NCBI GenBank assembly: GCA_025774555.1
Contig: JALGVT010000005.1
Span: 382-64,381, forward strand
From: a candidate division LCP-89 bacterium
Lineage (GTDB): Bacteria > Electryoneota > B3-LCP
Direction of reading: 5' to 3'
Length of the DNA stretch: 64,000 nucleotides
Within the stretch, counting starts at the first letter, position 1. Every line of letters begins with the position of its first letter. The position numbers and the translations under genes were made by a program. The notes under the pieces were generated by a model. That model was given only the letters and a program-made list of their open reading frames with translations. It did not search any database and was not told the DNA's origin. Of the stretch, positions 1 to 64,000 are shown piece by piece.

Positions 1-537
1 GTCCTGATTCTTAATGCTGACGTAGATGCCAATAGACTGCGTTCTTTTGAAGACCTTGCAGCTTATCTCCGTTCAAACGACGTCTATGTTATTGCGCCGC
101 ACCCTTTTAGCTGGAGTCCGATCTGCCTGCGTGAATACGCATATAAGTATGCCGATCTATTTGACGCTGTTGAAATTCATCATTTCTATACCAAGCATCT
201 AAATCCGAATAAGAGGGCTTACCGCTTTGCTGAAGAATACGATAAATGTCTTATCGCCAATTCGGATTGTCATCATCCCAGGTATCTGGGGAAAACCTAT
301 TCGCTCATTCATACCGAATTTACCATCTCTTCTGTGTTGGATGCGCTAAGAAGAGGAGACATTAAAATAGTTACAGAACCTCTGGGGAGCGTTGAAGCCT
401 TCAATCTGCATACCTATCTCCGTATCGGGCAGTTTAAGAGAGCTGTAAGGCTTTTGCGGAGATCTGATGGATGCAAATCAATAATGGGATTGATAACGGG
501 AAGATCCGCGCCACTGAAGAAACCTAAAAATACTTAA
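1..537 (+). CDS. PHP-domain metal-dependent phosphoesterase, truncated at the window edge; C-terminal part only; possible CpsB-like phosphotyrosine phosphatase
   Basis: Frame 1 is open from base 1 to the stop at 535-537. Translation has PHP-type His-rich motifs (..VIAPHPF.., ..EIHHFY.., ..NSDCHHP..). The ORF-track entry 334..537 is only the tail of this frame. Confidence 0.55.
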   Translation, partial: VLILNADVDANRLRSFEDLAAYLRSNDVYVIAPHPFSWSPICLREYAYKYADLFDAVEIHHFYTKHLNPNKRAYRFAEEYDKCLIANSDCHHPRYLGKTYSLIHTEFTISSVLDALRRGDIKIVTEPLGSVEAFNLHTYLRIGQFKRAVRLLRRSDGCKSIMGLITGRSAPLKKPKNT

Positions 538-568
538 AATAATTATCGCGAACATTACGGGAAAAAGC

Positions 569-2488
569 ATGGCAGAAGATAAAATCGACGGATTTATGAG
601 AACCAATATTTTCGCTTTTAAGGCGGGAGCTATTGGCGGGATAGCAGGAGGTATTGTAGAGGTTCTGTTCATTTCAGATTTTGGCGGTCAAGCGGCGAAT
701 CTGTCGGGACTGTTCTTCGGTGCGCTTGCTTACGGTATATTAGGCGGAGCTATGGGAAAGTTGATAAACCTGTTCATTCGTCTATTGCCATTTCATGAAG
801 AGCGCAGAAAAAGCCGGCGCCAACTGGGCGGATTATTGATCGCTGCTTCCTTCAGCTTCATTTTGTTTCTCGTGTTCTTCTTCAGAGCATTCCGCGATTA
901 CCATGCTGAGAAAGTACGATACTTCGAGCCAACCGGTCTGGCGACAATCGCCGTTCTGGCGCTGGCGGCTTTGGTGATATTCTTCCTCCTGCGCTGGTTG
1001 TTATCGAAACCGCTTGGTGAGGTGTTAAGCTGGTTACTGCGTCCGTTTGGATTCATCGCATTCCTCGTTGTAATTTTGGCAATCGGGATTGTCTTGAGTT
1101 CTACGCTGGCAATGGATACGGAGCGGATCACCAGCGCTTTTTTGGGCGATAAACAAGCGGCTTTAGAAAAGAAACCCAATGTAATTTTGATTATGGTGGA
1201 TACTCTTCGTCCTGATTGGCTGGGGTGCTATGGGACAGAGACAGGCGTCAGCACGCCGAACATAGACGCTTTTGCACGTGACGCCGCGATGTTCAAACAG
1301 CATTACGCGCAGGCTACTCACACTAAACCGTCAACTGCCTCCTTATTGACGTCGAGGTATCCCACAGGTCATCGAGCCGTACATAAAACTGAAGCGCTTC
1401 CTCAGAGCGTCACCACAATATCCGAAGTGTTCGCAAATTCAGGTTATTATTGTGGTGGAATTGTAACTAATATAAATCTTGCGCCCATTTATAATTTTCA
1501 GCAAGGTTTCCACGAATATACCTACTTACCGCCCAAATTCCTTTTTGGAGCGAACGAAGCCGCATCGAGTCTGGTTATTTACGGAGTGATGCGCCTCGTA
1601 TGGATGAAGGTATCCAGTAGTAAATTCGTCTATCATTTTTACCGCAGCGGTGAAACGGTCAACGGCTATCTGAACAATTATATCGAGCGCAATAAGGATA
1701 ATAAATTCTTCCTTTTCCTGCACTATATGGATCCGCACGATCCCTATTTCGAGCATCCCTATTCCGGCAAGGGATATGCGCGCGCCTCGATGCCGAATCC
1801 CGATGGGAAATTCGCTGAACCGTTTCAGGAATTTTATAAGCAGGAGATTGAATACCTAGACTACTGGATAGGTCGTTTAGTTGAGACCTTGAAAGGCGCA
1901 GGCTTGTACGAAAACAGCATAATCGTTTTAACAAGTGATCACGGGGAAGAGTTCTATGAACATGGCGGCTGGTGGCATGGAACGACATTACATGAAGAAC
2001 AGGTTAGAGTGCCGCTGCTCTTCAAACAGCCGAATAGCCTTGGCGCTGAGACGGCATTTGATGAGTTGAGCAGCAGCGTTGACGTTGTTCCCACAATTCT
2101 ATCCGCTGTTGATTTGGACATTCCAGATATTATGCGCGGCAGAGATCTATTCGGTCCTCCGCCTCATGAAAAGTTTATAGTAGAAGTATTCTCTGAGGCG
2201 GACCATGAAGGCAATGTTGTTCAGATGATGCGCATCGGACCGTGGAAGTACATCCAGACAAATCCTGATAATCCACGTAAAAGACCCCCGCAGCAGTTAT
2301 TTTATATACCGGATGATCAAGGCGAAGTTAATAACCTGGTGGGTGCCGAGACCGACAAAGCTGGAGATATGCAGCTACTGATGAAGGCAAAATATCAGGA
2401 AATCATGGCATCAATGGAAGAGGGATTCGAGCAGGATATGGACGCCGCCACGCAGGAACGTCTGAGGGCGCTTGGATATACACAGTGA
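569..2488 (+). CDS. Membrane-anchored alkaline-phosphatase-superfamily enzyme (sulfatase-like / LtaS-like)
   Basis: About 190-aa N-terminal polytopic membrane region (5-6 hydrophobic helices). It is followed by a sulfatase-fold N-motif (NVILIMVDTLRPDWLGCYG) and a C-motif (LTSDHGEEF..GGWWHG). The formylglycine motif position reads ..HTKPSTASLLTS.. (Thr where the Cys/Ser would be, no Arg). Stop overlaps the next start (ATGA at 2485-2488). Confidence 0.75.
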   Translation: MAEDKIDGFMRTNIFAFKAGAIGGIAGGIVEVLFISDFGGQAANLSGLFFGALAYGILGGAMGKLINLFIRLLPFHEERRKSRRQLGGLLIAASFSFILFLVFFFRAFRDYHAEKVRYFEPTGLATIAVLALAALVIFFLLRWLLSKPLGEVLSWLLRPFGFIAFLVVILAIGIVLSSTLAMDTERITSAFLGDKQAALEKKPNVILIMVDTLRPDWLGCYGTETGVSTPNIDAFARDAAMFKQHYAQATHTKPSTASLLTSRYPTGHRAVHKTEALPQSVTTISEVFANSGYYCGGIVTNINLAPIYNFQQGFHEYTYLPPKFLFGANEAASSLVIYGVMRLVWMKVSSSKFVYHFYRSGETVNGYLNNYIERNKDNKFFLFLHYMDPHDPYFEHPYSGKGYARASMPNPDGKFAEPFQEFYKQEIEYLDYWIGRLVETLKGAGLYENSIIVLTSDHGEEFYEHGGWWHGTTLHEEQVRVPLLFKQPNSLGAETAFDELSSSVDVVPTILSAVDLDIPDIMRGRDLFGPPPHEKFIVEVFSEADHEGNVVQMMRIGPWKYIQTNPDNPRKRPPQQLFYIPDDQGEVNNLVGAETDKAGDMQLLMKAKYQEIMASMEEGFEQDMDAATQERLRALGYTQ

Positions 2489-4152
2489 TTAAGCATGGAG
2501 TAAAATGTCTGGTTTTGGCGCTGGATGGACTTGATCCCGACCTTTTTGTCCGTTTTAGAGACCAGATGCCAAATTTGTCCGCTCTGGCGGAGCAGGGTGT
2601 CTTCTGTCCCTTGAGGTCAACTACACCGCCTATGACATTTCCCGCCTGGTCAACCTGTCTCACGGGTGTAAATCCAGGGAAGCACGGGATTTTTGACTTC
2701 ACGGAGCGCATTACGGGTAAATACGGAGTGCGCTTTTTAAACTCCACACGCCGCCGTTATCCAACGTTTCTGCGAATATTGTCCGAAAGAGGATTTCGTG
2801 TGGGGTCAATTGGATTGCCGACGACCTATCCACCCGAACAATTGTCTGCTTTTCAAATTTCCGGATTCGACACGCCTTTGCCATCTAAAGCAGACTCATC
2901 CTACGTATATCCACCTGAATTATCGAAGGATATTGATAATGAGATGGGTGGTTATTATTTCGGTAACTTCAATGAAGGACGCATTGGACCAGCATGGCAT
3001 AAGAAGGTACTTAAGCAGTTATATCTAGGTGTTGATAGAAAAAAGAAACTCGTTAAATTTCTCGCAGAGCGTTTTCCGCTCGATTTACTCGTTCTGCATG
3101 TTGGTGAAACCGATACTGTGGGGCATCATTTCTGGTCGTTTTATGATCGGAAATCACCGAGGCACGTCGATAGAGGGGATTTAGATTTATCAGATGCCAT
3201 ATTAAATGTCTATCGCTCTGCTGATAAGCTTGCCGGTGATCTGCTTGATTTATTAGAACCCCGCTCTATTATAGTAGTCAGCGATCACGGGATGGGGGGG
3301 ACCTCGGACCGGATACTTTTCCTTAATAATTTCTTAGCCGAACATGGGTTTCTGCATTTTAGTGAAACCAGTGCACATACTGCAATAATAGGGAACCTGA
3401 AAAAGGCAGGGATGAAATGGATTCCTTATAGATGGCAGCAGACTCTATTTAAATTAGCTGACAGTAGAATCGCTTCAACAATTGAGTCAATTCAACGATT
3501 CTCCGGCATAGATTGGTCTAAAACCGTGGCATTTAGTGAAGAGTTGAATTACTTCCCGTCTATCTGGTTGAACGTCAAAGGGAGAGATCCTCGCGGAATC
3601 ATCACAGATAGCGATGTGGATTCCGTCATAAAGCGTATGAAATCAGCGCTTTATGATTGGAAATATCCCGATGATGGCTTGCCTGTTGTGAAGCAGGTAT
3701 ATCATCGGAATGAGATATACGAGGGCACCGAGATAGGCTGCGCCCCCGATTTGATATTAGAATTGAACAAACCGGAAGGTTATAGCTATGCTATGGGCAG
3801 AAGCAGTGCTCAGCGTGGGGGAGAAACCTGTCGGAAACTTACCCTGGATCAATATTTAGGGTACAAAGGCGAAACCATGAACGGCTCACACAGGCAGATG
3901 GGAACGTTTATTGCGAAATCAGATAACAAGACTTTCAACGTACAAGATGACTTTTCACTCACAGATATTTCGCCGACTATTCTACACTTATTCGGACTGG
4001 ATAGAATTGATTGGATGGATGGTAAGAGTTGTCTTGCCGGTGAACAGGGGGTTATAAATTCTAATTTCATTACACCAGATAACTACAAATATTCTAACGA
4101 AGAAGAGAATCAAATCAGAGAACGTTTATCATCCCTTGGGTATTTAGAATAA
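2485..4152 (+). CDS. Alkaline-phosphatase-superfamily type I phosphodiesterase / nucleotide pyrophosphatase-like protein
   Basis: N-terminal LVLALDGLDPDLF metal-ligand motif and VVSDHGMGG motif are typical of the NPP/AlkP-like family. Translationally coupled to the upstream gene. Confidence 0.65.
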   Translation: MIKHGVKCLVLALDGLDPDLFVRFRDQMPNLSALAEQGVFCPLRSTTPPMTFPAWSTCLTGVNPGKHGIFDFTERITGKYGVRFLNSTRRRYPTFLRILSERGFRVGSIGLPTTYPPEQLSAFQISGFDTPLPSKADSSYVYPPELSKDIDNEMGGYYFGNFNEGRIGPAWHKKVLKQLYLGVDRKKKLVKFLAERFPLDLLVLHVGETDTVGHHFWSFYDRKSPRHVDRGDLDLSDAILNVYRSADKLAGDLLDLLEPRSIIVVSDHGMGGTSDRILFLNNFLAEHGFLHFSETSAHTAIIGNLKKAGMKWIPYRWQQTLFKLADSRIASTIESIQRFSGIDWSKTVAFSEELNYFPSIWLNVKGRDPRGIITDSDVDSVIKRMKSALYDWKYPDDGLPVVKQVYHRNEIYEGTEIGCAPDLILELNKPEGYSYAMGRSSAQRGGETCRKLTLDQYLGYKGETMNGSHRQMGTFIAKSDNKTFNVQDDFSLTDISPTILHLFGLDRIDWMDGKSCLAGEQGVINSNFITPDNYKYSNEEENQIRERLSSLGYLE

Positions 4153-4156
4153 AATA

Positions 4157-5392
4157 ATGATAAAGCGGTTAAAAATAGCTATGGTTGCGGCTTGTCCGTT
4201 TCCAACCTCCCAGGGATCGCAGGTATTGATACGCGAGCTTTCCGAAGCCTTAGTTCGCAGAGGACACGAAGTTCACATTGTTACCTACCATTTCGGCGAG
4301 AATATCCCTTGTAAAGGGATGATTATCCATCGCATACCGGAATTCTTCCCGTACAGTAAGTTTCGTTCTGGTCCTGAAATTCGCAAGCCTTTGCTTGATT
4401 TACAGTTATCTTATAAACTCAATCAGGTTGTGAAAGAACATGGCGTCGATATAATGCACTGCCACAATTATGAAGCGCCCGTTGCCGCTTTTCCGGTGCG
4501 CTTTCTGCGCGGTATTCCGGTTGTCTATCACAGCCATAATACTATGTCGGACGAATTTTACACCTACTTCCGGCTGAAGATACCACAGATACTAGCTCGT
4601 GGAGCTGCGCATTTAATGGATCGTTATATACCCCGCCGCGCTGACTTCGTCATCGCTATAAATCGTAGTGTTGCAGATTTTTTGATACAGTCTGGAACGC
4701 CGCCTGATCGAGTTAAATACATCCCTCCCGGAATTGATTATGGTGATCAGGTTTCTGTGGATGAAGCTATGCTGCGGCAGAAGTATAACCTCGGTGAAGG
4801 CCCGTTGATTATCTATTCTGGCAATCTTGATGGATATCAAAGAATGGATATACTTTTAAAATCACTTCCTGATGTTGTTAAATCACATAATTCGACCAGA
4901 TTAGTTATATTAACGAGTTCCGATGCAGATGCGTTCTTGAAATATGCAGAGGAACAAAAGGTCGGCAAGTATATCTGTCTGATTAAAAGCCCCGGATTCG
5001 ATGTTGTAAAGCAATTGTATAAAATAGGCACGCTTGCTGTAAATCCAAGAATTTCATGGTCTGGTTTTCCGATAAAGCTATTGAACTATATGGCTGCAGG
5101 ATTACCGATAGTGGCTTTTCATGGCGCAGCGCCTTCTGTTCTGCACGGTTCTACTGGACTGCTTGCCCCAGCAGGTAACAGCGATTTATTTGGAAAACAT
5201 ATCTGCAGACTGATTGAATCGCCCGAGTATGCTGAATCAATTGGTAATAAAGCGAAAGGGACCGTGAAGGAACATTACTGTTGGGATAGTATAGCTAACG
5301 ATATTGAACAGGTTTATGCCAAAATACTGAACCTGAAAATATTCGCAGAGATAGAAACAAACAAAGCCGAATCCATGCGAGTTGCTATCTGA
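4157..5392 (+). CDS. Glycosyltransferase family 4 (GT-B, group 1)
   Basis: GT1-type C-terminal domain (..LIIYSGNLDGYQRMD.., ..GLPIVAF..GA..). Only 4 bp downstream of the previous gene. Confidence 0.75.
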   Translation: MIKRLKIAMVAACPFPTSQGSQVLIRELSEALVRRGHEVHIVTYHFGENIPCKGMIIHRIPEFFPYSKFRSGPEIRKPLLDLQLSYKLNQVVKEHGVDIMHCHNYEAPVAAFPVRFLRGIPVVYHSHNTMSDEFYTYFRLKIPQILARGAAHLMDRYIPRRADFVIAINRSVADFLIQSGTPPDRVKYIPPGIDYGDQVSVDEAMLRQKYNLGEGPLIIYSGNLDGYQRMDILLKSLPDVVKSHNSTRLVILTSSDADAFLKYAEEQKVGKYICLIKSPGFDVVKQLYKIGTLAVNPRISWSGFPIKLLNYMAAGLPIVAFHGAAPSVLHGSTGLLAPAGNSDLFGKHICRLIESPEYAESIGNKAKGTVKEHYCWDSIANDIEQVYAKILNLKIFAEIETNKAESMRVAI

Positions 5393-5564
5393 TACACATT
5401 TAAATTATGACCGATATGGTGATTTGAATTTCTACTGACAGATCATGGTATTTTTTGTAATGTTTAGAAATTAAAATATTTATCTTGACTTTTCGGAATA
5501 ATTAGTTTAATTTAGTATAATGGATAGAAGTACTGATACAGTGATTTAATCGAGGCATCCATCG

Positions 5565-7709
5565 ATGGAAATTAAGCAAGTATGGGATATTCTGCTCCGC
5601 AGAAAATGGGTGATTGTCCAGGGGTTTGTGGTTATCTTTGGGATAATACTGGTCACAACACTCCTGAAGCCAAAAACCTACCTCGCTGAAACTGTGCTTG
5701 TTATTGAAGGCGAAGGCACACAGGAAGCGCTATTGCGAAGTATTGGTCTTGAGTCGATCAGTGAAATCCTTTTCTCTGCGAACATGGGGCAGAGTAGTTC
5801 ACTCGCTGAAGTGGAAACGATGCGCATGCTCAGCAAACCCGTGTTAGATAAAGTTGCCCAGAAGCTTGATCTGCGTGAATCTGATGGAAGTTACACACCT
5901 GGACCATCGCTAAGACTGATATTTCAGACATTCCAGTGGGGAGCATTGCGCGGCTTAAAAGTGAAACCGTCTAAAAAATCTCCTCTGTTCACTATGCAGG
6001 GATATTCGCCCGATCCGCAGGAGGCTCTCGACTTGGCAAATACGCTTGCAGAAGTGTATCTGGCAACTGACGTTGAGAGAAGCCACCGGGAAACTGCTGA
6101 CGCAGCCCGTTTTGCTGATGAACAATCCAAACTTGCCAAGCGTGATTGGAATGAAGCTAAGAGGAAGCTTTTAGAATTTCAGGAAAACGGTGGAGTCGTG
6201 GATGTCAATAGTGAATTAAACAACCTGATCAGCCAGATTTCCGCATTACGCGCCGAACAAAACATAATTAACCTGTCGATCCAGGAATTCAATACAATGG
6301 AGCAGAACTTCCAGGGCGAAAGCGATCAAATCGGCGGTACAACTATATCATCGAAAAACCAGATTGGATACCTCAGGTCACAGCTATCACAATATGAATC
6401 AGAACTGCAATCCTCGCTGAGCAAATACACTGAAAGCCATCCTGTGATTATTTCGCTGCGAGAAAGAATCATCGATTTGCAAAAGAATCTTTTACAGGAA
6501 AAAGAGAACATCCAGGTTTCTGAGGAAACCCGGTACAGCGAAATCCAGAACCAGATCGATAAATACCAGGAAGAACTAAAGCAATTTCCGCAGAAACTAT
6601 ATACGCTCGCACAACTTCAGCTCTCAGCGAATACGAATGAGAGACTATACGAGATGCTCCTCGATATGAAATATAGGATGAATATCACCAAAGCGATGCA
6701 GCTTTCCAATATTAATATCATAGAGCCTGCCTGGAAATCGAAACTTCACTCACCTAACCTCGATGACAATATTATGATTGGCGCGGTGATGGGACTGATT
6801 TTTGCCCTCGGTCTCGCACTGTTGATCGAGTATCTCGATGATTCGGTAAAAGATGCTGATTCAATTCAGACAGCATTAGGCCTGCCTCTTCTGGGAAGTA
6901 TCCCTTTAATGAATCGGCGCGACGTACCTTTAATAGCAGGAATCGACGTCAACACATCCAAGAAATCAATGTATTTTTTAAGGGAAGCGTATAATATATT
7001 ATCGCACAATATTAAGTTGGGCAGCCTGGATGAAAAAGTAAGCAGCATTATGGTCACCAGCTCAATACCTGAAGAGGGTAAAACTCACATCAGTGCGAAT
7101 CTGGCGATAAATATGGCACAACAGGGGAAGAACGTTCTACTGGTTGATACTGATTATCCGAGACCCGACGTTTATAAGATATTCGGTGTTGAAAATGAGA
7201 TCGGACTGACCGAGGTAATTTTGGGCGAAGCTTCACTTGAAGAAGTGCTTAAACCATCTGGAATCGACCGACTCTGGATCATTACTACAGGACCAAAACC
7301 GCCCAATACTACTCAGCTATTTGAATCAAATCAGATGAAGGAATTCATTCGAGAAGCTGAAAAGCTATTTGACATTGTAATCTTCGATACCGCGCCGCTA
7401 TTCTCTTTGAATGATCCGGTTATTTTAGGCGCCATGGTAGATCGTGTAGTAGCAGTTGCTTCTGCAGGTGGAATTTCAAAGCAGATGCTGAAGCAGGCGA
7501 TGGAAACACTCGAACGAGGCAACAGCCGGCTTCTCGGAATTGTCCTAAACAAGATGCAGATGGAGGGCACGCACTACTACTACTACTATCACAGTTACAA
7601 TCAGATAGATGAAGGCGGTGGATTTAAGAAAATGGCATCTAAACCTTTAGCTTTGCTCGGATTGAAAAAACGATCTAGCAAACGGGGATTTAGAGATAAA
7701 CCAGTATAA
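5565..7709 (+). CDS. Polysaccharide co-polymerase / tyrosine autokinase (Wzc/EpsB-like BY-kinase)
   Basis: N-terminal Wzz-type TM helix, long coiled-coil periplasmic region, second TM helix. C-terminal P-loop ATPase with Walker A (SSIPEEGKTHIS), Walker A' (VLLVDTD) and Walker B (IVIFDTAP). Terminal tyrosine cluster THYYYYYHSY. Confidence 0.85.
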   Translation: MEIKQVWDILLRRKWVIVQGFVVIFGIILVTTLLKPKTYLAETVLVIEGEGTQEALLRSIGLESISEILFSANMGQSSSLAEVETMRMLSKPVLDKVAQKLDLRESDGSYTPGPSLRLIFQTFQWGALRGLKVKPSKKSPLFTMQGYSPDPQEALDLANTLAEVYLATDVERSHRETADAARFADEQSKLAKRDWNEAKRKLLEFQENGGVVDVNSELNNLISQISALRAEQNIINLSIQEFNTMEQNFQGESDQIGGTTISSKNQIGYLRSQLSQYESELQSSLSKYTESHPVIISLRERIIDLQKNLLQEKENIQVSEETRYSEIQNQIDKYQEELKQFPQKLYTLAQLQLSANTNERLYEMLLDMKYRMNITKAMQLSNINIIEPAWKSKLHSPNLDDNIMIGAVMGLIFALGLALLIEYLDDSVKDADSIQTALGLPLLGSIPLMNRRDVPLIAGIDVNTSKKSMYFLREAYNILSHNIKLGSLDEKVSSIMVTSSIPEEGKTHISANLAINMAQQGKNVLLVDTDYPRPDVYKIFGVENEIGLTEVILGEASLEEVLKPSGIDRLWIITTGPKPPNTTQLFESNQMKEFIREAEKLFDIVIFDTAPLFSLNDPVILGAMVDRVVAVASAGGISKQMLKQAMETLERGNSRLLGIVLNKMQMEGTHYYYYYHSYNQIDEGGGFKKMASKPLALLGLKKRSSKRGFRDKPV

Positions 7710-7802
7710 AGCCGAATACGGAATCAGAGTTAAAAGGGGACAGTGGAGAAGCCATTGCCTCCTTTTCTCTCCAAACACCAAAAAACAATAAAGAGGTCAA
7801 CC

Positions 7803-9833
7803 ATGAAATGCAGAACTCTAACAATTTTGTTGTTGCTGCTTCATATAACAGTAGCGTCTGCAATCGCTTACCAGCGCACGGTTCTGGTTGAAGATTTTAC
7901 CAACTGGGGTTGCGTTCCCTGTGCAATCCCGAACACTTATTTGCATAATGCCATTGAAAGTTTCACCTCGGACGAGGCGTTTGATATCGCCTATCATATG
8001 AGCTGGCCCAGCGGTAGTGATCCATTCTACCTTGCGAACCAGAGTGAAAATGACACCAGAAGGTACTATTACGGGGTCAATGCTGTCCCGCATATGCGTT
8101 GCAACGGAACGATCCAAATGAGTACCAGTTCACAGTCATCAATGATATCGGTCATCAATTCACAATTATCAATTCCTTCGGATATCTGGCTGGATCTTTC
8201 TGCTCAGGTTGTTGGCGATGAGATACACGTAACATGTACCGCGTATGCAGATGTGGCAATAACCGGTAATAAGGTGCTTCACATGCTCGTCCTCGACCGC
8301 TATACGTATCTCCCCGGGACTCCGAACGGCAATCCTAACCATTATCATGCCATGCTGGATATGGCGCCGACAGCATATGGACAGATGTTTAATGTGTCTG
8401 CTTTTGACTCGACATATTATATGGAAATATTTCCCTTAAATTCAAGCTGGCTGATTGAAAACCTGGACATTGCCTGTTTTGTGCAGGACAACGATACACA
8501 TTCTATCCTGCAAGCAAGAGTAGAGGAAATGCCGCTGGATTTTCCGAACATATTCATTGCAGAGTATGAAGTAACTGATCTAACGGGGAATAATGATGGC
8601 AGGGTCGATCCGGGTGAAACCGGTGAGATGATGGTCACACTGGAAAATATGGCGCCGTTCCACGATGCAACTGACGTTCAGGCAGAATTATCCACTGATG
8701 ATCCGTTAATCACGATTACTTCTAATACTGCTGCCTATCCAGATCTGATTTCAGGCGCATCAGCAGCTAACACTTCTAATCCATTCGTATTTGACGTCGA
8801 TCCAGCATTCGAAGCGCATGAAGTTACCTTTAATATCGCTGTTACGGCAGAGCCGGGAAGCTTCACATCAACGTATCAGATTACTTTCATGGTTGGTCGT
8901 CCTGACATTCTCTTACTGAACGATGATCTTCTCGGGTTCTATCAGGAATGGTATGAGGAGTCGCTTGATGAGGTGAACGAAGTCTATGATTCCTGGATTC
9001 AGCCGTTGCAGGGATTTCTGCCGCTGGATGAGATGAATCGGTATAATATCGTGATCTGGTACACAGGAGATGATAGTTATTCTCCATTGAGCGGAGATGA
9101 GCAGACCAAGATTGAGAACTTCCTGAACGAAGGCGGTCGCCTTCTGCTGTCAAGCCAATATGCAGGAGACGTTATCGGAGGTTCGACATTTCACGAAAAC
9201 GTTCTGCACTCCTGGCATCAAGTAAACTCAACAGGCGAACTGCTGTTATCGGGAGTTTCCGGCGATCCTGTTTCAGACAGCACGAGCATAACCTTCGCTG
9301 GTTCCGGCGGCGCTGGTAATAACAACTCTTGCTCGGGTATGGATCCGATTTCACCGGCAGTTGGAATTTATACCTACAACGTCTCGGGTCTGTTCGGTGC
9401 GCTGCGCTGCCAGACGGATGTAACGCGTTTTATATACTTCGGCTTTCCTCTTGAGGCTGCCACAGGCGCTGTGGGTACTACTCCGCGAGCAGAAATAATT
9501 GATAACTGCCTTAACTGGCTCAGAGGCGATGTCGCAGTTGAACCTGATGATCCTGCAACTTATCTACCAGAGCAGCTTGAATTAGACGGTGTTTATCCCA
9601 ATCCCTTCAATCCGTCTACCGAGATAAGGATAGCGCTTCCCACAAACCAACTCAGCAAATTACAGGTGTTTAATCTGCAAGGCAAGCTCGTTTCGGATCT
9701 TCTTAGCGGAGATTTGAACGCGGACAGATACAGTGTGCTATGGGATGCAAGTAACTTAGCATCTGGAGTCTATATAGTAACATTGAGTCATGGAACTGCA
9801 AGGCTTTCAACTAAAGCAATACTTATAAAATAA
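7803..9833 (+). CDS. Secreted T9SS cargo protein (CARDB-like and flavodoxin-like modules plus C-terminal sorting domain)
   Basis: Start moved to the ATG at 7803 (MKCRTLTILLLLLHITVASA signal peptide, AAAGAGG upstream). C-terminal T9SS CTD (..LDGVYPNPFNPSTEIRIALP..LQVFNLQGKLV..GVYIVTL..ILIK). Internal module shared with both S8 peptidases (RPDILLLNDD..VIWYTGDD..FLNEGGRLLL). Strong terminator immediately downstream. Confidence 0.7.
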   Translation: MKCRTLTILLLLLHITVASAIAYQRTVLVEDFTNWGCVPCAIPNTYLHNAIESFTSDEAFDIAYHMSWPSGSDPFYLANQSENDTRRYYYGVNAVPHMRCNGTIQMSTSSQSSMISVINSQLSIPSDIWLDLSAQVVGDEIHVTCTAYADVAITGNKVLHMLVLDRYTYLPGTPNGNPNHYHAMLDMAPTAYGQMFNVSAFDSTYYMEIFPLNSSWLIENLDIACFVQDNDTHSILQARVEEMPLDFPNIFIAEYEVTDLTGNNDGRVDPGETGEMMVTLENMAPFHDATDVQAELSTDDPLITITSNTAAYPDLISGASAANTSNPFVFDVDPAFEAHEVTFNIAVTAEPGSFTSTYQITFMVGRPDILLLNDDLLGFYQEWYEESLDEVNEVYDSWIQPLQGFLPLDEMNRYNIVIWYTGDDSYSPLSGDEQTKIENFLNEGGRLLLSSQYAGDVIGGSTFHENVLHSWHQVNSTGELLLSGVSGDPVSDSTSITFAGSGGAGNNNSCSGMDPISPAVGIYTYNVSGLFGALRCQTDVTRFIYFGFPLEAATGAVGTTPRAEIIDNCLNWLRGDVAVEPDDPATYLPEQLELDGVYPNPFNPSTEIRIALPTNQLSKLQVFNLQGKLVSDLLSGDLNADRYSVLWDASNLASGVYIVTLSHGTARLSTKAILIK

Positions 9834-9856
9834 CGCAGACTGATACTTTGAAGCAT

Positions 9857-9890
9857 GAGAGCCACGTTAAAGCGTGGCTCTCTTTTCTCT
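9857..9890 (+). terminator. Rho-independent terminator after the T9SS cargo gene
   Basis: Perfect 10-bp stem GAGAGCCACG / CGTGGCTCTC with loop TTAAAG, followed by TTTTCTCTT. Confidence 0.8.
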
Positions 9891-9952
9891 TGAAAACAAG
9901 ACTTTTAAAGATTAGATTATATAACCGAAATCATAACCGTCAAAATAACATT

Positions 9953-11953
9953 ATGAAGAAGAACATCCTGATTATCATTTTATTGGCGGGGGCGCTAGTC
10001 CGTATCTTCTATCTCGCCAGTATATGGAATACGCCTTTAGCAAACGTCCCCATTATCGACTCTGAATACTACCACACCTGGGCAGCCGCAATGGCGTCAG
10101 GAGTAAGTGGGGTTGAGGGTGTTTTCTTCATGAGTCCGCTCTATCCATATTTTCTCAGTTTGCTCTATAATCTATTCGGAGCAGTTCCGCATGTTGCGCT
10201 GATCTCGCATCTTATAATCGGTGTTCTACTTATCTTCCTCGTATATCTTCTCGGTAGAAGGATGTTTTCAGAGAATGCGGGTCTAATCAGCGCATTTCTC
10301 TGCGCTTTTTACATGCCGTTTATTTATTATGAAGGTATGATTTTAAGCGCCACACTTATTTTAGCCATCAATGCGTTAGTGCTCCTGCTCTTATTAAATC
10401 CAAATAAGGCAGTATGGCGGGAAATAGCCACCGGTTTTTTAATCGGTTTATCGGCTATGGCGAGACCGAATATACTGCTGTTTGCATTGCTGCTGATATT
10501 ATTTTATCTACTCTATCCTGCAAAGAGGGACTTACGGCGTGTGCTTCTTCTTTCAGTCGGTATAGCGATCATTCTAATCCCCATTGGGTATAGAAATCAC
10601 AGGATTGGCGGTGAGTGGATCTGGACTACGACGGGCGTTGGAATGAATTTTTACGCCGGTAATAATCCATCAGCCGAGGGAATATATTGGGAGGCGCCTT
10701 TTCTTCATTCAGCAGAGCCTCAATACGAGAATGAAGATTATCGAATGCAAGCCTCGCTGAATACAGGTCGTGAAATGACCGTTAATGAAGCATCTAAGTA
10801 TTGGCTCACGCGGGGAATTTCCTATATTTACAACCAGCCTGGCTCATATTTAAGGCTGTTATTAAAAAAATCCTTTCTCTTCTTTCATAATACGGAAATA
10901 CCTAATAATTTGAGCATCTACGCTGCTTTGGAGTTCAGTTCTGTCTTGCGACTGATTCCCTTCACTTTTGCGTTAATTGCTCCTATAGCTTTTGCAGGCT
11001 GGCTGTTTTTTAGAAGAAAATCGGGAATTGAAATAGTTCATCTCTATGGATTGAGTTATTTTACAGCGACTCTTTTCTTCTTTGCGGCATCGGAATATCG
11101 GTTGCCGATAGTTATCGTTCTGCTGCCTTTTGCTGGAAAGTTGCTGACCCAGTTAGTTAGTTACTTGAAGAATACAGAATGGGCTGCTATATTGAGGACT
11201 GTTTTATATGTGGTCGTTTTTGCTATCCCAATAAATATGCCCACCGGCTTCACGAAAAACCTTCAATCCAGCCGCATGGATTACTATAACCTTGGCAGCG
11301 TGCTGGAAAAACAGATGCGCTTTGAAGAGGCGTCTGAGATGCTGCAGCGTTCGCTCTTAATTGACCCGAGCTTTATTGAAGCGCATCGTGCTCTGGGGGA
11401 TTCCTATCATGCTTTAGGCATGCGCCAAGAAGCAGCCAGGGAATTTTCACTCGCAGGGGTGGATCCGAAACCGGAACTTTTGTTACTCGATGCCGAAGAG
11501 CAGATATTTGAAGCGCATTCTAAAGCAATGATGGGAGACTTAACGGGCGCGCTCAAAGCCTACGGGGAAGCAGTAGCAGCGCATCCTGATCCACCCGCAT
11601 ATGCATATTATAACATGGCTTATCTGGCGCTGCAATTGGGGGATACCCTCAGAGCAATGGATGAGATAAACATAGCCGCAGAAATTGAACCAGATGAACC
11701 GCAGATAGAATATCTAATCGGCTGGATTAACGAATGCAGGAATATGTGGAAGGAAGCGAACGATCATTATCTTTTCGCATTGCAGAAAAGACCGAACTTT
11801 CATAAGGCGCGCATTCAAAGCGCGAGGATGTACATTAGAATGGGAAATGCGGAGAAAGCTGCTGTAATGATAGAGCCTCTAATCGGAGTTCAACTTGATA
11901 ATGAGGAGATGTATAACGAAGTATTAGAAATTGCACGTGAGGTCGGGTACTAA
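9953..11953 (+). CDS. Glycosyltransferase family 39 (ArnT/PMT-like) membrane protein with C-terminal TPR repeats
   Basis: Start at the ATG at 9953 (MKKNILIIILLAGALV). The ORF-track start at 9848 overlaps the upstream terminator. More than ten hydrophobic helices typical of GT-C/GT39, then TPR repeats (..EASEMLQRSLLIDPSFIEAHRALGDSY..). Confidence 0.7.
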   Translation: MKKNILIIILLAGALVRIFYLASIWNTPLANVPIIDSEYYHTWAAAMASGVSGVEGVFFMSPLYPYFLSLLYNLFGAVPHVALISHLIIGVLLIFLVYLLGRRMFSENAGLISAFLCAFYMPFIYYEGMILSATLILAINALVLLLLLNPNKAVWREIATGFLIGLSAMARPNILLFALLLILFYLLYPAKRDLRRVLLLSVGIAIILIPIGYRNHRIGGEWIWTTTGVGMNFYAGNNPSAEGIYWEAPFLHSAEPQYENEDYRMQASLNTGREMTVNEASKYWLTRGISYIYNQPGSYLRLLLKKSFLFFHNTEIPNNLSIYAALEFSSVLRLIPFTFALIAPIAFAGWLFFRRKSGIEIVHLYGLSYFTATLFFFAASEYRLPIVIVLLPFAGKLLTQLVSYLKNTEWAAILRTVLYVVVFAIPINMPTGFTKNLQSSRMDYYNLGSVLEKQMRFEEASEMLQRSLLIDPSFIEAHRALGDSYHALGMRQEAAREFSLAGVDPKPELLLLDAEEQIFEAHSKAMMGDLTGALKAYGEAVAAHPDPPAYAYYNMAYLALQLGDTLRAMDEINIAAEIEPDEPQIEYLIGWINECRNMWKEANDHYLFALQKRPNFHKARIQSARMYIRMGNAEKAAVMIEPLIGVQLDNEEMYNEVLEIAREVGY

Positions 11954-12083
11954 GTCTGTTGGATCAATCGCATATCACTATAGCGATAAGACTTAAGGGC
12001 TGGAATCCATAATAAAAGCGTTGACATTGCTGTTTTTACGCTTTACGTTATTTTATTATGCACGACCGCTTGTCCATGATATT

Positions 12084-13079
12084 ATGAAAATTCCCGATAC
12101 AGAGAGCGAAAATAAAAAGATGCAGGAACTCTATGAGCTAAGCGTCCAGCGGATAGCTCGATCTAGCACTACCGTCCTGATTAGCGGCGAAAGCGGCACG
12201 GGCAAGGAACGCATGGCTAATCTCCTGCAATATCACAGTCCAAGAAGTGACAAACCATATATAAAAGTCAATTGTGCCGCGCTGCCGGAAAGCGTATTAG
12301 AAAGTGAACTGTTCGGACATGAGAAGGGGGCGTTCACCGGCGCTGAAAGTCGTAGGATAGGCAGATTTGAGGCGGCGCACACGGGCACTATTTTCTTAGA
12401 TGAAATTGCCGATCTAACCCTCAATGTACAGTCGAAACTTCTTCGAGTTATTCAGGAAAGAGAGATTGAGCGTGTCGGCGGGACAAAAACGATAGGTATC
12501 GACGTCCGCATTATCGCCGCCACAAACAAAACGTTAAGTCAGGAAGTCAGTGAGGGACGGTTCCGCGAAGATCTTTATTACCGCTTGAATGTCATCGCGA
12601 TTGAAATCCCGGCGCTACGCGACCGCCCGGAAGATATCCTTCCTTTAACAGACAAATTTATCAATAAATTCTGCGAACAAAACCAGCGCGATCTAATCAG
12701 TCTCAGTACTGAGGCAGCCGAACTGTTTCAGAAGTATAAGTGGCTCGGCAATGTTCGAGAGCTGGAAAACATCATTGAAAGACTGACAGTTCTGCTCCCT
12801 AGGAATATAGTAACTCCGGACGTTCTTCCACCAGAATTAACCTCCGTCGGGAATTTGAATTCAGTCCATAGAGTGGAAATAGAAGGTAAAACTCTTCGCG
12901 AAGCGAAAGCCGATTTTGAAAAACAGGTAATCGAGGATACATTGGCAAAGTGCAAGGGGAACGTATCCGCTTCATCATCTATGCTGGGTATTGCCAGAAA
13001 AAACCTTCAGGGCAAAATAAAGAGTTATGGAATTGAGGTAGATCGATTCCGTGGTGGCAATACCGACACTGAAGCTTGA
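12084..13079 (+). CDS. Sigma-54-dependent transcriptional activator lacking an N-terminal regulatory domain (AAA+ core plus Fis-type HTH only)
   Basis: Walker A GESGTGKE, the sigma-54 contact motif GAFTGA (GHEKGAFTGA), Walker B IFLDEIADL, arginine-finger region, C-terminal HTH (..KGNVSASSSMLGIARKNLQGKI..). The AAA+ domain begins within about 35 residues of the first Met, so there is no receiver or GAF/PAS domain. Start chosen at the MKIPDTE Met; 12021 is also possible. Confidence 0.85.
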   Translation: MKIPDTESENKKMQELYELSVQRIARSSTTVLISGESGTGKERMANLLQYHSPRSDKPYIKVNCAALPESVLESELFGHEKGAFTGAESRRIGRFEAAHTGTIFLDEIADLTLNVQSKLLRVIQEREIERVGGTKTIGIDVRIIAATNKTLSQEVSEGRFREDLYYRLNVIAIEIPALRDRPEDILPLTDKFINKFCEQNQRDLISLSTEAAELFQKYKWLGNVRELENIIERLTVLLPRNIVTPDVLPPELTSVGNLNSVHRVEIEGKTLREAKADFEKQVIEDTLAKCKGNVSASSSMLGIARKNLQGKIKSYGIEVDRFRGGNTDTEA

Positions 13080-13142
13080 CCAACTCCTACCTTCTGATAA
13101 CTCCAAATAAACATATAATTACACCTAATCTATAATTTCGCT

Positions 13143-13156
13143 GGAACAAAGAATGC
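13143..13156 (+). promoter_or_regulatory. Candidate sigma-54 -24/-12 element (TGGAAC-N5-ATGCC)
   Basis: GG and GC separated by exactly 10 nt. About 190 bp upstream of the small ORF at 13347. A second overlapping candidate GG-N10-GC (AAGGGG..TTTGCC) lies at 13165-13178. Confidence 0.25.
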
Positions 13157-13346
13157 CACCTAAAGGGGACAACTTTGCCTTATATGTAACCTTTTCGTTA
13201 CACTTAACAGCGGGTATATTCGTGTATATAATCTATAAATATAGCTATATCTGTATAATATACAATATGATATGGAAGTAAAGTGATTTTTTAACAAGTT
13301 TGGCAAAGACTTTGCATTACTATCAGCAAAAGCGGAAAGTAAAATT

Positions 13347-13601
13347 ATGAACAAGATCAATCCATTACAGAAGATTGCCGGTTTACCTGAAGACAGGCAA
13401 AGCGATAAACCTAAAGATTCGAAGATAGATTCCAATAAGATATCAAGCGAATCTGTGCATGTGGAAATATCACCGAAAGCCCGGATGGTTCAACAAGCTG
13501 ATGCAGCCCAGAAAACAAATTCTGGGGTTTCCGCAGAGGATACATATCGCGTGGGTGACCAGTGGTATCTGAACGGATACCTTCTAAAAGAAGCGGATTG
13601 A
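13347..13601 (+). CDS. Hypothetical small protein (84 aa)
   Basis: Intact ORF in the operon-like cluster downstream of the sigma-54 activator. No recognisable domain. Confidence 0.4.
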   Translation: MNKINPLQKIAGLPEDRQSDKPKDSKIDSNKISSESVHVEISPKARMVQQADAAQKTNSGVSAEDTYRVGDQWYLNGYLLKEAD

Positions 13602-13617
13602 TAACAATAAGCAGTGG

Positions 13618-13656
13618 AGCCGGAGTGGCAACTCCGGCTTCACTATGTGCCTTTTT
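13618..13656 (+). terminator. Possible rho-independent terminator
   Basis: 9-bp stem AGCCGGAGT / ACTCCGGCT with loop GGCA. A T-run (CCTTTTT) follows, but 11 nt downstream. Confidence 0.4.
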
Positions 13657-13745
13657 GCTGTAAGGCTAATTTGTAAGCCAACACCTTCTTGATCCAAGTC
13701 ATGTTGGCGACATGACGTTCAGATTAACAGTGGTTGAATCGCATT

Positions 13746-13767
13746 TTGAATTCCCGAAAAGGGAATC
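13746..13767 (+). promoter_or_regulatory. Inverted repeat GAATTCCC-N5-GGGAATCC (candidate activator-binding site / UAS)
   Basis: 8-bp imperfect palindrome with a 5-nt spacer, about 20 bp upstream of a sigma-54-like -24/-12 element. Confidence 0.3.
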
Positions 13768-13784
13768 CTTGTGGTTGTCAGTGC

Positions 13785-13800
13785 TGGACCTTTGTTGGCT
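13785..13800 (+). promoter_or_regulatory. Candidate sigma-54 promoter (TGGACC-N5-TTGGCT)
   Basis: GG (13786-87) and GC (13798-99) separated by 10 nt. Lies 46 bp upstream of the ATG at 13846. Confidence 0.35.
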
Positions 13801-13845
13801 CTAACTTTATAATCGGCAGGATTCTTTAAAACTTTAGTTGTGAAC

Positions 13846-15111
13846 ATGAATATTTCCTGGCTAAATTCCAATCCTCACATCAGTTCGTTCTTGGACAGGC
13901 ATATTTCTTCTGCTCGTGTCCTCGGCGGTTCTGCTGAAAGCGAGGAGGAATTTAAGTCGAGCATTCGAGACAGCAGGAATGCAGGAACGTTTCGCGGCAT
14001 AAACAGTTTCTTTGCAAGCCCATTTGAAATTAGTAAATTAAACAATTTCAAGGGAATGAAGGAAAACGTTCATAACAAACAGTTAAAACCGCCGTTTGCG
14101 CCGCCTTCTGAAAAATTACTTCATGCCAGATCAGATAGTGTTGAGAAGAAACTCGAGGTCACAAGCCGGATCAGAGAGGAAGATCAGGTTCTTCTCACTA
14201 AAAACAAGTCGTTGGCGGAATTAATAAGTAATGATACTGAACTGCGGGATGCATTCATCAATGGTGACTATGCAGACGTTAAGGAGAAGTTGTCCTTAGC
14301 TGCAAAGGAGAAACTTGGCTGGAATCCGAACATCACACAGAAATTCCTTGAAGAGCACCCTGATGAAGCAGCCATAATCACAGCAGATTTGGGCAATGTG
14401 TCGAACTTGTTGTCTGAAAAGGATTTGGCAGATGCGCTGACAAGCGATGTTCTTGACAGGTTGGAGAACGAGGTATTTGGGCGGCTTTCTGAAAAAGCTG
14501 CTAATCTTTTTTCCGATGCTCCGAAATTGAATGAAGAATTCTTCAATGAAAATCCCAAAGCTGCTTTATATCTGTTGAAACATCCTGAAGAGATAAATCG
14601 ATTAGACTCAAATCGAATTGCTCAGGACGAATTTCACGATCACGTCGCGCTATATGAAAATCTGGTAGATCCGGTGGCTGAAGCAAAGAAATTGGCGGAC
14701 GGAAACGTTGCATTGGGTAATGATTTCTGGGATGGTAATCCCGAGCTATCGCTGATAATGATGGCTGAAAGGGCAGTTGATTTAAGTAGCGAAATGCAGA
14801 AGAGCGCACTCGATTTTCCGAAGGAGAATTACGAAAAGAGCACACTGTATGAACTTCTTTCTCACGATCAAGCAAAAAGAGCCAAAAAGCTGCTGGGTGA
14901 TAATTCAACGCTCAGCTTAAGTTTTCTTGAAGAGCATAGCGGTTTTTCACGTTTGCTAAATGAAGATCCCGATTTTGCTGAGACATTAAATGAGGATTCA
15001 GGTGTTTCTGAACTATTTCAAGACAATGACAGCAAGACAGCTCGCATATTACGATCGTATGTTTCTGGACTACCAGGCAGAGATCGTTCTTCCTGGCACT
15101 GGTGGGCTTGA
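13846..15111 (+). CDS. Hypothetical acidic protein with internal F-x-E-E-H-P / F-x-N-E-N-P repeats
   Basis: Long ORF. The ORF-track start at 13840 is a GTG; the ATG at 13846 is preferred. Asp/Glu-rich. Repeated motifs FLEEHPDEAA, FFNENPKAALYLLKHPEE, FWDGNPELSL, FLEEHSGF. No match to a family I recognise. Confidence 0.5.
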   Translation: MNISWLNSNPHISSFLDRHISSARVLGGSAESEEEFKSSIRDSRNAGTFRGINSFFASPFEISKLNNFKGMKENVHNKQLKPPFAPPSEKLLHARSDSVEKKLEVTSRIREEDQVLLTKNKSLAELISNDTELRDAFINGDYADVKEKLSLAAKEKLGWNPNITQKFLEEHPDEAAIITADLGNVSNLLSEKDLADALTSDVLDRLENEVFGRLSEKAANLFSDAPKLNEEFFNENPKAALYLLKHPEEINRLDSNRIAQDEFHDHVALYENLVDPVAEAKKLADGNVALGNDFWDGNPELSLIMMAERAVDLSSEMQKSALDFPKENYEKSTLYELLSHDQAKRAKKLLGDNSTLSLSFLEEHSGFSRLLNEDPDFAETLNEDSGVSELFQDNDSKTARILRSYVSGLPGRDRSSWHWWA

Positions 15112-15113
15112 TA

Positions 15114-15530
15114 ATGAAGAATGAATTGATAAAACTCACAGCAGATAAAGTGACGATTTCTGAGCAGGGCAGAGCGGCTGCTCACAAATGGAAACCCGGC
15201 GATAAGCCGTTTGTGCAGTTTATAGCTGAGAGCGAAGAGCAGTTTGACAAAACTGAGCGAGTTAAAGACGATCAGGCTTGGTGGAGTGTTGATCCCGTTA
15301 AAGGAATTGATGAAAATGATCGTGATGCCAATCTCCCTGCTGATAAAAGAAAAGCAGGAATAGTTACTGCCGACAAGAAATTGACGTTGGATATTGGCAG
15401 CCGTCTGGAAATAGAGAACCTTCAAAACTTACGCGGACTAATTATCAGGAGCACTACGAAAGTTAATATGAGTAATGGAGACCCCACCTGTGAAACGAAC
15501 TGGGAGGTATTCCCAGAAGATTTGAAATAG
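15114..15530 (+). CDS. Hypothetical protein (about 138 aa)
   Basis: ATG 3 nt after the upstream stop, which suggests translational coupling. No recognisable domain. Confidence 0.45.
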   Translation: MKNELIKLTADKVTISEQGRAAAHKWKPGDKPFVQFIAESEEQFDKTERVKDDQAWWSVDPVKGIDENDRDANLPADKRKAGIVTADKKLTLDIGSRLEIENLQNLRGLIIRSTTKVNMSNGDPTCETNWEVFPEDLK

Positions 15531-15555
15531 ATTTGTTGATGAGAAGGGCTAAGAT

Positions 15556-15750
15556 ATGAGTATAAGCATAAAAAATCCTATTCAGGTGCAGGACCAGTTC
15601 CGACCTACAGGATCAAAGATGAAGTTAGATGAGTTTTTCAACCCGCTAAGCGAATCTTTGCAACGGATAGGAGAGATACGCGAAGAGAGAAGGGGCGAAA
15701 ACTTATCGATGCCTGATGAACAATATAAGCGAATAGATATTAAAGTGTAA
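15556..15750 (+). CDS. Hypothetical small protein (64 aa)
   Basis: AAGGG ribosome-binding site upstream (aagggctaagatATG). Part of the same-strand cluster. Confidence 0.35.
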   Translation: MSISIKNPIQVQDQFRPTGSKMKLDEFFNPLSESLQRIGEIREERRGENLSMPDEQYKRIDIKV

Positions 15751-15770
15751 GGAGGATATTATGGCTGATG

Positions 15771-15920
15771 GTATTGAAAAAATAGGGAACAATCATCCAC
15801 CACCGGAAGCAAGACGCTCCAACGTGGAAGATAAGTACAGAGAATTAGAAGAACTTGACAGACGTCGAGAAACGCTAGCCGAAGAGGGTAAAGGCGAGAC
15901 TATCGACGTGTACGCATAAA
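15771..15920 (+). CDS. Hypothetical small protein (49 aa), absent from the ORF track
   Basis: Perfect Shine-Dalgarno AAGGAGG 7 nt upstream of the ATG (aaggaggatattATGgctgat). Product MADGIEKIGNNHPPPEARR..TIDVYA. Confidence 0.3.
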
Positions 15921-15956
15921 ACAATGTAATACCAATAAAAAAAGCAGGGGGTTATT

Positions 15957-16298
15957 ATGGTAGATCAGACAAGGTTGCCAGGGTATATCGCTGGTAAATT
16001 GACAAACCAGCTGCAGAATGCTCAGAACGCTGCACAGCGCGAAAAATTGATGGATGAAATCGCCAATTCACAGCAGGTGGAGCATCTGAAGGAGGTCGTA
16101 AATCCTGACAGACTCAGTGAGAAAATGCAGAGTGTTACAAAGAATGAGAGAATCCAGGATTTCGTGCATATCTCACCCGAAGGCAGGGAAAAGCAGCAAG
16201 CTCAGGAAACTACCCAGACCAATCCGCAAGGACCGGGGAGCGAATCAAATCCGCATCCCGAACTGGGCGCTCTCGGCAATCTAAATCCGGAGGCATAA
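15957..16298 (+). CDS. Hypothetical protein (113 aa), Gln-rich
   Basis: GGGGG ribosome-binding site upstream. Ends 6 bp before hemW. Confidence 0.45.
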   Translation: MVDQTRLPGYIAGKLTNQLQNAQNAAQREKLMDEIANSQQVEHLKEVVNPDRLSEKMQSVTKNERIQDFVHISPEGREKQQAQETTQTNPQGPGSESNPHPELGALGNLNPEA

Positions 16299-16304
16299 TA
16301 TAAT

Positions 16305-17444
16305 TTGTTAGACCCGATAAGCCTCTACGTTCACGTTCCGTTCTGTCAACGGCGCTGTCCTTACTGTGCTTTCTATTCAGTTGAAAGCGCCCGCGAAGAG
16401 GAAATCACAAGCTACCCGCGTCTACTCCTTAAAGAATTGCAATTGATAAAGGAGTCCTGGCGCGGGTCTTCAATTGGGACTATATACTTCGGTGGCGGAA
16501 CGCCCTCAATTCTGCCGCCCAGCCTGGTAGAGAGTGTAATTAGCGCAGCTAAAGAAGCATTTCAGTTTGAAGATGATATAGAAGTGACTCTGGAATGCAA
16601 TCCGGGCACAGTCGATGCTGGCAAGATTGAAGCCTTCATATCTGCGGGAATCAATCGTCTGAGTATCGGCATTCAAGCGCTCAATGATGATAGACTTGGA
16701 TTTCTGGGACGGATTCATGATATGAATCAAGCAGTGGAGACGTTGAAAATAGCGACTGAAGCAGCTGGAGTCGATGTTTCAGCAGATCTCATGGCAGGTA
16801 CGCCTCTGGATACCAGAGAGAGCTGGTATAGAGAACTAGAAAAGCTCTTACCGTTTCGTCCCGATTCATTGTCCTTTTACAGTTTAACCGTCGAAGAAGG
16901 CACAGATCTGGCGTTACGATTAGAAAAAAACGAGAAAATATGCCTTGGATCAGACGAAGTAGTTGATCTGATGATGTATATCGGAGATCGATTGGCAGAC
17001 GCAGGATACCGTCACTACGAAGTGTCAAACTGGGCTTTGCCCGGACATGAATGCCGCCATAATTTGCATTATTGGCGGCGCGGAAGATATATCGGTTTAG
17101 GTCCATCGGCACACTCATTCGATGGAAAACGGCGCAGTTGGAATAAGCCGGATGTTACAAGCTATAGAGAAGCGCTGAATAATGGGAATCTCCCGCCGTC
17201 TGAATATGAAGTCTTGAGTGATGCAGAGGTGATGTCCGAGTGGGTTTATTTAGCGCTGCGAGTCGCTGATGGGCTTGATTTTGGAGAGTATCAGGAAATG
17301 TTCGGAGAAGTACCCTCGAGTTGGAAATCGTTACTTGAGAAAACTGCTGCATCAGGATACGGCGATTTCGATGGAGTGAGATTTAAACCAAACGACAGGG
17401 GTTTGCTGTTAGCGGATGAAATATCGGCGAGGATACTTGGATAG
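16305..17444 (+). CDS. hemW: Radical SAM heme chaperone HemW (HemN-like, oxygen-independent coproporphyrinogen III oxidase family)
   Basis: N-terminal radical SAM motif HVPFCQRRCPYCAFY (CxxxCxxC), GGGTPS motif, HemN C-terminal domain. Confidence 0.85.
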   Translation: MLDPISLYVHVPFCQRRCPYCAFYSVESAREEEITSYPRLLLKELQLIKESWRGSSIGTIYFGGGTPSILPPSLVESVISAAKEAFQFEDDIEVTLECNPGTVDAGKIEAFISAGINRLSIGIQALNDDRLGFLGRIHDMNQAVETLKIATEAAGVDVSADLMAGTPLDTRESWYRELEKLLPFRPDSLSFYSLTVEEGTDLALRLEKNEKICLGSDEVVDLMMYIGDRLADAGYRHYEVSNWALPGHECRHNLHYWRRGRYIGLGPSAHSFDGKRRSWNKPDVTSYREALNNGNLPPSEYEVLSDAEVMSEWVYLALRVADGLDFGEYQEMFGEVPSSWKSLLEKTAASGYGDFDGVRFKPNDRGLLLADEISARILG

Positions 17445-17447
17445 AAA

Positions 17448-17478
17448 AGGCAGGCGCTTACGCCTGCCTTTTCTGTTT
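17448..17478. terminator. Bidirectional rho-independent terminator between the convergent hemW and TPR-SLH genes
   Basis: AAAAGGCAGGCG-CTTA-CGCCTGCCTTTTCTGTTT: 9-bp GC-rich stem, A-tract on the 5' side and T-tract on the 3' side. Confidence 0.75.
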
Positions 17479-17493
17479 AAACTCTATTTTAGC

Positions 17494-18693
17494 TTACCAT
17501 TTCAGGGCGTTCATGATATCACGAACAAACAGCAGAGCATCCGGACCTGAGACATTTTCAGATGGTCGAAAATATCCCGTCATTTTATCCAGATCCATGA
17601 TATTGCGCTCGACAGCGAGCATGGCAGCGCCATAGAACGGATGATCGGTTCGCATGTCGCGAATATGCGACTCTTTTTCGCCTATATATTTTGAGAAGAT
17701 ACTTTCGTCGCGCGTTACCATGTAGATAAGTCGCTGCACCGCGCCGGCGAATTCGATTCTGGTTACAGGGTCATCCGGATAGTATTTATGATCCTGAGCT
17801 ATTTCGAAAATACCGGTGGCTACGAAATCACGTATCATTGATTCCGCCCAGTGACCGTCTATATCGAGAATTTCATTTCGATCTGGACCAGTTGCAGACG
17901 TCTGGAATTCAAGAGGATCCTCAGCCTTGAATGACAGGTCAGGAGCAGTGCTCCCGGCTTCGCGCCTCTCAATTCTTTCCACGACGTTCAATTCTTCAAT
18001 GAACAGGACAGCCATGTCTGCGCGGTTGATTTCATCGACGAGAGCAATTTTCTTACCCCACTTCGTGCCAGGTTGAGCCCGCACGATCTTGTGGACGCTC
18101 TCCATGGCTTCACCAGCTTTTTCAGACCATAAGCCGTTGATGTCGATGGCATTTCTAAGCATATCCTCTGAGCTTCTGAAACTGAAAGCCTGTTTGTATG
18201 CCAGACCCATGTAGTAATATGCTTCATCGCTGCGCGGATCGATCTTCAATGCTTTGCTCAAGCCTTTTTCACAATCCTTGATCCAGTTATCATCTTTCTG
18301 CATAATCGCATAGCAACGGATGTATGCAATCCAGACGCGGATATCTGAATCATCCAATCCCTTGGCATCGCCCAGGTGATCTTCAGCGCTTTTAAAATAT
18401 TCTTTCCGTATCTTGGATTTCGGATCTTTTATCTCTGATCCCAGTGCCGCATAGACCATACTCAAACCCGCATGAGCTGGAGCGAAATCCTTGTCGAGCA
18501 GCAGGGCATCTTTAAAGCGTGCTTCAGCCGCATCTAGATCGCCCGCATCGAACTTGCGAATACCCTGGTTGTAATGCGATTCGGGTGTATCCAGCAGCCC
18601 TTCTGCGGCACGTTGTTTAGGTCCGCAGCCGTTTATACAGAAAACTGCCGCGATAAAGGTTATCGTTAAAATAACGGGAATTATTCTTTTCAT
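17494..18693 (-). CDS. Lipoprotein with N-terminal TPR repeats and C-terminal SLH-like (S-layer homology) domains
   Basis: Start at the Met with GGAGGA upstream (MKRIIPVILTITFIAAVFCINGCGPKQ: lipobox with Cys). TPR region. The C-terminus matches the SLH pattern (..ILDIDGHWAESMIRDFVATGIFE..DPVTRIEFAGAVQRLI..). Confidence 0.6.
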   Translation of the reverse strand: MKRIIPVILTITFIAAVFCINGCGPKQRAAEGLLDTPESHYNQGIRKFDAGDLDAAEARFKDALLLDKDFAPAHAGLSMVYAALGSEIKDPKSKIRKEYFKSAEDHLGDAKGLDDSDIRVWIAYIRCYAIMQKDDNWIKDCEKGLSKALKIDPRSDEAYYYMGLAYKQAFSFRSSEDMLRNAIDINGLWSEKAGEAMESVHKIVRAQPGTKWGKKIALVDEINRADMAVLFIEELNVVERIERREAGSTAPDLSFKAEDPLEFQTSATGPDRNEILDIDGHWAESMIRDFVATGIFEIAQDHKYYPDDPVTRIEFAGAVQRLIYMVTRDESIFSKYIGEKESHIRDMRTDHPFYGAAMLAVERNIMDLDKMTGYFRPSENVSGPDALLFVRDIMNALKW

Positions 18694-18740
18694 ATACTCC
18701 TCCAATTGCAAATAAGCAATTAATTAAGCAGAATTACGGT

Positions 18741-19547
18741 TTAGTCGAGGATGACGATGACGCGGCATTTCTGCAGGAAGTTCAGGTTCTCCTTCATGCT
18801 GTGCAGAAGTTCAGCATCCTGATTGGAAATGACGACGTCGGCGCGATTCGGTCCTTCTGACTTTAATCCTTTCACAACCAGAGGTTTATCGGTGACTCTG
18901 TCATTCTTTGCCGCGGCTTCCATATCCTTTTCATAGCCGATCATACCGTATTGAATAGCCCACTCTTTGCTGACATAACTTGAACCGTACACTTCTTGAC
19001 CATCTTCATTCAGAACTCGTGGCGAAAGCGCAGGTCGGGCTCCCAAACCGGTTGCATCTATGATAAGACCGGTATAGACAACTCCTGATATAGCCGAAGA
19101 GAGTGGCTGTGCTCCCCCCATTTTCGCAGGCAAAACAGCTTCAAGGAAAGGACCATCAAGACTCATCTCAATGGTTACTTCGATTGAACCGTCATCGTAA
19201 TATCTTGGATCACCCACCTGCCGGAAATTCTGAGCAATCCCTTCAACTCTGGTCCGCACTACGTCACTTGACAACATTGAGTTTTTGACAGTGGTTTCAG
19301 ACGACATGGCGATACCTTGGATGACCTCAAGCATGTTTCGTAATGCGTCCATTTTAGCCGCACGAATAATGCCGGCTCTACCTCCAGGTCCGCCCGGCGC
19401 ACCGATTCCAGTGGCAGAGATCGTACGCTGAGTAAAATCTACAGATCCATTCATACCAATCTGTTGAACTACACCTTGTGCCAATCCGATCGTTGTCCAG
19501 AGCAGTAGTAATAAACAAACAGATGCTGCAACGGTGGATATGCGCAT
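18741..19547 (-). CDS. Periplasmic LPP20/FlgP-like family protein
   Basis: Start at MRISTVAASVCLLLLLW (AAGGAGG upstream). Motif ..ISATGIGAPGGPGGRAGIIRAAKMDALRNMLEVIQGI.. resembles the LPP20 lipoprotein family. Confidence 0.45.
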   Translation of the reverse strand: MRISTVAASVCLLLLLWTTIGLAQGVVQQIGMNGSVDFTQRTISATGIGAPGGPGGRAGIIRAAKMDALRNMLEVIQGIAMSSETTVKNSMLSSDVVRTRVEGIAQNFRQVGDPRYYDDGSIEVTIEMSLDGPFLEAVLPAKMGGAQPLSSAISGVVYTGLIIDATGLGARPALSPRVLNEDGQEVYGSSYVSKEWAIQYGMIGYEKDMEAAAKNDRVTDKPLVVKGLKSEGPNRADVVISNQDAELLHSMKENLNFLQKCRVIVILD

Positions 19548-19701
19548 AAGTACCTCCTTATGCATTTTATTTTTATTTTAGTATCAAACTCTAAACGGCG
19601 AAATGAGCTAAGATTAACCCATTTCGAAGTACTCTAAGAAATTTAATCCGTACTGCTGATTAATTCAAGTGAAAAGAGCGCTATTTTCAGCGATGTGTCT
19701 G

Positions 19702-20562
19702 CTATTTCTGATCGACCGCCTTGTCCTTTTCCAAGTTCCAGCGAACCCATTCAGTCTGTTCATCGGGATCTTCAGCTGAGAAGTCACCTGATGACAGCAG
19801 TTGACCTTTGCTGTCTATCCTGATCTCCTGCATGTTCTTTATAATATAGTACCACACCTCGAAGGTAACCCGCCGTGGTCCCTGGATCTGCTGGGGACCC
19901 TGAATCTGCTTAATATGAGGCAGTTCCTGAGGAACAAGCTCCTTTATATCGGCAGTATTTGTGATTTTTACCTCACCTTTATAGACCTTGAGAACAGTGG
20001 AGGAATCATCACCTACACTGATACGAAAACGCGTCCCGGTGATGGCTGCGCCAGCGACTGGTGTATTAACGTCAAAAGAGACCTCCTCTTTTTCTTCAGA
20101 CACCATTGCCCAGATATCACCCTTTACTACGTCTATTTGAGTTTCATCGAGTCCCTCTTTGGTCTCTTCATATAATTTGACTATGTCGATGGTCGTTAAT
20201 GGCGCCATGCGGATAATGTTTAGTTCTTTCAGGGTGAGTTCCGCACGTGATTCTCGAAGGGTGCGCACTTTGTCACCGCTGATAATTTCAGAACCTAAAA
20301 CTGCGCTCATCCAATTATCAGATGTCACCGGTAGTTTTCTGGCTCGCCCGTCCAGTTCCGTAACCTTTCCACGGTGATGAATATCCTCATCCTGAACGTC
20401 TGCGAAAAGCTCCTCGTCCGCCTTTACTCCAACATGCAGAAAAACTACAAGATTGCACAGAAATAGAAAAGCTATTACACGGTTGCGTCTCAGTAATCCG
20501 CTTCTTTTTACAGGCATCGCTTGTGCCTCCCGAATTATAGGTTCTATTTTCTTAAACCACAA
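19702..20562 (-). CDS. Membrane-anchored FecR-domain protein
   Basis: One N-terminal TM helix (VIAFLFLCNLVVFLHV). Periplasmic region with FecR-like pattern (..VKGDIWAMV..FDVNTPVAGAAITGTRFRISVGDDSSTVLKVYKGEVKI..). Confidence 0.5.
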   Translation of the reverse strand: MWFKKIEPIIREAQAMPVKRSGLLRRNRVIAFLFLCNLVVFLHVGVKADEELFADVQDEDIHHRGKVTELDGRARKLPVTSDNWMSAVLGSEIISGDKVRTLRESRAELTLKELNIIRMAPLTTIDIVKLYEETKEGLDETQIDVVKGDIWAMVSEEKEEVSFDVNTPVAGAAITGTRFRISVGDDSSTVLKVYKGEVKITNTADIKELVPQELPHIKQIQGPQQIQGPRRVTFEVWYYIIKNMQEIRIDSKGQLLSSGDFSAEDPDEQTEWVRWNLEKDKAVDQK

Positions 20563-20607
20563 TATTTAAATATTTCTCCCCAAAAGCAAGAAATATGTAG
20601 CTTAATT

Positions 20608-23600
20608 TCAATTAATATGAGATGCACCGGTTAGATTTCCCGTCGGTTCACCTGTCAGGATAAATGCAGCCCAATAAGAGGGATGCGCGTTAATGCGGTC
20701 ACGTATATGCCGTTGTGCACTCTGCATGGATTCTGCAGGAGAAAGCCCAGCCCTCAAGTTTCGATAGAACCGCTTGACGAGCACAGCCGTGGCGAGATCG
20801 TCAACTTTCCAGAGAGAGGAAAAGACGCGCGGAGCTCCCGCATAAATAAACGCCCGGTTAAATCCTATAATCTCTTCGCCGCCCGATATCCCTCCTAATC
20901 CGCTTTCACAAGCAGAAAGAAGAACTAAAGAGCAGTGATCGAGGTGAAGATCGAAAATTTCAAACATCTCAAGCCGCCCGTCCTGTTCATCATCCGGCGC
21001 TAAGAAAAGACTTGAAAATGTTGGATTCTTTGAATTGAACTCACCGTGACAGGCTAAATGAACCACGCTTGCGCTGTCGCTGAAATTCACAAGTTTGGAT
21101 TCCTTTGCCTGTTCACCAAGATAGATATTCACATCTTTATAGACATATTTGATTGCGCTAACTTCTTTTTCACCGAAAAACAGACTCTCCAGCGGCAGAC
21201 CTGTGTCAGGATTACCAAGCGCTAGAATTTTACCAATTTCATTATGAGATCTTTCTTCAACTCTGTTTCTACAGAATGAAAATATATTTGCTGAAGGCAC
21301 ATAATTGAGAGTGAAGTGGTCTATTATATAGCTGCCATCCGGTTCAATCAACAAGGCAAAAGGAAGATAGAAGAGAGAACTTGTCGGCGCTATGATCAGG
21401 TGACTTTTATCATTCAGACGTTTCACAATAGGCGCTATCAATATTCTATATAGTCTTATACATTCTTCTTGAACAGAGAGTTTCTTCTTCAATCTCATAC
21501 GCAGATTTTCAACCATAGTCTTCAGAGAATCACCTTTAATAGCAACTTTTGCAGCTTTTATCCCTTCACGATCCAGCGTGAATATCACTAATGCCTCATC
21601 TAACAGGTAGTACTCAAGCAGTATTTCCTCGTTTTTCAACATCGTTTGGATCTGCGTCGAAGGCGCTGGAGTAACAGAGGTAATGTCTCTGTAACCGGGA
21701 TGACTGTTCTCTATCCGTTCGAGCAGGTAGCGGTAATCATTCTCTAATGAATCGATTATTGTAGTATAGTTGGCAAAAAGCGCGTCCTCTTCCGGTGTTC
21801 TGACGGCGCCTTTCGTTTTGAGATATTCTACTTCTTTGCGAATTCCTGCCAATTTCGTGGATATAGCATTTACTTTATCCTGCATTTCGACTGAAAGCCC
21901 GGCGCTGTGGTCGATGCTGCGATTCTGAATCATATCTAAAAAGGTTCGAGAGCGCGATCTTTCCACAACATCGAGAGCGCCAAATGTATTATCCTCATTT
22001 AAAAGAATGCTGACAGCCAGCCTGTACACCTGACCTTTATTCTCCATGAAGCCGGTCTGCAAACCCTCTACGGCGATAGAAGCACGCGTTTTCTCAATCT
22101 GCTCCATGGCGCTGTAAAGAGATACCAATGCTTCTTCGTTTTTTCTATTTTTTATGAATGCTTCAGCACGTGCCAGCTCAATGCGCCATAAGAGGTCTTC
22201 TATGTTATTGTCTTCTGCTATTCTTCTAGCGAGATATAAATTGGAAATCGCCTCTTTAATAGCGCCATTAGCTATTTCAATAAGCCCCATTCCGAGAAAA
22301 GTTCTCGCGTGTATTCTTTGATCGGTAACCTGCGGAAGGATGTTTTTAACAGTTTTAAGCGCTTTCCTGGCTGAGTCTGCCTGATCTGTTTGAATATACG
22401 CATTGCCGAGATTAAGCAGTGAATACGCCATGCCGCGTATTGAATTAAGCTCTTTATCGATTTTATATGTCCGCCTGAAACGGATAATTGCCTTATCAAC
22501 CTCGCCGGATGAGAGTTCTATAAGACCTATGTTCTTTTCAATCTGCGATCTGCTCCTGTAATCACCTGTGGTGATAGCTCCTTCTAATGCGTGCTTGGCT
22601 TTTTTCAATGCCCTCTCGGCGTCTCCTAAGCTCAGATAAATAAGAGCTTCCGTATTTTCCGCAAGATAGACGTATTGATTTAATCCGAGTTCTGAGAATT
22701 GCTCACTCGCGATACGTATTCTGTCAAGTCCTTCCTGAAATCTTCCCTGTTTCCAGTAAAGTCCAGCGATATACTGATGCGACAGAGCAGTCGTCAAAGA
22801 ATTCTCCTGACCTTCAAGTTCAATCGCCTTACTCTGCATTCTTAGTGAGTTTTCATAGTCTGTCATGCCTTCGTAAGCTAAACCAAGGTGCTGATACAAT
22901 TCTGGCGGTATTGCTAGAGCATGTCCTGACGCTTCTTCCAGATTAGGAATATTATCAAGAATATCCTCGAGGAAACGGGAAGCCTTATAATAATCCTCCC
23001 TTATCAGCATCAGACGACAAAGATAGACACTGCTTATAATATAGGGTTCATATTCACCCCAGTCATAATATAGGTCCCGCGCTCTGGATATAGCAGTTTC
23101 AGCAGCATTATAATCTTTAAGTTTCTCATGGTATGTCGCAGTTATCTGGTCGTCAGAAGCCGCCCGCAATTCGTCTCCACGAACAATTGCCATACTGCGA
23201 GCCTTTGCACGCGCACCAATTGCGTTTGCAGTGCTGTCTAGGTTGTAGTAATATACCGAAAGGTTGCGGTATCCAGTCTCGACCAATTTCAGGTCTCTTT
23301 CTGCCCCGGCAATATCTATCAATATAGTCTGTGATTCGATAGCTTTTCCCCAAAAAGAAGCGCCGCGTGCCGCCTTGATTCGGAGCAGATGCAGTTTTTT
23401 GATGGAAGCCGCATCTTCTGTCTCTTCAGCCATGGCAAGCGCTGAATTATAGTACCGCAAAGCCCACTCGGCATCACCTTTCTGTAAATTATAGTTGCCC
23501 TTGAGAACGGTTGATGTGAAGTTCTGTTCTACGAATTCCTGTCGCTGAAAATGATCTAATCCACCGCTCCCATAATATTTAAAGCCAGAGAGTGCTTCAT

Positions 23601-26600
23601 CTAAAAATGAATCATTAGATTCCAGAGCGTCTAAAGCGTTATAATAAGCCTCTCCTGGAGAATTCGTAACCTTCTCTTCTATAAACACTTCGATGAAATG
23701 TTCGAGGTGGTCATCAGTGATATTCTCCGGTAAAATAATAATACTTGATACGCCTGTATAGAGCAAGCTCCTGATTAGAACTGTTTCGTCATAGATACTG
23801 CCCTTGATAAACAGTACATCTGCATTCGTGCTGATATTAAACAGTTCTGAAATCGGTATCTGTAAGTTGTTATCTTCATAGATAAGCTGGTCTAAGGGAT
23901 TGGAGACATTGTTTTTATCAATTGTAAGGTATATCATCCCCGCGTTCTCTATCGCGTCGATAAAATCCTCGCGGCTTTGTATTTCTATCTTATCAAATTG
24001 CGAAAGTTGCTCCTGATTCACTACATTTATGCGCTTACCTTGCCCGATTGATTGTTTCCCATTTAAAAAGACAATACTTTGAATGTCTGGAAGCATGTAT
24101 AGAGGTGTTTGATCACTGCCAACGGACTTGAGCCAGATACTTTGGACGGGGAGTTTAGACCATTCACCGGGCAGTATTAAGAATACCCTTTCACAATCCT
24201 GAAATCTTGATTGCTTTGATGCAAATACAGCTTGCAGTATATCTTCCGGGCTGCCATGTAGTCTGAGGCTGTCAACGTCCAGAGTGCGGTCATCCAATTG
24301 GATTAGATAGAGTTGTTTCACAGCCGACGTTATTTGCAATAGCAGATCACCAGACTGCAGGCAATTCATAATAGTATCTGGATCAAACGTAGGCATAGAA
24401 AACAATGATGCAAATTCCGGATCTTCTGTCGTTACTTTCTGCATGGTAGAGAGATATTCATCTTCTATATCGCTTAATTGCTCCCGTGCTTCTTCAAGCT
24501 CATCAATATCAGGTTTGGTTTCGGATTCAAATAGCGCTACTTGCTGTCTTGATTTGTTCAGTTTTCTGCGTAAGTAAGGAATGACGCCTCCGCCTCTGCC
24601 CCAAATAAACTTGCGGCGCTCGAATTTGACTGGGAACATACGGCTGCGTATCGCAGAAATCAATGTAAGGTTAGACCGTTGCTGCGCAATTTCGAGGACA
24701 CGTACTTTGTCCCCGACATTGAAAGCGTTGACAAGCGCTGATTCGAACATTATATTGGCTTCGATATCGGATTGAGTAATTGCGCCAGTTTCATCTTTGT
24801 TGGGCGGACGGTTTGACCAAGCGTCGATAGCCAGATCAAACCATTCATCGGCTGAATGAGATCCCACGATCAAGCTGATATCATTCGATAAGGACGTCCG
24901 TAATTGCGTGCTGCAAGATGTTATTCTGCCCAACCTCCAGAAAACACGCCACAAATATCTGATGTCGCCGATCCGTTCGGCTGTCCTCATCCCTTCAACT
25001 AATACTTTAGCGCTTTCTGAATAATCCTGCAAAGTGTATAGAAAATCTGATAGATCCAGACTAAGCAAAATCTCATCAGCAGGATGATTGAGACGTCTTG
25101 ATTCGTTTATACCGCTCTCAAAAACCCAGATTGCTTCAGCCTGGAGGTCGATTATTCTGAACAGGTCGATTTCGCTTGATTCGGGAACGTTGTTAGATGC
25201 CTTCAGGCATAATCTGCCATAAAGTCGATAGAGCCTAAGACGCTCATTAGTAAATCCGATTTTATCTGGACCGAACTTATCTATCTCCATTTTCAGCAGG
25301 GTTAGAAGCGTTTCGGCGTTAAAGGGTTGGTCATGATCTAATATCAGCAGACTGCTTAATAACTTCTGATCAGGGATTTCCGCATCATCGTCAAGTGGAT
25401 CAAGAGACTGATAAAAACGGCGTTGTATCGAATTTTTGAGGTCAGCTACGTCTGAAACATTTTCTGTTCGATTGACTGCTTCGATAATAAAAACCCAGAT
25501 ATCATCAGGATAACCGATGTTATAATGCTTAAACCATGTCATCTCGTCAGTTATATCAGCCTTGTTTATGGCATCTGAGGATGAACGCGAGAGTTCTAAG
25601 GAGGCTATGTTCAGCAGCGCTGAAAGCTGTCCTGATCTATATCCGTGACGATGACAGAGATCGTATGATCTGATAAAACATCGTTTAGATTTGACTAAAC
25701 GATGATTATTCCAGAAATAATTCCCTAATATATTCCAGAGGATAGCCTCTCCTTCGGGATCATCTCTGTTGATGGTGATCGCAAGACGCTCTGATGCTTC
25801 CTGTATAGCTTTGGTTGGATCCTTAGAACGATAATAGACGTCCTCTGCAATAGAGTGATTAAGAAGAATCTCATCCTTTTGAGTGAGACCTATCGCTGAC
25901 ATAGGAGAACCCGTGCCTAAATAACCGAAGTTCATAATTGGTATCGGAATGCCCAATATTTCAAGCACAAGTGGATTATAAAATTCAACTGTTGGAATAT
26001 CTGCGTTATCGGGAAGAGATTCTAATGCGTTGTCGGTTAAAAGCAGAGCATTCTCATCGTCCCCCATGTTTAACGCATTCAGCGCCATGTTTTCAAGCCA
26101 CAGACTCTGCGGGACATTCAGTCCTTCACGATCTGCTAATATCTGCGCCTGCCGGTAATATGAATTAGACAACTCCTCGTCCCTAATGACTTGATGTAAT
26201 TCAGCCAGTCGCAACAGGACGCGTAGTTCACCTTGAATCTGTTTGAGGTTGTGATAAAGTTCGAGTGATCGGCTGTAACTCGCCAATGCAATGTCGTTCT
26301 TGCCTATAATCGAGGCAGCCTGACCCATCTTCTCGCGTATATTAGCTTCCTGCTGTAATGAAGTAAAACTCGAGTCCCATTTTATCTTCGCGATGTAAGC
26401 GGTCAGCGAACGATGATAACCGAATTCACCCAGATTGAAATAATTGTTACCGAGGTTCAGATACAGTAAAGCCTCAAGTTCTGGATTTGTAGTCTCGTCA
26501 TTTATTGAGATGCCGAGTTGAAGCGCTTCGATTGCTTTCTCATAGCCCTGGAATGGGGGAGAAGCGCCTCTGAAGGTTAGTAATCTTCCCATGCTGTTCA

Positions 26601-29043
26601 CAGCCGAGCTCAAATTATGAACTATTTTCTTGAAGAAATTACCAGCAGTTTTCGATTGACTACTATTACGCTTTTCTTGCAATTCATAATTGTAGCTCAA
26701 AGTAGTATAGCCGTAAACCAGGTCTGATTCCAATGCAATCGCCGATTGAATAAGCTCGTTAGACTCGATAATATCAGCGGAGTTACCTTCTCCAGAATAA
26801 GATAGACACAAACCGAGAGCGTACATATTGGCTGCATTATCCGGCTCTTTCTCAAGCAGTTCCCGGTATTCTTGAGTTACCTCCTTTAGGTGGTTTAGAG
26901 ACATTGCGGAGGCAATTCTGCCGCGGTGCAATCTGACGTCATTGGGTGAGAGTCTCAGCGCTTTTCTAAAATTAACTTCAGCCAGTTCCCAATCGGATTG
27001 GTGAAGCAACTGTTCTGCCCGCTCAGTCAGCATCGATATTCTCAGCAGCCGAGCTTTGCGAACGTAATAGCTGTTCTTGAGGTCTTTAAAGAGGGCTTCT
27101 ACCTCTTCGAGGTGATTTTGAGCCAGGAGGTTCTCACCCATCTGATTTTCAAGTTCGGCTGACTCTATTAATGATTCCGCATAAAGAGACCTGATATACG
27201 AGTGTGGGTGCCTGATAGCATATCCTCGAATCCTTTCCCATTCGCTGAGAGCGATCTCTGTTTCGCCGCGTTCAGCAAAGATATCAGCGATTTTCTTCTG
27301 AGCTGCGGCTCCAAGCGCAGGGATTTCGGGATATCTTACGATGATGTTCTGCAACCCAGCTAAGGGATCATCACTTCCGACCTGTAGAGCAACAACATTC
27401 TCAATCGCTTTTTCCGTCGGAATTATGTTGTCTGAGAAATCTTTGATTTCTCGCAGGTAAGTATCCAATGCTTCACTTTTACTTCCGAAGCTGAAGTAAA
27501 TTGAAGCTATTCTCAACAGTGATTCAGCGGCATAATCACCTATTAAAACATAATCTGCCACTATTTGGTTATAAATATCAAGCGCCTGTTCAATATTGCC
27601 GGTTTGTTCGTGGTTTGCCGCAATCAAAAACAGGGCGCGAGCGGAAGACTCTGGATATTGTCCGGAATGATCGAAAATAGTTGTCAGGTTTGATATTAAT
27701 GAAGATGGATTTTCGCAGACGAACTTGCCATCATATTGAAAGGAACCGCTATGCACCTGAATCTGGTAATCTATTCGAGCTTGATTTATTACGGCAGTCT
27801 GTTCATCATATTGACGCGGAAGCCTCTTTAGAAAAGTAAGGGCACGCGAACCTTCGCCTGATTTATTCAATAACCTGGCTGATTCGAGCATCGATTTTGC
27901 GCCAAGCTCGCGCGCTTGAGGATGGTCAATTCTGACTCTTTCAAACGCTAATAGTGTCGCCAATAACTCTTCCCGCAATAACGGGCGTCCAATGATTTCT
28001 GCCTCCCTACCTATCGAAAGAGCGAAATTGAAACATGCCTCCGCTGTAGGTGCTCGTGGGACAGGACCCTCTGCAGGACCTTTCCATAAATCCATGCTGC
28101 CGCTTTTGTCGCTTGCGTGGTAAATATTGCCATCGCTCGCCCAGCAGGAATACGTCTCTGAGGCGTCACCAAGTGAGATAGCCCGCGCCACCGTGTTTGA
28201 ATCCACCTGGTTAAAACGGTAGAGAAACTGACCATCTATCGGTGTCAACAGTCCATCAAGATTTAGGTCTCTGTTGACTAAAACGGCACAGAAAGAATTT
28301 CCTGATGGAGACCAGCAGGGAGAAGAGGCAGGGAAAGAGCTTTCATAGACGATTTCCCATTTAGGCTGCGGTTCCTTCAAATCCTCTAAATGTAGAAGGC
28401 AGATATCACCACCGTAATCCTCAGCGGGGACCTTTATACAGATAATGTCATTATTAACAGGTGAAAAATCGGGTTGGATAAACCCATGTGGAGTCAGGAA
28501 TGTGCTTTTCTTCTTTGACAGGTTGAGCAGTTTTATTCTGCCCTGCACGCCTGCGCCATCTTGATACGCGATATATTTACCATTTTTAGAGAATGAGGGA
28601 TTGCTCTGATGTCCTGCTTCGTGGATAACAGTTTTTACGCGCAAAGCGCGCGGGGATTCATTTCGTAAGGTTATATTCAGTATGTAAAGATCGCCCTCAG
28701 GATCATCGCGCATAGACACAAAACAGATACGCTTTCCATCAGGAGACCATTCGGGATTGAAATCATCTGCAGGATGAGAAGTCAGCGGGACAGGCACACC
28801 TCCGCCTGTTTTGCGAATCCAGATGTCATAGTTGTCATTGCGGGTTGAAGCGTAGAGCAGCCAATTCCCATCAGGCGATATCGCGGGATCAATTTCAGAT
28901 CCCAAGTCGGCTGTTAAGGGTTGAGAATAGTGTATCGCAAGGGATTTGGGTATTCTGTTAGCTGGCTGAGGTTCCGCCTGTATTTGAGGTAATAATCCGC
29001 TGAGGATGAATAATACTGCCGTTATAGGCAAATAGCGGTGCAT
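20608..29043 (-). CDS. Giant secreted protein (2811 aa): signal peptide, TolB-like PD40 beta-propeller, very long TPR-repeat region, C-terminal CHAT (caspase-like) protease domain
   Basis: Uninterrupted 8.4-kb ORF. Signal peptide MHRYLPITAVLFILSGLLPQIQA. PD40 repeats (SPDGNWLLYASTRNDNYDIWI, SPDGKRICFVSMRDDPEGDLYIL). Dozens of TPR-like helices. CHAT hallmarks near the C-terminus (..SHLIIAPTSSLFYLPFALL.., VVHLACHGEF, LVLLSACESG, VDDLATAVLVKRFY). Confidence 0.85.
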   Translation of the reverse strand: MHRYLPITAVLFILSGLLPQIQAEPQPANRIPKSLAIHYSQPLTADLGSEIDPAISPDGNWLLYASTRNDNYDIWIRKTGGGVPVPLTSHPADDFNPEWSPDGKRICFVSMRDDPEGDLYILNITLRNESPRALRVKTVIHEAGHQSNPSFSKNGKYIAYQDGAGVQGRIKLLNLSKKKSTFLTPHGFIQPDFSPVNNDIICIKVPAEDYGGDICLLHLEDLKEPQPKWEIVYESSFPASSPCWSPSGNSFCAVLVNRDLNLDGLLTPIDGQFLYRFNQVDSNTVARAISLGDASETYSCWASDGNIYHASDKSGSMDLWKGPAEGPVPRAPTAEACFNFALSIGREAEIIGRPLLREELLATLLAFERVRIDHPQARELGAKSMLESARLLNKSGEGSRALTFLKRLPRQYDEQTAVINQARIDYQIQVHSGSFQYDGKFVCENPSSLISNLTTIFDHSGQYPESSARALFLIAANHEQTGNIEQALDIYNQIVADYVLIGDYAAESLLRIASIYFSFGSKSEALDTYLREIKDFSDNIIPTEKAIENVVALQVGSDDPLAGLQNIIVRYPEIPALGAAAQKKIADIFAERGETEIALSEWERIRGYAIRHPHSYIRSLYAESLIESAELENQMGENLLAQNHLEEVEALFKDLKNSYYVRKARLLRISMLTERAEQLLHQSDWELAEVNFRKALRLSPNDVRLHRGRIASAMSLNHLKEVTQEYRELLEKEPDNAANMYALGLCLSYSGEGNSADIIESNELIQSAIALESDLVYGYTTLSYNYELQEKRNSSQSKTAGNFFKKIVHNLSSAVNSMGRLLTFRGASPPFQGYEKAIEALQLGISINDETTNPELEALLYLNLGNNYFNLGEFGYHRSLTAYIAKIKWDSSFTSLQQEANIREKMGQAASIIGKNDIALASYSRSLELYHNLKQIQGELRVLLRLAELHQVIRDEELSNSYYRQAQILADREGLNVPQSLWLENMALNALNMGDDENALLLTDNALESLPDNADIPTVEFYNPLVLEILGIPIPIMNFGYLGTGSPMSAIGLTQKDEILLNHSIAEDVYYRSKDPTKAIQEASERLAITINRDDPEGEAILWNILGNYFWNNHRLVKSKRCFIRSYDLCHRHGYRSGQLSALLNIASLELSRSSSDAINKADITDEMTWFKHYNIGYPDDIWVFIIEAVNRTENVSDVADLKNSIQRRFYQSLDPLDDDAEIPDQKLLSSLLILDHDQPFNAETLLTLLKMEIDKFGPDKIGFTNERLRLYRLYGRLCLKASNNVPESSEIDLFRIIDLQAEAIWVFESGINESRRLNHPADEILLSLDLSDFLYTLQDYSESAKVLVEGMRTAERIGDIRYLWRVFWRLGRITSCSTQLRTSLSNDISLIVGSHSADEWFDLAIDAWSNRPPNKDETGAITQSDIEANIMFESALVNAFNVGDKVRVLEIAQQRSNLTLISAIRSRMFPVKFERRKFIWGRGGGVIPYLRRKLNKSRQQVALFESETKPDIDELEEAREQLSDIEDEYLSTMQKVTTEDPEFASLFSMPTFDPDTIMNCLQSGDLLLQITSAVKQLYLIQLDDRTLDVDSLRLHGSPEDILQAVFASKQSRFQDCERVFLILPGEWSKLPVQSIWLKSVGSDQTPLYMLPDIQSIVFLNGKQSIGQGKRINVVNQEQLSQFDKIEIQSREDFIDAIENAGMIYLTIDKNNVSNPLDQLIYEDNNLQIPISELFNISTNADVLFIKGSIYDETVLIRSLLYTGVSSIIILPENITDDHLEHFIEVFIEEKVTNSPGEAYYNALDALESNDSFLDEALSGFKYYGSGGLDHFQRQEFVEQNFTSTVLKGNYNLQKGDAEWALRYYNSALAMAEETEDAASIKKLHLLRIKAARGASFWGKAIESQTILIDIAGAERDLKLVETGYRNLSVYYYNLDSTANAIGARAKARSMAIVRGDELRAASDDQITATYHEKLKDYNAAETAISRARDLYYDWGEYEPYIISSVYLCRLMLIREDYYKASRFLEDILDNIPNLEEASGHALAIPPELYQHLGLAYEGMTDYENSLRMQSKAIELEGQENSLTTALSHQYIAGLYWKQGRFQEGLDRIRIASEQFSELGLNQYVYLAENTEALIYLSLGDAERALKKAKHALEGAITTGDYRSRSQIEKNIGLIELSSGEVDKAIIRFRRTYKIDKELNSIRGMAYSLLNLGNAYIQTDQADSARKALKTVKNILPQVTDQRIHARTFLGMGLIEIANGAIKEAISNLYLARRIAEDNNIEDLLWRIELARAEAFIKNRKNEEALVSLYSAMEQIEKTRASIAVEGLQTGFMENKGQVYRLAVSILLNEDNTFGALDVVERSRSRTFLDMIQNRSIDHSAGLSVEMQDKVNAISTKLAGIRKEVEYLKTKGAVRTPEEDALFANYTTIIDSLENDYRYLLERIENSHPGYRDITSVTPAPSTQIQTMLKNEEILLEYYLLDEALVIFTLDREGIKAAKVAIKGDSLKTMVENLRMRLKKKLSVQEECIRLYRILIAPIVKRLNDKSHLIIAPTSSLFYLPFALLIEPDGSYIIDHFTLNYVPSANIFSFCRNRVEERSHNEIGKILALGNPDTGLPLESLFFGEKEVSAIKYVYKDVNIYLGEQAKESKLVNFSDSASVVHLACHGEFNSKNPTFSSLFLAPDDEQDGRLEMFEIFDLHLDHCSLVLLSACESGLGGISGGEEIIGFNRAFIYAGAPRVFSSLWKVDDLATAVLVKRFYRNLRAGLSPAESMQSAQRHIRDRINAHPSYWAAFILTGEPTGNLTGASHIN

Positions 29044-29057
29044 ATCTGGTGCTTATA

Positions 29058-29609
29058 TCACTTGTTAATCCAACTGCCATCTTCTTTTTGGATCATGCTG
29101 CCGGGTGGTGAAGCGTCCCTGTTCATTTGCGCGAAAACTCTGGCGATTGCATCTGGATCCATAGGATTGACTGCCGAGTTGATCTCAACGATCCTGCGCA
29201 TGATGATCTCGCGGTCTCTATTCTCTTCGACGATGATCTTATTGACAAGTTCGCTGTACTCGAAATCTTCGTTATATCTGGATGTCGGAAGGATCGTCAG
29301 CAATCCTTCAATGTTCTCTCCAGTAACGCCGTCTTTTTTAAAATCTTCTATGTCATCAGCGTTGAACTTCCTATTCGCGAAAGCTTCCAGAACAATGCGT
29401 CTGCTTTCAGGGATAGTAATATCCGGCGATGAAGTCGAGCGGGCTGATGATATCATCCAGGCATCTTCTTCGATGGTGCGATAGGTACCCAAAATCTGCT
29501 TTTCAATTGCAGTTCTTTCGCTGGTGAAGGATACTTCAGGGGTTTTAATGGTGCAGCTAATCAAAAGAAGGAGGCTCACTATACCTGCCATAATGCGTAG
29601 ATGAATCAT
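29058..29609 (-). CDS. Small lipoprotein, DUF1318 (YdbL)-like
   Basis: Lipoprotein signal (IVSLLLLISCTIK). The C-terminal ..PGSMIQKEDGSWINK matches the DUF1318 terminal motif. Overlaps the folD stop by 4 bp. Confidence 0.45.
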   Translation of the reverse strand: MIHLRIMAGIVSLLLLISCTIKTPEVSFTSERTAIEKQILGTYRTIEEDAWMISSARSTSSPDITIPESRRIVLEAFANRKFNADDIEDFKKDGVTGENIEGLLTILPTSRYNEDFEYSELVNKIIVEENRDREIIMRRIVEINSAVNPMDPDAIARVFAQMNRDASPPGSMIQKEDGSWINK

Positions 29610-30502
29610 TGTATAATACCTGCTTTTCGTTTTGCTGCTATTAGTGTGTTCTTCAATAGCATGGCAATAGTCATCGGTCCCACTCCGCCGGGTACAGGGG
29701 TTATCGCAGAAGCGATCTTGCAGGCGGAATCGAAGTGAACGTCTCCCACGAGGCGGTAGCCTCGCTTATCCTCCGATTCGGGAACATTGACGCGATTGAC
29801 TCCAACATCTATGACGATACACCCCGGTTTTAACTGATCACCGTGGATGAATTCGGGAGAACCGATGGCTGCAACTACAATATCAGCCTGGCGTAGAAAT
29901 TGCGAAATATCACGCGTCCTCGAATGACATAGCGTAACCGTTGCATTGCCACCCTCACTTTTACGCGACAGGAGAGTTGCCAGAGGGCGTCCCACGATAT
30001 TACTCCTACCGACGATGACAACGTGTTTCCCAGATGGATCTATATCGCTTCTACGCATTAATTCTATCACACCGGCTGGTGTACATGGCATGAAAGACTC
30101 GCGACCCGAAGTCAGGCTGCCGACGTTATATGGCGTAAAGCAATCCACGTCCTTTACCGGATCGACGGATTCAATAATTTCCACTTCATTCAGGTGTCCG
30201 GGTAGAGGCAGTTGAATGAGAAAACCGTGTATGTCCGGGTTGACGTTGAATCTATTAACAAGGTCAAGCAGCTCTTCCTGTGTCGTTTCAGTGGGACGTC
30301 TTTCAGTCAGCGAATAGAAACCAACTCGTTCGCACGCTTTTCCTTTCATGCGCACATAGGTCTGCGATGCAGGATCATCTCCGACAAGAATGAATCCGAG
30401 GCCCGGGGTGATGCCTTTTTTTTGTAATTGAGCCGTTTCCTCTGCTATTTCGTTTTTAATTAGATCAGAAACTGCCTTACCATCTATAATCTTCGCTGAC
30501 AT
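29606..30502 (-). CDS. folD: Bifunctional methylenetetrahydrofolate dehydrogenase / methenyl-THF cyclohydrolase
   Basis: MSAKIIDGKAVSD..LGFILVGDDPASQTYVRMKGKACERVGF..., NAD(P)-binding GRSNIVGRP, conserved PGGVGPMT. Confidence 0.9.
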   Translation of the reverse strand: MSAKIIDGKAVSDLIKNEIAEETAQLQKKGITPGLGFILVGDDPASQTYVRMKGKACERVGFYSLTERRPTETTQEELLDLVNRFNVNPDIHGFLIQLPLPGHLNEVEIIESVDPVKDVDCFTPYNVGSLTSGRESFMPCTPAGVIELMRRSDIDPSGKHVVIVGRSNIVGRPLATLLSRKSEGGNATVTLCHSRTRDISQFLRQADIVVAAIGSPEFIHGDQLKPGCIVIDVGVNRVNVPESEDKRGYRLVGDVHFDSACKIASAITPVPGGVGPMTIAMLLKNTLIAAKRKAGIIQ

Positions 30503-30675
30503 TTATGCTCCTGTTTAAGTAATGAATAAGATAACTGCAAAGTTCCATAATTAACGTTAATATAAAGCGAATCGCAGAAAAATAAAAGTCAATTTTCATT
30601 AAAGAGCATATATTGTACACCTCCAATCTAAAAATCGTATCATCGAGGAGTTTGTCTTCTCCACAACAGAAATCG

Positions 30676-30697
30676 TTCAACCTGGTTTAAGGTTGAA
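30676..30697 (-). terminator. Possible terminator hairpin after the QueG/RdhA-like gene
   Basis: 7-bp stem TTCAACC / GGTTGAA with an 8-nt loop, directly downstream of the stop at 30704. Weak T-tract. Confidence 0.3.
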
Positions 30698-30703
30698 AAG
30701 CGG

Positions 30704-31828
30704 CTATTCAGGTTGCCTTTCCCATCTATTTTTCTTGATGCGTTGATCGAACCATCCGGGCAATTCAGCCGGTTGATATTTACCATATATGATTGGATGC
30801 AGCCATAATAGTATAATCCGAGCCATCTTCGATCTGGATGCAAGGCGAGCCGAAGTTCTGTGCATCCAATTATTTCTCTGCGTCCACGGACAGGACGCAA
30901 TGCACATACCGCAGTCCGTGCCGACTTTAGTCCAGTAGGTGTGACATTTCAGATCATCAATATACCATTTTTCTGTCCCGCGCACGACCACTTTATCCCC
31001 CATCGGGATTGATTTTGAGGGGCAGACATCAGCACAAATCTTACACCTGTTGCAAAAATCCTGAACGCCGATATCCACAGGCTCATCACATAGCAAAGAA
31101 AGAACAGAAGTAACGGTAGATAGACGCACACAGTTTCCACATTCCTTCGTTAAAAGAAATCCGCACCGTCCCAGTTCGCCAAGGCCAGCGTCTATAGCTA
31201 ACGGAACTGACAGAACCTGATAGTTGGCGAAATGATGCGCCCTGGCGGGGAAACCCAGACTGCGAATATACTCAGCCAACACTACTGAAGCAATGGCTGA
31301 GCGCAAATAAGTAAGAGACGTGTCCATCAGTTCAGGGGATCCTGGAGCGGTACGGATCAAATCGATGTCCTCCCTGAAACCCATAGATATAGCAAATTGG
31401 TGTGACAATTCGATTTTCTCACCCCACTGTTCTTCAGAGTAGCGCGTGCGACCACGGTTACTATATACATAAGCTTGGTTCACTGAGCTTATTCCGACGA
31501 GGTCTGCTCCCAACTGTTTAGCAAAATTCTTAATTTTATTCGTGGCAGCTTCTGGAGATAAATGTACCTTCTGTGGAGCAGGAGATCCATCGACAACTTC
31601 CGGGCTGCCGATATGCTGCATGAGCCACGCTGGCGCTTCATAGAATCCCATATCAGCATCACTGATAAAGGAGCCTATTTCCGGTCGTGTGCGATTATTA
31701 TCGTCAGGTTCCTTCCATTCCGGATGACGCGAATAAAACTCGTCGTATTCGGGCGTTTCCGGTTGAAGATCGCGTCTGGCAAAAACGTTGTCTCGTTCGT
31801 CGAATTGAATTTGATCGTTTTCTGGCAT
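30704..31828 (-). CDS. Reductive-dehalogenase-superfamily Fe-S protein, most like epoxyqueuosine reductase QueG (cytoplasmic, no Tat signal)
   Basis: Two ferredoxin-type cluster motifs CNRCKICADVCP and C..11..CGMCIASCPW (CPW as in QueG). ..GLGELGRCGFLLTKECG.. segment and ..KIKNFAKQLGADLVGI.. N-terminal region shared by QueG/RdhA. Confidence 0.5.
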   Translation of the reverse strand: MPENDQIQFDERDNVFARRDLQPETPEYDEFYSRHPEWKEPDDNNRTRPEIGSFISDADMGFYEAPAWLMQHIGSPEVVDGSPAPQKVHLSPEAATNKIKNFAKQLGADLVGISSVNQAYVYSNRGRTRYSEEQWGEKIELSHQFAISMGFREDIDLIRTAPGSPELMDTSLTYLRSAIASVVLAEYIRSLGFPARAHHFANYQVLSVPLAIDAGLGELGRCGFLLTKECGNCVRLSTVTSVLSLLCDEPVDIGVQDFCNRCKICADVCPSKSIPMGDKVVVRGTEKWYIDDLKCHTYWTKVGTDCGMCIASCPWTQRNNWMHRTSARLASRSKMARIILLWLHPIIYGKYQPAELPGWFDQRIKKNRWERQPE

Positions 31829-31896
31829 TAAAATCTTACTTAGCTAATTTCAGCTTTGAGTAAATTCCGGTTTGTCATGTGCATTGGTGATATAAC

Positions 31897-32033
31897 AAGG
31901 GGCTGTCCCAAAAGAAGAATATCTCGTCATTACGAGGAACGTAGAGACATGGTAATCTCTTATATTACAAACTATTAAAGATTGCCACACTTCATTCGCA
32001 ATGACAGTTCTAAGGCTTTTGGTACAGCCCCTT
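31897..32033. repeat. Palindromic MITE-like intergenic repeat, copy A
   Basis: Terminal inverted repeats AAGGGGCTGTCCCAAAAG ... CTTTTGGTACAGCCCCTT with inner inverted blocks GTCATTACGA / CAATGAC and TGGTAATCTCTTA / AGATTGCCAC. Homologous to the element at 36782-36920. Confidence 0.7.
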
Positions 32034-32069
32034 GGTTTTTCCTGCTATTCCATCATTGAATGCTTTAAA

Positions 32070-32936
32070 TTACCGCCCTGTTCGCGGGGTTTCGAGGTAT
32101 TTGAACAGAGGTGAATCCGAACTGATAACAAGTGAAGTGCCCTCTTTCAAAGACTTATTATACAGTTCCAGGCTGCGAAGAAACGCGTAAAACTCGGGGT
32201 CCTTGTTGAAGGCATTGGCGTATATTTTGATTGATTTTGCGTCGCCTTCGCCGCGGATTATTTCGCTTTTACGCTGAGCTTCAGCGATAATGATTGTCTT
32301 ATCCTTATCAGTTGTAGCTTTAATCTTCAACTGTTCCTCAGCTCCTTCACTGCGGTATCGCTTGGCAATTCTATGACGTTCAGCACGCATTCTGGCGTAA
32401 ATACTTTCCGCAATTTCAACCGGGAAATCGGTCCTCTTAATGCGGACGTCCACGATTTCAACGCCAAATTCCTTGCCTTTCTCTTTAGTAATTGCCTGAA
32501 CATCATTCATTATAGGTTCGCGTTTTTCGGTGATAATTTCTGATTGGTTGTGAGAAGCGACCGCTTCACGCAGTGCTGAAGAGATAATCGCGTCTAACCG
32601 CGCATTGGCTCTCGGCATGTCTCGCAAAGTTTCATAGAATACTCGCGGATCTACAATCTTATAACGTGAATACGCGTCAACCACGAGTGTTTTTTTGTCT
32701 TTGGTGAGGAATTCGGCGATCGGAGCGTCATAACGTAACAATCGTTTTTCGTAAGTCGTAATTGACTGTATGAACGGTAGTTTAGCGTGGAGTCCGGGAT
32801 TCCGAACCTCCTTAACGAAACGACCGAGTTGGATGATTATTATCTGCTTGGTTTCATCGACTGTATAGAAAGCATCAGTAACCAGGATGAATGCAACTAA
32901 AGCTGCGACGATGTATATCAGTGTCTTCTTTTTCAT
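32070..32936 (-). CDS. hflC: Protease modulator HflC (SPFH/band-7)
   Basis: N-terminal TM helix, SPFH domain. Follows hflK with an ATGA overlap. Confidence 0.8.
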   Translation of the reverse strand: MKKKTLIYIVAALVAFILVTDAFYTVDETKQIIIIQLGRFVKEVRNPGLHAKLPFIQSITTYEKRLLRYDAPIAEFLTKDKKTLVVDAYSRYKIVDPRVFYETLRDMPRANARLDAIISSALREAVASHNQSEIITEKREPIMNDVQAITKEKGKEFGVEIVDVRIKRTDFPVEIAESIYARMRAERHRIAKRYRSEGAEEQLKIKATTDKDKTIIIAEAQRKSEIIRGEGDAKSIKIYANAFNKDPEFYAFLRSLELYNKSLKEGTSLVISSDSPLFKYLETPRTGR

Positions 32937-33985
32937 GGCTGTCCTCCTTTTTGTGCATCGGCAAGAGGTATCGCTGAACCGAGATCACCCAGCGGTAGAA
33001 GAGGAAGAGTTTTCCCTGCAACTTCAGGTGAAATCACTATCTTATTTACTTTGGACAGGACCTCCTGCATCGTCTCGAGGTAGAGCCTGCGACGCGTTAC
33101 GTCTTTCGCCATTCGATATTCCTTCAGCATAGCAAGAAAGCGCGCTGCGTCACCCTGAGAGATTCTGATTTTGCTTTCCATGTATGCCTCTGCTTCGCGA
33201 AGCATCTGTTCAGCCTCACCGCGTGCTTTCGGAAGGATATCCTCTTTATAGGCTTCCGCTTCATTGATGATGCGTTCGCGATCTTCCTTGGCGCTGACAA
33301 CATCTTTAAAAGCGGCCTGTACCTGCTCAGGAGGATCGACTGCCTGGAGTTTTACGGCGGTAATCTGGAGACCGGTTTGATATAGATCCATCAGTTGCTG
33401 CAGGTGAACCCGTGTGTCTTCCTGTACCTTTGCTCTGCCTGTCGTGAGAATGTCATCTATCATCATGCTGCCAACAACGCCGCGCAGAGCCGTTTCTGCG
33501 GCATCTTTCAGCGTTCGTTGATCGGCGACGCCCTCCGGATCCCAGACCTTAAACAGATAATCCGGGAGATTGCTGATTCGGTACTGAACTACAACCCTGA
33601 TATTCACGAGGTTTTCATCGCCGGTGATCATAAGGGATTCTACCGGGTAAGATTTTATTCGGGGAGGAGGTCCCGGATGTATTGTCCGGAATCCCAGTTC
33701 CATACTCCGAATCTGTTCGACTTTGACAACGTCAACCTGCTCGAAAGGTCGAGGTATATGCCAGTGAGGGCCAGAATCCGCAGTAGAGGTCATCTTACCG
33801 AACCGTCGCACGACACCCATCTCGCCGGGATCAACAATGTATATTCCGGTTAACAGCCAGATGATGAAAATCGCGCCGACCAAGTAAAACAGCATTCGTC
33901 CGGTACCCTGACCGAGGAATTTCTCCTTCAATTGATTGAGAATATCCCCATCAAAAAGCTCCTCTATTGATTTGTCCATGGGCAA
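32933..33985 (-). CDS. hflK: Protease modulator HflK (SPFH/band-7)
   Basis: TM helix, SPFH domain (..VVRRFGKMTSTADSGPHWHIP..), C-terminal coiled coil. Operon with hflC. Confidence 0.8.
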   Translation of the reverse strand: MPMDKSIEELFDGDILNQLKEKFLGQGTGRMLFYLVGAIFIIWLLTGIYIVDPGEMGVVRRFGKMTSTADSGPHWHIPRPFEQVDVVKVEQIRSMELGFRTIHPGPPPRIKSYPVESLMITGDENLVNIRVVVQYRISNLPDYLFKVWDPEGVADQRTLKDAAETALRGVVGSMMIDDILTTGRAKVQEDTRVHLQQLMDLYQTGLQITAVKLQAVDPPEQVQAAFKDVVSAKEDRERIINEAEAYKEDILPKARGEAEQMLREAEAYMESKIRISQGDAARFLAMLKEYRMAKDVTRRRLYLETMQEVLSKVNKIVISPEVAGKTLPLLPLGDLGSAIPLADAQKGGQP

Positions 33986-34280
33986 CTCCTATCTTTTATG
34001 TTTTATTGCTATTTAATTCTACAATATGACACACAGAATGGACATTATCAAGAAATATATGAATTGAATGCTATCGCAAAATGAACCCGCCATGATAGAA
34101 ATACTACAGGAGGATATGTACTGAAATGATACATTGTTAGATGTATCCTCACAGTTTAAGACATATAACTGCGTATATGTTGAAGCGAATCCGCTTACGA
34201 GCTGATGGTATAAATATTGCTTTAATAAATCTGATAAATTCGTTATAATAAACGTGTCAATGAAATATCAGGGCGAGATT

Positions 34281-35837
34281 ATGAGACAATTCATTGTATT
34301 ATCTCTGCTGTGCGTTGCTGCTATGATAGCGCATGCTGAAACAAATGATCTCTTTCAGCAGGCATGGGACTTGAATTGGCGTGGGGAACATGCTGCCGCG
34401 GTCAGTGGATACGAGCAGTTTGCATCAGATAACGTTGGACAGACGCTCGCGCCCGTGGCGCTGTTTAACGCGGCAAGCATTACAATGGTGGAAATGGGAG
34501 ATATTGATGCCGCCAGAATGAAATTTAAGGAATTAACTGAAACCTATCCCGGAACAAAATGGACGGCTGACTCATATCGGAGACTGGCGGAGATTGCGCT
34601 CGAAAAAGGTGATATCAAGGTAGCAGTCGATAATTATAAACTCGGCTTGAAAAACTATCGCGGCGAAGATTTCGAAATGCCTGACGTATGGGTGACTGAG
34701 ATGATTGACGGTTGTAGAGATAATCTGGTTGCCATCGATGATCCAGGTTATTCAGTAATTGTGTATGAGGATGTCCTCGCATTCATCCCTCATGGCAGTA
34801 TCTTTGCTGAAACCCAGTACAACCTCGCTGGCGCTCTAAAATCATTAGGACGGAATGAAGAAGCTGCCGATAAGATGTGTTTTCTCCTGTATAATTACGC
34901 CGCGTTTCCAATATCAGCAACTGTGATGGCAGAAGAACGCGAGTTTATCTCTGAGTATGTCGAGCTTCCTTGGGGAGATATCGAAAAGATGAACCTGATT
35001 CAGGGGCTTTTTCAACAGTCCGATTACGATCAGGTGGAACAGATATTCAGCGAAGTAAGAGAAAACAACCCCGACACGCCTCTCGACGATAGATGTCAAT
35101 ACGGTTTGATCATAACCAATGTGTATAGAAGCGGCGATTTCAAAACTGCTCTGGATAATATAGAAGATCTGCTGGCAAAGTTTCCTGAAAGTGGTTGGAG
35201 TAATCAGGCACGAAACAACATTGGATTCTGGGAGGAGGCACAGAGTTTAAAAGACAGATTAAAACTCGAACCAGATGATTATTCGACTCATGTAAGCTTA
35301 GGATACAGGCTGCTGCGCAACCGGTTCAATGAACAGGCAGAAGAGCATTTCTTAGTTGCCACAGCCGATACCACGTCCGATGCCGCGTATATGGGGCTGG
35401 GTTATACCTATCTGAGAAGCGGGCGCGTTGATGATGCGATAAAAGCATTTGACAAGTTTCTTGAGAGCAGTCCCGATGATGGAAACGTGTATAATCAGGT
35501 TGGTTATGCCTACATCGGACAGGGACAGCCTGAAGAGGCACTTAGATACTTTGAACGCTATCGTGAACTGGAGCCGGATAATCCAAATTCGCACGACAGT
35601 TATGCGGAATGTTTGATGAATCTGGAAAGGTACGAGGAAGCCATTGCGGAATACAAACGGGCGATTGAACTTAATCCCGGCTTCACCAACCCGTATTTCA
35701 TGTTGGGCGAAATCTATAATCGAACCGGCGACACTGAAAGGGCTTTGAAATACTACCAGCAATACATTGATAGCGATCCGAACGGATTCCAAAGTGCAAG
35801 CGCCCGGGAAAACGTACAGAATCTTACCAAGCAATAG
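34281..35837 (+). CDS. Secreted TPR-repeat protein
   Basis: Start at MRQFIVLSLLCVAAMIAHA (signal peptide). Multiple TPR motifs (..AIKAFDKFLESSPDDGNVYNQVGYAY.., ..AIAEYKRAIELNPGFTNPYFMLGEIY..). Confidence 0.6.
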   Translation: MRQFIVLSLLCVAAMIAHAETNDLFQQAWDLNWRGEHAAAVSGYEQFASDNVGQTLAPVALFNAASITMVEMGDIDAARMKFKELTETYPGTKWTADSYRRLAEIALEKGDIKVAVDNYKLGLKNYRGEDFEMPDVWVTEMIDGCRDNLVAIDDPGYSVIVYEDVLAFIPHGSIFAETQYNLAGALKSLGRNEEAADKMCFLLYNYAAFPISATVMAEEREFISEYVELPWGDIEKMNLIQGLFQQSDYDQVEQIFSEVRENNPDTPLDDRCQYGLIITNVYRSGDFKTALDNIEDLLAKFPESGWSNQARNNIGFWEEAQSLKDRLKLEPDDYSTHVSLGYRLLRNRFNEQAEEHFLVATADTTSDAAYMGLGYTYLRSGRVDDAIKAFDKFLESSPDDGNVYNQVGYAYIGQGQPEEALRYFERYRELEPDNPNSHDSYAECLMNLERYEEAIAEYKRAIELNPGFTNPYFMLGEIYNRTGDTERALKYYQQYIDSDPNGFQSASARENVQNLTKQ

Positions 35838-35861
35838 ATCGAATAATCTGACGGAGGATAT

Positions 35862-36767
35862 ATGGCAATCACTAGAAGAGAATTTATAAAAGGCGGGTTG
35901 GGAATTGCTTCGGCGGCAACAGTTGCATCTGCGCCATTTCATCCCTTAATCACATATTCCGCAGGTTTATCACTAACACCTGATGTTATGGTTACTTCTG
36001 GTGATTCACCTGCTAAAAATGTCCGTAAGGTTATCGAAGCGTTGGGAGGTATAGAGAAATTCGTCAAACCAGGAGATAGAGTCTTCTTGAAGCCTAACAG
36101 CATTTCGCCAATGGGTCCTGAGTATGCGGTGAATACTAATCCTGATGTGGTTGCGGAAGTGGCGAGACTATGCAAAAAGGCGGGCGCATCCAAGATTTTA
36201 GCAATTGCTCATGATGATCCCGGAAGCTGGGTGGCAAATGGTATTGGCGATGCGATCAATGCTCACGATGGTGTTCTGGGCACCGCGGATAATATCGAAA
36301 TGTATCAGCAGGTCAATATCCCGATGGGAATGATTTTAAGAGAAACAGCCGTGATTAAGGAATTCCTGGAATATGATGTTTTCATCAATCTGCCGGTCGC
36401 TAAGCATCATGGTGGTGCGCAACTAACGCTCGGGATGAAGAACTATATGGGATTAAATTGGGATCGTCAAATTATGCACAGGACGGATCTGGATCAGACA
36501 ATCGCCGACCTGGTAACTGTGCGCAGACCGGATCTGACCATTGTTGACGCCACCAGAATGCTGTTGAACAACGGACCCAGTGGACCGGGCACGGTACGTG
36601 AAGTTAAGAGCGTTGTAGCATCAACGGATATAGTAGCAGTCGATGCTTATACTGCAACGCTTTTTAAGCATGAGCCTCGTGAAATCAGACACATTCGCTA
36701 TGCTGCGGAAATGGGACTTGGAGAGATGGAAGTCAAGAAGATGAATATCGTAAAACTAACATCCTGA
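35862..36767 (+). CDS. Tat-signal DUF362-family protein
   Basis: Twin-arginine signal MAITRREFIKGGLGIASAATVASA. DUF362-type ..GDRVFLKPN.. core. GGAGG ribosome-binding site upstream. Confidence 0.6.
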   Translation: MAITRREFIKGGLGIASAATVASAPFHPLITYSAGLSLTPDVMVTSGDSPAKNVRKVIEALGGIEKFVKPGDRVFLKPNSISPMGPEYAVNTNPDVVAEVARLCKKAGASKILAIAHDDPGSWVANGIGDAINAHDGVLGTADNIEMYQQVNIPMGMILRETAVIKEFLEYDVFINLPVAKHHGGAQLTLGMKNYMGLNWDRQIMHRTDLDQTIADLVTVRRPDLTIVDATRMLLNNGPSGPGTVREVKSVVASTDIVAVDAYTATLFKHEPREIRHIRYAAEMGLGEMEVKKMNIVKLTS

Positions 36768-36781
36768 TAGAAGTATTCAGA

Positions 36782-36920
36782 AAAAGGGGCTGTCCCAAAA
36801 GTCTATAAACTGTCATTACGAACGAAGTGTGGTAATCTCTTAGTGCTTGTATAATAGGAGATTGCCACGTCACTTCGTTCCTCGCAATGACGTTGCTTTC
36901 TTCTTTTGGGACAGCCCCTT
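36782..36920. repeat. Palindromic MITE-like intergenic repeat, copy B (near-perfect palindrome)
   Basis: AAAAGGGGCTGTCCCAAAAG..GTCATTACGAACGAAGTGTGGTAATCTCTTA..AGATTGCCACGTCACTTCGTTCCTCGCAATGAC..CTTTTGGGACAGCCCCTTT. Sits between convergent genes and could fold into a very long hairpin serving as a bidirectional terminator. Confidence 0.7.
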
Positions 36921-36942
36921 TATTTTTATATTTAGAGAATCA

Positions 36943-37944
36943 TCAGTAGCCGGAAATCTGCAGCGATATACGTTGCACGGCATCGAGATCGCCGAGATCT
37001 GCATATGCAAAATCCACCGTGATATGAAATTCAGAAACAGGGATACTTAGTCCAGTGCCGAAAGACCACCGCTCTGTATCGTGACCGAATACATAGCCGG
37101 TACGCAGGAAAAGCATTTGCTTAAATGCATATTGATAGCCCAATCTCCAGTGCGTGAAGCCTTCATTGATATGGCGGGCGTCAAAAGCTATGATGCTGTC
37201 ATTATTCTGACTCTCTGATAAAGCATCGTTCTTGCCCCACAGGTGCCAACCGAATCCAACCTGAAATGTTAGCGGCAGAGGCCAGGAAGAGACCTGATAT
37301 TCGGTTGCAGGCTCATCTGGCTCACTGGTGATAATGTCTCTTCCATCAAGCTCCATCTCGCCGCCAAGGTTAGTCATTGCCATACCGATGGAAAATCCGG
37401 GTAAGTCTGTGCGCAAAGAAGTGCCAACGTCCACGGCAATTGTCGAAGCAGTTTCATGGAATAGCTTCTGGCGGATATATTTAAGAGTGCCGCCAATACT
37501 GAAATAATCGGTTAGTGAATGGGCGTATGAGGCGCCGATAGCCATATCAAGATACTCGACCATAACGTTATTGCCTTCCTGATATGTCAGAGTTGTCTGC
37601 TCAAATTCATCGCCTCCCAAAGTGATGGCAGATAAACCGAATGTTCCAGAATAACCGACAGGAACGGTCACTCCTATAAACTGATGCCTTAAGTCAGCGA
37701 TCCAGTCGGCATAGTAAGCAGATACGGCAAATTGACGGTTCTGCGCGATTCTGCCCGGATTCCAGTAAAGAGCTTCCGGACCTTCAATAATGGCAATCCC
37801 TGCGCTGCCCATACCTGATAATTTAGCGCCGATGCCGATCTGAAGAAATTGAGCCGCAGTCGTGCCCACTTTATCAAATCCAAATCCGCTGTTCACGAAG
37901 ATGAGAAAAGATAAGATTAAAGCTGAGTAAATTGCTCTTTTCAT
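36943..37944 (-). CDS. porV: T9SS outer-membrane beta-barrel protein PorV (LptO)
   Basis: Signal peptide, then the PorV N-terminal signature ..VGTTAAQFLQIGIGAKLSGMGSAGIAIIEGPEALYWNPGRIA... Ends with an aromatic residue. Start overlaps the upstream gene (ATGA). Confidence 0.8.
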   Translation of the reverse strand: MKRAIYSALILSFLIFVNSGFGFDKVGTTAAQFLQIGIGAKLSGMGSAGIAIIEGPEALYWNPGRIAQNRQFAVSAYYADWIADLRHQFIGVTVPVGYSGTFGLSAITLGGDEFEQTTLTYQEGNNVMVEYLDMAIGASYAHSLTDYFSIGGTLKYIRQKLFHETASTIAVDVGTSLRTDLPGFSIGMAMTNLGGEMELDGRDIITSEPDEPATEYQVSSWPLPLTFQVGFGWHLWGKNDALSESQNNDSIIAFDARHINEGFTHWRLGYQYAFKQMLFLRTGYVFGHDTERWSFGTGLSIPVSEFHITVDFAYADLGDLDAVQRISLQISGY

Positions 37945-40900
37945 CGGATTACCATCAGTTTACCGGTTGTGGATTTTCCGTTCGGCGTCTTTATTACATA
38001 AATATAGACGCCGTAGGCAACATTCATTCCCTGGTGATTTTTAATATCCCAGAATTTATATCCCTCGCCGCTTTCAGACTTGTGGTGAAGAGTGACAACC
38101 CTGTTCGCTGAAACAGTGTAAATGGCTATATCGCATTCGGCGGGAAGATGAGTGAACATAACTTTCGATTCGTAAGGATTGCTCTCCAGACCAGAGCTGA
38201 CAATCAGAGGATTTGGGACCACTTTAACTCTGGATAAGACATCCTCAGTTGCATCGTTTATGATAGGCGCCTGCGTATCAAATCGATAGACCATCCCGGA
38301 ATTAAAGGGTTTAAAGGTTATTAATGCGAAAACATCGCCAACGGATGGAGGAATAGCGTCTGCAGGACCATTCTGAGTTTTAATCCAGACTTCTGAACCT
38401 GTGGTATCGACTTCATCGTCACGCAGGATAAGCATATCGGGCCATAACGTGCCGAGATCGCCATTTGGATTATACGCCGCGCCACCTGGTATCAAATCCC
38501 AGCCATAAGGACCCAGAGACGGTATTGAACCGAACGCTAAGATCAAATCCGAGATGAGCAGGTGATCGGTTGCATCGACCCAAACACCTCCAGAATCATA
38601 TACCGATCTCTCAACTTTCAGGTTTACCCATACTGCAGAATCTCCCGCTTCATATCCAAATCCACCGGCAATTACAGGACACAGAATAGAGTCTTCTGTT
38701 ATCGTGATGCGCCAGTCATCCAGACCGATTACGATCTCTTCGTAGGATTGGTTATTTCCCGGATGACGATTCTCTGTCCACCAATCGAAAGTGGTAACGC
38801 TGTCAGGATCGGAACTTCCAGAAGGCGTCTGCCAGCCTATCTGGTTCACCCCGAAGCCTTCAACGTTCTTTGCAAAGAGCCGAAAACCATTGACGATGGG
38901 CAGATCGTCACCAGTTAGTGATATGTTTTGATAAGTGAACTCTTCACCGGTTATTGCGTCAATGAACTGGAAGGTACTATCCGTAATGTCCTCCAGGTTC
39001 AGGGTCGGTTGATAAGTTGTGTCTTCGGCTACAATAACCGTATCGCCAAAATCGTTGAAAGTTATCTCATAGGTATGATCTAAAAGTTTCCCCGGATCGA
39101 CAATTATTACTTCGAGTTGACCGTCGGCAATCTTGCCCTCCTGTTCCACCGGCATTGGTGTAGATCCGGGCGTAATGTTTGATGATTGCGTATGAGGCAC
39201 CGCCGCGATAACGTTGACTTCGTATTCGGAAACACCCAGAACATTTTCATAACTGGGCTCAGTCAAAGACGGGTCTGTCGGATCGAAAACACCTTTGTCG
39301 TAGGCAGTAACACAGTACCATACTTCCTGACCGTTGACCACATTGGAATCTGTGAATGCGTGAAAGATTCCAGTGTCGTCGCCGAGCCATTTATTGGCAT
39401 TGGGAAAATCAGGACCGTACGCTGGATCTATCCCTGTAAGACTGTCCACAAGATCGCATTGTGCTATGGGAATCCACCCGATAATGTCGCCGTAATAATT
39501 GGTGACAGGATCACCCCAGGTATCACCAAAATTCTCGCTTTTATACAGTTTGTAGCCTTCAAAATCCATTGTGCAGTTGATAGGATCGATGCTGCTTTCA
39601 GCGCGGTTGTCCCAGAATAGGTTGACCACGCCATCGCCAGCCGTGGCTGTCAGTATTGGCGTCAATGGAGGACCCGAGCCCTGGTATGAAAGATCATTTC
39701 CCATGTAATAAGCCGTCGAAGCATTCAGTCGCAGGTCGGTGGAATCCTCGCCTATGGCGAATACGATTGAAAAATCTACGCTGTCACCCGCTGACAATTG
39801 AAATGGACCGCTGCCGAAAGTAAAGGTGATCTCCGTGCCGGGCAGACTGTTGTTATCCACTTCATTCCACAGTGCAGGATCATCGAAGGCAGTGTCAGAA
39901 CCGTGGAAGTATTCATCGATATTGGGCAGGGGAGAGGCATCATCGTTTTTGAGCATAGCCGCGAAGTACTGGTCATCGGTCGGAGACCAGTCATCGTGGT
40001 AATAATGAAAGGAAGTTACACCCATATCGTTCGGGCTCTCAATCATACCCATGCCTATGTATCCGACCGGACCTTCCCATAAATCTTCAAAATGCGAGGA
40101 ATCGTCACGCTGGGCGACGCCGTTGTGATCCCATTTATAGAAGAAAGCGGGGTTTTCATTATACTCATCGAAAGTCCAGTGCTGAATGTAGTCGTCTGCG
40201 TAGAAATCCGGTTTCAGATCAGCCTGAAAACCGATGTAACAGGAATCATAGTCAGCGCTGCCTTCATTGAACAGGCGATATTTAATAAATATTAAATCCT
40301 CAGCATAGTATCTGCCATAGCAGTACACCGTCTGATCAACACGCAGACCCATGCCGTAGTCGTCCTGCAGTACACAGAAGATATCACGATCAGAAGTAAA
40401 TTCACCCGGCACGCTATTCCCCGGATTCTGAAGATTATCCCGGTAATACCCGGGCCAGGTCGGGGTTCCGTTTATAATGGGCCAGGTATCGCGCATGTCG
40501 CTGAAAGCCATAAACGGCGTAATGCCGTCACCGGCAGTATTAAAATCGTTGCGCACGTCATTATAGTACAATCCCAACGATCCATCGCAAGCTTCCCATC
40601 CAAAATCTAAAGCCGCCGATGATTGGTCATAGACGGAAGTGATAATATTATCGTCAGCTATCATCATAAAACTAACGCCGAATCCGTAATGCTGCACGTC
40701 TGAGCCTGATCTGGGCCAATGAAGCGCCGGGCTGCCGAGGTGGAAGTTCGAGAGCACTCCGTAATTAGTGAAAATGTTGGACAGTTCGCCTTTATCAGCC
40801 AATCCTAAAGCTCTATCGCTTACAGAGTTTATTCCATCGGGACGAAACCAGCGATCCGGGTCTTTCAGATAATGAAGACCGGCTTTTTGTTTGTCCTGCG

Positions 40901-40946
40901 CGAAGAGCAGCGCAGGGATGAACAGCATTATTAGCAGACGTCGCAT
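37941..40946 (-). CDS. Large secreted protein with T9SS C-terminal domain, co-operonic with porV (PorU-like candidate; catalytic motifs not verified)
   Basis: Signal peptide MRRLLIMLFIPALLFAQD. 1001 aa. C-terminal CTD-like tail (..IAIYTVSANRVVTL..GYKFWDIKN..GVYIYVIKT..KLMVIR). Immediately upstream of and overlapping porV, the position PorU holds in Bacteroidetes. I could not recognise C25 motifs by eye. Confidence 0.5.
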   Translation of the reverse strand: MRRLLIMLFIPALLFAQDKQKAGLHYLKDPDRWFRPDGINSVSDRALGLADKGELSNIFTNYGVLSNFHLGSPALHWPRSGSDVQHYGFGVSFMMIADDNIITSVYDQSSAALDFGWEACDGSLGLYYNDVRNDFNTAGDGITPFMAFSDMRDTWPIINGTPTWPGYYRDNLQNPGNSVPGEFTSDRDIFCVLQDDYGMGLRVDQTVYCYGRYYAEDLIFIKYRLFNEGSADYDSCYIGFQADLKPDFYADDYIQHWTFDEYNENPAFFYKWDHNGVAQRDDSSHFEDLWEGPVGYIGMGMIESPNDMGVTSFHYYHDDWSPTDDQYFAAMLKNDDASPLPNIDEYFHGSDTAFDDPALWNEVDNNSLPGTEITFTFGSGPFQLSAGDSVDFSIVFAIGEDSTDLRLNASTAYYMGNDLSYQGSGPPLTPILTATAGDGVVNLFWDNRAESSIDPINCTMDFEGYKLYKSENFGDTWGDPVTNYYGDIIGWIPIAQCDLVDSLTGIDPAYGPDFPNANKWLGDDTGIFHAFTDSNVVNGQEVWYCVTAYDKGVFDPTDPSLTEPSYENVLGVSEYEVNVIAAVPHTQSSNITPGSTPMPVEQEGKIADGQLEVIIVDPGKLLDHTYEITFNDFGDTVIVAEDTTYQPTLNLEDITDSTFQFIDAITGEEFTYQNISLTGDDLPIVNGFRLFAKNVEGFGVNQIGWQTPSGSSDPDSVTTFDWWTENRHPGNNQSYEEIVIGLDDWRITITEDSILCPVIAGGFGYEAGDSAVWVNLKVERSVYDSGGVWVDATDHLLISDLILAFGSIPSLGPYGWDLIPGGAAYNPNGDLGTLWPDMLILRDDEVDTTGSEVWIKTQNGPADAIPPSVGDVFALITFKPFNSGMVYRFDTQAPIINDATEDVLSRVKVVPNPLIVSSGLESNPYESKVMFTHLPAECDIAIYTVSANRVVTLHHKSESGEGYKFWDIKNHQGMNVAYGVYIYVIKTPNGKSTTGKLMVIR

Positions 40947-40964
40947 AATATCGTATATTTGTGA

Positions 40965-43628
40965 TTAGAACTTCGCTTGAAGACCGATTTTAATGATTCT
41001 TGGTCTATCTACTTTTGACGGATTGTAAAGTTGATCCAGCGCTATTGCGTCGCTCGCTGTGGGTGATTCCCACGGTTCTCCGGTGCGCGAATTTACTCGA
41101 AGATCGTTGGTCAGATCGAAGAGGTTCTCAACGTAGGCGAGCAGCATCACTTTTACAGGCGTATTAACTAACGGTTTTGTGAAGCGGATATCGACTGTTG
41201 CAGTAGGATCCATCCGGGAGGAGTTGGTGAGCGCCAAACGTTCGCCAGCTCCGGTATAAGGAGTGTAAGGAAGACCACTCGACCAGGACGCGGTAGCGCC
41301 TAAGGTTATATCGGAAAGTAGAGCTTTAATGGTCTGCCCTCCGCTGACAGCGCCGCTCTGCCATATCAGCATGGCGTTCAATACGTGGCGTCGGTCGAAA
41401 TCCAGGTAGTATTCCTGAAAGGCTTCCGGTTGTTGATAATAGACGTTCCAGAAACCTTCGAGAGGCTCGGATGAATTGCCTTTCGCCACGGAATAGGTGT
41501 AATTGCCTTCAAACGACCAGTGATCTGAGAAAGTGCGGCTTATCCCTAATTCAACGCCAATCACAGACGCATAGTCGATATTCCTGAAAAGAGCATAGTT
41601 GTATTTGGTGCCTATTCTAACCTGTTTAGTGCCGACAAGGTCGGTAATGTCTTTGTAGAAAGCTGTAACTTTAAATCCTAAATTATCACTGAGATTCCCC
41701 TTCAAACCGACCTCGTAGGCAACCGTTCGTTGAGGTTTCAATGACCTGTTACCCACCGCGTCGAAGGCGCGTCCAGCTAAAGTATCAGGATTCAGATCGA
41801 CGCTATTCATAAAGAGAGTCTCATAATGCGGATACTGAAAGAAGTGACCATAAGCGAAATAGAGACTCATTCTATCATTGATCGGATGCGCTAAACCGAG
41901 ACGCGGACTGAACTGATATTCTGCATCGACCTGCGTCATCCCCGAATCGGGATTTTCAGGATTAGACCAGCCTTCGGTGCGTGGATCAACATAGTCCAAT
42001 CTGATTCCCGCATTGACGACCATATAGGAAAGCTCTATCTTATCCTGAATATAAGCGCCCAGTTCAATCGGATTCTCAACGTATGAATCGATAATTCCGG
42101 CAGGCTGGTCATTCTCGTCTATGGTTAATTCACGGATGTCAAGCATTTCGATTTCTAAGAGTCGCGCTTCAATGCCAGATTTCAACAAGTGGTGATTTCC
42201 ATATTGAAATGTGCCGTCCGTCTTCAGGGAGTAAGTCTCAGTACGGCTCTCACGCCAGACGTCAGACCAGTCGGTCTCTTCATAGAAATTGAATTTGAAA
42301 TCCTTCTGTTGATAACCGCTTTCAAGGTAATCATCCCACTCTTCAAACAATTTTGCATCATGAGATTGTCTGTAATAACCCAGGGATACGTCGAAGAAGG
42401 CACGCTTGCTTAAAGGGTGTGTCCAGCGAAGATCATACCGTGTATCACGCAGGAAATGCTTGTGATAATGCTCCGGCACATATTTCCAGTCGTGGTTGTA
42501 GGTCTGATAGTTTTCCCAGCCCATTCCTGTCGAAAATGAAATCTTTCCGCCGCTGCCATACGATTGAGTAATCTTAGCTATCAGTGAACGCTCCTGTTCG
42601 TAGCCGAATGGCAGATATCCATTTTCGTTATTCACCATCCCGCTAATGAAGAAATGCGTGTTATCCGCCAGTTTTAAAGGACCGCTCGTAGTAAGCGCCA
42701 GACGCCCGACCGTGCCCAGGATATTCGTAGGTTCATCCAGCACATCGTTGGGTTCGTAGAGTGAATTACCATCAGCATCCCTGATCACATCGTAGTTTTT
42801 ACCTGCCCAGTCAGTTTCGCGGTAAGGGCTGGAATTGATCATAGGCGATAAATATTCAACGTTGACGCTCAGATCATCACCGCCTTCTCTGGTGATAATC
42901 TGAACTACACCCGACATAGCGTCGCCGTATTCGGCGTTGAAGGTGCCGGATAGCAGCGTCAATTCCTGCACCGCTTCTCGATTGATAAAAAGCGAGCTTT
43001 CTCCGGTAATGGGATTTTCAATGCGCTGACCGTCCACGTAATAGACAATTTCACCAGATCTGCCGCCGCGAAGGTGAAGCTCACCGTAAGCGTCCGTAAC
43101 TGCGCCAGCTTGCAACTCTAAAGCCTGAGTGATGGTTTCAACAGGAAGCTCTTCCAGCAGTTCCTGACGAACGACAGACCGCGAGGAAGTCTCCTGCAGA
43201 TCGACAGGCGGTTTTTCCCAGGTTACGACGACTTCATCCATTTGAAGGACTGATGGAACCAGCGAGAGATTAAGCCAGGTCGTTTGACCGCTGTTCACCT
43301 GGACGCCGATGATTTTCTTTGAAGAATAACCGAGCAGAGACGAGGTGATCTCGTAAGTGCCCGGCGATACGTTCAGGATGAAGTACTCGCCATTGATATC
43401 GGTTGCAGATCCCAGAGGCGTTTCTTCGATAATCACATTGGCGTCGATCAGCGCCGCGCCTGTTTCGCTATCCGTAACCCTTCCGGCGATCTTCCCTGTC
43501 TGAGCTAAGGAAGGGGTGGATAAGATGAAAAGAAGGGTCAGTATCAGGGATAAGCGAAGTAGAGAGATAATTCGTATTCTGCGTGATTCAGATGGGAATC
43601 TGATTACGAGTTTGGGAGGATTATTCAT
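40965..43628 (-). CDS. TonB-dependent outer-membrane receptor with N-terminal carboxypeptidase-regulatory-like domain
   Basis: CarbopepD_reg-like domain (..GKIAGRVTDSETGAALIDANVIIEETPLG..TDINGEYFI..), plug domain, long beta-barrel ending ..GLQAKF (C-terminal Phe). Confidence 0.8.
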   Translation of the reverse strand: MNNPPKLVIRFPSESRRIRIISLLRLSLILTLLFILSTPSLAQTGKIAGRVTDSETGAALIDANVIIEETPLGSATDINGEYFILNVSPGTYEITSSLLGYSSKKIIGVQVNSGQTTWLNLSLVPSVLQMDEVVVTWEKPPVDLQETSSRSVVRQELLEELPVETITQALELQAGAVTDAYGELHLRGGRSGEIVYYVDGQRIENPITGESSLFINREAVQELTLLSGTFNAEYGDAMSGVVQIITREGGDDLSVNVEYLSPMINSSPYRETDWAGKNYDVIRDADGNSLYEPNDVLDEPTNILGTVGRLALTTSGPLKLADNTHFFISGMVNNENGYLPFGYEQERSLIAKITQSYGSGGKISFSTGMGWENYQTYNHDWKYVPEHYHKHFLRDTRYDLRWTHPLSKRAFFDVSLGYYRQSHDAKLFEEWDDYLESGYQQKDFKFNFYEETDWSDVWRESRTETYSLKTDGTFQYGNHHLLKSGIEARLLEIEMLDIRELTIDENDQPAGIIDSYVENPIELGAYIQDKIELSYMVVNAGIRLDYVDPRTEGWSNPENPDSGMTQVDAEYQFSPRLGLAHPINDRMSLYFAYGHFFQYPHYETLFMNSVDLNPDTLAGRAFDAVGNRSLKPQRTVAYEVGLKGNLSDNLGFKVTAFYKDITDLVGTKQVRIGTKYNYALFRNIDYASVIGVELGISRTFSDHWSFEGNYTYSVAKGNSSEPLEGFWNVYYQQPEAFQEYYLDFDRRHVLNAMLIWQSGAVSGGQTIKALLSDITLGATASWSSGLPYTPYTGAGERLALTNSSRMDPTATVDIRFTKPLVNTPVKVMLLAYVENLFDLTNDLRVNSRTGEPWESPTASDAIALDQLYNPSKVDRPRIIKIGLQAKF

Positions 43629-43663
43629 ATTATTACTGCAAATGATTGATTTGCAATGGATTG

Positions 43664-46333
43664 TTATTTCAAGTAGACTGCTTTACGGCTTAACGTCAAG
43701 CCTGACGAGGTCAGGTTGATGATGTAAATTCCCGAAGATATCTGATTGTCTGCCTGCCAGGTCCAGAAACTTCTGCCAGCGGGCGCTCTATTCTGATGCA
43801 TAGCGGCAATACGCTCTCCCTGAATGTTGAATATCTCTATTTCAACCGGAGCAGATTGTGGTAAATCATAAGCAATTCTAAGCTGCGAATTGAAGGGATT
43901 GGGGTAGGGAAGATGCAGCGCCATTTTACTGGGTATTTGGTTTTCATCGGGCATTTCAACTGGAATTATTCCAAACTCTTCAAACATCATACTTAACAGG
44001 TCATAACGTGTGTTACCCGATGAGGTGGAATCGTTGATGCCTTCGATGCCGAAGCAGCAGTAGAACAGATCGCTGACGGCAGTCTGCACGCGCACTCCGG
44101 CGAGTTCATCGGGATTTTCTTGACGATAGATGAAGGTCGGTTCTGACCCGACCGGAAGCGCGGTAATGACGTCCATAGAATACTGATTCCAGGCGCCGCC
44201 GCTGCCAGCCATCACAAAATACAAATCTTCGGTCAAGGGATTCCCTTCGATTCCTCTGACGGTGAGTATCTCGGCGTGAGGCGCTAAATAGCTTACTCTG
44301 AAGATGTTCGTCAGAATAGAAGGCTGGCTTACCGATAAATCCTCGGCAACGTTTTGCCCAGTAACTATCATTTTTCCCCCGGAATCCAAGTATTCGTCAA
44401 GGTCATCCCAGTCGCCAGCCGGGAAGATATTCGTCTCCGCTGTGCCCGAGAAGTGGATTACCGCCTCATATTCCATCAATTCCGTTCCGAGAATTTCGCG
44501 GTCATTCCGTTTCCATGTTTCACTGGTGTAGCCGATTTGATCTAAAGCATCTTCATAGTAGATAGATGTGTTCTCTTCATTGTTCTGGTCAGCGTCTATA
44601 ATTAGAATCTGTGCTCTACCTACAGGTATCTGAAGGATTTGAGAATAATTAAAGCTATCACCGGTAATTTGAGCTTCCACTTCGATAATCTCGAAGTCAT
44701 CGTCTCCCTGCTGGACATTGATCACAAACGGCTCGGCGCTGTTATCTCCGACTTGTCCTTGAATCAGATTGCCTGCGTAGTGGTTTGATTGCGTGAAACT
44801 GACTGCTGGGTTTGAGCTGCTGACCGTGATGTTGACATTGTTTGCGGTATCGAAGAATTTGTGATACTGCACAAATAGCGACCCATCTTGATTAAACAGG
44901 AGGCGGTCGCCACCCTGCCCGTTGTCAACCCAAATTGAATCAATAGTGACAAATAGATCAACAGCCTTAGCGGCATTTAGACGTCCGCCGCCCATCATGC
45001 CGACATAGCCGGGATTCTGAGTATCTATATTGTCAGCAGTCCAATACAACCAAGAACTTACGTCAGCGATGCCCCATTCAGGTTTTAAGGATTTGACAGA
45101 AGCGGCAACTCCGGCAGTGACAGGTGTTGCCATTGAGGTGCCGCTCATACTGCCGTAACCTTCTATCAGAGTGGACTTGATACCGTCTCCCGGCGCGCAT
45201 ACTGTTATCCACGTTCCATAGTTTGTGAAGTCAGCCAGCACATCTCCCGGAGCCGTCGCCGCAACAGCAATTACGAAGTCATAGCCGGCAGGGTACTGGA
45301 TACTGCTTGATGCATCGTTTCCAGCCGCTGCAATAGGGATCAAACCGTAATTGCTTGCCATTTCCAGAGTAGCGCTGAAATAAGGCACAACGCCGGGACC
45401 TCCGAAACTCATAGAGAGCACTTCAGCGTCCATATCGACGGCATAATAGACAGCCTGCATGGCAGCATACAGATCGACATATCCCATTCCGCTCGATGAT
45501 AAATATCCAGCGCGCAGCGCCATAATCTGGCAGTCGAATCCCGGTGATGCGACTCCGATACCGTTATTTGTCACTGCGCAGGCGTCTCCGGCGCAGTGTG
45601 TGCCATGCCCGTCGAAATCTGAAGGATCATTATCGGGCGGACCCGGGTCTTCGCCGGGCCAGACGGCAGATGAATCCAGATCAATCCAGTCCCAGCCCCA
45701 GAAATCGTCAATATAACCGTTGCCGTCGTTGTCGATGCTGTCAATCTCAGAAGGCTCTATGAAGCGGTTGTTATTTAAATCTTCACCCGAGTTCATCCAT
45801 ATATTAGCAGATAGGTCAGGATGCAGATAGTTCACGCCGCCGTCTATGATAGCAACCTGAACGTCAGAAGAGCCTCTGTGAATTGCCCAGGCAGCCGGCG
45901 TCTGAATCGCCTCAATGTGCCACTGTCCCGGAATCAGCATATCATCCGGATTGAACTTCAGTTCATCCCAGGGAACCAACACAGAAGGCCAGGCATTCTT
46001 CGTGCCCTGCCATGATTTCAGTTGCGCTATAGCATCTTCAACACTGACCTCGGACGGAAAAGATACTAAGTATAGTTCAGGATAGTGCCGCTGCGCCGAT
46101 TGAATTAAAGTTTCAGCGGATATTCCCACCAGAATCGCATCCAGATCGGCGTCACCTGTGTACACTTCGCCGTTATTTAATTGCTGGGGCGAAGTGAGTA
46201 GAGGCTGTACCATTTCAAGGACAACTTTGCCCGATCTGACAGTATTCCATTCGAATGCGGATTCGATATCATCGGCAACGGCGCTCATGCCTAAAAAGCA
46301 GACAAGCGCCGTTGCAAGGAGAATGTTTTTCAT
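43664..46333 (-). CDS. Subtilisin-like S8 serine peptidase with T9SS C-terminal sorting domain
   Basis: Catalytic triad motifs VAIIDGGV (Asp), DGHGTHCAG (His), GTSMATP (Ser). CTD ..LPYPNPFNSQLRIAYDLP..IEIFNIQGERIA..GIYIINL..VYLK. Confidence 0.85.
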   Translation of the reverse strand: MKNILLATALVCFLGMSAVADDIESAFEWNTVRSGKVVLEMVQPLLTSPQQLNNGEVYTGDADLDAILVGISAETLIQSAQRHYPELYLVSFPSEVSVEDAIAQLKSWQGTKNAWPSVLVPWDELKFNPDDMLIPGQWHIEAIQTPAAWAIHRGSSDVQVAIIDGGVNYLHPDLSANIWMNSGEDLNNNRFIEPSEIDSIDNDGNGYIDDFWGWDWIDLDSSAVWPGEDPGPPDNDPSDFDGHGTHCAGDACAVTNNGIGVASPGFDCQIMALRAGYLSSSGMGYVDLYAAMQAVYYAVDMDAEVLSMSFGGPGVVPYFSATLEMASNYGLIPIAAAGNDASSSIQYPAGYDFVIAVAATAPGDVLADFTNYGTWITVCAPGDGIKSTLIEGYGSMSGTSMATPVTAGVAASVKSLKPEWGIADVSSWLYWTADNIDTQNPGYVGMMGGGRLNAAKAVDLFVTIDSIWVDNGQGGDRLLFNQDGSLFVQYHKFFDTANNVNITVSSSNPAVSFTQSNHYAGNLIQGQVGDNSAEPFVINVQQGDDDFEIIEVEAQITGDSFNYSQILQIPVGRAQILIIDADQNNEENTSIYYEDALDQIGYTSETWKRNDREILGTELMEYEAVIHFSGTAETNIFPAGDWDDLDEYLDSGGKMIVTGQNVAEDLSVSQPSILTNIFRVSYLAPHAEILTVRGIEGNPLTEDLYFVMAGSGGAWNQYSMDVITALPVGSEPTFIYRQENPDELAGVRVQTAVSDLFYCCFGIEGINDSTSSGNTRYDLLSMMFEEFGIIPVEMPDENQIPSKMALHLPYPNPFNSQLRIAYDLPQSAPVEIEIFNIQGERIAAMHQNRAPAGRSFWTWQADNQISSGIYIINLTSSGLTLSRKAVYLK

Positions 46334-46357
46334 CTTACGATCATCTATTTAGTGTGA

Positions 46358-48058
46358 TTATTTTACCAGTAACAACGGTTGAACGGATCGTTGTCCGTTG
46401 CCGTCCAATACGGCGAAATATGTGCCAGCCGCAATCTCTTCGCCTGACCACGTTACTTCCCAAACGCCGGCAGGATGGAAACCGTCAGTCAGCACCGCAA
46501 TCTCACGTCCTGCTACGTCAAAGATCGACAGCTTTAATATGCCAGGTTCTATATTTTCGTAACGCAGGGCAACTGTTGGATTGAAAGGATTAGGATAGAC
46601 ACTGGATATCTTGAAATCTTCCGCCGAAGCGTTCAACTGTGAAGGATCCCACCAGATGCCCGGACCGGTGCCGACGTCAAAGCCTTCGAGGATCATATTA
46701 TTCCATTCTGCAAATTCATCCACCCAATTATCCGGGTCAATTGTCCATTCATAGTAGTGAAAGCCAAGTTCAGCAGTCCAGGGTGAGGTGACGGTTTGGT
46801 AAGTTTGTCCAGACTCCACCGATGGTATGGTTGTCAGGAAGAAGTCCTCGCCGTCAAGATCCATGGTGATGTTGAAAGCGCCCGATGCTCCTGTCCCCAT
46901 CGGTGTTGACCAGTGCAGGACAAAAAGCACTTCCTGATCTACGTAAGGTTCAGTTTGTATTGTGTCGCTGTCAGTTACCCAGGCGCTGTCCGCTGAAAAA
47001 TCGAAAGATCCCTCAGGAAGAACCAGGAAAGATTCCTCGAGTTCGTTGTTATCCTCATTCCCCTCGGGAACAGTCCCGCCAGAATCGAGCGTCCACCTTA
47101 GAGCGTGCTCGCCAAGTGTTGCTGTCCAGGCGTCTGACACAGTTTCATGCGTAGAATTCGGTTCGACGCCAGGATTATTATCGGTGAAAATCTCAATGTT
47201 GTCTATTTCAAGTTTAACATCAAATGCCGGACTTGTGCCAGGACCGTTGATGGCGTCCCAATCGAGCTGGAAGTGAATCTGCTGGTTTTCAGCCGGACGG
47301 ATCGTCATCTCCTGTAGAAATTCGTCGAGGTAATGATTATCCTGTGCAATGAAGTCGAAAGGTTGAGCGCCAGCATCACCCAGGACAATAATGTCATCGC
47401 AGTACACTTCATCAGCGCCGGTCATATTGAATACATATAGACCGAAGAAGCCACGGCTCGTTTGTGAATCGGTGTAAGGACAGCCGGAAAGTTCAGTGCC
47501 ATCCCAATATACCCAGATCTGATTCCCCTCGAATTTAATCCCCATCAGATGCCATTCATCCACCGTGGGAACACCGCCCGGGATTTCGGCTCCGGTCCAT
47601 TCCGCGATACTCTCGCCGGTTGCTCCGACGTATTTGCGCAGTTGAAGCCGCTGGCTGGCGTCGAAATCAGCGCGGAAACTGTAGAACGATCCGAGACCCC
47701 CAACGCTGTCCCATCTGGCGACTATTCCTTTATAAGGTCCCATCATGCCGCCGCCTGGAGTGATATAAACCTGAGCCTGGAATTCGTAATCAGTGTCATT
47801 CAGACTTCCAGCCAAAGCTGTGCCGACTTGTGCGGTCATGTCATTACCCACAAAGCCGACCCAGTTGTCGCCTGACGGGTTGCCTTCCCAGTAGTCAATT
47901 TCCATGTTATTGCCGCCTTCCCAGCCTGAGAACCAGTTCAGGGAAGCTGAACCATCAGTAAAGTATTCGGTGTAGAGTGTATCCTGTCCCCATACGCAGT
48001 TCACAGCAATCAGCAGGAAAGAAAAAACGATCAAACTTTTCATTGATTTCATGATCAT
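46358..48058 (-). CDS. Secreted T9SS cargo protein of unknown function
   Basis: Signal peptide. CTD ..KISSVYPNPFNPTVALRYE..LKLSIFDVAGREIAVL..GTYFAVL..LLLVK. Confidence 0.65.
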   Translation of the reverse strand: MIMKSMKSLIVFSFLLIAVNCVWGQDTLYTEYFTDGSASLNWFSGWEGGNNMEIDYWEGNPSGDNWVGFVGNDMTAQVGTALAGSLNDTDYEFQAQVYITPGGGMMGPYKGIVARWDSVGGLGSFYSFRADFDASQRLQLRKYVGATGESIAEWTGAEIPGGVPTVDEWHLMGIKFEGNQIWVYWDGTELSGCPYTDSQTSRGFFGLYVFNMTGADEVYCDDIIVLGDAGAQPFDFIAQDNHYLDEFLQEMTIRPAENQQIHFQLDWDAINGPGTSPAFDVKLEIDNIEIFTDNNPGVEPNSTHETVSDAWTATLGEHALRWTLDSGGTVPEGNEDNNELEESFLVLPEGSFDFSADSAWVTDSDTIQTEPYVDQEVLFVLHWSTPMGTGASGAFNITMDLDGEDFFLTTIPSVESGQTYQTVTSPWTAELGFHYYEWTIDPDNWVDEFAEWNNMILEGFDVGTGPGIWWDPSQLNASAEDFKISSVYPNPFNPTVALRYENIEPGILKLSIFDVAGREIAVLTDGFHPAGVWEVTWSGEEIAAGTYFAVLDGNGQRSVQPLLLVK

Positions 48059-48628
48059 ACCCCTATTATTACAGATTTTAGGTTTTATCGGTTAAACGCG
48101 TACGATTCAGATAGAATGGAATATAATAATTACCACACTGCAAACGACTGCATTAAAACATATTATAAATAAAACTGGCGTGAAATCCAAGTGATAAACA
48201 CCAAATAATTCTTTGGATTGCATGAATTTCACGTTTGCTGTGCTGATTATGCGTAATTTTACCTCACTCCTTTTGAATCATCGATGAGTTAGTCCAGCTG
48301 AATGGAAGCCCATACACAAGAAGAACTAGAGCATCTTATTGTTATATATAGAAATACAGTATATTATTGTATAATGCTAAACGTCAACCTCAGTGAATGG
48401 AATGAATTATGCGATATAATGGATCTTTAGTTGGATCAACCTAAAAAAAAGTACTTGATAAAGAAGAATATTTTTATTATATTATAGAGTCATAATCAAT
48501 CGAATATTCCAGCTTTAAAGTGGATGAATATTGCGAAGAGAATTTAAAGCTGGTATATGATAGAATCACTCAATAATTTACATACTCTCCTGGAAATCCA
48601 GTGAAGTTGAACAAGTAACGAGGTTGCT

Positions 48629-51600
48629 ATGAAGAGCGTTAAAGTCCTTAGTATCTGTACACTCCTGTTGCTGGGATTAAGCACGGCTTTTGCCGGGTTT
48701 GTTCCACTGCGAACTGATGTGGAAAATGATAGACCTGAAACTGAAATTCTCTATTCAGGGGCAGATCGTATTGAGTTTGAAGTAAGACTGCCTGGCATAG
48801 AAATGTTAGAGGCGACCCTGGAAGGTCGCAACTGGGATCGAATTGAGATACCAGGAGGCGGTTTCAGTGATGATCTCGGATCACCCGAAGTTCCCAATTA
48901 CAATCGAATGATCGCTATCCCCGCTACTGCGGGAGTAAGAGTGGAATTCGTACCGATAGAAGTAACCACTCTTGAAGATGTCGATTTAATGCCCGCTCAA
49001 GGCGATGATCCAGCTGATCTTCTGGAGAATAAACAACCCTCTAGAATGGATGACGCTGCCTATGAAAAAGACGAATTTTATCCCAGCGTTGAAGCTTCAA
49101 GTTCAGAACCGGCAATTATGCGGGGTGTCAGGCTTGTTTCAGTGCGGATGAATCCGGTGCGTTACAATCCAGTTAGCAAGGAACTGAAGATTGCTCACAA
49201 GTTCCTTGTCAAGGTGTATTTCGAAGGAACCGATCAGCGTAATCAGTTAGAGCGAGGCGCACGACCGATGTCGCGTTCATGGGCGAAGCTAATGAGCGCT
49301 TCAATCATGAACTTCGACCAGCTCGACCTTGAAATTGTGCCAGTCGGATCATATCTGATTGTATGCGAAAACGACAACTATCTGCTCAATACACTGCTGC
49401 CGACTTTCATCGAATGGAAAAAGCGGAAGGGGCATGCCGTCTTCGTCGAAACGTTCTCGCCGGGCGCTTCTGAATCGACTATAAAGTCGATAATCCAGAA
49501 TTTCTATAATCAGTCTGAAATCCCGCCCGAATTCGTCCTCCTGGTTGGAGATACTGATGGCAATTATGCACTCCAGGGTTGGCCCGTGGGTTGGTGGCCC
49601 GCTGATGAAGTAGATCATCCCTTTTCACAGCTTGAAGGAAATGACATTTTAGCAGACGTTGCCGTCGGGCGGTTTGCAGCTTATGACGACTACCAATATA
49701 TGACGCTGCAGAACAAGGTGATTCTATATGAGAAGATGCCTTTAATAACCGAAGATGAATGGTATCATCAGGGGTGTGTCATAGCGGGAAACAGTTACTC
49801 AGGAATATCTACTATACAAGTTGGACGCTGGCTTAAAACACGTATGTTCGAGAACCAATTCACACGCGTGGATACCTTCTGGTACTGGATGGGAGGATCG
49901 GTTGAAACTACTACGGATAACGCCTTTCGTGATGGGATTTCCGTATATAATTATCGCGGAAACTACATGATGGAAAACTTCTCCGTCAACGATGTAAACT
50001 ACCTGGAAAATGGCAGAGACATGCCATTCGTGATCACGATAACATGCGGCACTGGCGGTTTTGCTGGTTCAACTTCGTTTATGGAGCAGTTTGCAGAAGT
50101 GGGTTCACCTACTTCACCTAAAGGTGCTATTGCTGCTGTCGGCACAGCGACGCTTGAAACTCATACACGGCAGAATAATACTATAGCGTACGGTACCTGG
50201 GGAGGTATATTCGAAGAAGGTTTAACGCAAGCAGGGAACGCCTTAAACCGTGGAAAATTGGAACTCTACAACACCTTCCAGGCGCATAATTCCAGTACTG
50301 TGAGCAGCTTCTCCAAATACGCGGCTCTTGCCGGCGATCCTGGCGTTGAACTATTCAATGCTCCCATCCGGTACATGTCCTGTACGATTCCAGCTTCTAT
50401 GACTTTTGGCGAGAACAGCTTGACCTTGACGGTTAATGAAACCGGCATAGGACCCCTTGAAGAAGCTACAGTCTGCTTCTATAAAGAAAATGATTTGCAG
50501 GAGGTAGGGTTAACTGATGCTGCGGGACAAGTTACACTACCTATGGGTGTCGCCAGTCAGGGTAACGTAAAAGTGACCATAACCAGGCAAAATTTTTACC
50601 CAATCGTTGATTCTCTGAATGTTATACAAGCAGACGTTGCCGTCGGTTATTACGATCATTCCATTGACGATGACTCGAATGGTAGCAGCAGCGGTGACGG
50701 TGACGGTTTCATCAATCCAAATGAGACGATTGAAATTCCACTCGTCTTTAAGAACTACGGTTCTTCGGTTACCGCTACGAGCATTAGTGTGACAGCAACG
50801 TCAACCGATGATTACATAACGATAGACGATGGGTATGAATCCTTCCCGAATATGTCAGCCGGGGGAACCGGCAGCAGCAGTGATGATATAGACATTACCA
50901 TAGCACCGGATTGTCCTCATGGGCATATAGTTCACCTCGATTTTGAGACGAATTCAAGCCAGGGATCATGGGATGGCGGATTGGACGTTGAGGTGATTTC
51001 ATCTGATATGGACGTGAGGTCGATTTCATTCGCTGGTGGAGATACAATTCTGACTGCCGGCGCCACGGGAGATTTCGTTCTGACAGTAGGCAATGTCGGT
51101 GGAAAAGCTGCAAGCTCTCTAACAGCAGTTTTAACATCTAATGATCCATACATTGCGATAAATGACAACTATGCGGCATTTGGCACAATCAACCCTGATG
51201 GTATCGGCGATTGCAGCGGTAATCCCTTCAATATTACTACGGATGAAGCTACGCCGCCCGGCTATTGCGCTGAATTCACGGTTGATTTCACGACATCAGG
51301 CGGCGCGGAACAGAACGTTGCCTTCGATGTTGCCGTTGGGGAAAAAACACAGAACGATCCTCAGGGACCGGATGAATATGGCTATTACTGCTTCGATAAC
51401 ACCGACATGCTGTACAGTGAAATGCCTGTCTATAATTGGGTAGAAATCAATCCTAATTACGGTGGAACCGGAACCCAGCTTGCTATCAACGATCCCAGTG
51501 AAAACCAGGATATGTCGGTTACCATACAACTTCCCTTCACCTTCCGGTATTACGGACAAGATGTGGATGACATAACTGTATGCAGCAATGGCTGGATCGC

Positions 51601-52762
51601 CGCTATCGCTGACAATTCGTATGCCGACTTTAGAAATTACCCGATACCATCCATGATTGGACCAGATGCCATGATCGCTCCCTTCTGGGATGATCTGATT
51701 ACCTGGTCGAGCGGCAAGGTCTATGCGTGGTATGATGATTCGAATCATCGCTTCATCGTGGAATGGTCTCATCTGAAAAATTATGGATCCAGCACTCAAC
51801 AGGTATTTGAAGTCATATTATACGATCCTGTATATTATCCAACGCCGACGGGAGACAGTGAGATTGTTTTCCAGTATCAGGATATCACTGATATTTACGG
51901 ACCGAGCGATGACAATAAATACTCAACCGTCGGTATTGAAAATTTCGATCAGCGCGACGGAATCGAAATCGTCTATTGGCATGCTTACGACGACCCAGCC
52001 GCTGCTGAATTGCAGGACGGTAGAGCCTATAAGTTCACAACCAGTATGACCTATAACCTGATTGGCAGCGACATCGATATAGAATTGACCTACCAATCAG
52101 GATCCCCGGTGCCTGAAGCAGGCGGCAATCTTTACTTCGATGTATATGCCGGCAATGTCAGTGGTGTTGCACAAGACTACGACGCCTGGCTGGCTATATC
52201 ATACCAAGGGGGAGAGCCGACCACGATGGTGCAGAGATCGTTCACGAACTTCTTGCCTGGATGGGCTATCAACAGACCAAATATGTATTTCCCGGTTCCG
52301 GGAAGTTATGCAGCCGGAAATTACACTTTCTACGGGAGAGTTGGTGATCATCCTGACGATATCTGGGATGAGAGTTCGTTTCCATTCAATAAATTAGGGA
52401 TGTATAACAGCGGAGTGAATTTTGCACTTTTCGTTCCTTCGGGAGTTCCCAACCCATTTGATATAATTGAAGGAAGTGATGTGAGTGAAGCGGTTCCGGA
52501 TGAATTCGAACTTCTTGGAAGTTACCCGAATCCCTTCAATCCAACGACAGCTATCAGCTATCAGCTTCCAGTGGTCAGCTTTGTGAATCTTGCAATCTAT
52601 GATATCTCCGGGAGGAAAGTTGCTGATCTGGTCAACGGCAGCCGCGAAGCGGGCGTTCACGAAGTTACCTTCGATGCTTCGGATCTGGCTTCTGGAATCT
52701 ATCTCTATCGCTTAGAAGCCGGCAGCTTCAGTGCGACAGGCAAGATGGTGCTGATGAAGTAA
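48629..52762 (+). CDS. Gingipain-like C25 cysteine peptidase with CARDB-like domains and T9SS C-terminal domain
   Basis: Signal peptide. C25 signature ..FVLLVGDTDGNYA..HPFSQLEGNDILADVAVGRFAAYDD.. and ..ITITCGTGGFAG.. (putative catalytic Cys). Several CARDB-like beta-sandwich repeats. CTD ..LGSYPNPFNPTTAISYQLP..LAIYDISGRKVADL..GIYLYRLEAGSF..MVLMK. Confidence 0.75.
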   Translation: MKSVKVLSICTLLLLGLSTAFAGFVPLRTDVENDRPETEILYSGADRIEFEVRLPGIEMLEATLEGRNWDRIEIPGGGFSDDLGSPEVPNYNRMIAIPATAGVRVEFVPIEVTTLEDVDLMPAQGDDPADLLENKQPSRMDDAAYEKDEFYPSVEASSSEPAIMRGVRLVSVRMNPVRYNPVSKELKIAHKFLVKVYFEGTDQRNQLERGARPMSRSWAKLMSASIMNFDQLDLEIVPVGSYLIVCENDNYLLNTLLPTFIEWKKRKGHAVFVETFSPGASESTIKSIIQNFYNQSEIPPEFVLLVGDTDGNYALQGWPVGWWPADEVDHPFSQLEGNDILADVAVGRFAAYDDYQYMTLQNKVILYEKMPLITEDEWYHQGCVIAGNSYSGISTIQVGRWLKTRMFENQFTRVDTFWYWMGGSVETTTDNAFRDGISVYNYRGNYMMENFSVNDVNYLENGRDMPFVITITCGTGGFAGSTSFMEQFAEVGSPTSPKGAIAAVGTATLETHTRQNNTIAYGTWGGIFEEGLTQAGNALNRGKLELYNTFQAHNSSTVSSFSKYAALAGDPGVELFNAPIRYMSCTIPASMTFGENSLTLTVNETGIGPLEEATVCFYKENDLQEVGLTDAAGQVTLPMGVASQGNVKVTITRQNFYPIVDSLNVIQADVAVGYYDHSIDDDSNGSSSGDGDGFINPNETIEIPLVFKNYGSSVTATSISVTATSTDDYITIDDGYESFPNMSAGGTGSSSDDIDITIAPDCPHGHIVHLDFETNSSQGSWDGGLDVEVISSDMDVRSISFAGGDTILTAGATGDFVLTVGNVGGKAASSLTAVLTSNDPYIAINDNYAAFGTINPDGIGDCSGNPFNITTDEATPPGYCAEFTVDFTTSGGAEQNVAFDVAVGEKTQNDPQGPDEYGYYCFDNTDMLYSEMPVYNWVEINPNYGGTGTQLAINDPSENQDMSVTIQLPFTFRYYGQDVDDITVCSNGWIAAIADNSYADFRNYPIPSMIGPDAMIAPFWDDLITWSSGKVYAWYDDSNHRFIVEWSHLKNYGSSTQQVFEVILYDPVYYPTPTGDSEIVFQYQDITDIYGPSDDNKYSTVGIENFDQRDGIEIVYWHAYDDPAAAELQDGRAYKFTTSMTYNLIGSDIDIELTYQSGSPVPEAGGNLYFDVYAGNVSGVAQDYDAWLAISYQGGEPTTMVQRSFTNFLPGWAINRPNMYFPVPGSYAAGNYTFYGRVGDHPDDIWDESSFPFNKLGMYNSGVNFALFVPSGVPNPFDIIEGSDVSEAVPDEFELLGSYPNPFNPTTAISYQLPVVSFVNLAIYDISGRKVADLVNGSREAGVHEVTFDASDLASGIYLYRLEAGSFSATGKMVLMK

Positions 52763-52866
52763 TCATGCAAAATGGGGGGGCGGAGGATAAACATTCTCCG
52801 TAGGTTCGTAGAACTCCTATGGAGAGTCCTTAGGACTTGTCTGTCATTAAGTCAAAAGCTAGATTT

Positions 52867-52903
52867 AGGGGCTGTCTTAAAAGCAATTGAGACAGCCCCT
52901 TTT
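52867..52903. repeat. Short hairpin copy of the GGGGCTGTC palindromic repeat; likely terminator of the C25 peptidase gene
   Basis: GGGGCTGTCT-TAAAAGCAATTG-AGACAGCCCC followed by TTTTAATTT. An upstream GTCATTAAGTC resembles the inner block of the long copies. Confidence 0.55.
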
Positions 52904-52916
52904 AATTTGCCGTTTA

Positions 52917-53522
52917 TCAGGAATTATCTTCAGGAAGGTATTTTCTGCGGATGTATCTCGTATATAAGGAGACAGCTGGGTTATGACCCAATACGCGGTC
53001 CTTGACTATAAATGTAGTAACTGGAGCTTTCGAGCACATTGTGAATACTGCGTCATGCCCAACGCAAAGACCACAGATGATATTCAATTCTGTGCCGGCA
53101 TCATTCAGTAACTGTGCCTGTCCGGCGGGATTGCACATCACCTCAACCTCTTTTTCTGGATGAATCTGTTCCAGATTGTATTCAGATTTTGGTATAGCTG
53201 ATACCTTGCAACAGACAGAAATGACGTCAAAATCCTGCTTTAAAATATCCGCAAGAACCTTGGCTTCTTCCTGCATACCAACGCAAAAAGCAAGCCCCAG
53301 TTTGCGGAAATTCATCTCCTTCGCGAAGAGGATGATTTCTCGCAGGCGGGGCTCAATACAGTAATGCCTGCCTTCAATAGCAGTAGCTGCCCGATGCAGC
53401 TCTTTTATATGCTCTGAGTTATATAGCTCCCGATGTGAATCCGCACGGGAGAAGCAGTCTTTGTCAATGTAGCAGTCGAAGTGCTTGCAGGAAGCGCAGC
53501 GCGGCTTTGGATTTTTCTTCAT
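52917..53522 (-). CDS. Cys-rich putative metal-binding protein (DUF1847-like)
   Basis: N-terminal CASCKHFDCYIDKDC and C-terminal ..NIICGLCVGHDAVFTMC.. cysteine clusters. About 200 aa. Confidence 0.4.
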   Translation of the reverse strand: MKKNPKPRCASCKHFDCYIDKDCFSRADSHRELYNSEHIKELHRAATAIEGRHYCIEPRLREIILFAKEMNFRKLGLAFCVGMQEEAKVLADILKQDFDVISVCCKVSAIPKSEYNLEQIHPEKEVEVMCNPAGQAQLLNDAGTELNIICGLCVGHDAVFTMCSKAPVTTFIVKDRVLGHNPAVSLYTRYIRRKYLPEDNS

Positions 53523-53527
53523 CGAAC

Positions 53528-53881
53528 TCAGTCTGCGCGCTTGCGGTTATTCTCATCGACAAAGATAACCTTCGATTGAAGATATCGCGCCTCTTCATCT
53601 TCCACTTCACAATACGAAATGATGATCACCTTATCGCCGCGCACCGCATCGCGTGCTGCTGCTCCATTCAGAAGCACTGTTCCTGAGCCGCGTTCTGCGG
53701 GTATGGCATAGGTGATCATGCGCGCGTTGTTGCTAAGATTTAGGACGTGAACCTGTTCCCCGGGGAGAATGTCCGCTTCATCGAGGAGGTTCATATCTAT
53801 GGCAATACTGCCTTCGTAGTCTATTTCAGTTCCAGTTAAGGTTGCTCGATGAATTTTCGATTTGAGCATCAACCGTTTCAT
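53528..53881 (-). CDS. panD: Aspartate 1-decarboxylase (pyruvoyl-dependent)
   Basis: [57 protein letters not shown]. Conserved Gly-Ser self-cleavage site (YEGS) and full-length similarity to E. coli PanD. Confidence 0.9.
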
Positions 53882-54068
53882 TGCCCTACCGTAACTTTAA
53901 GCCAAATTTATACAACTGGATCTTTCTAAGATACAGAAATAAATCCTGCTTGTCAAGTAAAATTATGAACTAAAGAAATAGAAACTTTTTTAAATTATAA
54001 AGTACCGAATTTGCAATCGCTTAACAGTGTTATGGATCACTATTTGAATTTCGCATATACTTTTTTGA

Positions 54069-54161
54069 AGGGAAGCATCGATGCTTTCTACGGGATTGTA
54101 TATTTATCGGCTCGAAGCTGGCGAAATGTCTTACAGCAAGAAGGCTGTGCTGGTGAAGTGA
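54069..54161 (+). pseudogene. Remnant of the 3' end of a T9SS-cargo gene (last ~23 codons of a CTD)
   Basis: A frame preceded by a TGA stop encodes ..MLSTGLYIYRLEAGEMSYSKKAVLVK*. This closely matches the CTD tails of the intact cargo genes (SGIYLYRLEAGSFSATGKMVLMK, SGIYIYRLESENFSETRKMVILK). No upstream body remains. A terminator follows. Confidence 0.6.
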
Positions 54162-54192
54162 TGCTTGTGGATCAAAGTACTATGGTGAGCAT

Positions 54193-54218
54193 AAAACGCA
54201 GCTAATCGGCTGCGTTTT
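54193..54218. terminator. Bidirectional rho-independent terminator (serves cdaA on the minus strand and the decayed cargo gene on the plus strand)
   Basis: AAAACGCAGC-TAATCG-GCTGCGTTTT: 10-bp stem flanked by an A-tract and a T-tract. Confidence 0.7.
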
Positions 54219-54244
54219 ACCTTTATTGTCACAGCTATAATGCT

Positions 54245-55093
54245 CTATTTTGCAGATGCTTTTCCCTGCGCTAGGAGTTTTTCAAGTAGAGATTCGGTTT
54301 TCGGTTTGGTTGGCTCTTTTTCAACTGTTTTCTCAAATAGTATCTTTTCGAGCTGTTTTTTAAGTATCTCAGGGCTATAATCGCGTCCGAGATAGCGACC
54401 ATCTTTAGCCAGCGATATCTTCCCGGTCTCTTCGGAAACGACTATCACAGTTGCGTTAGTTTCTTCCACCATACCGAGAGCCGCTCGATGACGTGTACCC
54501 ATTGAAGGATCTACTTTGGGACTATCTGAAAGCGGCAGAATACACTTTGCCGCTTGAATAACGTCTCCGCGAATGATGACAGCGCCGTCGTGAAGAGGAG
54601 TGCGCGGGAAGAATATGGATACGATTAAATCAGATGTAACTTCGGCGCCTATTTGTACGCCTGTTTCCTGAATACCACGAATGCCGGTCTTTCCCTGGAT
54701 TACGATCAAGCCCCCATATCGTTTCTGCGACAAAGTTTCCGTGGCTAATATAATTTCATCAACAGTGGATGTTCCTCTCTCCTTAACAATAGCGCGCACG
54801 AGTCTCGTCTGTCCGAGCTGTACTAAAAGACGACGCAGTTCTGGCTGAAATACGATAACAAAGGCTATCACCCAGACGGTTGATACCGATTGTATCAGCC
54901 ATGACATTCCCTGCATACCCAATAACTGCACAATAAAGGAGGCGACAAAAATCAGTATCAAACCGGTGAACATCTGCGATGCTCTGGTTCCCTTCATAAT
55001 CAAGTAAAGCTGATAGAAAACGATATAGACAGCCAGAATATCGAAGACGTCAATTAGCGTAAAACGCAGAAATCCTATTTGAAATAACTCCAT
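54245..55093 (-). CDS. cdaA: Diadenylate cyclase CdaA (c-di-AMP synthase)
   Basis: Three N-terminal TM helices then a DAC domain with motifs ..LHDGAVII.. and ..GTRHRAALG... Confidence 0.85.
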   Translation of the reverse strand: MELFQIGFLRFTLIDVFDILAVYIVFYQLYLIMKGTRASQMFTGLILIFVASFIVQLLGMQGMSWLIQSVSTVWVIAFVIVFQPELRRLLVQLGQTRLVRAIVKERGTSTVDEIILATETLSQKRYGGLIVIQGKTGIRGIQETGVQIGAEVTSDLIVSIFFPRTPLHDGAVIIRGDVIQAAKCILPLSDSPKVDPSMGTRHRAALGMVEETNATVIVVSEETGKISLAKDGRYLGRDYSPEILKKQLEKILFEKTVEKEPTKPKTESLLEKLLAQGKASAK

Positions 55094-55096
55094 GAT

Positions 55097-55768
55097 CTAA
55101 ACTCGTTTCCTTGGGAACGCGTAGCAATATTGAGGTTCGCTTTCCATTATATCGTCGAACTGTCCATTAACAAACTTGGTTCTGGCTATAATGGCAGTGC
55201 TGTGCACCAGCGGCTTAACTTTAATTGTCTGTTTATTTAGAATTAGAGTATTCTTAAATATCCGATCAATTTCAGTTTGATGCTTAATGTAACCTTCGCC
55301 TACAGGAAAAACCTCCCCGTCAATTTTCTGATTCAATATGGAAATATCATCGAGTTGGTTTTCTGTCAAACGATCCCATTTAGAAGCACTCCATTCAAAA
55401 ACAGCCCAATAGACTTCAGTTGCTCTTGCGGACATCAAGGTTAAAACCCGCCCGACTTCAGAAGAGACAGACGCAGCTAATCCATCTAAAGTAGGCACTG
55501 TAATGAATGGAATCTTCCATGCCATACAGAGACCTTTAGCCGCCGCCATCCCCACTCGCAGACCTGTGAATGAACCGGGACCGGAAGAAACTGCAACTGC
55601 AGAGAGCTTAGCGCCAGATATCGCATTATCTGCTAAAAGGCGATCTATCTCGCTAAGGAGAATTTCATTATGTTTCAAGCCTCCTTCGATAATGCGCATT
55701 TGGAAATAATCTTCCCATAAAAGAGCAATACCGCAATCATGTCCTGTTGTATCCAGGGCTAATATCAT
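55097..55768 (-). CDS. tsaB: tRNA threonylcarbamoyladenosine (t6A) biosynthesis protein TsaB
   Basis: MILALDTTGHDCGIALL.. and ..VSSGPGSFTGLRVGMAAAKGL.. (YeaZ/TsaB). Confidence 0.85.
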   Translation of the reverse strand: MILALDTTGHDCGIALLWEDYFQMRIIEGGLKHNEILLSEIDRLLADNAISGAKLSAVAVSSGPGSFTGLRVGMAAAKGLCMAWKIPFITVPTLDGLAASVSSEVGRVLTLMSARATEVYWAVFEWSASKWDRLTENQLDDISILNQKIDGEVFPVGEGYIKHQTEIDRIFKNTLILNKQTIKVKPLVHSTAIIARTKFVNGQFDDIMESEPQYCYAFPRKRV

Positions 55769-56244
55769 TACGTCTCAGTATTGAAATCACCAATGATTAT
55801 TTTTAAGGTTTCTTCTCTGGAAACCTCATGGCGTGAAAAAGTGATGATTCTTGAGTTTTCAGATTTTTCGCTGTAACTGAATTTCAATATCCAATTCCAT
55901 TGATCATAATATTCAGCAATCAAATCCGCCCATTCGACAATAAGAATACTGTTGTCACTGAAATACTCTTCTAATCCGGCTGAAAGAACTTGCGCCCTGT
56001 TTCTAAGTCGAAAGCAATCGGCATGGTACACTCGCTGATTTGCTTTATAATCATGCACGAGAGTATAAGTTGGGCTGGTCACAGCGCCCTTATAATTAAA
56101 ACCCCTCATTATCCCGCGCACGAAGACCGTTTTACCTGTGCCAAGGTCTCCCAACAATGAGACACTGTCTCCCGGCTTGAAAAGCCTGCTACATGTCTCT
56201 CCAAATCTTGCAGTTTCTTCAGTGCTGTGTGTGGTGACCTGCAT
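55768..56244 (-). CDS. tsaE: tRNA t6A biosynthesis ATPase TsaE
   Basis: Walker A GDLGTGKTVFVRG, ..VTSPTYTLVHDY.., ..LIVEWAD... ATGA start/stop overlap with tsaB. Confidence 0.8.
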   Translation of the reverse strand: MQVTTHSTEETARFGETCSRLFKPGDSVSLLGDLGTGKTVFVRGIMRGFNYKGAVTSPTYTLVHDYKANQRVYHADCFRLRNRAQVLSAGLEEYFSDNSILIVEWADLIAEYYDQWNWILKFSYSEKSENSRIITFSRHEVSREETLKIIIGDFNTET

Positions 56245-56255
56245 CGTTGCGCGTA

Positions 56256-57815
56256 TTATTTCGGATCCATGGTCACAACAGGCAGAATCATTTCATCCAT
56301 AGATATTCCACCGTGCTGGAAGCTGTTTTTGTAAAGATTGACGTACTTATTATAATTAGTTGGATAGACGAAGTAGTAATCGTCCTTGGCGATGATATAG
56401 TTGATATTGATGCCTCTACGCGGTAGTTTAAAATCTTGAGGATCACGTACGAACATTGCATGTTTTGGATCGCATTTAAGGTTTCTGCCATGTTTGTACC
56501 TGAGATTTGTCGATGCGTCTTTATCAGAAATCACCTTCGCTCCCCTCTGAACACGCAGTGAACCGTGATCAGTCGTCAGAACAATATGAATGTCCTGTTT
56601 TGAAAAGCTCCTTAATATATTTAGCAGCGACGAGTGTTCGAACCAGGAAGTAGTCACGGCGCGATAAGACGCTTCATTACGCACCATCTCTTTAATCACG
56701 TCTGAATTTGACCGCGAATGCACGAGAATGTCAACGAAATTGAAGACCATGGAAACAAGAGGCTGATTGAAGTAAGACGCAACCTTTCTATCAACGCTGT
56801 CAGCCTCTTCCATATCCAGAATTTTTACGTATTTTGAACCTGATGGCAGACTGACGCCCAACCGCTCAAGCTGTTTGTCGAGAAGTTCATGTTCAAAACG
56901 GTTCGATGATGACTCATCATCTTCTCCGCGCTTCCACAGATCTGGGCGTTGACGCTCTAGTTCGCTTGGATAAAATCCGCTGAATATCGCATTTCGTGAA
57001 TAGGGTGTGGAAGTCGGGAGGATAGAGAAATAATAATCCCGTTTGACATTGTAAAGTTCGTGAAGGATCGGTTCAATTGCCAGGTATTGATCCATTCGCA
57101 GACAGTCGATTACTATAAAAAGAACGTTTTTACCCTGCTTCAAGGGAGTTGCCAGGTATTTTTGTGCAATGTCAACTGATAGTGTGGGCTCATCATCGCT
57201 ATTGATCCAATTGATATAGTTGTCTTCTACATACCTGCAGAATTCCAGATTGCACTGGCTTTTTTGATCTTGAAATACGTCTTCCAAGCCGAGATCCGGA
57301 AATTTCTCCAGTTCTATATCCCATTCACAGAGCTTGTAGTGAATGTCGATCCAATCCTGCCAGTTAGCGCCGGCAGCTATAATCGAGGACACACGATTAA
57401 ACTGCGAAAGATATTCCTTCGCGATTCTGTCTCGGTTAATCTGCGAAGACTCCGTCAGCTTTTTAAGCGCCAGCAAAATTTGGCTTGGATTAACAGGCTT
57501 CGTCAAGAAGTCATCGATACGCTGCCCGATAGCCTCTTCCATCAAACCTTCTTCCTCGCTCTTGGTGATCATTACGGTTGAGATTCCCGGGCGAATCGCT
57601 TTAATGTCGGTGAATGTAGCAATACCATCCTTGCCGGACATATGTTCATCAAGCAGGACGACGTCGAAGGAGCCGCGATGAATCTGTGCTATGGCGTCCT
57701 CGCCACTTGTTACTGCAGTCACATCATAGCCGCGCTCTTCAAGAAATAGAATATGCGGTTTAAGCATATCTATTTCATCATCAGCCCAAAGGATTCTTTT
57801 TCTTTCCACAGGCAC
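56256..57815 (-). CDS. porX: T9SS response regulator PorX-like (CheY-like receiver plus PglZ / alkaline-phosphatase-like domain)
   Basis: Receiver domain (ILWADDE..; phospho-acceptor Asp in VVLLDEHMSGKDG; conserved Lys in ..FLTKP). C-terminal PglZ-type motifs (..VLFIVIDCLRMDQY.., ..LPTSTPYSRNAIFSG.., ..HIVLTTDHGS..). About 519 aa, as for PorX. Confidence 0.75.
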   Translation of the reverse strand: MPVERKRILWADDEIDMLKPHILFLEERGYDVTAVTSGEDAIAQIHRGSFDVVLLDEHMSGKDGIATFTDIKAIRPGISTVMITKSEEEGLMEEAIGQRIDDFLTKPVNPSQILLALKKLTESSQINRDRIAKEYLSQFNRVSSIIAAGANWQDWIDIHYKLCEWDIELEKFPDLGLEDVFQDQKSQCNLEFCRYVEDNYINWINSDDEPTLSVDIAQKYLATPLKQGKNVLFIVIDCLRMDQYLAIEPILHELYNVKRDYYFSILPTSTPYSRNAIFSGFYPSELERQRPDLWKRGEDDESSSNRFEHELLDKQLERLGVSLPSGSKYVKILDMEEADSVDRKVASYFNQPLVSMVFNFVDILVHSRSNSDVIKEMVRNEASYRAVTTSWFEHSSLLNILRSFSKQDIHIVLTTDHGSLRVQRGAKVISDKDASTNLRYKHGRNLKCDPKHAMFVRDPQDFKLPRRGININYIIAKDDYYFVYPTNYNKYVNLYKNSFQHGGISMDEMILPVVTMDPK

Positions 57816-57875
57816 TCCAGCTTAATGAGAAAAATCTATACGGTCGCTAAAGAGACTCGGAGAGGATTTCTTAGA

Positions 57876-58781
57876 TTATGAAAGTAGTATCTGCTCAATA
57901 GCTTTTGCTTTATCTTTTGCCAAACCATGCTCTAAAGCCAATGATAAGGCCTTCAAACTCAAGAGCTTGTATATTCTTGATAGCAAAGGATCAAATGATT
58001 GCAGCGCCGTGACATGTTCCTGCACCGTGGATATATCACCTCGCGAAACTGGTCCAGTAAGAGCTTCAAGCTCACCTCTGTCAAGGCAATTATTCAGCGA
58101 TGTTGTCATAAGCGGTGCTAACATCTTGCGGCTATCCACGTCAGACAGACCCGCCTGACGCATCAGTTCAACAGAGGCGTTCATCAATACTGGAATAAAA
58201 TTAGAGGCAAAAACAGCCGCAGAATGATAGAGTGTCTTGTCGCCTTCAGGAAGGTGAATGGGAATGCCTCCGATATCCTTCACAATTTTACCAAGAGTGT
58301 TTCGCAACTGCTCGGCGCCCTCCAGAACGAAATAAATATCCTTTAAGGGTGGGGGAGAGTGTGGCGAGAATGTTTGCAGTGGATGAAGCGACCCCACAGA
58401 TATTCCGCTTTGTTGTAAAGATTGTAATATTGATCCGGGAAACGCGCCGGAAGTATGAACACAGGATTTAATGTCAAGATTACTACTATAACTCGCTATC
58501 ATCCTATCGACTTCAGCGATCTGTGAGTCAGGAACAGCGATTATCAGAAGATCAATATCTACAGCAATTTCAGGAAAGGTGTGGGCACAGGTTTTCAGAT
58601 CAAGCCGCTTCGCCAATCCGATGGCTGCGGCATTATCGGAATCGATTAGGCAGGCAATGCTATACCCTGTTTTTAGAAGAGTATGTGCGAGCGCGCCTCC
58701 AACAGCTCCTGTTCCAACAAATCCGATTTCTTTAACTGGTAAAAAGCCTGTAGGGTTATCTGAATTATACTCCTGAGTCAG
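57876..58781 (-). CDS. NAD(P)-binding Rossmann-fold protein with DUF2520-like C-terminal domain (ProC/ketopantoate-reductase-like); start codon uncertain
   Basis: The frame is open for about 55 codons upstream of the ORF-track start (a TTG at 58616) and encodes a canonical dinucleotide-binding motif ..IGFVGTGAVGGALA... No in-frame ATG/GTG/TTG precedes that motif. A CTG at 58781 sits 6 nt after a GGAGG. Confidence 0.5.
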   Translation of the reverse strand: MTQEYNSDNPTGFLPVKEIGFVGTGAVGGALAHTLLKTGYSIACLIDSDNAAAIGLAKRLDLKTCAHTFPEIAVDIDLLIIAVPDSQIAEVDRMIASYSSNLDIKSCVHTSGAFPGSILQSLQQSGISVGSLHPLQTFSPHSPPPLKDIYFVLEGAEQLRNTLGKIVKDIGGIPIHLPEGDKTLYHSAAVFASNFIPVLMNASVELMRQAGLSDVDSRKMLAPLMTTSLNNCLDRGELEALTGPVSRGDISTVQEHVTALQSFDPLLSRIYKLLSLKALSLALEHGLAKDKAKAIEQILLS

Positions 58782-58802
58782 TAGATACCTCCGCTATAAG
58801 AT

Positions 58803-58831
58803 AAACCGGTTCGCTGATGGCGAACCGGTTT
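58803..58831 (-). terminator. Rho-independent terminator after the S8 peptidase gene
   Basis: AAACCGGTTCGC-TGATG-GCGAACCGGTTT: 12-bp stem, followed on the minus strand by ATCTTAT. Confidence 0.6.
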
Positions 58832-58858
58832 ATTATCTGAACGGCAAGCTCATCAGCG

Positions 58859-61525
58859 TTACTTCAAGATGACCATTTTTCGAGTCTCAGAGAAATTCTC
58901 TGATTCCAAACGGTAGATGTAAATTCCGCTTGCGAGTGATGCACCGTTGAAAGTTTGAGTGTAGCTGCCAGCAGGTAGATGAGTGTCCAGCAGGGAAGCC
59001 ACTTTTCTGCCTGAAAGATCGAAGACGGACAGTTTCACTATGCCCGATGAAGGCAGGCTGAAAGCGATCTCCGTCGTTGGATTGAACGGATTTGGATAGT
59101 TCTGTCCGAGGTTATAGTCTTCAGGCGCTCTTGTGCTTGATCCATGATCTGTAACCGGTACAAAATCAAACCAATTGAGGATGCTAGTAATGATCTCTTC
59201 TCGAGTAGTAGATCCAATCCCGGATACTGCTTCCAGACAGAACGGCAGGTACACCAGATCGCTGTTAGCGCCCGACCAACGTATTCCAGCGCCGTCACCA
59301 GAAGGAATGTACTCGAATATTAAACTTGCGTCATCAAGCGCGTCGATAGTTGCTGGTGACTGGCTGTTTTGAGCGCCGCCGGCGCCGAAAAGCAGCATGG
59401 TAAAACCGTTTGTGATTGGATCACCATCGATTCCGGTCACTTGAAGGCCCGTTGTTCCCGAGGTCGATGACGCGTGGAGGACGTCCGAATAGAATGAACT
59501 CCCCGCCATCTGTTCATCAATGTTTTCACCAATCAGTAGGAGCTGACCACCATTATTTAGGAAATCAGTTATCAGAGTCTCTTCACCAGCGCTGATGGGA
59601 TCATCAGCATTAGATGTGTGCCAGAAGACTATAGGGTAAAGAGCCAGTTCTGTATCTGTGATTGCTCCGTTCTCATAGACATCCCAGACGTCAGGCTGTA
59701 CTCCAAGAGCACGCAGGTCTTGATCGTACCAGGTGTGATAGGTTGACTCTTCATCGTCAGAAATAATGACGATGGGCGGACGACCGATCATCTGAACGAT
59801 CTCTTCAACCAGTGTGATGTCATAGACCGGTTCATGCATAGTAAGGGTAAATGTTACGTCATGTGCGTATGACAACGGATCAATAGTGAACTGAAGCGGA
59901 TCGCTGTGATTGTTCACTGTGGATGACTGTGGAATGTCACCGAGACTGTTTGTCCCGTTGATAATAGTAACGTCTGGATCATCACATTCGAGAGTGAGTT
60001 CGACACTGTTTGCGCCAACGGAAAGCGAAGCATTCTCCACAGTTACCAGCAGATCGACCGTCTCACCAGGGTCGGGGCGACCATCTCCATTTCCAGCGCT
60101 ATCATCAAAGGAATTATCGGAAATTGCAAGATTGGGGAACATGGAGGAGATGGCGGCTCCGGCATCAATTCTACCCCATCCGAGAAGACCAGCGTAACCG
60201 GGATTCAAATCGTCTATATTCACACAGGTGAAGTAGATTTGATATTCGACCGCCTCATTAGTCATCGTCGGATCGGCAGCCCAGATCATCAGAGCAAGTC
60301 CTGCCGCAATAGGTGTGGACATCGACGTCCCCTGAGTGCTCTGGTAAATGTTACCAACCATAGTGCTGAAGATATCGACACCGGGAGCGCATATATCAAT
60401 CATAGTGCCGTAATTGCTGAATCCTGCTTTATGATCGTTCTGGTCTGTGGCTGCTACATTGATGACGTCGTTATAGCAGGAAGGATAATGAATAGCGGAA
60501 TTGCCGTCGTTCCCCGCAGATCCAAAGAAGAGGACGCCGTCTAGATAGCCGTTGGTGATTATATTCTGTTCGTAGGCGGAATAACCTGGACCGCCATAAG
60601 ACATGGATATCACATTAGCGCCGTTTTCTATGCAGTAGCTGATGCCCTGCGTCCCTGCATAGATCAGTTCATTGCCCACACGAGCAGGCATGATTTTGGC
60701 TGAGCAGCCGAGGCTGGCAATACCCACAACATTATCCGTGACTGCATTGGCGTCTCCGGAGCAATGGGTTCCGTGTCCGCCGTCAGGAGGATCCTGGATA
60801 TTATTATTATTATACCAGAGGTTCCAACCCCAGAAATCATCCACGAAGGAGTTGTTATCATCATCGATGCCGTTCCATTCCATAGGTTCGATGATGCCGT
60901 TTCCGTTCAGATCTTCACCGGGATTGACCCACAGATTTGCCTTTAGGTCATCATGGAGAGTATCAACACCTGAATCCACAATGCCTATGATAAGATCGGA
61001 GCTGCCCAAAGTATAATCATAGGCGATTTCCGCTCCCACTTTCGACATTGCCCATTGTGTATTGAAGTAGGTGTCGCTGGGGATATAATCGGATTTCCGG
61101 ATAAGGTAAGGTTCGGCGGTTACGATCTCGGGGAGCTTTTCGTATTCACCAATAACCTCATGCAGATCAACCTCATAAGGAAATTCGAGGATATAATACC
61201 TTGAAATATCGGTCTTATAAGATTCAGCCGGTTTTTCTGACCAGGGGATTAACTTGGATATATTCATCACGTTGAACCTGGCTGCTAATGCGTCGAGTTT
61301 GTCATTCCCGAGAAGCGCCAATCCGTCTTTAGATTCCACATTAATGGTTCCAAGGTCGTCAGATAGGAAAACAACAATCCGTCCCTCCCATTCATAATTT
61401 TCCGTCATAGGGGGCGAAAAAACTGCAAACGCGCTCGATACCATGAGAACTGCAGTTATAATGCTAAGCAGCGGGAGATTGCGGGATATCATGATTATGC
61501 CTCTTTGAAAGTAATTCTGTAACAC
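58859..61525 (-). CDS. Subtilisin-like S8 serine peptidase with CARDB-like and flavodoxin-like modules and T9SS C-terminal domain (paralog of 43664-46333)
   Basis: Triad motifs IVDSGVD (Asp), GGHGTHCSG (His), GTSMSTP (Ser). CTD ..LGQNYPNPFNPTTEIAFSLP..VKLSVFDLSGRKVASL..GIYIYRL..MVILK. Confidence 0.85.
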   Translation of the reverse strand: MLQNYFQRGIIMISRNLPLLSIITAVLMVSSAFAVFSPPMTENYEWEGRIVVFLSDDLGTINVESKDGLALLGNDKLDALAARFNVMNISKLIPWSEKPAESYKTDISRYYILEFPYEVDLHEVIGEYEKLPEIVTAEPYLIRKSDYIPSDTYFNTQWAMSKVGAEIAYDYTLGSSDLIIGIVDSGVDTLHDDLKANLWVNPGEDLNGNGIIEPMEWNGIDDDNNSFVDDFWGWNLWYNNNNIQDPPDGGHGTHCSGDANAVTDNVVGIASLGCSAKIMPARVGNELIYAGTQGISYCIENGANVISMSYGGPGYSAYEQNIITNGYLDGVLFFGSAGNDGNSAIHYPSCYNDVINVAATDQNDHKAGFSNYGTMIDICAPGVDIFSTMVGNIYQSTQGTSMSTPIAAGLALMIWAADPTMTNEAVEYQIYFTCVNIDDLNPGYAGLLGWGRIDAGAAISSMFPNLAISDNSFDDSAGNGDGRPDPGETVDLLVTVENASLSVGANSVELTLECDDPDVTIINGTNSLGDIPQSSTVNNHSDPLQFTIDPLSYAHDVTFTLTMHEPVYDITLVEEIVQMIGRPPIVIISDDEESTYHTWYDQDLRALGVQPDVWDVYENGAITDTELALYPIVFWHTSNADDPISAGEETLITDFLNNGGQLLLIGENIDEQMAGSSFYSDVLHASSTSGTTGLQVTGIDGDPITNGFTMLLFGAGGAQNSQSPATIDALDDASLIFEYIPSGDGAGIRWSGANSDLVYLPFCLEAVSGIGSTTREEIITSILNWFDFVPVTDHGSSTRAPEDYNLGQNYPNPFNPTTEIAFSLPSSGIVKLSVFDLSGRKVASLLDTHLPAGSYTQTFNGASLASGIYIYRLESENFSETRKMVILK

Positions 61526-61770
61526 TCTAAATTGGGATTGAAATTATGTTGTATATGATGATTGAGTTGATCGGTCTGAAAGTTCTATTCCCTCACCTTA
61601 AATAATATAGAAAATAAAATGTTCGGTGTCAAGCGAAATTATTTGCACTTTACACAGTATCCGTTTTATTCCAACGCCTAACTTGGAATGATTTTGATTG
61701 ACATTCACCCCTTTTCAACGTACATTACATAGCTGATAACACATCGATAAAACAGCCACTAAATTTCACT

Positions 61771-62814
61771 TTGATGCCAAAAGAAATCGTAACAACGTTA
61801 ATCGTTATTTCCCTGATTCTGTTAATTATTTCGGGATTTATAACCAGTCAAACATATAACGCGCTATACGGTCTGAATGCGCATAACATAGAGAGTGATA
61901 CGCGAACTCTGCATATCGTTCCGGGTATGAGCCTCATGAAAGTGGCGGAGCTACTGCGGGAAACTAAAATCATCGACCGACAGGAAGATTTCATCTTTGC
62001 TGCGGAGTTCTTGAATTTCGATCACCGCATACAAGCAGGTGAATACGATCTTCCTTACGGCATATCCAACAGCTCTCTGCTGTCGATGATCGTTAATGCC
62101 GGCGGCGCAGCTTCACTGGTCACGATTCCTGAAGGATACACATCCAGGCAAATCGCCGGAATACTGCAAACTGAAATCGGAATAGATTCTACTTCTTTTA
62201 TGGAGGCAGTATATGATACCGTCCACATTAATAAATACGGATTATTGACTCCGTCATTTGAAGGATTTCTCTTTCCCGACAGTTATAACTTTCACAAAGG
62301 CATGAGCGCATCGCAGGTAATCGATCTGATGGTCAACCGTTTTTTTACCGTTTTTCATAAATGTGTTGACGCCAGTCCAGATGAAGTGAATCTCTCCTTC
62401 ACGGAGCTGGTTACACTCGCTTCTATTGTAGAAGGCGAAATGTCGCTCCTCCCAGAAGCTCCGAAAATATCGGCTATCTACCAGAACCGATTGCGGAAGA
62501 ACATGCGCTTACAAGCTGATCCGACAATTCAATACATTATAAAGAAAGGTCCAAGACGTCTTTACAACGGGGATCTTGCAATAGATTCGCCCTACAATAC
62601 GTACCTTTATTCAGGCTTGCCGCCGGGACCTGTCTGCAATCCGGGCAGGGCAGCATTAATGGCAGCGTTAAATCCTGCGCCAGATCCTTATCTCTATATG
62701 GTTTCAAAAGGTGATGGCAGCCATGCTTTTAATACAAAATTTAGTGATCATCTACGCGATAAAGCAAGATTGGACAGCCTCAGAATTGTTGTTTCACGAG
62801 AGAGGCGAAAATAA
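61771..62814 (+). CDS. mltG: Endolytic murein transglycosylase MltG (YceG family)
   Basis: N-terminal TM helix. YceG-family motifs ..LVTLASIVEGE.. and ..LQADPTIQY.., ..LPPGPVCNPG... Confidence 0.7.
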   Translation: MMPKEIVTTLIVISLILLIISGFITSQTYNALYGLNAHNIESDTRTLHIVPGMSLMKVAELLRETKIIDRQEDFIFAAEFLNFDHRIQAGEYDLPYGISNSSLLSMIVNAGGAASLVTIPEGYTSRQIAGILQTEIGIDSTSFMEAVYDTVHINKYGLLTPSFEGFLFPDSYNFHKGMSASQVIDLMVNRFFTVFHKCVDASPDEVNLSFTELVTLASIVEGEMSLLPEAPKISAIYQNRLRKNMRLQADPTIQYIIKKGPRRLYNGDLAIDSPYNTYLYSGLPPGPVCNPGRAALMAALNPAPDPYLYMVSKGDGSHAFNTKFSDHLRDKARLDSLRIVVSRERRK

Positions 62815-62823
62815 CGAACATTA

Positions 62824-64000
62824 ATGGACACTTTTTTAAATACAAAAGATCTTAATCCTGAACAGCTCAAAGCTGTAGAATCCTTTAACGGTCCCGTGCT
62901 TGTTCTTGCTGGAGCTGGCAGTGGGAAAACACGCGTTATAACGTATAGAATCGCCCTGCTGTTACTGGAGAATTATGCTAAACCGTGGCAGATATTAGCG
63001 GTAACATTTACCAACAAAGCCGCTTCGGAAATGCGTCAGCGAGTGAACAGTATGCTCGGGATGAAGAACTCAACCGACCTGTTCATTGGCACGTTTCACG
63101 CCTTTGGTGCGAAATTGCTAAGGAGGCACGCCGCCGAATTCGACAGAACTGGTAATTTTACAATTTACGATGACGACGATAAAACCAGACTGTTACGCAC
63201 AATTTTAAAACCAAAGGTGAGCAGCGCTGAAGTAAAGAGCTACTTAGCAGCAGTCAAGGGCTTTATAAACCGTGTAAAAGGCAGCCTCGGTGATCCTGAA
63301 ATCATCGCTAACACAGGCTTGAGCAGTAATTCAGACCTGCTGATTGAAATTTATCATCAATATAATAAGGCACTGCAGCAAAACAACGCCTTTGACTTTG
63401 ACGATCTCATCAATCTGCCCTGTCTGCTGTTCAGGGAAAATGCCAGAATTAAGAGTAAATACCGCGATCGCTTTCAATATCTGTTAATCGATGAGTTTCA
63501 GGATACCAATCTGCCACAGGGAGAGATAGTGCGGCTGTTGGGAGCGCCAACCGGCAATGTTATGGCAGTCGGAGACGATGATCAGTCCATTTACGGCTGG
63601 CGAGGAGCTCATCTGGGCAATATCCTACAATTTGACAAGGACTTTAAAGGAGTTAAGACTTTTAAGCTCGAGCAGAACTACCGTTCAACTCAGGCTATTT
63701 TAAACGTTGCTCATAGAGTTATTAAGAATAACGCGTCGAGGCATCCGAAAAAGCTTTGGACTAAACGTAAAGGCGGGGGCAAACCTGTCGTCATTCCAAC
63801 CAATGACGATCGCGAGGAAGCATCGACCGTAATTGAGACGATTCAAGAACTACATTCGAACGAGAATCACAATCTTGAAGACTTTGTTATCCTTTACAGA
63901 ACAAACGCACAATCGCGTACTTTTGAAGACATACTTCGACAGAATACTATTCCGTATATAATAGTAGGCGGATTACGTTTCTACGAGAGGAAAGAGGTAA
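62824..64000 (+). CDS. UvrD/PcrA/Rep-family ATP-dependent DNA helicase, truncated at the window edge
   Basis: ATG at 62824. Motif I ..VLVLAGAGSGKTRVITYRIA.., motif II ..LLIDEFQDTN.., ..AVGDDDQSIYGWRGA... The frame is open to the window end. Absent from the ORF track because it is incomplete. Confidence 0.8.
   Translation, partial: MDTFLNTKDLNPEQLKAVESFNGPVLVLAGAGSGKTRVITYRIALLLLENYAKPWQILAVTFTNKAASEMRQRVNSMLGMKNSTDLFIGTFHAFGAKLLRRHAAEFDRTGNFTIYDDDDKTRLLRTILKPKVSSAEVKSYLAAVKGFINRVKGSLGDPEIIANTGLSSNSDLLIEIYHQYNKALQQNNAFDFDDLINLPCLLFRENARIKSKYRDRFQYLLIDEFQDTNLPQGEIVRLLGAPTGNVMAVGDDDQSIYGWRGAHLGNILQFDKDFKGVKTFKLEQNYRSTQAILNVAHRVIKNNASRHPKKLWTKRKGGGKPVVIPTNDDREEASTVIETIQELHSNENHNLEDFVILYRTNAQSRTFEDILRQNTIPYIIVGGLRFYERKEV

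Follow-up and report, generated by a model that had tools for sequence, protein, structure and literature searches.

Two inverted composite repeats at gene 3′ ends

The 64-kb stretch of DNA that we analysed (hereafter the window) contains two composite elements, A and B, 4.75 kb apart. An earlier sequence-only reading had described two long copies of a repeat placed at gene 3′ ends, and both are where it put them: A is 3′ of an hflC-like Band_7 gene, and B lies between convergent DUF362 and PorV-like genes. The boundaries given for A (31897-32033) were exact; B had been started at 36782, which takes in two extra A's, and truly begins at 36784. The elements are 137 nt each and align ungapped over 137 nt with 81% identity; their flanks are unrelated, and these are the only two copies in 64 kb. 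The features are listed below, with outer arms from arm matching and units with their covariance-model matches.

31897..32033, no strand: composite element A, outer palindrome, spacers and a tags-outward pair of hairpin units
31897..31914, +: left outer arm of A, AAGGGGCTGTCCCAAAAG
31925..31959, +: unit A1, long type; CGTC tag, ATTAC, GA, GGAACGTAGAGAC, ATG, GTAAT, CTC (match 31922-31962, +, 32.2 bits, E = 9e-6)
31978..32006, −: unit A2, short type; TGTC tag, ATTGC, GA, ATGAAGT, GTG, GCAAT, CTT (match 31975-32009, −, 32.1 bits, E = 1e-5)
32016..32033, +: right outer arm of A, CTTTTGGTACAGCCCCTT, then GGTTTTT
36784..36920, no strand: composite element B, in the opposite orientation to A; A-run to its left, TTTATTTTTAT to its right
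36784..36801, +: left outer arm of B, AAGGGGCTGTCCCAAAAG
36811..36839, +: unit B1, short type; TGTC tag, ATTAC, GA, ACGAAGT, GTG, GTAAT, CTC (match 36808-36842, +, 35.6 bits, E = 1.4e-6)
36858..36892, −: unit B2, long type, CGTC tag; CGTCATTGCGAGGAACGAAGTGACGTGGCAATCTC (match 36855-36895, −, 40.2 bits, E = 1e-7)
36903..36920, +: right outer arm of B, CTTTTGGGACAGCCCCTT
52867..52903, no strand: simple hairpin of terminator type, GGGGCTGTCTTAAAAG / CAATTGAGACAGCCCC and then TTTT, flanked by convergent ORFs

A and B have opposite orientations, the plus strand of A aligning with the minus strand of B; this relative inversion corrects the earlier description.

The copies are built in three layers, one inside the other. 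Outermost is a terminator-like G+C-rich palindrome with a T-run behind it; within lie spacers that do not pair and two inverted hairpin units. The outer arms read AAGGGGCTGTCCCAAAAG on the left and CTTTTGG(G/T)ACAGCCCCTT on the right; a 16-mer of the arm had six matches in the window at three or fewer mismatches, against 0.34 expected, and none of 100 shuffles reached six. The inner blocks GTCATTACGA, TGGTAATCTC, GAGATTGCCA and TCGCAATGAC were all found, such that both copies carry the terminal inverted repeats and the inner blocks attributed to them. Folding into a long hairpin, also proposed earlier, was borne out for RNA (−53 to −74 kcal/mol, z −7 to −11) and for DNA (−27 to −43 kcal/mol, z −6 to −11). 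The site at 52867-52903 had been called a shorter relative; it does share the outer arm (with 2 and 3 mismatches), but a covariance model found no inner unit there. Six-frame translations of A and B yield HCEERSDVAIS, VIARNEVTWQS and ...LAMT; the elements should be annotated and masked as repeats rather than as small ORFs.

Terminator-like surroundings of A and B

In B, an A-run precedes the G+C-rich stem and a T-run follows it (AGAAAAA-GGGGCTGTCCC...GGGACAGCCCC-TTTATTTTTAT); A is followed by TTGGTTTTT on the plus strand and has only TTGTTATAT on the minus strand. The elements resemble bidirectional intrinsic terminators in their stem, their flanking A-run and T-run and, for B, the convergent-gene site, but differ from them in nesting about 100 nt of repeat in the loop. 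A simple terminator scan called neither A nor B, because this loop exceeds the limit of the scan. Presence or absence of the elements varies between related genomes: a copy of A, 99.3% identical, occupies the same locus in another sample of the same organism (L361), a plain hairpin plus TTTTT stands in place of A in the orthologous hflC-Fer4 spacer of L363, and a related genome (L366) has units at other sites.

It is plausible from these features that A and B are terminators, and they probably act as bidirectional terminators or as 3′-end hairpins. They lie where an intrinsic terminator is called for, and most likely end the hflC-like, DUF362 and PorV-like transcripts or stabilise their 3′ ends, B doing so in both directions. 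Solitary units elsewhere have no T-run.

The inner blocks belong to a conserved hairpin unit

The inner blocks are not confined to this genome; they form a hairpin unit that is conserved across phyla. A covariance model trained solely on units from other organisms found exactly four units in the 64 kb, those listed above (E = 1e-7 to 1e-5), with no other match below E = 3. B2 shares 94–97% identity over 34–36 nt with units of Desulfomonilaceae, Bacteroidales, Oscillospiraceae, Daviesbacteria and viral contigs.

The unit is 29–35 nt long, with the consensus YGTC-ATTGC-GA-[variable hairpin]-GNR-GCAAT-CTC, and conservation ends abruptly beyond YGTC...AATCT(C). Within the tag, GTC is 97–98% conserved; the base ahead of it varies among the 543 unique units, with 316 having T, 175 C, 33 A and 19 G. 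The 5-bp ATTGC/GCAAT basal stem is invariant but for one covarying pair (P1), which is G/C 511 times, A/T 32, G/T 9 and A/C 6 among 693 unit occurrences, the four of the window included. Next comes a conserved internal loop, GA/GNR, and beyond it the distal hairpin, which is 4–48 nt long with loops mostly of 3 nt. After its initial C, the tail continues with TC (266 units), TA, TT, TG, CA (43) or CC. K-turn and loop-E readings of the internal loop, tried by hand, were rejected because the consensus positions do not fit.

All six pairs of the distal stem covary: double changes number 117, whereas shuffles give 35, and none of 500 shuffles equals the observed figure. Compensatory variants of the unit were also found inside individual contigs. 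Selection on the units is strand-specific. Triloops are GNA in 107 of 166 cases, against a handful of the reverse-complement TNC, and internal stem mismatches are G.T 11 times and A.C once (p = 0.006). With nearest-neighbour parameters, lone units fold weakly.

Distribution across genomes, metagenomes and phages

The unit was found at a minimum of 120 loci in a genome scan, spanning about 20 phyla, and at no fewer than 120 in a viral-contig scan; the composite of outer arm and unit had at least 120 loci in a metagenome scan, with near-identical copies on separate contigs. Identical unit 33-mers occur in Bacillota, Bacteroidota, Patescibacteria, Chloroflexota and Gammaproteobacteria, and carriers include genomes of the candidate phyla radiation (Patescibacteria), phage structural operons and some plasmids. 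Isolates with the unit include Lacinutrix venerupis DSM 28755, Leeuwenhoekiella marinoflava DSM 3653, Helicobacter rodentium ATCC 700285 and Methylosinus trichosporium OB3b, the last on plasmid NZ_CP023738.1. There was no occurrence in 5,426 E. coli genomes.

These counts settle whether A and B came from local duplication or gene conversion of a single terminator with no family behind it. That only two copies were seen in the window, so close together, would fit such an origin, but the copies are inverted, diverged by a fifth and differently flanked, and the family is represented in genomes, metagenomes and viral contigs alike; the explanation is already refuted, and the repeat family proposed earlier stands.

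The outer arms are not terminal repeats of a transposon that all units would have in common: none of 233 units from diverse genomes carries them. The arms vary with compensatory changes, in the fashion of a hairpin stem.

Arrangement and gene context of the units

Close unit pairs were mostly tags-outward (132, against 17 tags-inward and 24 in tandem), and in 130 of the 132 the partners had differing distal hairpins. Units elsewhere formed tight pairs, or arrays with a period of about 49 nt. This bears on the reading of the units as folded single-strand recombination sites, akin to integron attC and used by a tyrosine recombinase. A conserved hairpin base, an unpaired central spacer, a terminal structure of varying length and selection on one strand only are all attC-like; the pairs and arrays, however, leave no cassette-sized intervals, no integrase enrichment was seen nearby, and the unit consensus, inspected by eye, lacks the GTT/AAC core triplets of attC sites. 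We regard this reading as very improbable.

Flanking genes were unidirectional in 87 cases, convergent in 41 and divergent in 16. Solitary units lay on the sense strand of neighbouring genes 80 times and on the other strand 37 times, and units were interspersed in sense orientation through phage portal and capsid operons. One unit lies in frame within an ORF that, judged from its translation, is prepilin-peptidase-like, and there encodes VIARSEATWQS. ORFs between same-strand unit pairs were ordinary genes, phage portal and capsid genes included, with no transposase among them, and clustering of neighbour genes in the fetched loci showed no gene family enriched beside units.

The sense orientation raises the question of whether the unit is a structured RNA motif of 3′ UTRs and intergenic regions, which a conserved RNase or RNA-binding protein would bind or process, and whose sequence would be conserved for its function in RNA. 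The phage operons, the conserved core with a variable, covarying distal helix, and the greater tolerance of G.T than of A.C would suit such a motif; the 80:37 bias itself is compatible with an RNA role and a DNA role alike. Against it, G.U pairs are nearly lacking (roughly three among some 530 paired cells of the covariation set, 0.8% in the mismatch count), and the loops are GNA triloops, which form especially stable DNA mini-hairpins, rather than GNRA or UUCG tetraloops. Some units are in frame inside coding sequence, and inverted pairs leave one unit antisense in every transcript. No Rfam family matched the whole window at gathering thresholds, the region around A at E up to 10, or the units in 18 loci and in L084 at E up to 5. 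An RNA motif is, in our assessment, an unlikely explanation, although the least unlikely of the rivals.

Evidence on mobility

The absence of a transposase near A and B, noted earlier, was confirmed. A search of the fetched loci for Y1 transposases by clustering, an HUH/Y-motif regular expression and phmmer returned one gene only, in L114; as a mobiliser of the units it was rejected, being flanked by its own, different hairpins. No RAYT gene was seen in the fetched loci; the material covered was the 64-kb window and, in other genomes, short stretches flanking the units.

The sequence-only reading had offered two options, a MITE-like element or a REP-like structure. As a classical MITE, the composite would descend by deletion from an insertion sequence with a DDE transposase and move by cut-and-paste, its outer arms serving as terminal inverted repeats. 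Arms of 16–18 bp and a length of about 137 bp are of the right size, near-identical copies on different metagenome contigs include the arms, and no 'empty' outer palindromes that might have been insertion targets were found in the metagenome loci; A and B are also, like MITEs, small and non-coding, with inverted ends and many copies. Classical MITEs, however, have target-site duplications and a parent insertion sequence: flanking direct repeats of 45 composites showed no duplication above a shuffled-partner control, and no parent was seen. Nor do MITEs have an inner module that crosses phyla without the outer arms, as that of A and B does, or arms that change in compensation as a stem would. 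In its classical sense the MITE label thus falls, and we consider this origin improbable; of the two options, the REP-like one was right.

Relation to known repeat systems

The closest relatives by anatomy are the CGTC REPs, a superfamily described by Di Nocera, De Gregorio & Rocco (2013, PMC3733652), to which Neisseria dRS3 and Rickettsia RPE-4 and RPE-6 belong. Its members have a CGTC tag varying to TGTC or CCTC, a stem that starts with A-T pairs and a 3-nt tail; they form tags-outward dimers and heterodimers, also nested in longer palindromes, and have no dedicated transposase (PMC3733652). The unit likewise has an unpaired 5′ CGTC/TGTC tag, a stem opening with A-T pairs, mostly tags-outward dimers with unequal partners nested in longer palindromes, sites by unidirectional or convergent genes, occasional in-frame insertions in genes and no dedicated transposase. 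Its tail, C(T/C)N, and the described CGTC consensus, CCA, are both short and unpaired, with the same length and first base, but they differ in consensus.

The four described CGTC families have ATTCC or ATCGCC stems of 8–9 bp and loops of 4–5 nt, and are reported from five phyla (PMC3733652). Where their stem is continuous, that of the unit is 5 bp long and gives way to the GA/GNR internal loop and then to a distal hairpin that is hypervariable; the unit also reaches about 20 phyla and phages. Their translations give VIPAKAGI, VIAGLDPAIH and VIPWLDHGI; the NCBIfam/Pfam models of Rickettsia palindromic elements matched none of eight translated segments of the repeat at E up to 10. The unit is none of the four families. 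Full-text searches with 10–20-mers of the unit and outer arm returned only primers and unrelated matches, and a literature search on cyanobacterial 'small dispersed repeats' gave no connection; with no description found in the literature searched, the unit most likely represents a new REP-type family with an interrupted stem.

E. coli-type REPs and BIMEs and Pseudomonas REPINs resemble the unit in being tagged hairpins whose basal stem leads, past non-complementary di- or trinucleotides, to a self-complementary distal part of varying length; inverted doublets with unequal partners (Y and Z types) are a further shared trait. Their tag, by contrast, is GTAG (guide GT[AG]G) and RAYT-associated, that of the unit YGTC. 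Roles of such repeats in ending transcription and stabilising mRNA are cited in PMC6006769. Species-specificity is the usual description of REPs (PMC6006769), whereas unit 33-mers are identical in different phyla, a near-identity that simple REP biology does not explain.

Discussion

We think it fairly likely that A and B are REP/BIME-like (REPIN-like) non-autonomous repeats, sited at terminators, which would have spread as single-stranded hairpins. Each composite is a tags-outward pair of a long and a short unit, enclosed as the loop within a G+C-rich palindrome that has a T-run behind it, and by its anatomy the unit belongs to the CGTC/TGTC-tagged REP superfamily as a family with an interrupted stem. 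We infer that the tagged strand propagates by folding as a single-stranded hairpin, most likely of DNA, and that the mobilising enzyme is encoded elsewhere; it might be a Y1/HUH-type transposase.

A more tentative extension, to which we give perhaps one chance in a few, is that the ATTGC unit is the recognition hairpin of an enzyme or protein of very wide host range, different from the classical RAYT flanked by REPs, and constitutes a pan-bacterial, phage-carried 'nano-element'. It is suggested by the identical 33-mers in five groups, together with a hypervariable tip that compensatory change keeps paired. CGTC-type REPs have no known mobilising enzyme, and this extension, if true, would explain the lack. 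The breadth and conservation of the unit make it a good handle for finding the mobilising enzyme via phylogenetic profiling.

Two inverted composites in intergenic space

Two long palindromic elements reported by the sequence-only reading are present in the window, among genes encoding a Band_7 (HflK/HflC-like) pair, a Fer4 protein, DUF362 and a PorV-like protein: copy A follows hflC and copy B lies between the convergent DUF362 and PorV-like genes. A repeat finder joins them as one ungapped inverted pair, 81% complementary, and in a four-way alignment the plus strand of A matches the minus strand of B and the 6-nt asymmetry in length falls on the same side; the copies thus lie in opposite orientation, a point absent from the earlier reading.

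Elements in the window
31897-32033, copy A, 137 nt
31922-31962, plus strand, unit in A, covariance-model match
31975-32009, minus strand, unit in A, covariance-model match
36784-36920, copy B, 137 nt
36808-36842, plus strand, unit in B, covariance-model match
36855-36895, minus strand, unit in B, covariance-model match

Each copy is built of three layers, one nested in the next: outer arms (GGGGCTGTCCCAAAAG / CTTTTGG(G/T)ACAGCCCC, then T-rich sequence, with an A-run also preceding the arm in B), non-pairing spacers of about 8-11 nt, and two inverted hairpin units around an 18-nt central loop. RNA folding of each strand of A and of B gave long hairpins (-53 to -74 kcal/mol, z -7 to -11), as did DNA folding of the plus strands (z -6 and -11). 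The 16-nt outer arm occurs six times at up to three mismatches, against 0.34 expected; a short site at 52867-52903, previously called a relative, shares this motif and nothing else, and is a plain convergent-gene hairpin. A 60-nt direct repeat of 72% identity was also seen at 45555-45614 and 60723-60782.

The unit reads, in order, YGTC (the tag), ATTGC, GA, a distal hairpin, GNR, GCAAT and CTC, and its conservation ends abruptly at YGTC in one direction and at AATCT(C) in the other. A covariance model built on 49 units, all from other organisms, found exactly four units (E = 1e-5 to 1e-7), with no fifth match in the 64-kb window at E < 3. Each copy holds one long unit (GGAACG.AG.GAC) and one short unit (A.GAAGT), and one of its two units has ATTAC/GTAAT and the partner ATTGC/GCAAT, so that pairing within units is kept and pairing between them gives an A.C mismatch and a G.T wobble. 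Because the long unit carries this A/T variant in A and the short unit carries it in B, its positions are not homologous between copies.

The unit crosses phyla

The pattern GTCATTRCGA-N(5-30)-TGGYAATCT occurs at no fewer than 120 loci in a species-genome collection, and a similar pattern at at least 120 in viral contigs; the unit is therefore not private to the source genome. Record titles name about 20 phylum-level groups among the matches listed, and the carriers include cultured isolates.

Groups carrying the unit, from record titles
Pseudomonadota (alpha, beta, gamma), Campylobacterota, Desulfobacterota and Thermodesulfobacteriota, Nitrospirota
Chloroflexota, Bacillota, Actinomycetota, Spirochaetota, Armatimonadota, Planctomycetota
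Bacteroidota, Balneolota, Atribacterota, Aminicenantes, Elusimicrobiota, KSB1, Riflebacteria
Margulisbacteria, Melainabacteria-type lineages, several Patescibacteria

One identical 33-mer is common to Oscillospiraceae, Bacteroidales and Daviesbacteria, and a second to Chloroflexi, Bacteroidota and two gammaproteobacterial families; genomes such as these also have units that match the long unit of B at 94-97% identity. By BLAST, the canonical 35-mer was found in seven phage records and seven plasmids, and 5,426 E. coli genomes gave no match. REPs are usually termed species-specific (PMC6006769), and this cross-phylum identity is the unusual point of the unit.

Selection on one strand of the hairpin

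In the ungapped 49-unit alignment the basal stem is invariant but for one covarying pair, and six of six distal pairs covary, with 117 double changes against 35 in shuffles (none of 500 as high; slid controls far lower). Compensatory variants also occur inside single contigs (AGCCACGCAGTGGCT and AGCCATGCAATGGCT in L295; GCCGTC..GACGGC and GGCGTC..GACGCC in L245), and at the basal pair the compensated A/T form (32) outnumbers the single changes G/T (9) and A/C (6). Selection acts on one strand: end loops, mostly triloops, are GNA in 107 of 166 at the loci listed against a handful of the complementary TNC, and internal stem mismatches are G.T 11 times and A.C once (p = 0.006).

That constraint could act on RNA or on single-stranded DNA. 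Very few pairs are wobbles (under 1-3% overall), GNRA and UUCG tetraloops hardly occur among the end loops, and C-GNA-G triloops such as GCGAAGC form unusually stable DNA mini-hairpins; given this stability, we lean towards single-stranded DNA and consider the RNA form the less favoured.

A TCCCGA...TCGGGA mini-palindrome recurs as the distal hairpin of unrelated subfamilies (for example at L122, L171, L191, L194, L115, L095 and L146), and one marine subfamily has the same composite with either this tip or a 7-nt one, which suggests that tips are swapped or hairpins inserted into loops.

Pairing and gene context

Of the close pairs at the loci listed, 132 have their tags outward, 17 have them inward and 24 are tandem. 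Distal hairpins differ between partners in 130 of the 132 tags-outward pairs, and lengths in 123; both pairs in the window are tags-outward with unequal partners. Rickettsiales and Ruminococcus genomes carry tandem or mixed arrays with a period of about 49 nt and a different distal hairpin in each unit (L040 6264-6652, L050 738-1531, L064 2494-2621). 'Double-foot' forms (L171 5040-5126, L121, L213), in which one hairpin is enclosed by GTCATTGCGA paired directly with TCGCAATGAC, are the remnant expected of a central deletion in a tags-outward dimer, as proposed for REPs (PMC6006769).

By crude gene calls at the loci listed, units are mostly intergenic and lie more often between unidirectional (87) or convergent (41) genes than between divergent ones (16); by similar calls, solitary units favour the sense strand (80 versus 37, three collections together). 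Some lie in frame within genes: in the Daviesbacteria locus L114, a minus-strand unit (3121-3149) encodes VIARSEATWQS (...FVIARSEATWQSVF...) within ORF 2523..3425, by our own reading of the translation a prepilin-peptidase-like membrane protein, and resembles the Rickettsia palindromic elements of coding genes. In related phage contigs (L335, L296, L267, L256, L349, L289), sense-strand units come after the portal and major-capsid genes, identified by us from translated sequences, as if punctuating the structural operon.

Composites and the search for a transposase

The outer arm together with the unit occurs at 120 or more loci in metagenome contigs, and different contigs carry composites that are nearly identical throughout, with their arms and spacers. 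Between subfamilies the arms vary, a change in one arm being matched in the other (GAGGCTGTCTCAAAAG, GGGGCTGTCCAAAAAG, CAGGCTGTTGAAAAAG), and none of 233 units from a diverse genome set has such an arm, which is thus a subfamily feature and not part of the unit. No 'empty' outer palindrome was found among the metagenome loci listed, against 42 filled, and no target-site duplication flanks the composites above control, so that the description 'MITE-like' applies only loosely; the accompanying 'REP-like' was right.

No neighbouring gene family is enriched around units at the loci listed, where HUH/Y-motif and phmmer searches found a single Y1 transposase-like gene, in L114 (1824-2474; RAYT/IS200-like, motifs NHFH and YIHLNP). 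Its own 33-nt hairpin GATTACACCCCAAGGGTGTAATCGGAGGTT, different from the unit, flanks it on either side as a direct repeat (1761-1795, 2489-2523); this hairpin has no YGTC tag, though its stem opens with ATTAC/GTAAT, as does the variant basal stem in the window.

A new REP-like family

The CGTC-tagged REPs defined by Di Nocera et al. 2013 (PMC3733652) have a tag varying to TGTC, an A-T stem start and 3-nt tails; they form tags-outward dimers, often heterodimers, are nested in longer palindromes whose empty targets were not found, lie between unidirectional or convergent genes or in frame within genes, and have no dedicated transposase. The ATTGC unit agrees with them in tag, stem start, dimers, nesting, location and, at the loci listed, lack of a transposase; its tail has the length and first base of theirs with another consensus. 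In the four CGTC families, however, the ATTCC or ATCGCC stem runs without a break for 8-9 bp and the loop has 4-5 nt (PMC3733652), unlike the interrupted stem here, and their translations differ (VIPAKAGI, VIAGLDPAIH and VIPWLDHGI versus VIARSEATWQS and HCEERSDVAIS). The interrupted layout is like that of enterobacterial GTAG-3 REPs, with a basal stem, non-complementary di- or trinucleotides and a self-complementary distal part of variable length. The elements are a new family of this known kind.

Among named sequences, the closest HflC homologue, 76% identical, comes from candidate division LCP-89. In L361, which represents the same organism in a different sample, A is 99.3% identical. In the relative L363 the hflC-Fer4 spacer is 135 nt, with a plain hairpin GGCGGATAcagTATCCGCC and TTTTT; in the window it is 241 nt, with A in place of that hairpin. 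The LCP-89 relative L362 has an ATTCC-type CGTC unit instead (11018-11075, TGTCATTCCTGC...GCAGGAATCCA), whose inner hairpin GCCCCTACGGGGC indicates that nesting of a distal hairpin is also possible in a classical CGTC-1-like stem. In L366, another related genome, units lie elsewhere and are accompanied by a mosaic of REP-like hairpins; its BIME-like stretch downstream of hflC (5030-5430) comprises a plain terminator, a GTAG-tagged hairpin (GTAGCCCACGCCCTTCAGGGCTGGGC, minus strand), an ATTCC-type unit and two ATTGC-type units.

We infer that the elements would function as terminators, and their mode of spread is likewise our inference. The differences described indicate that relatives whose HflC proteins are about 76% identical have gained and lost the elements, at what appear to be terminator positions.
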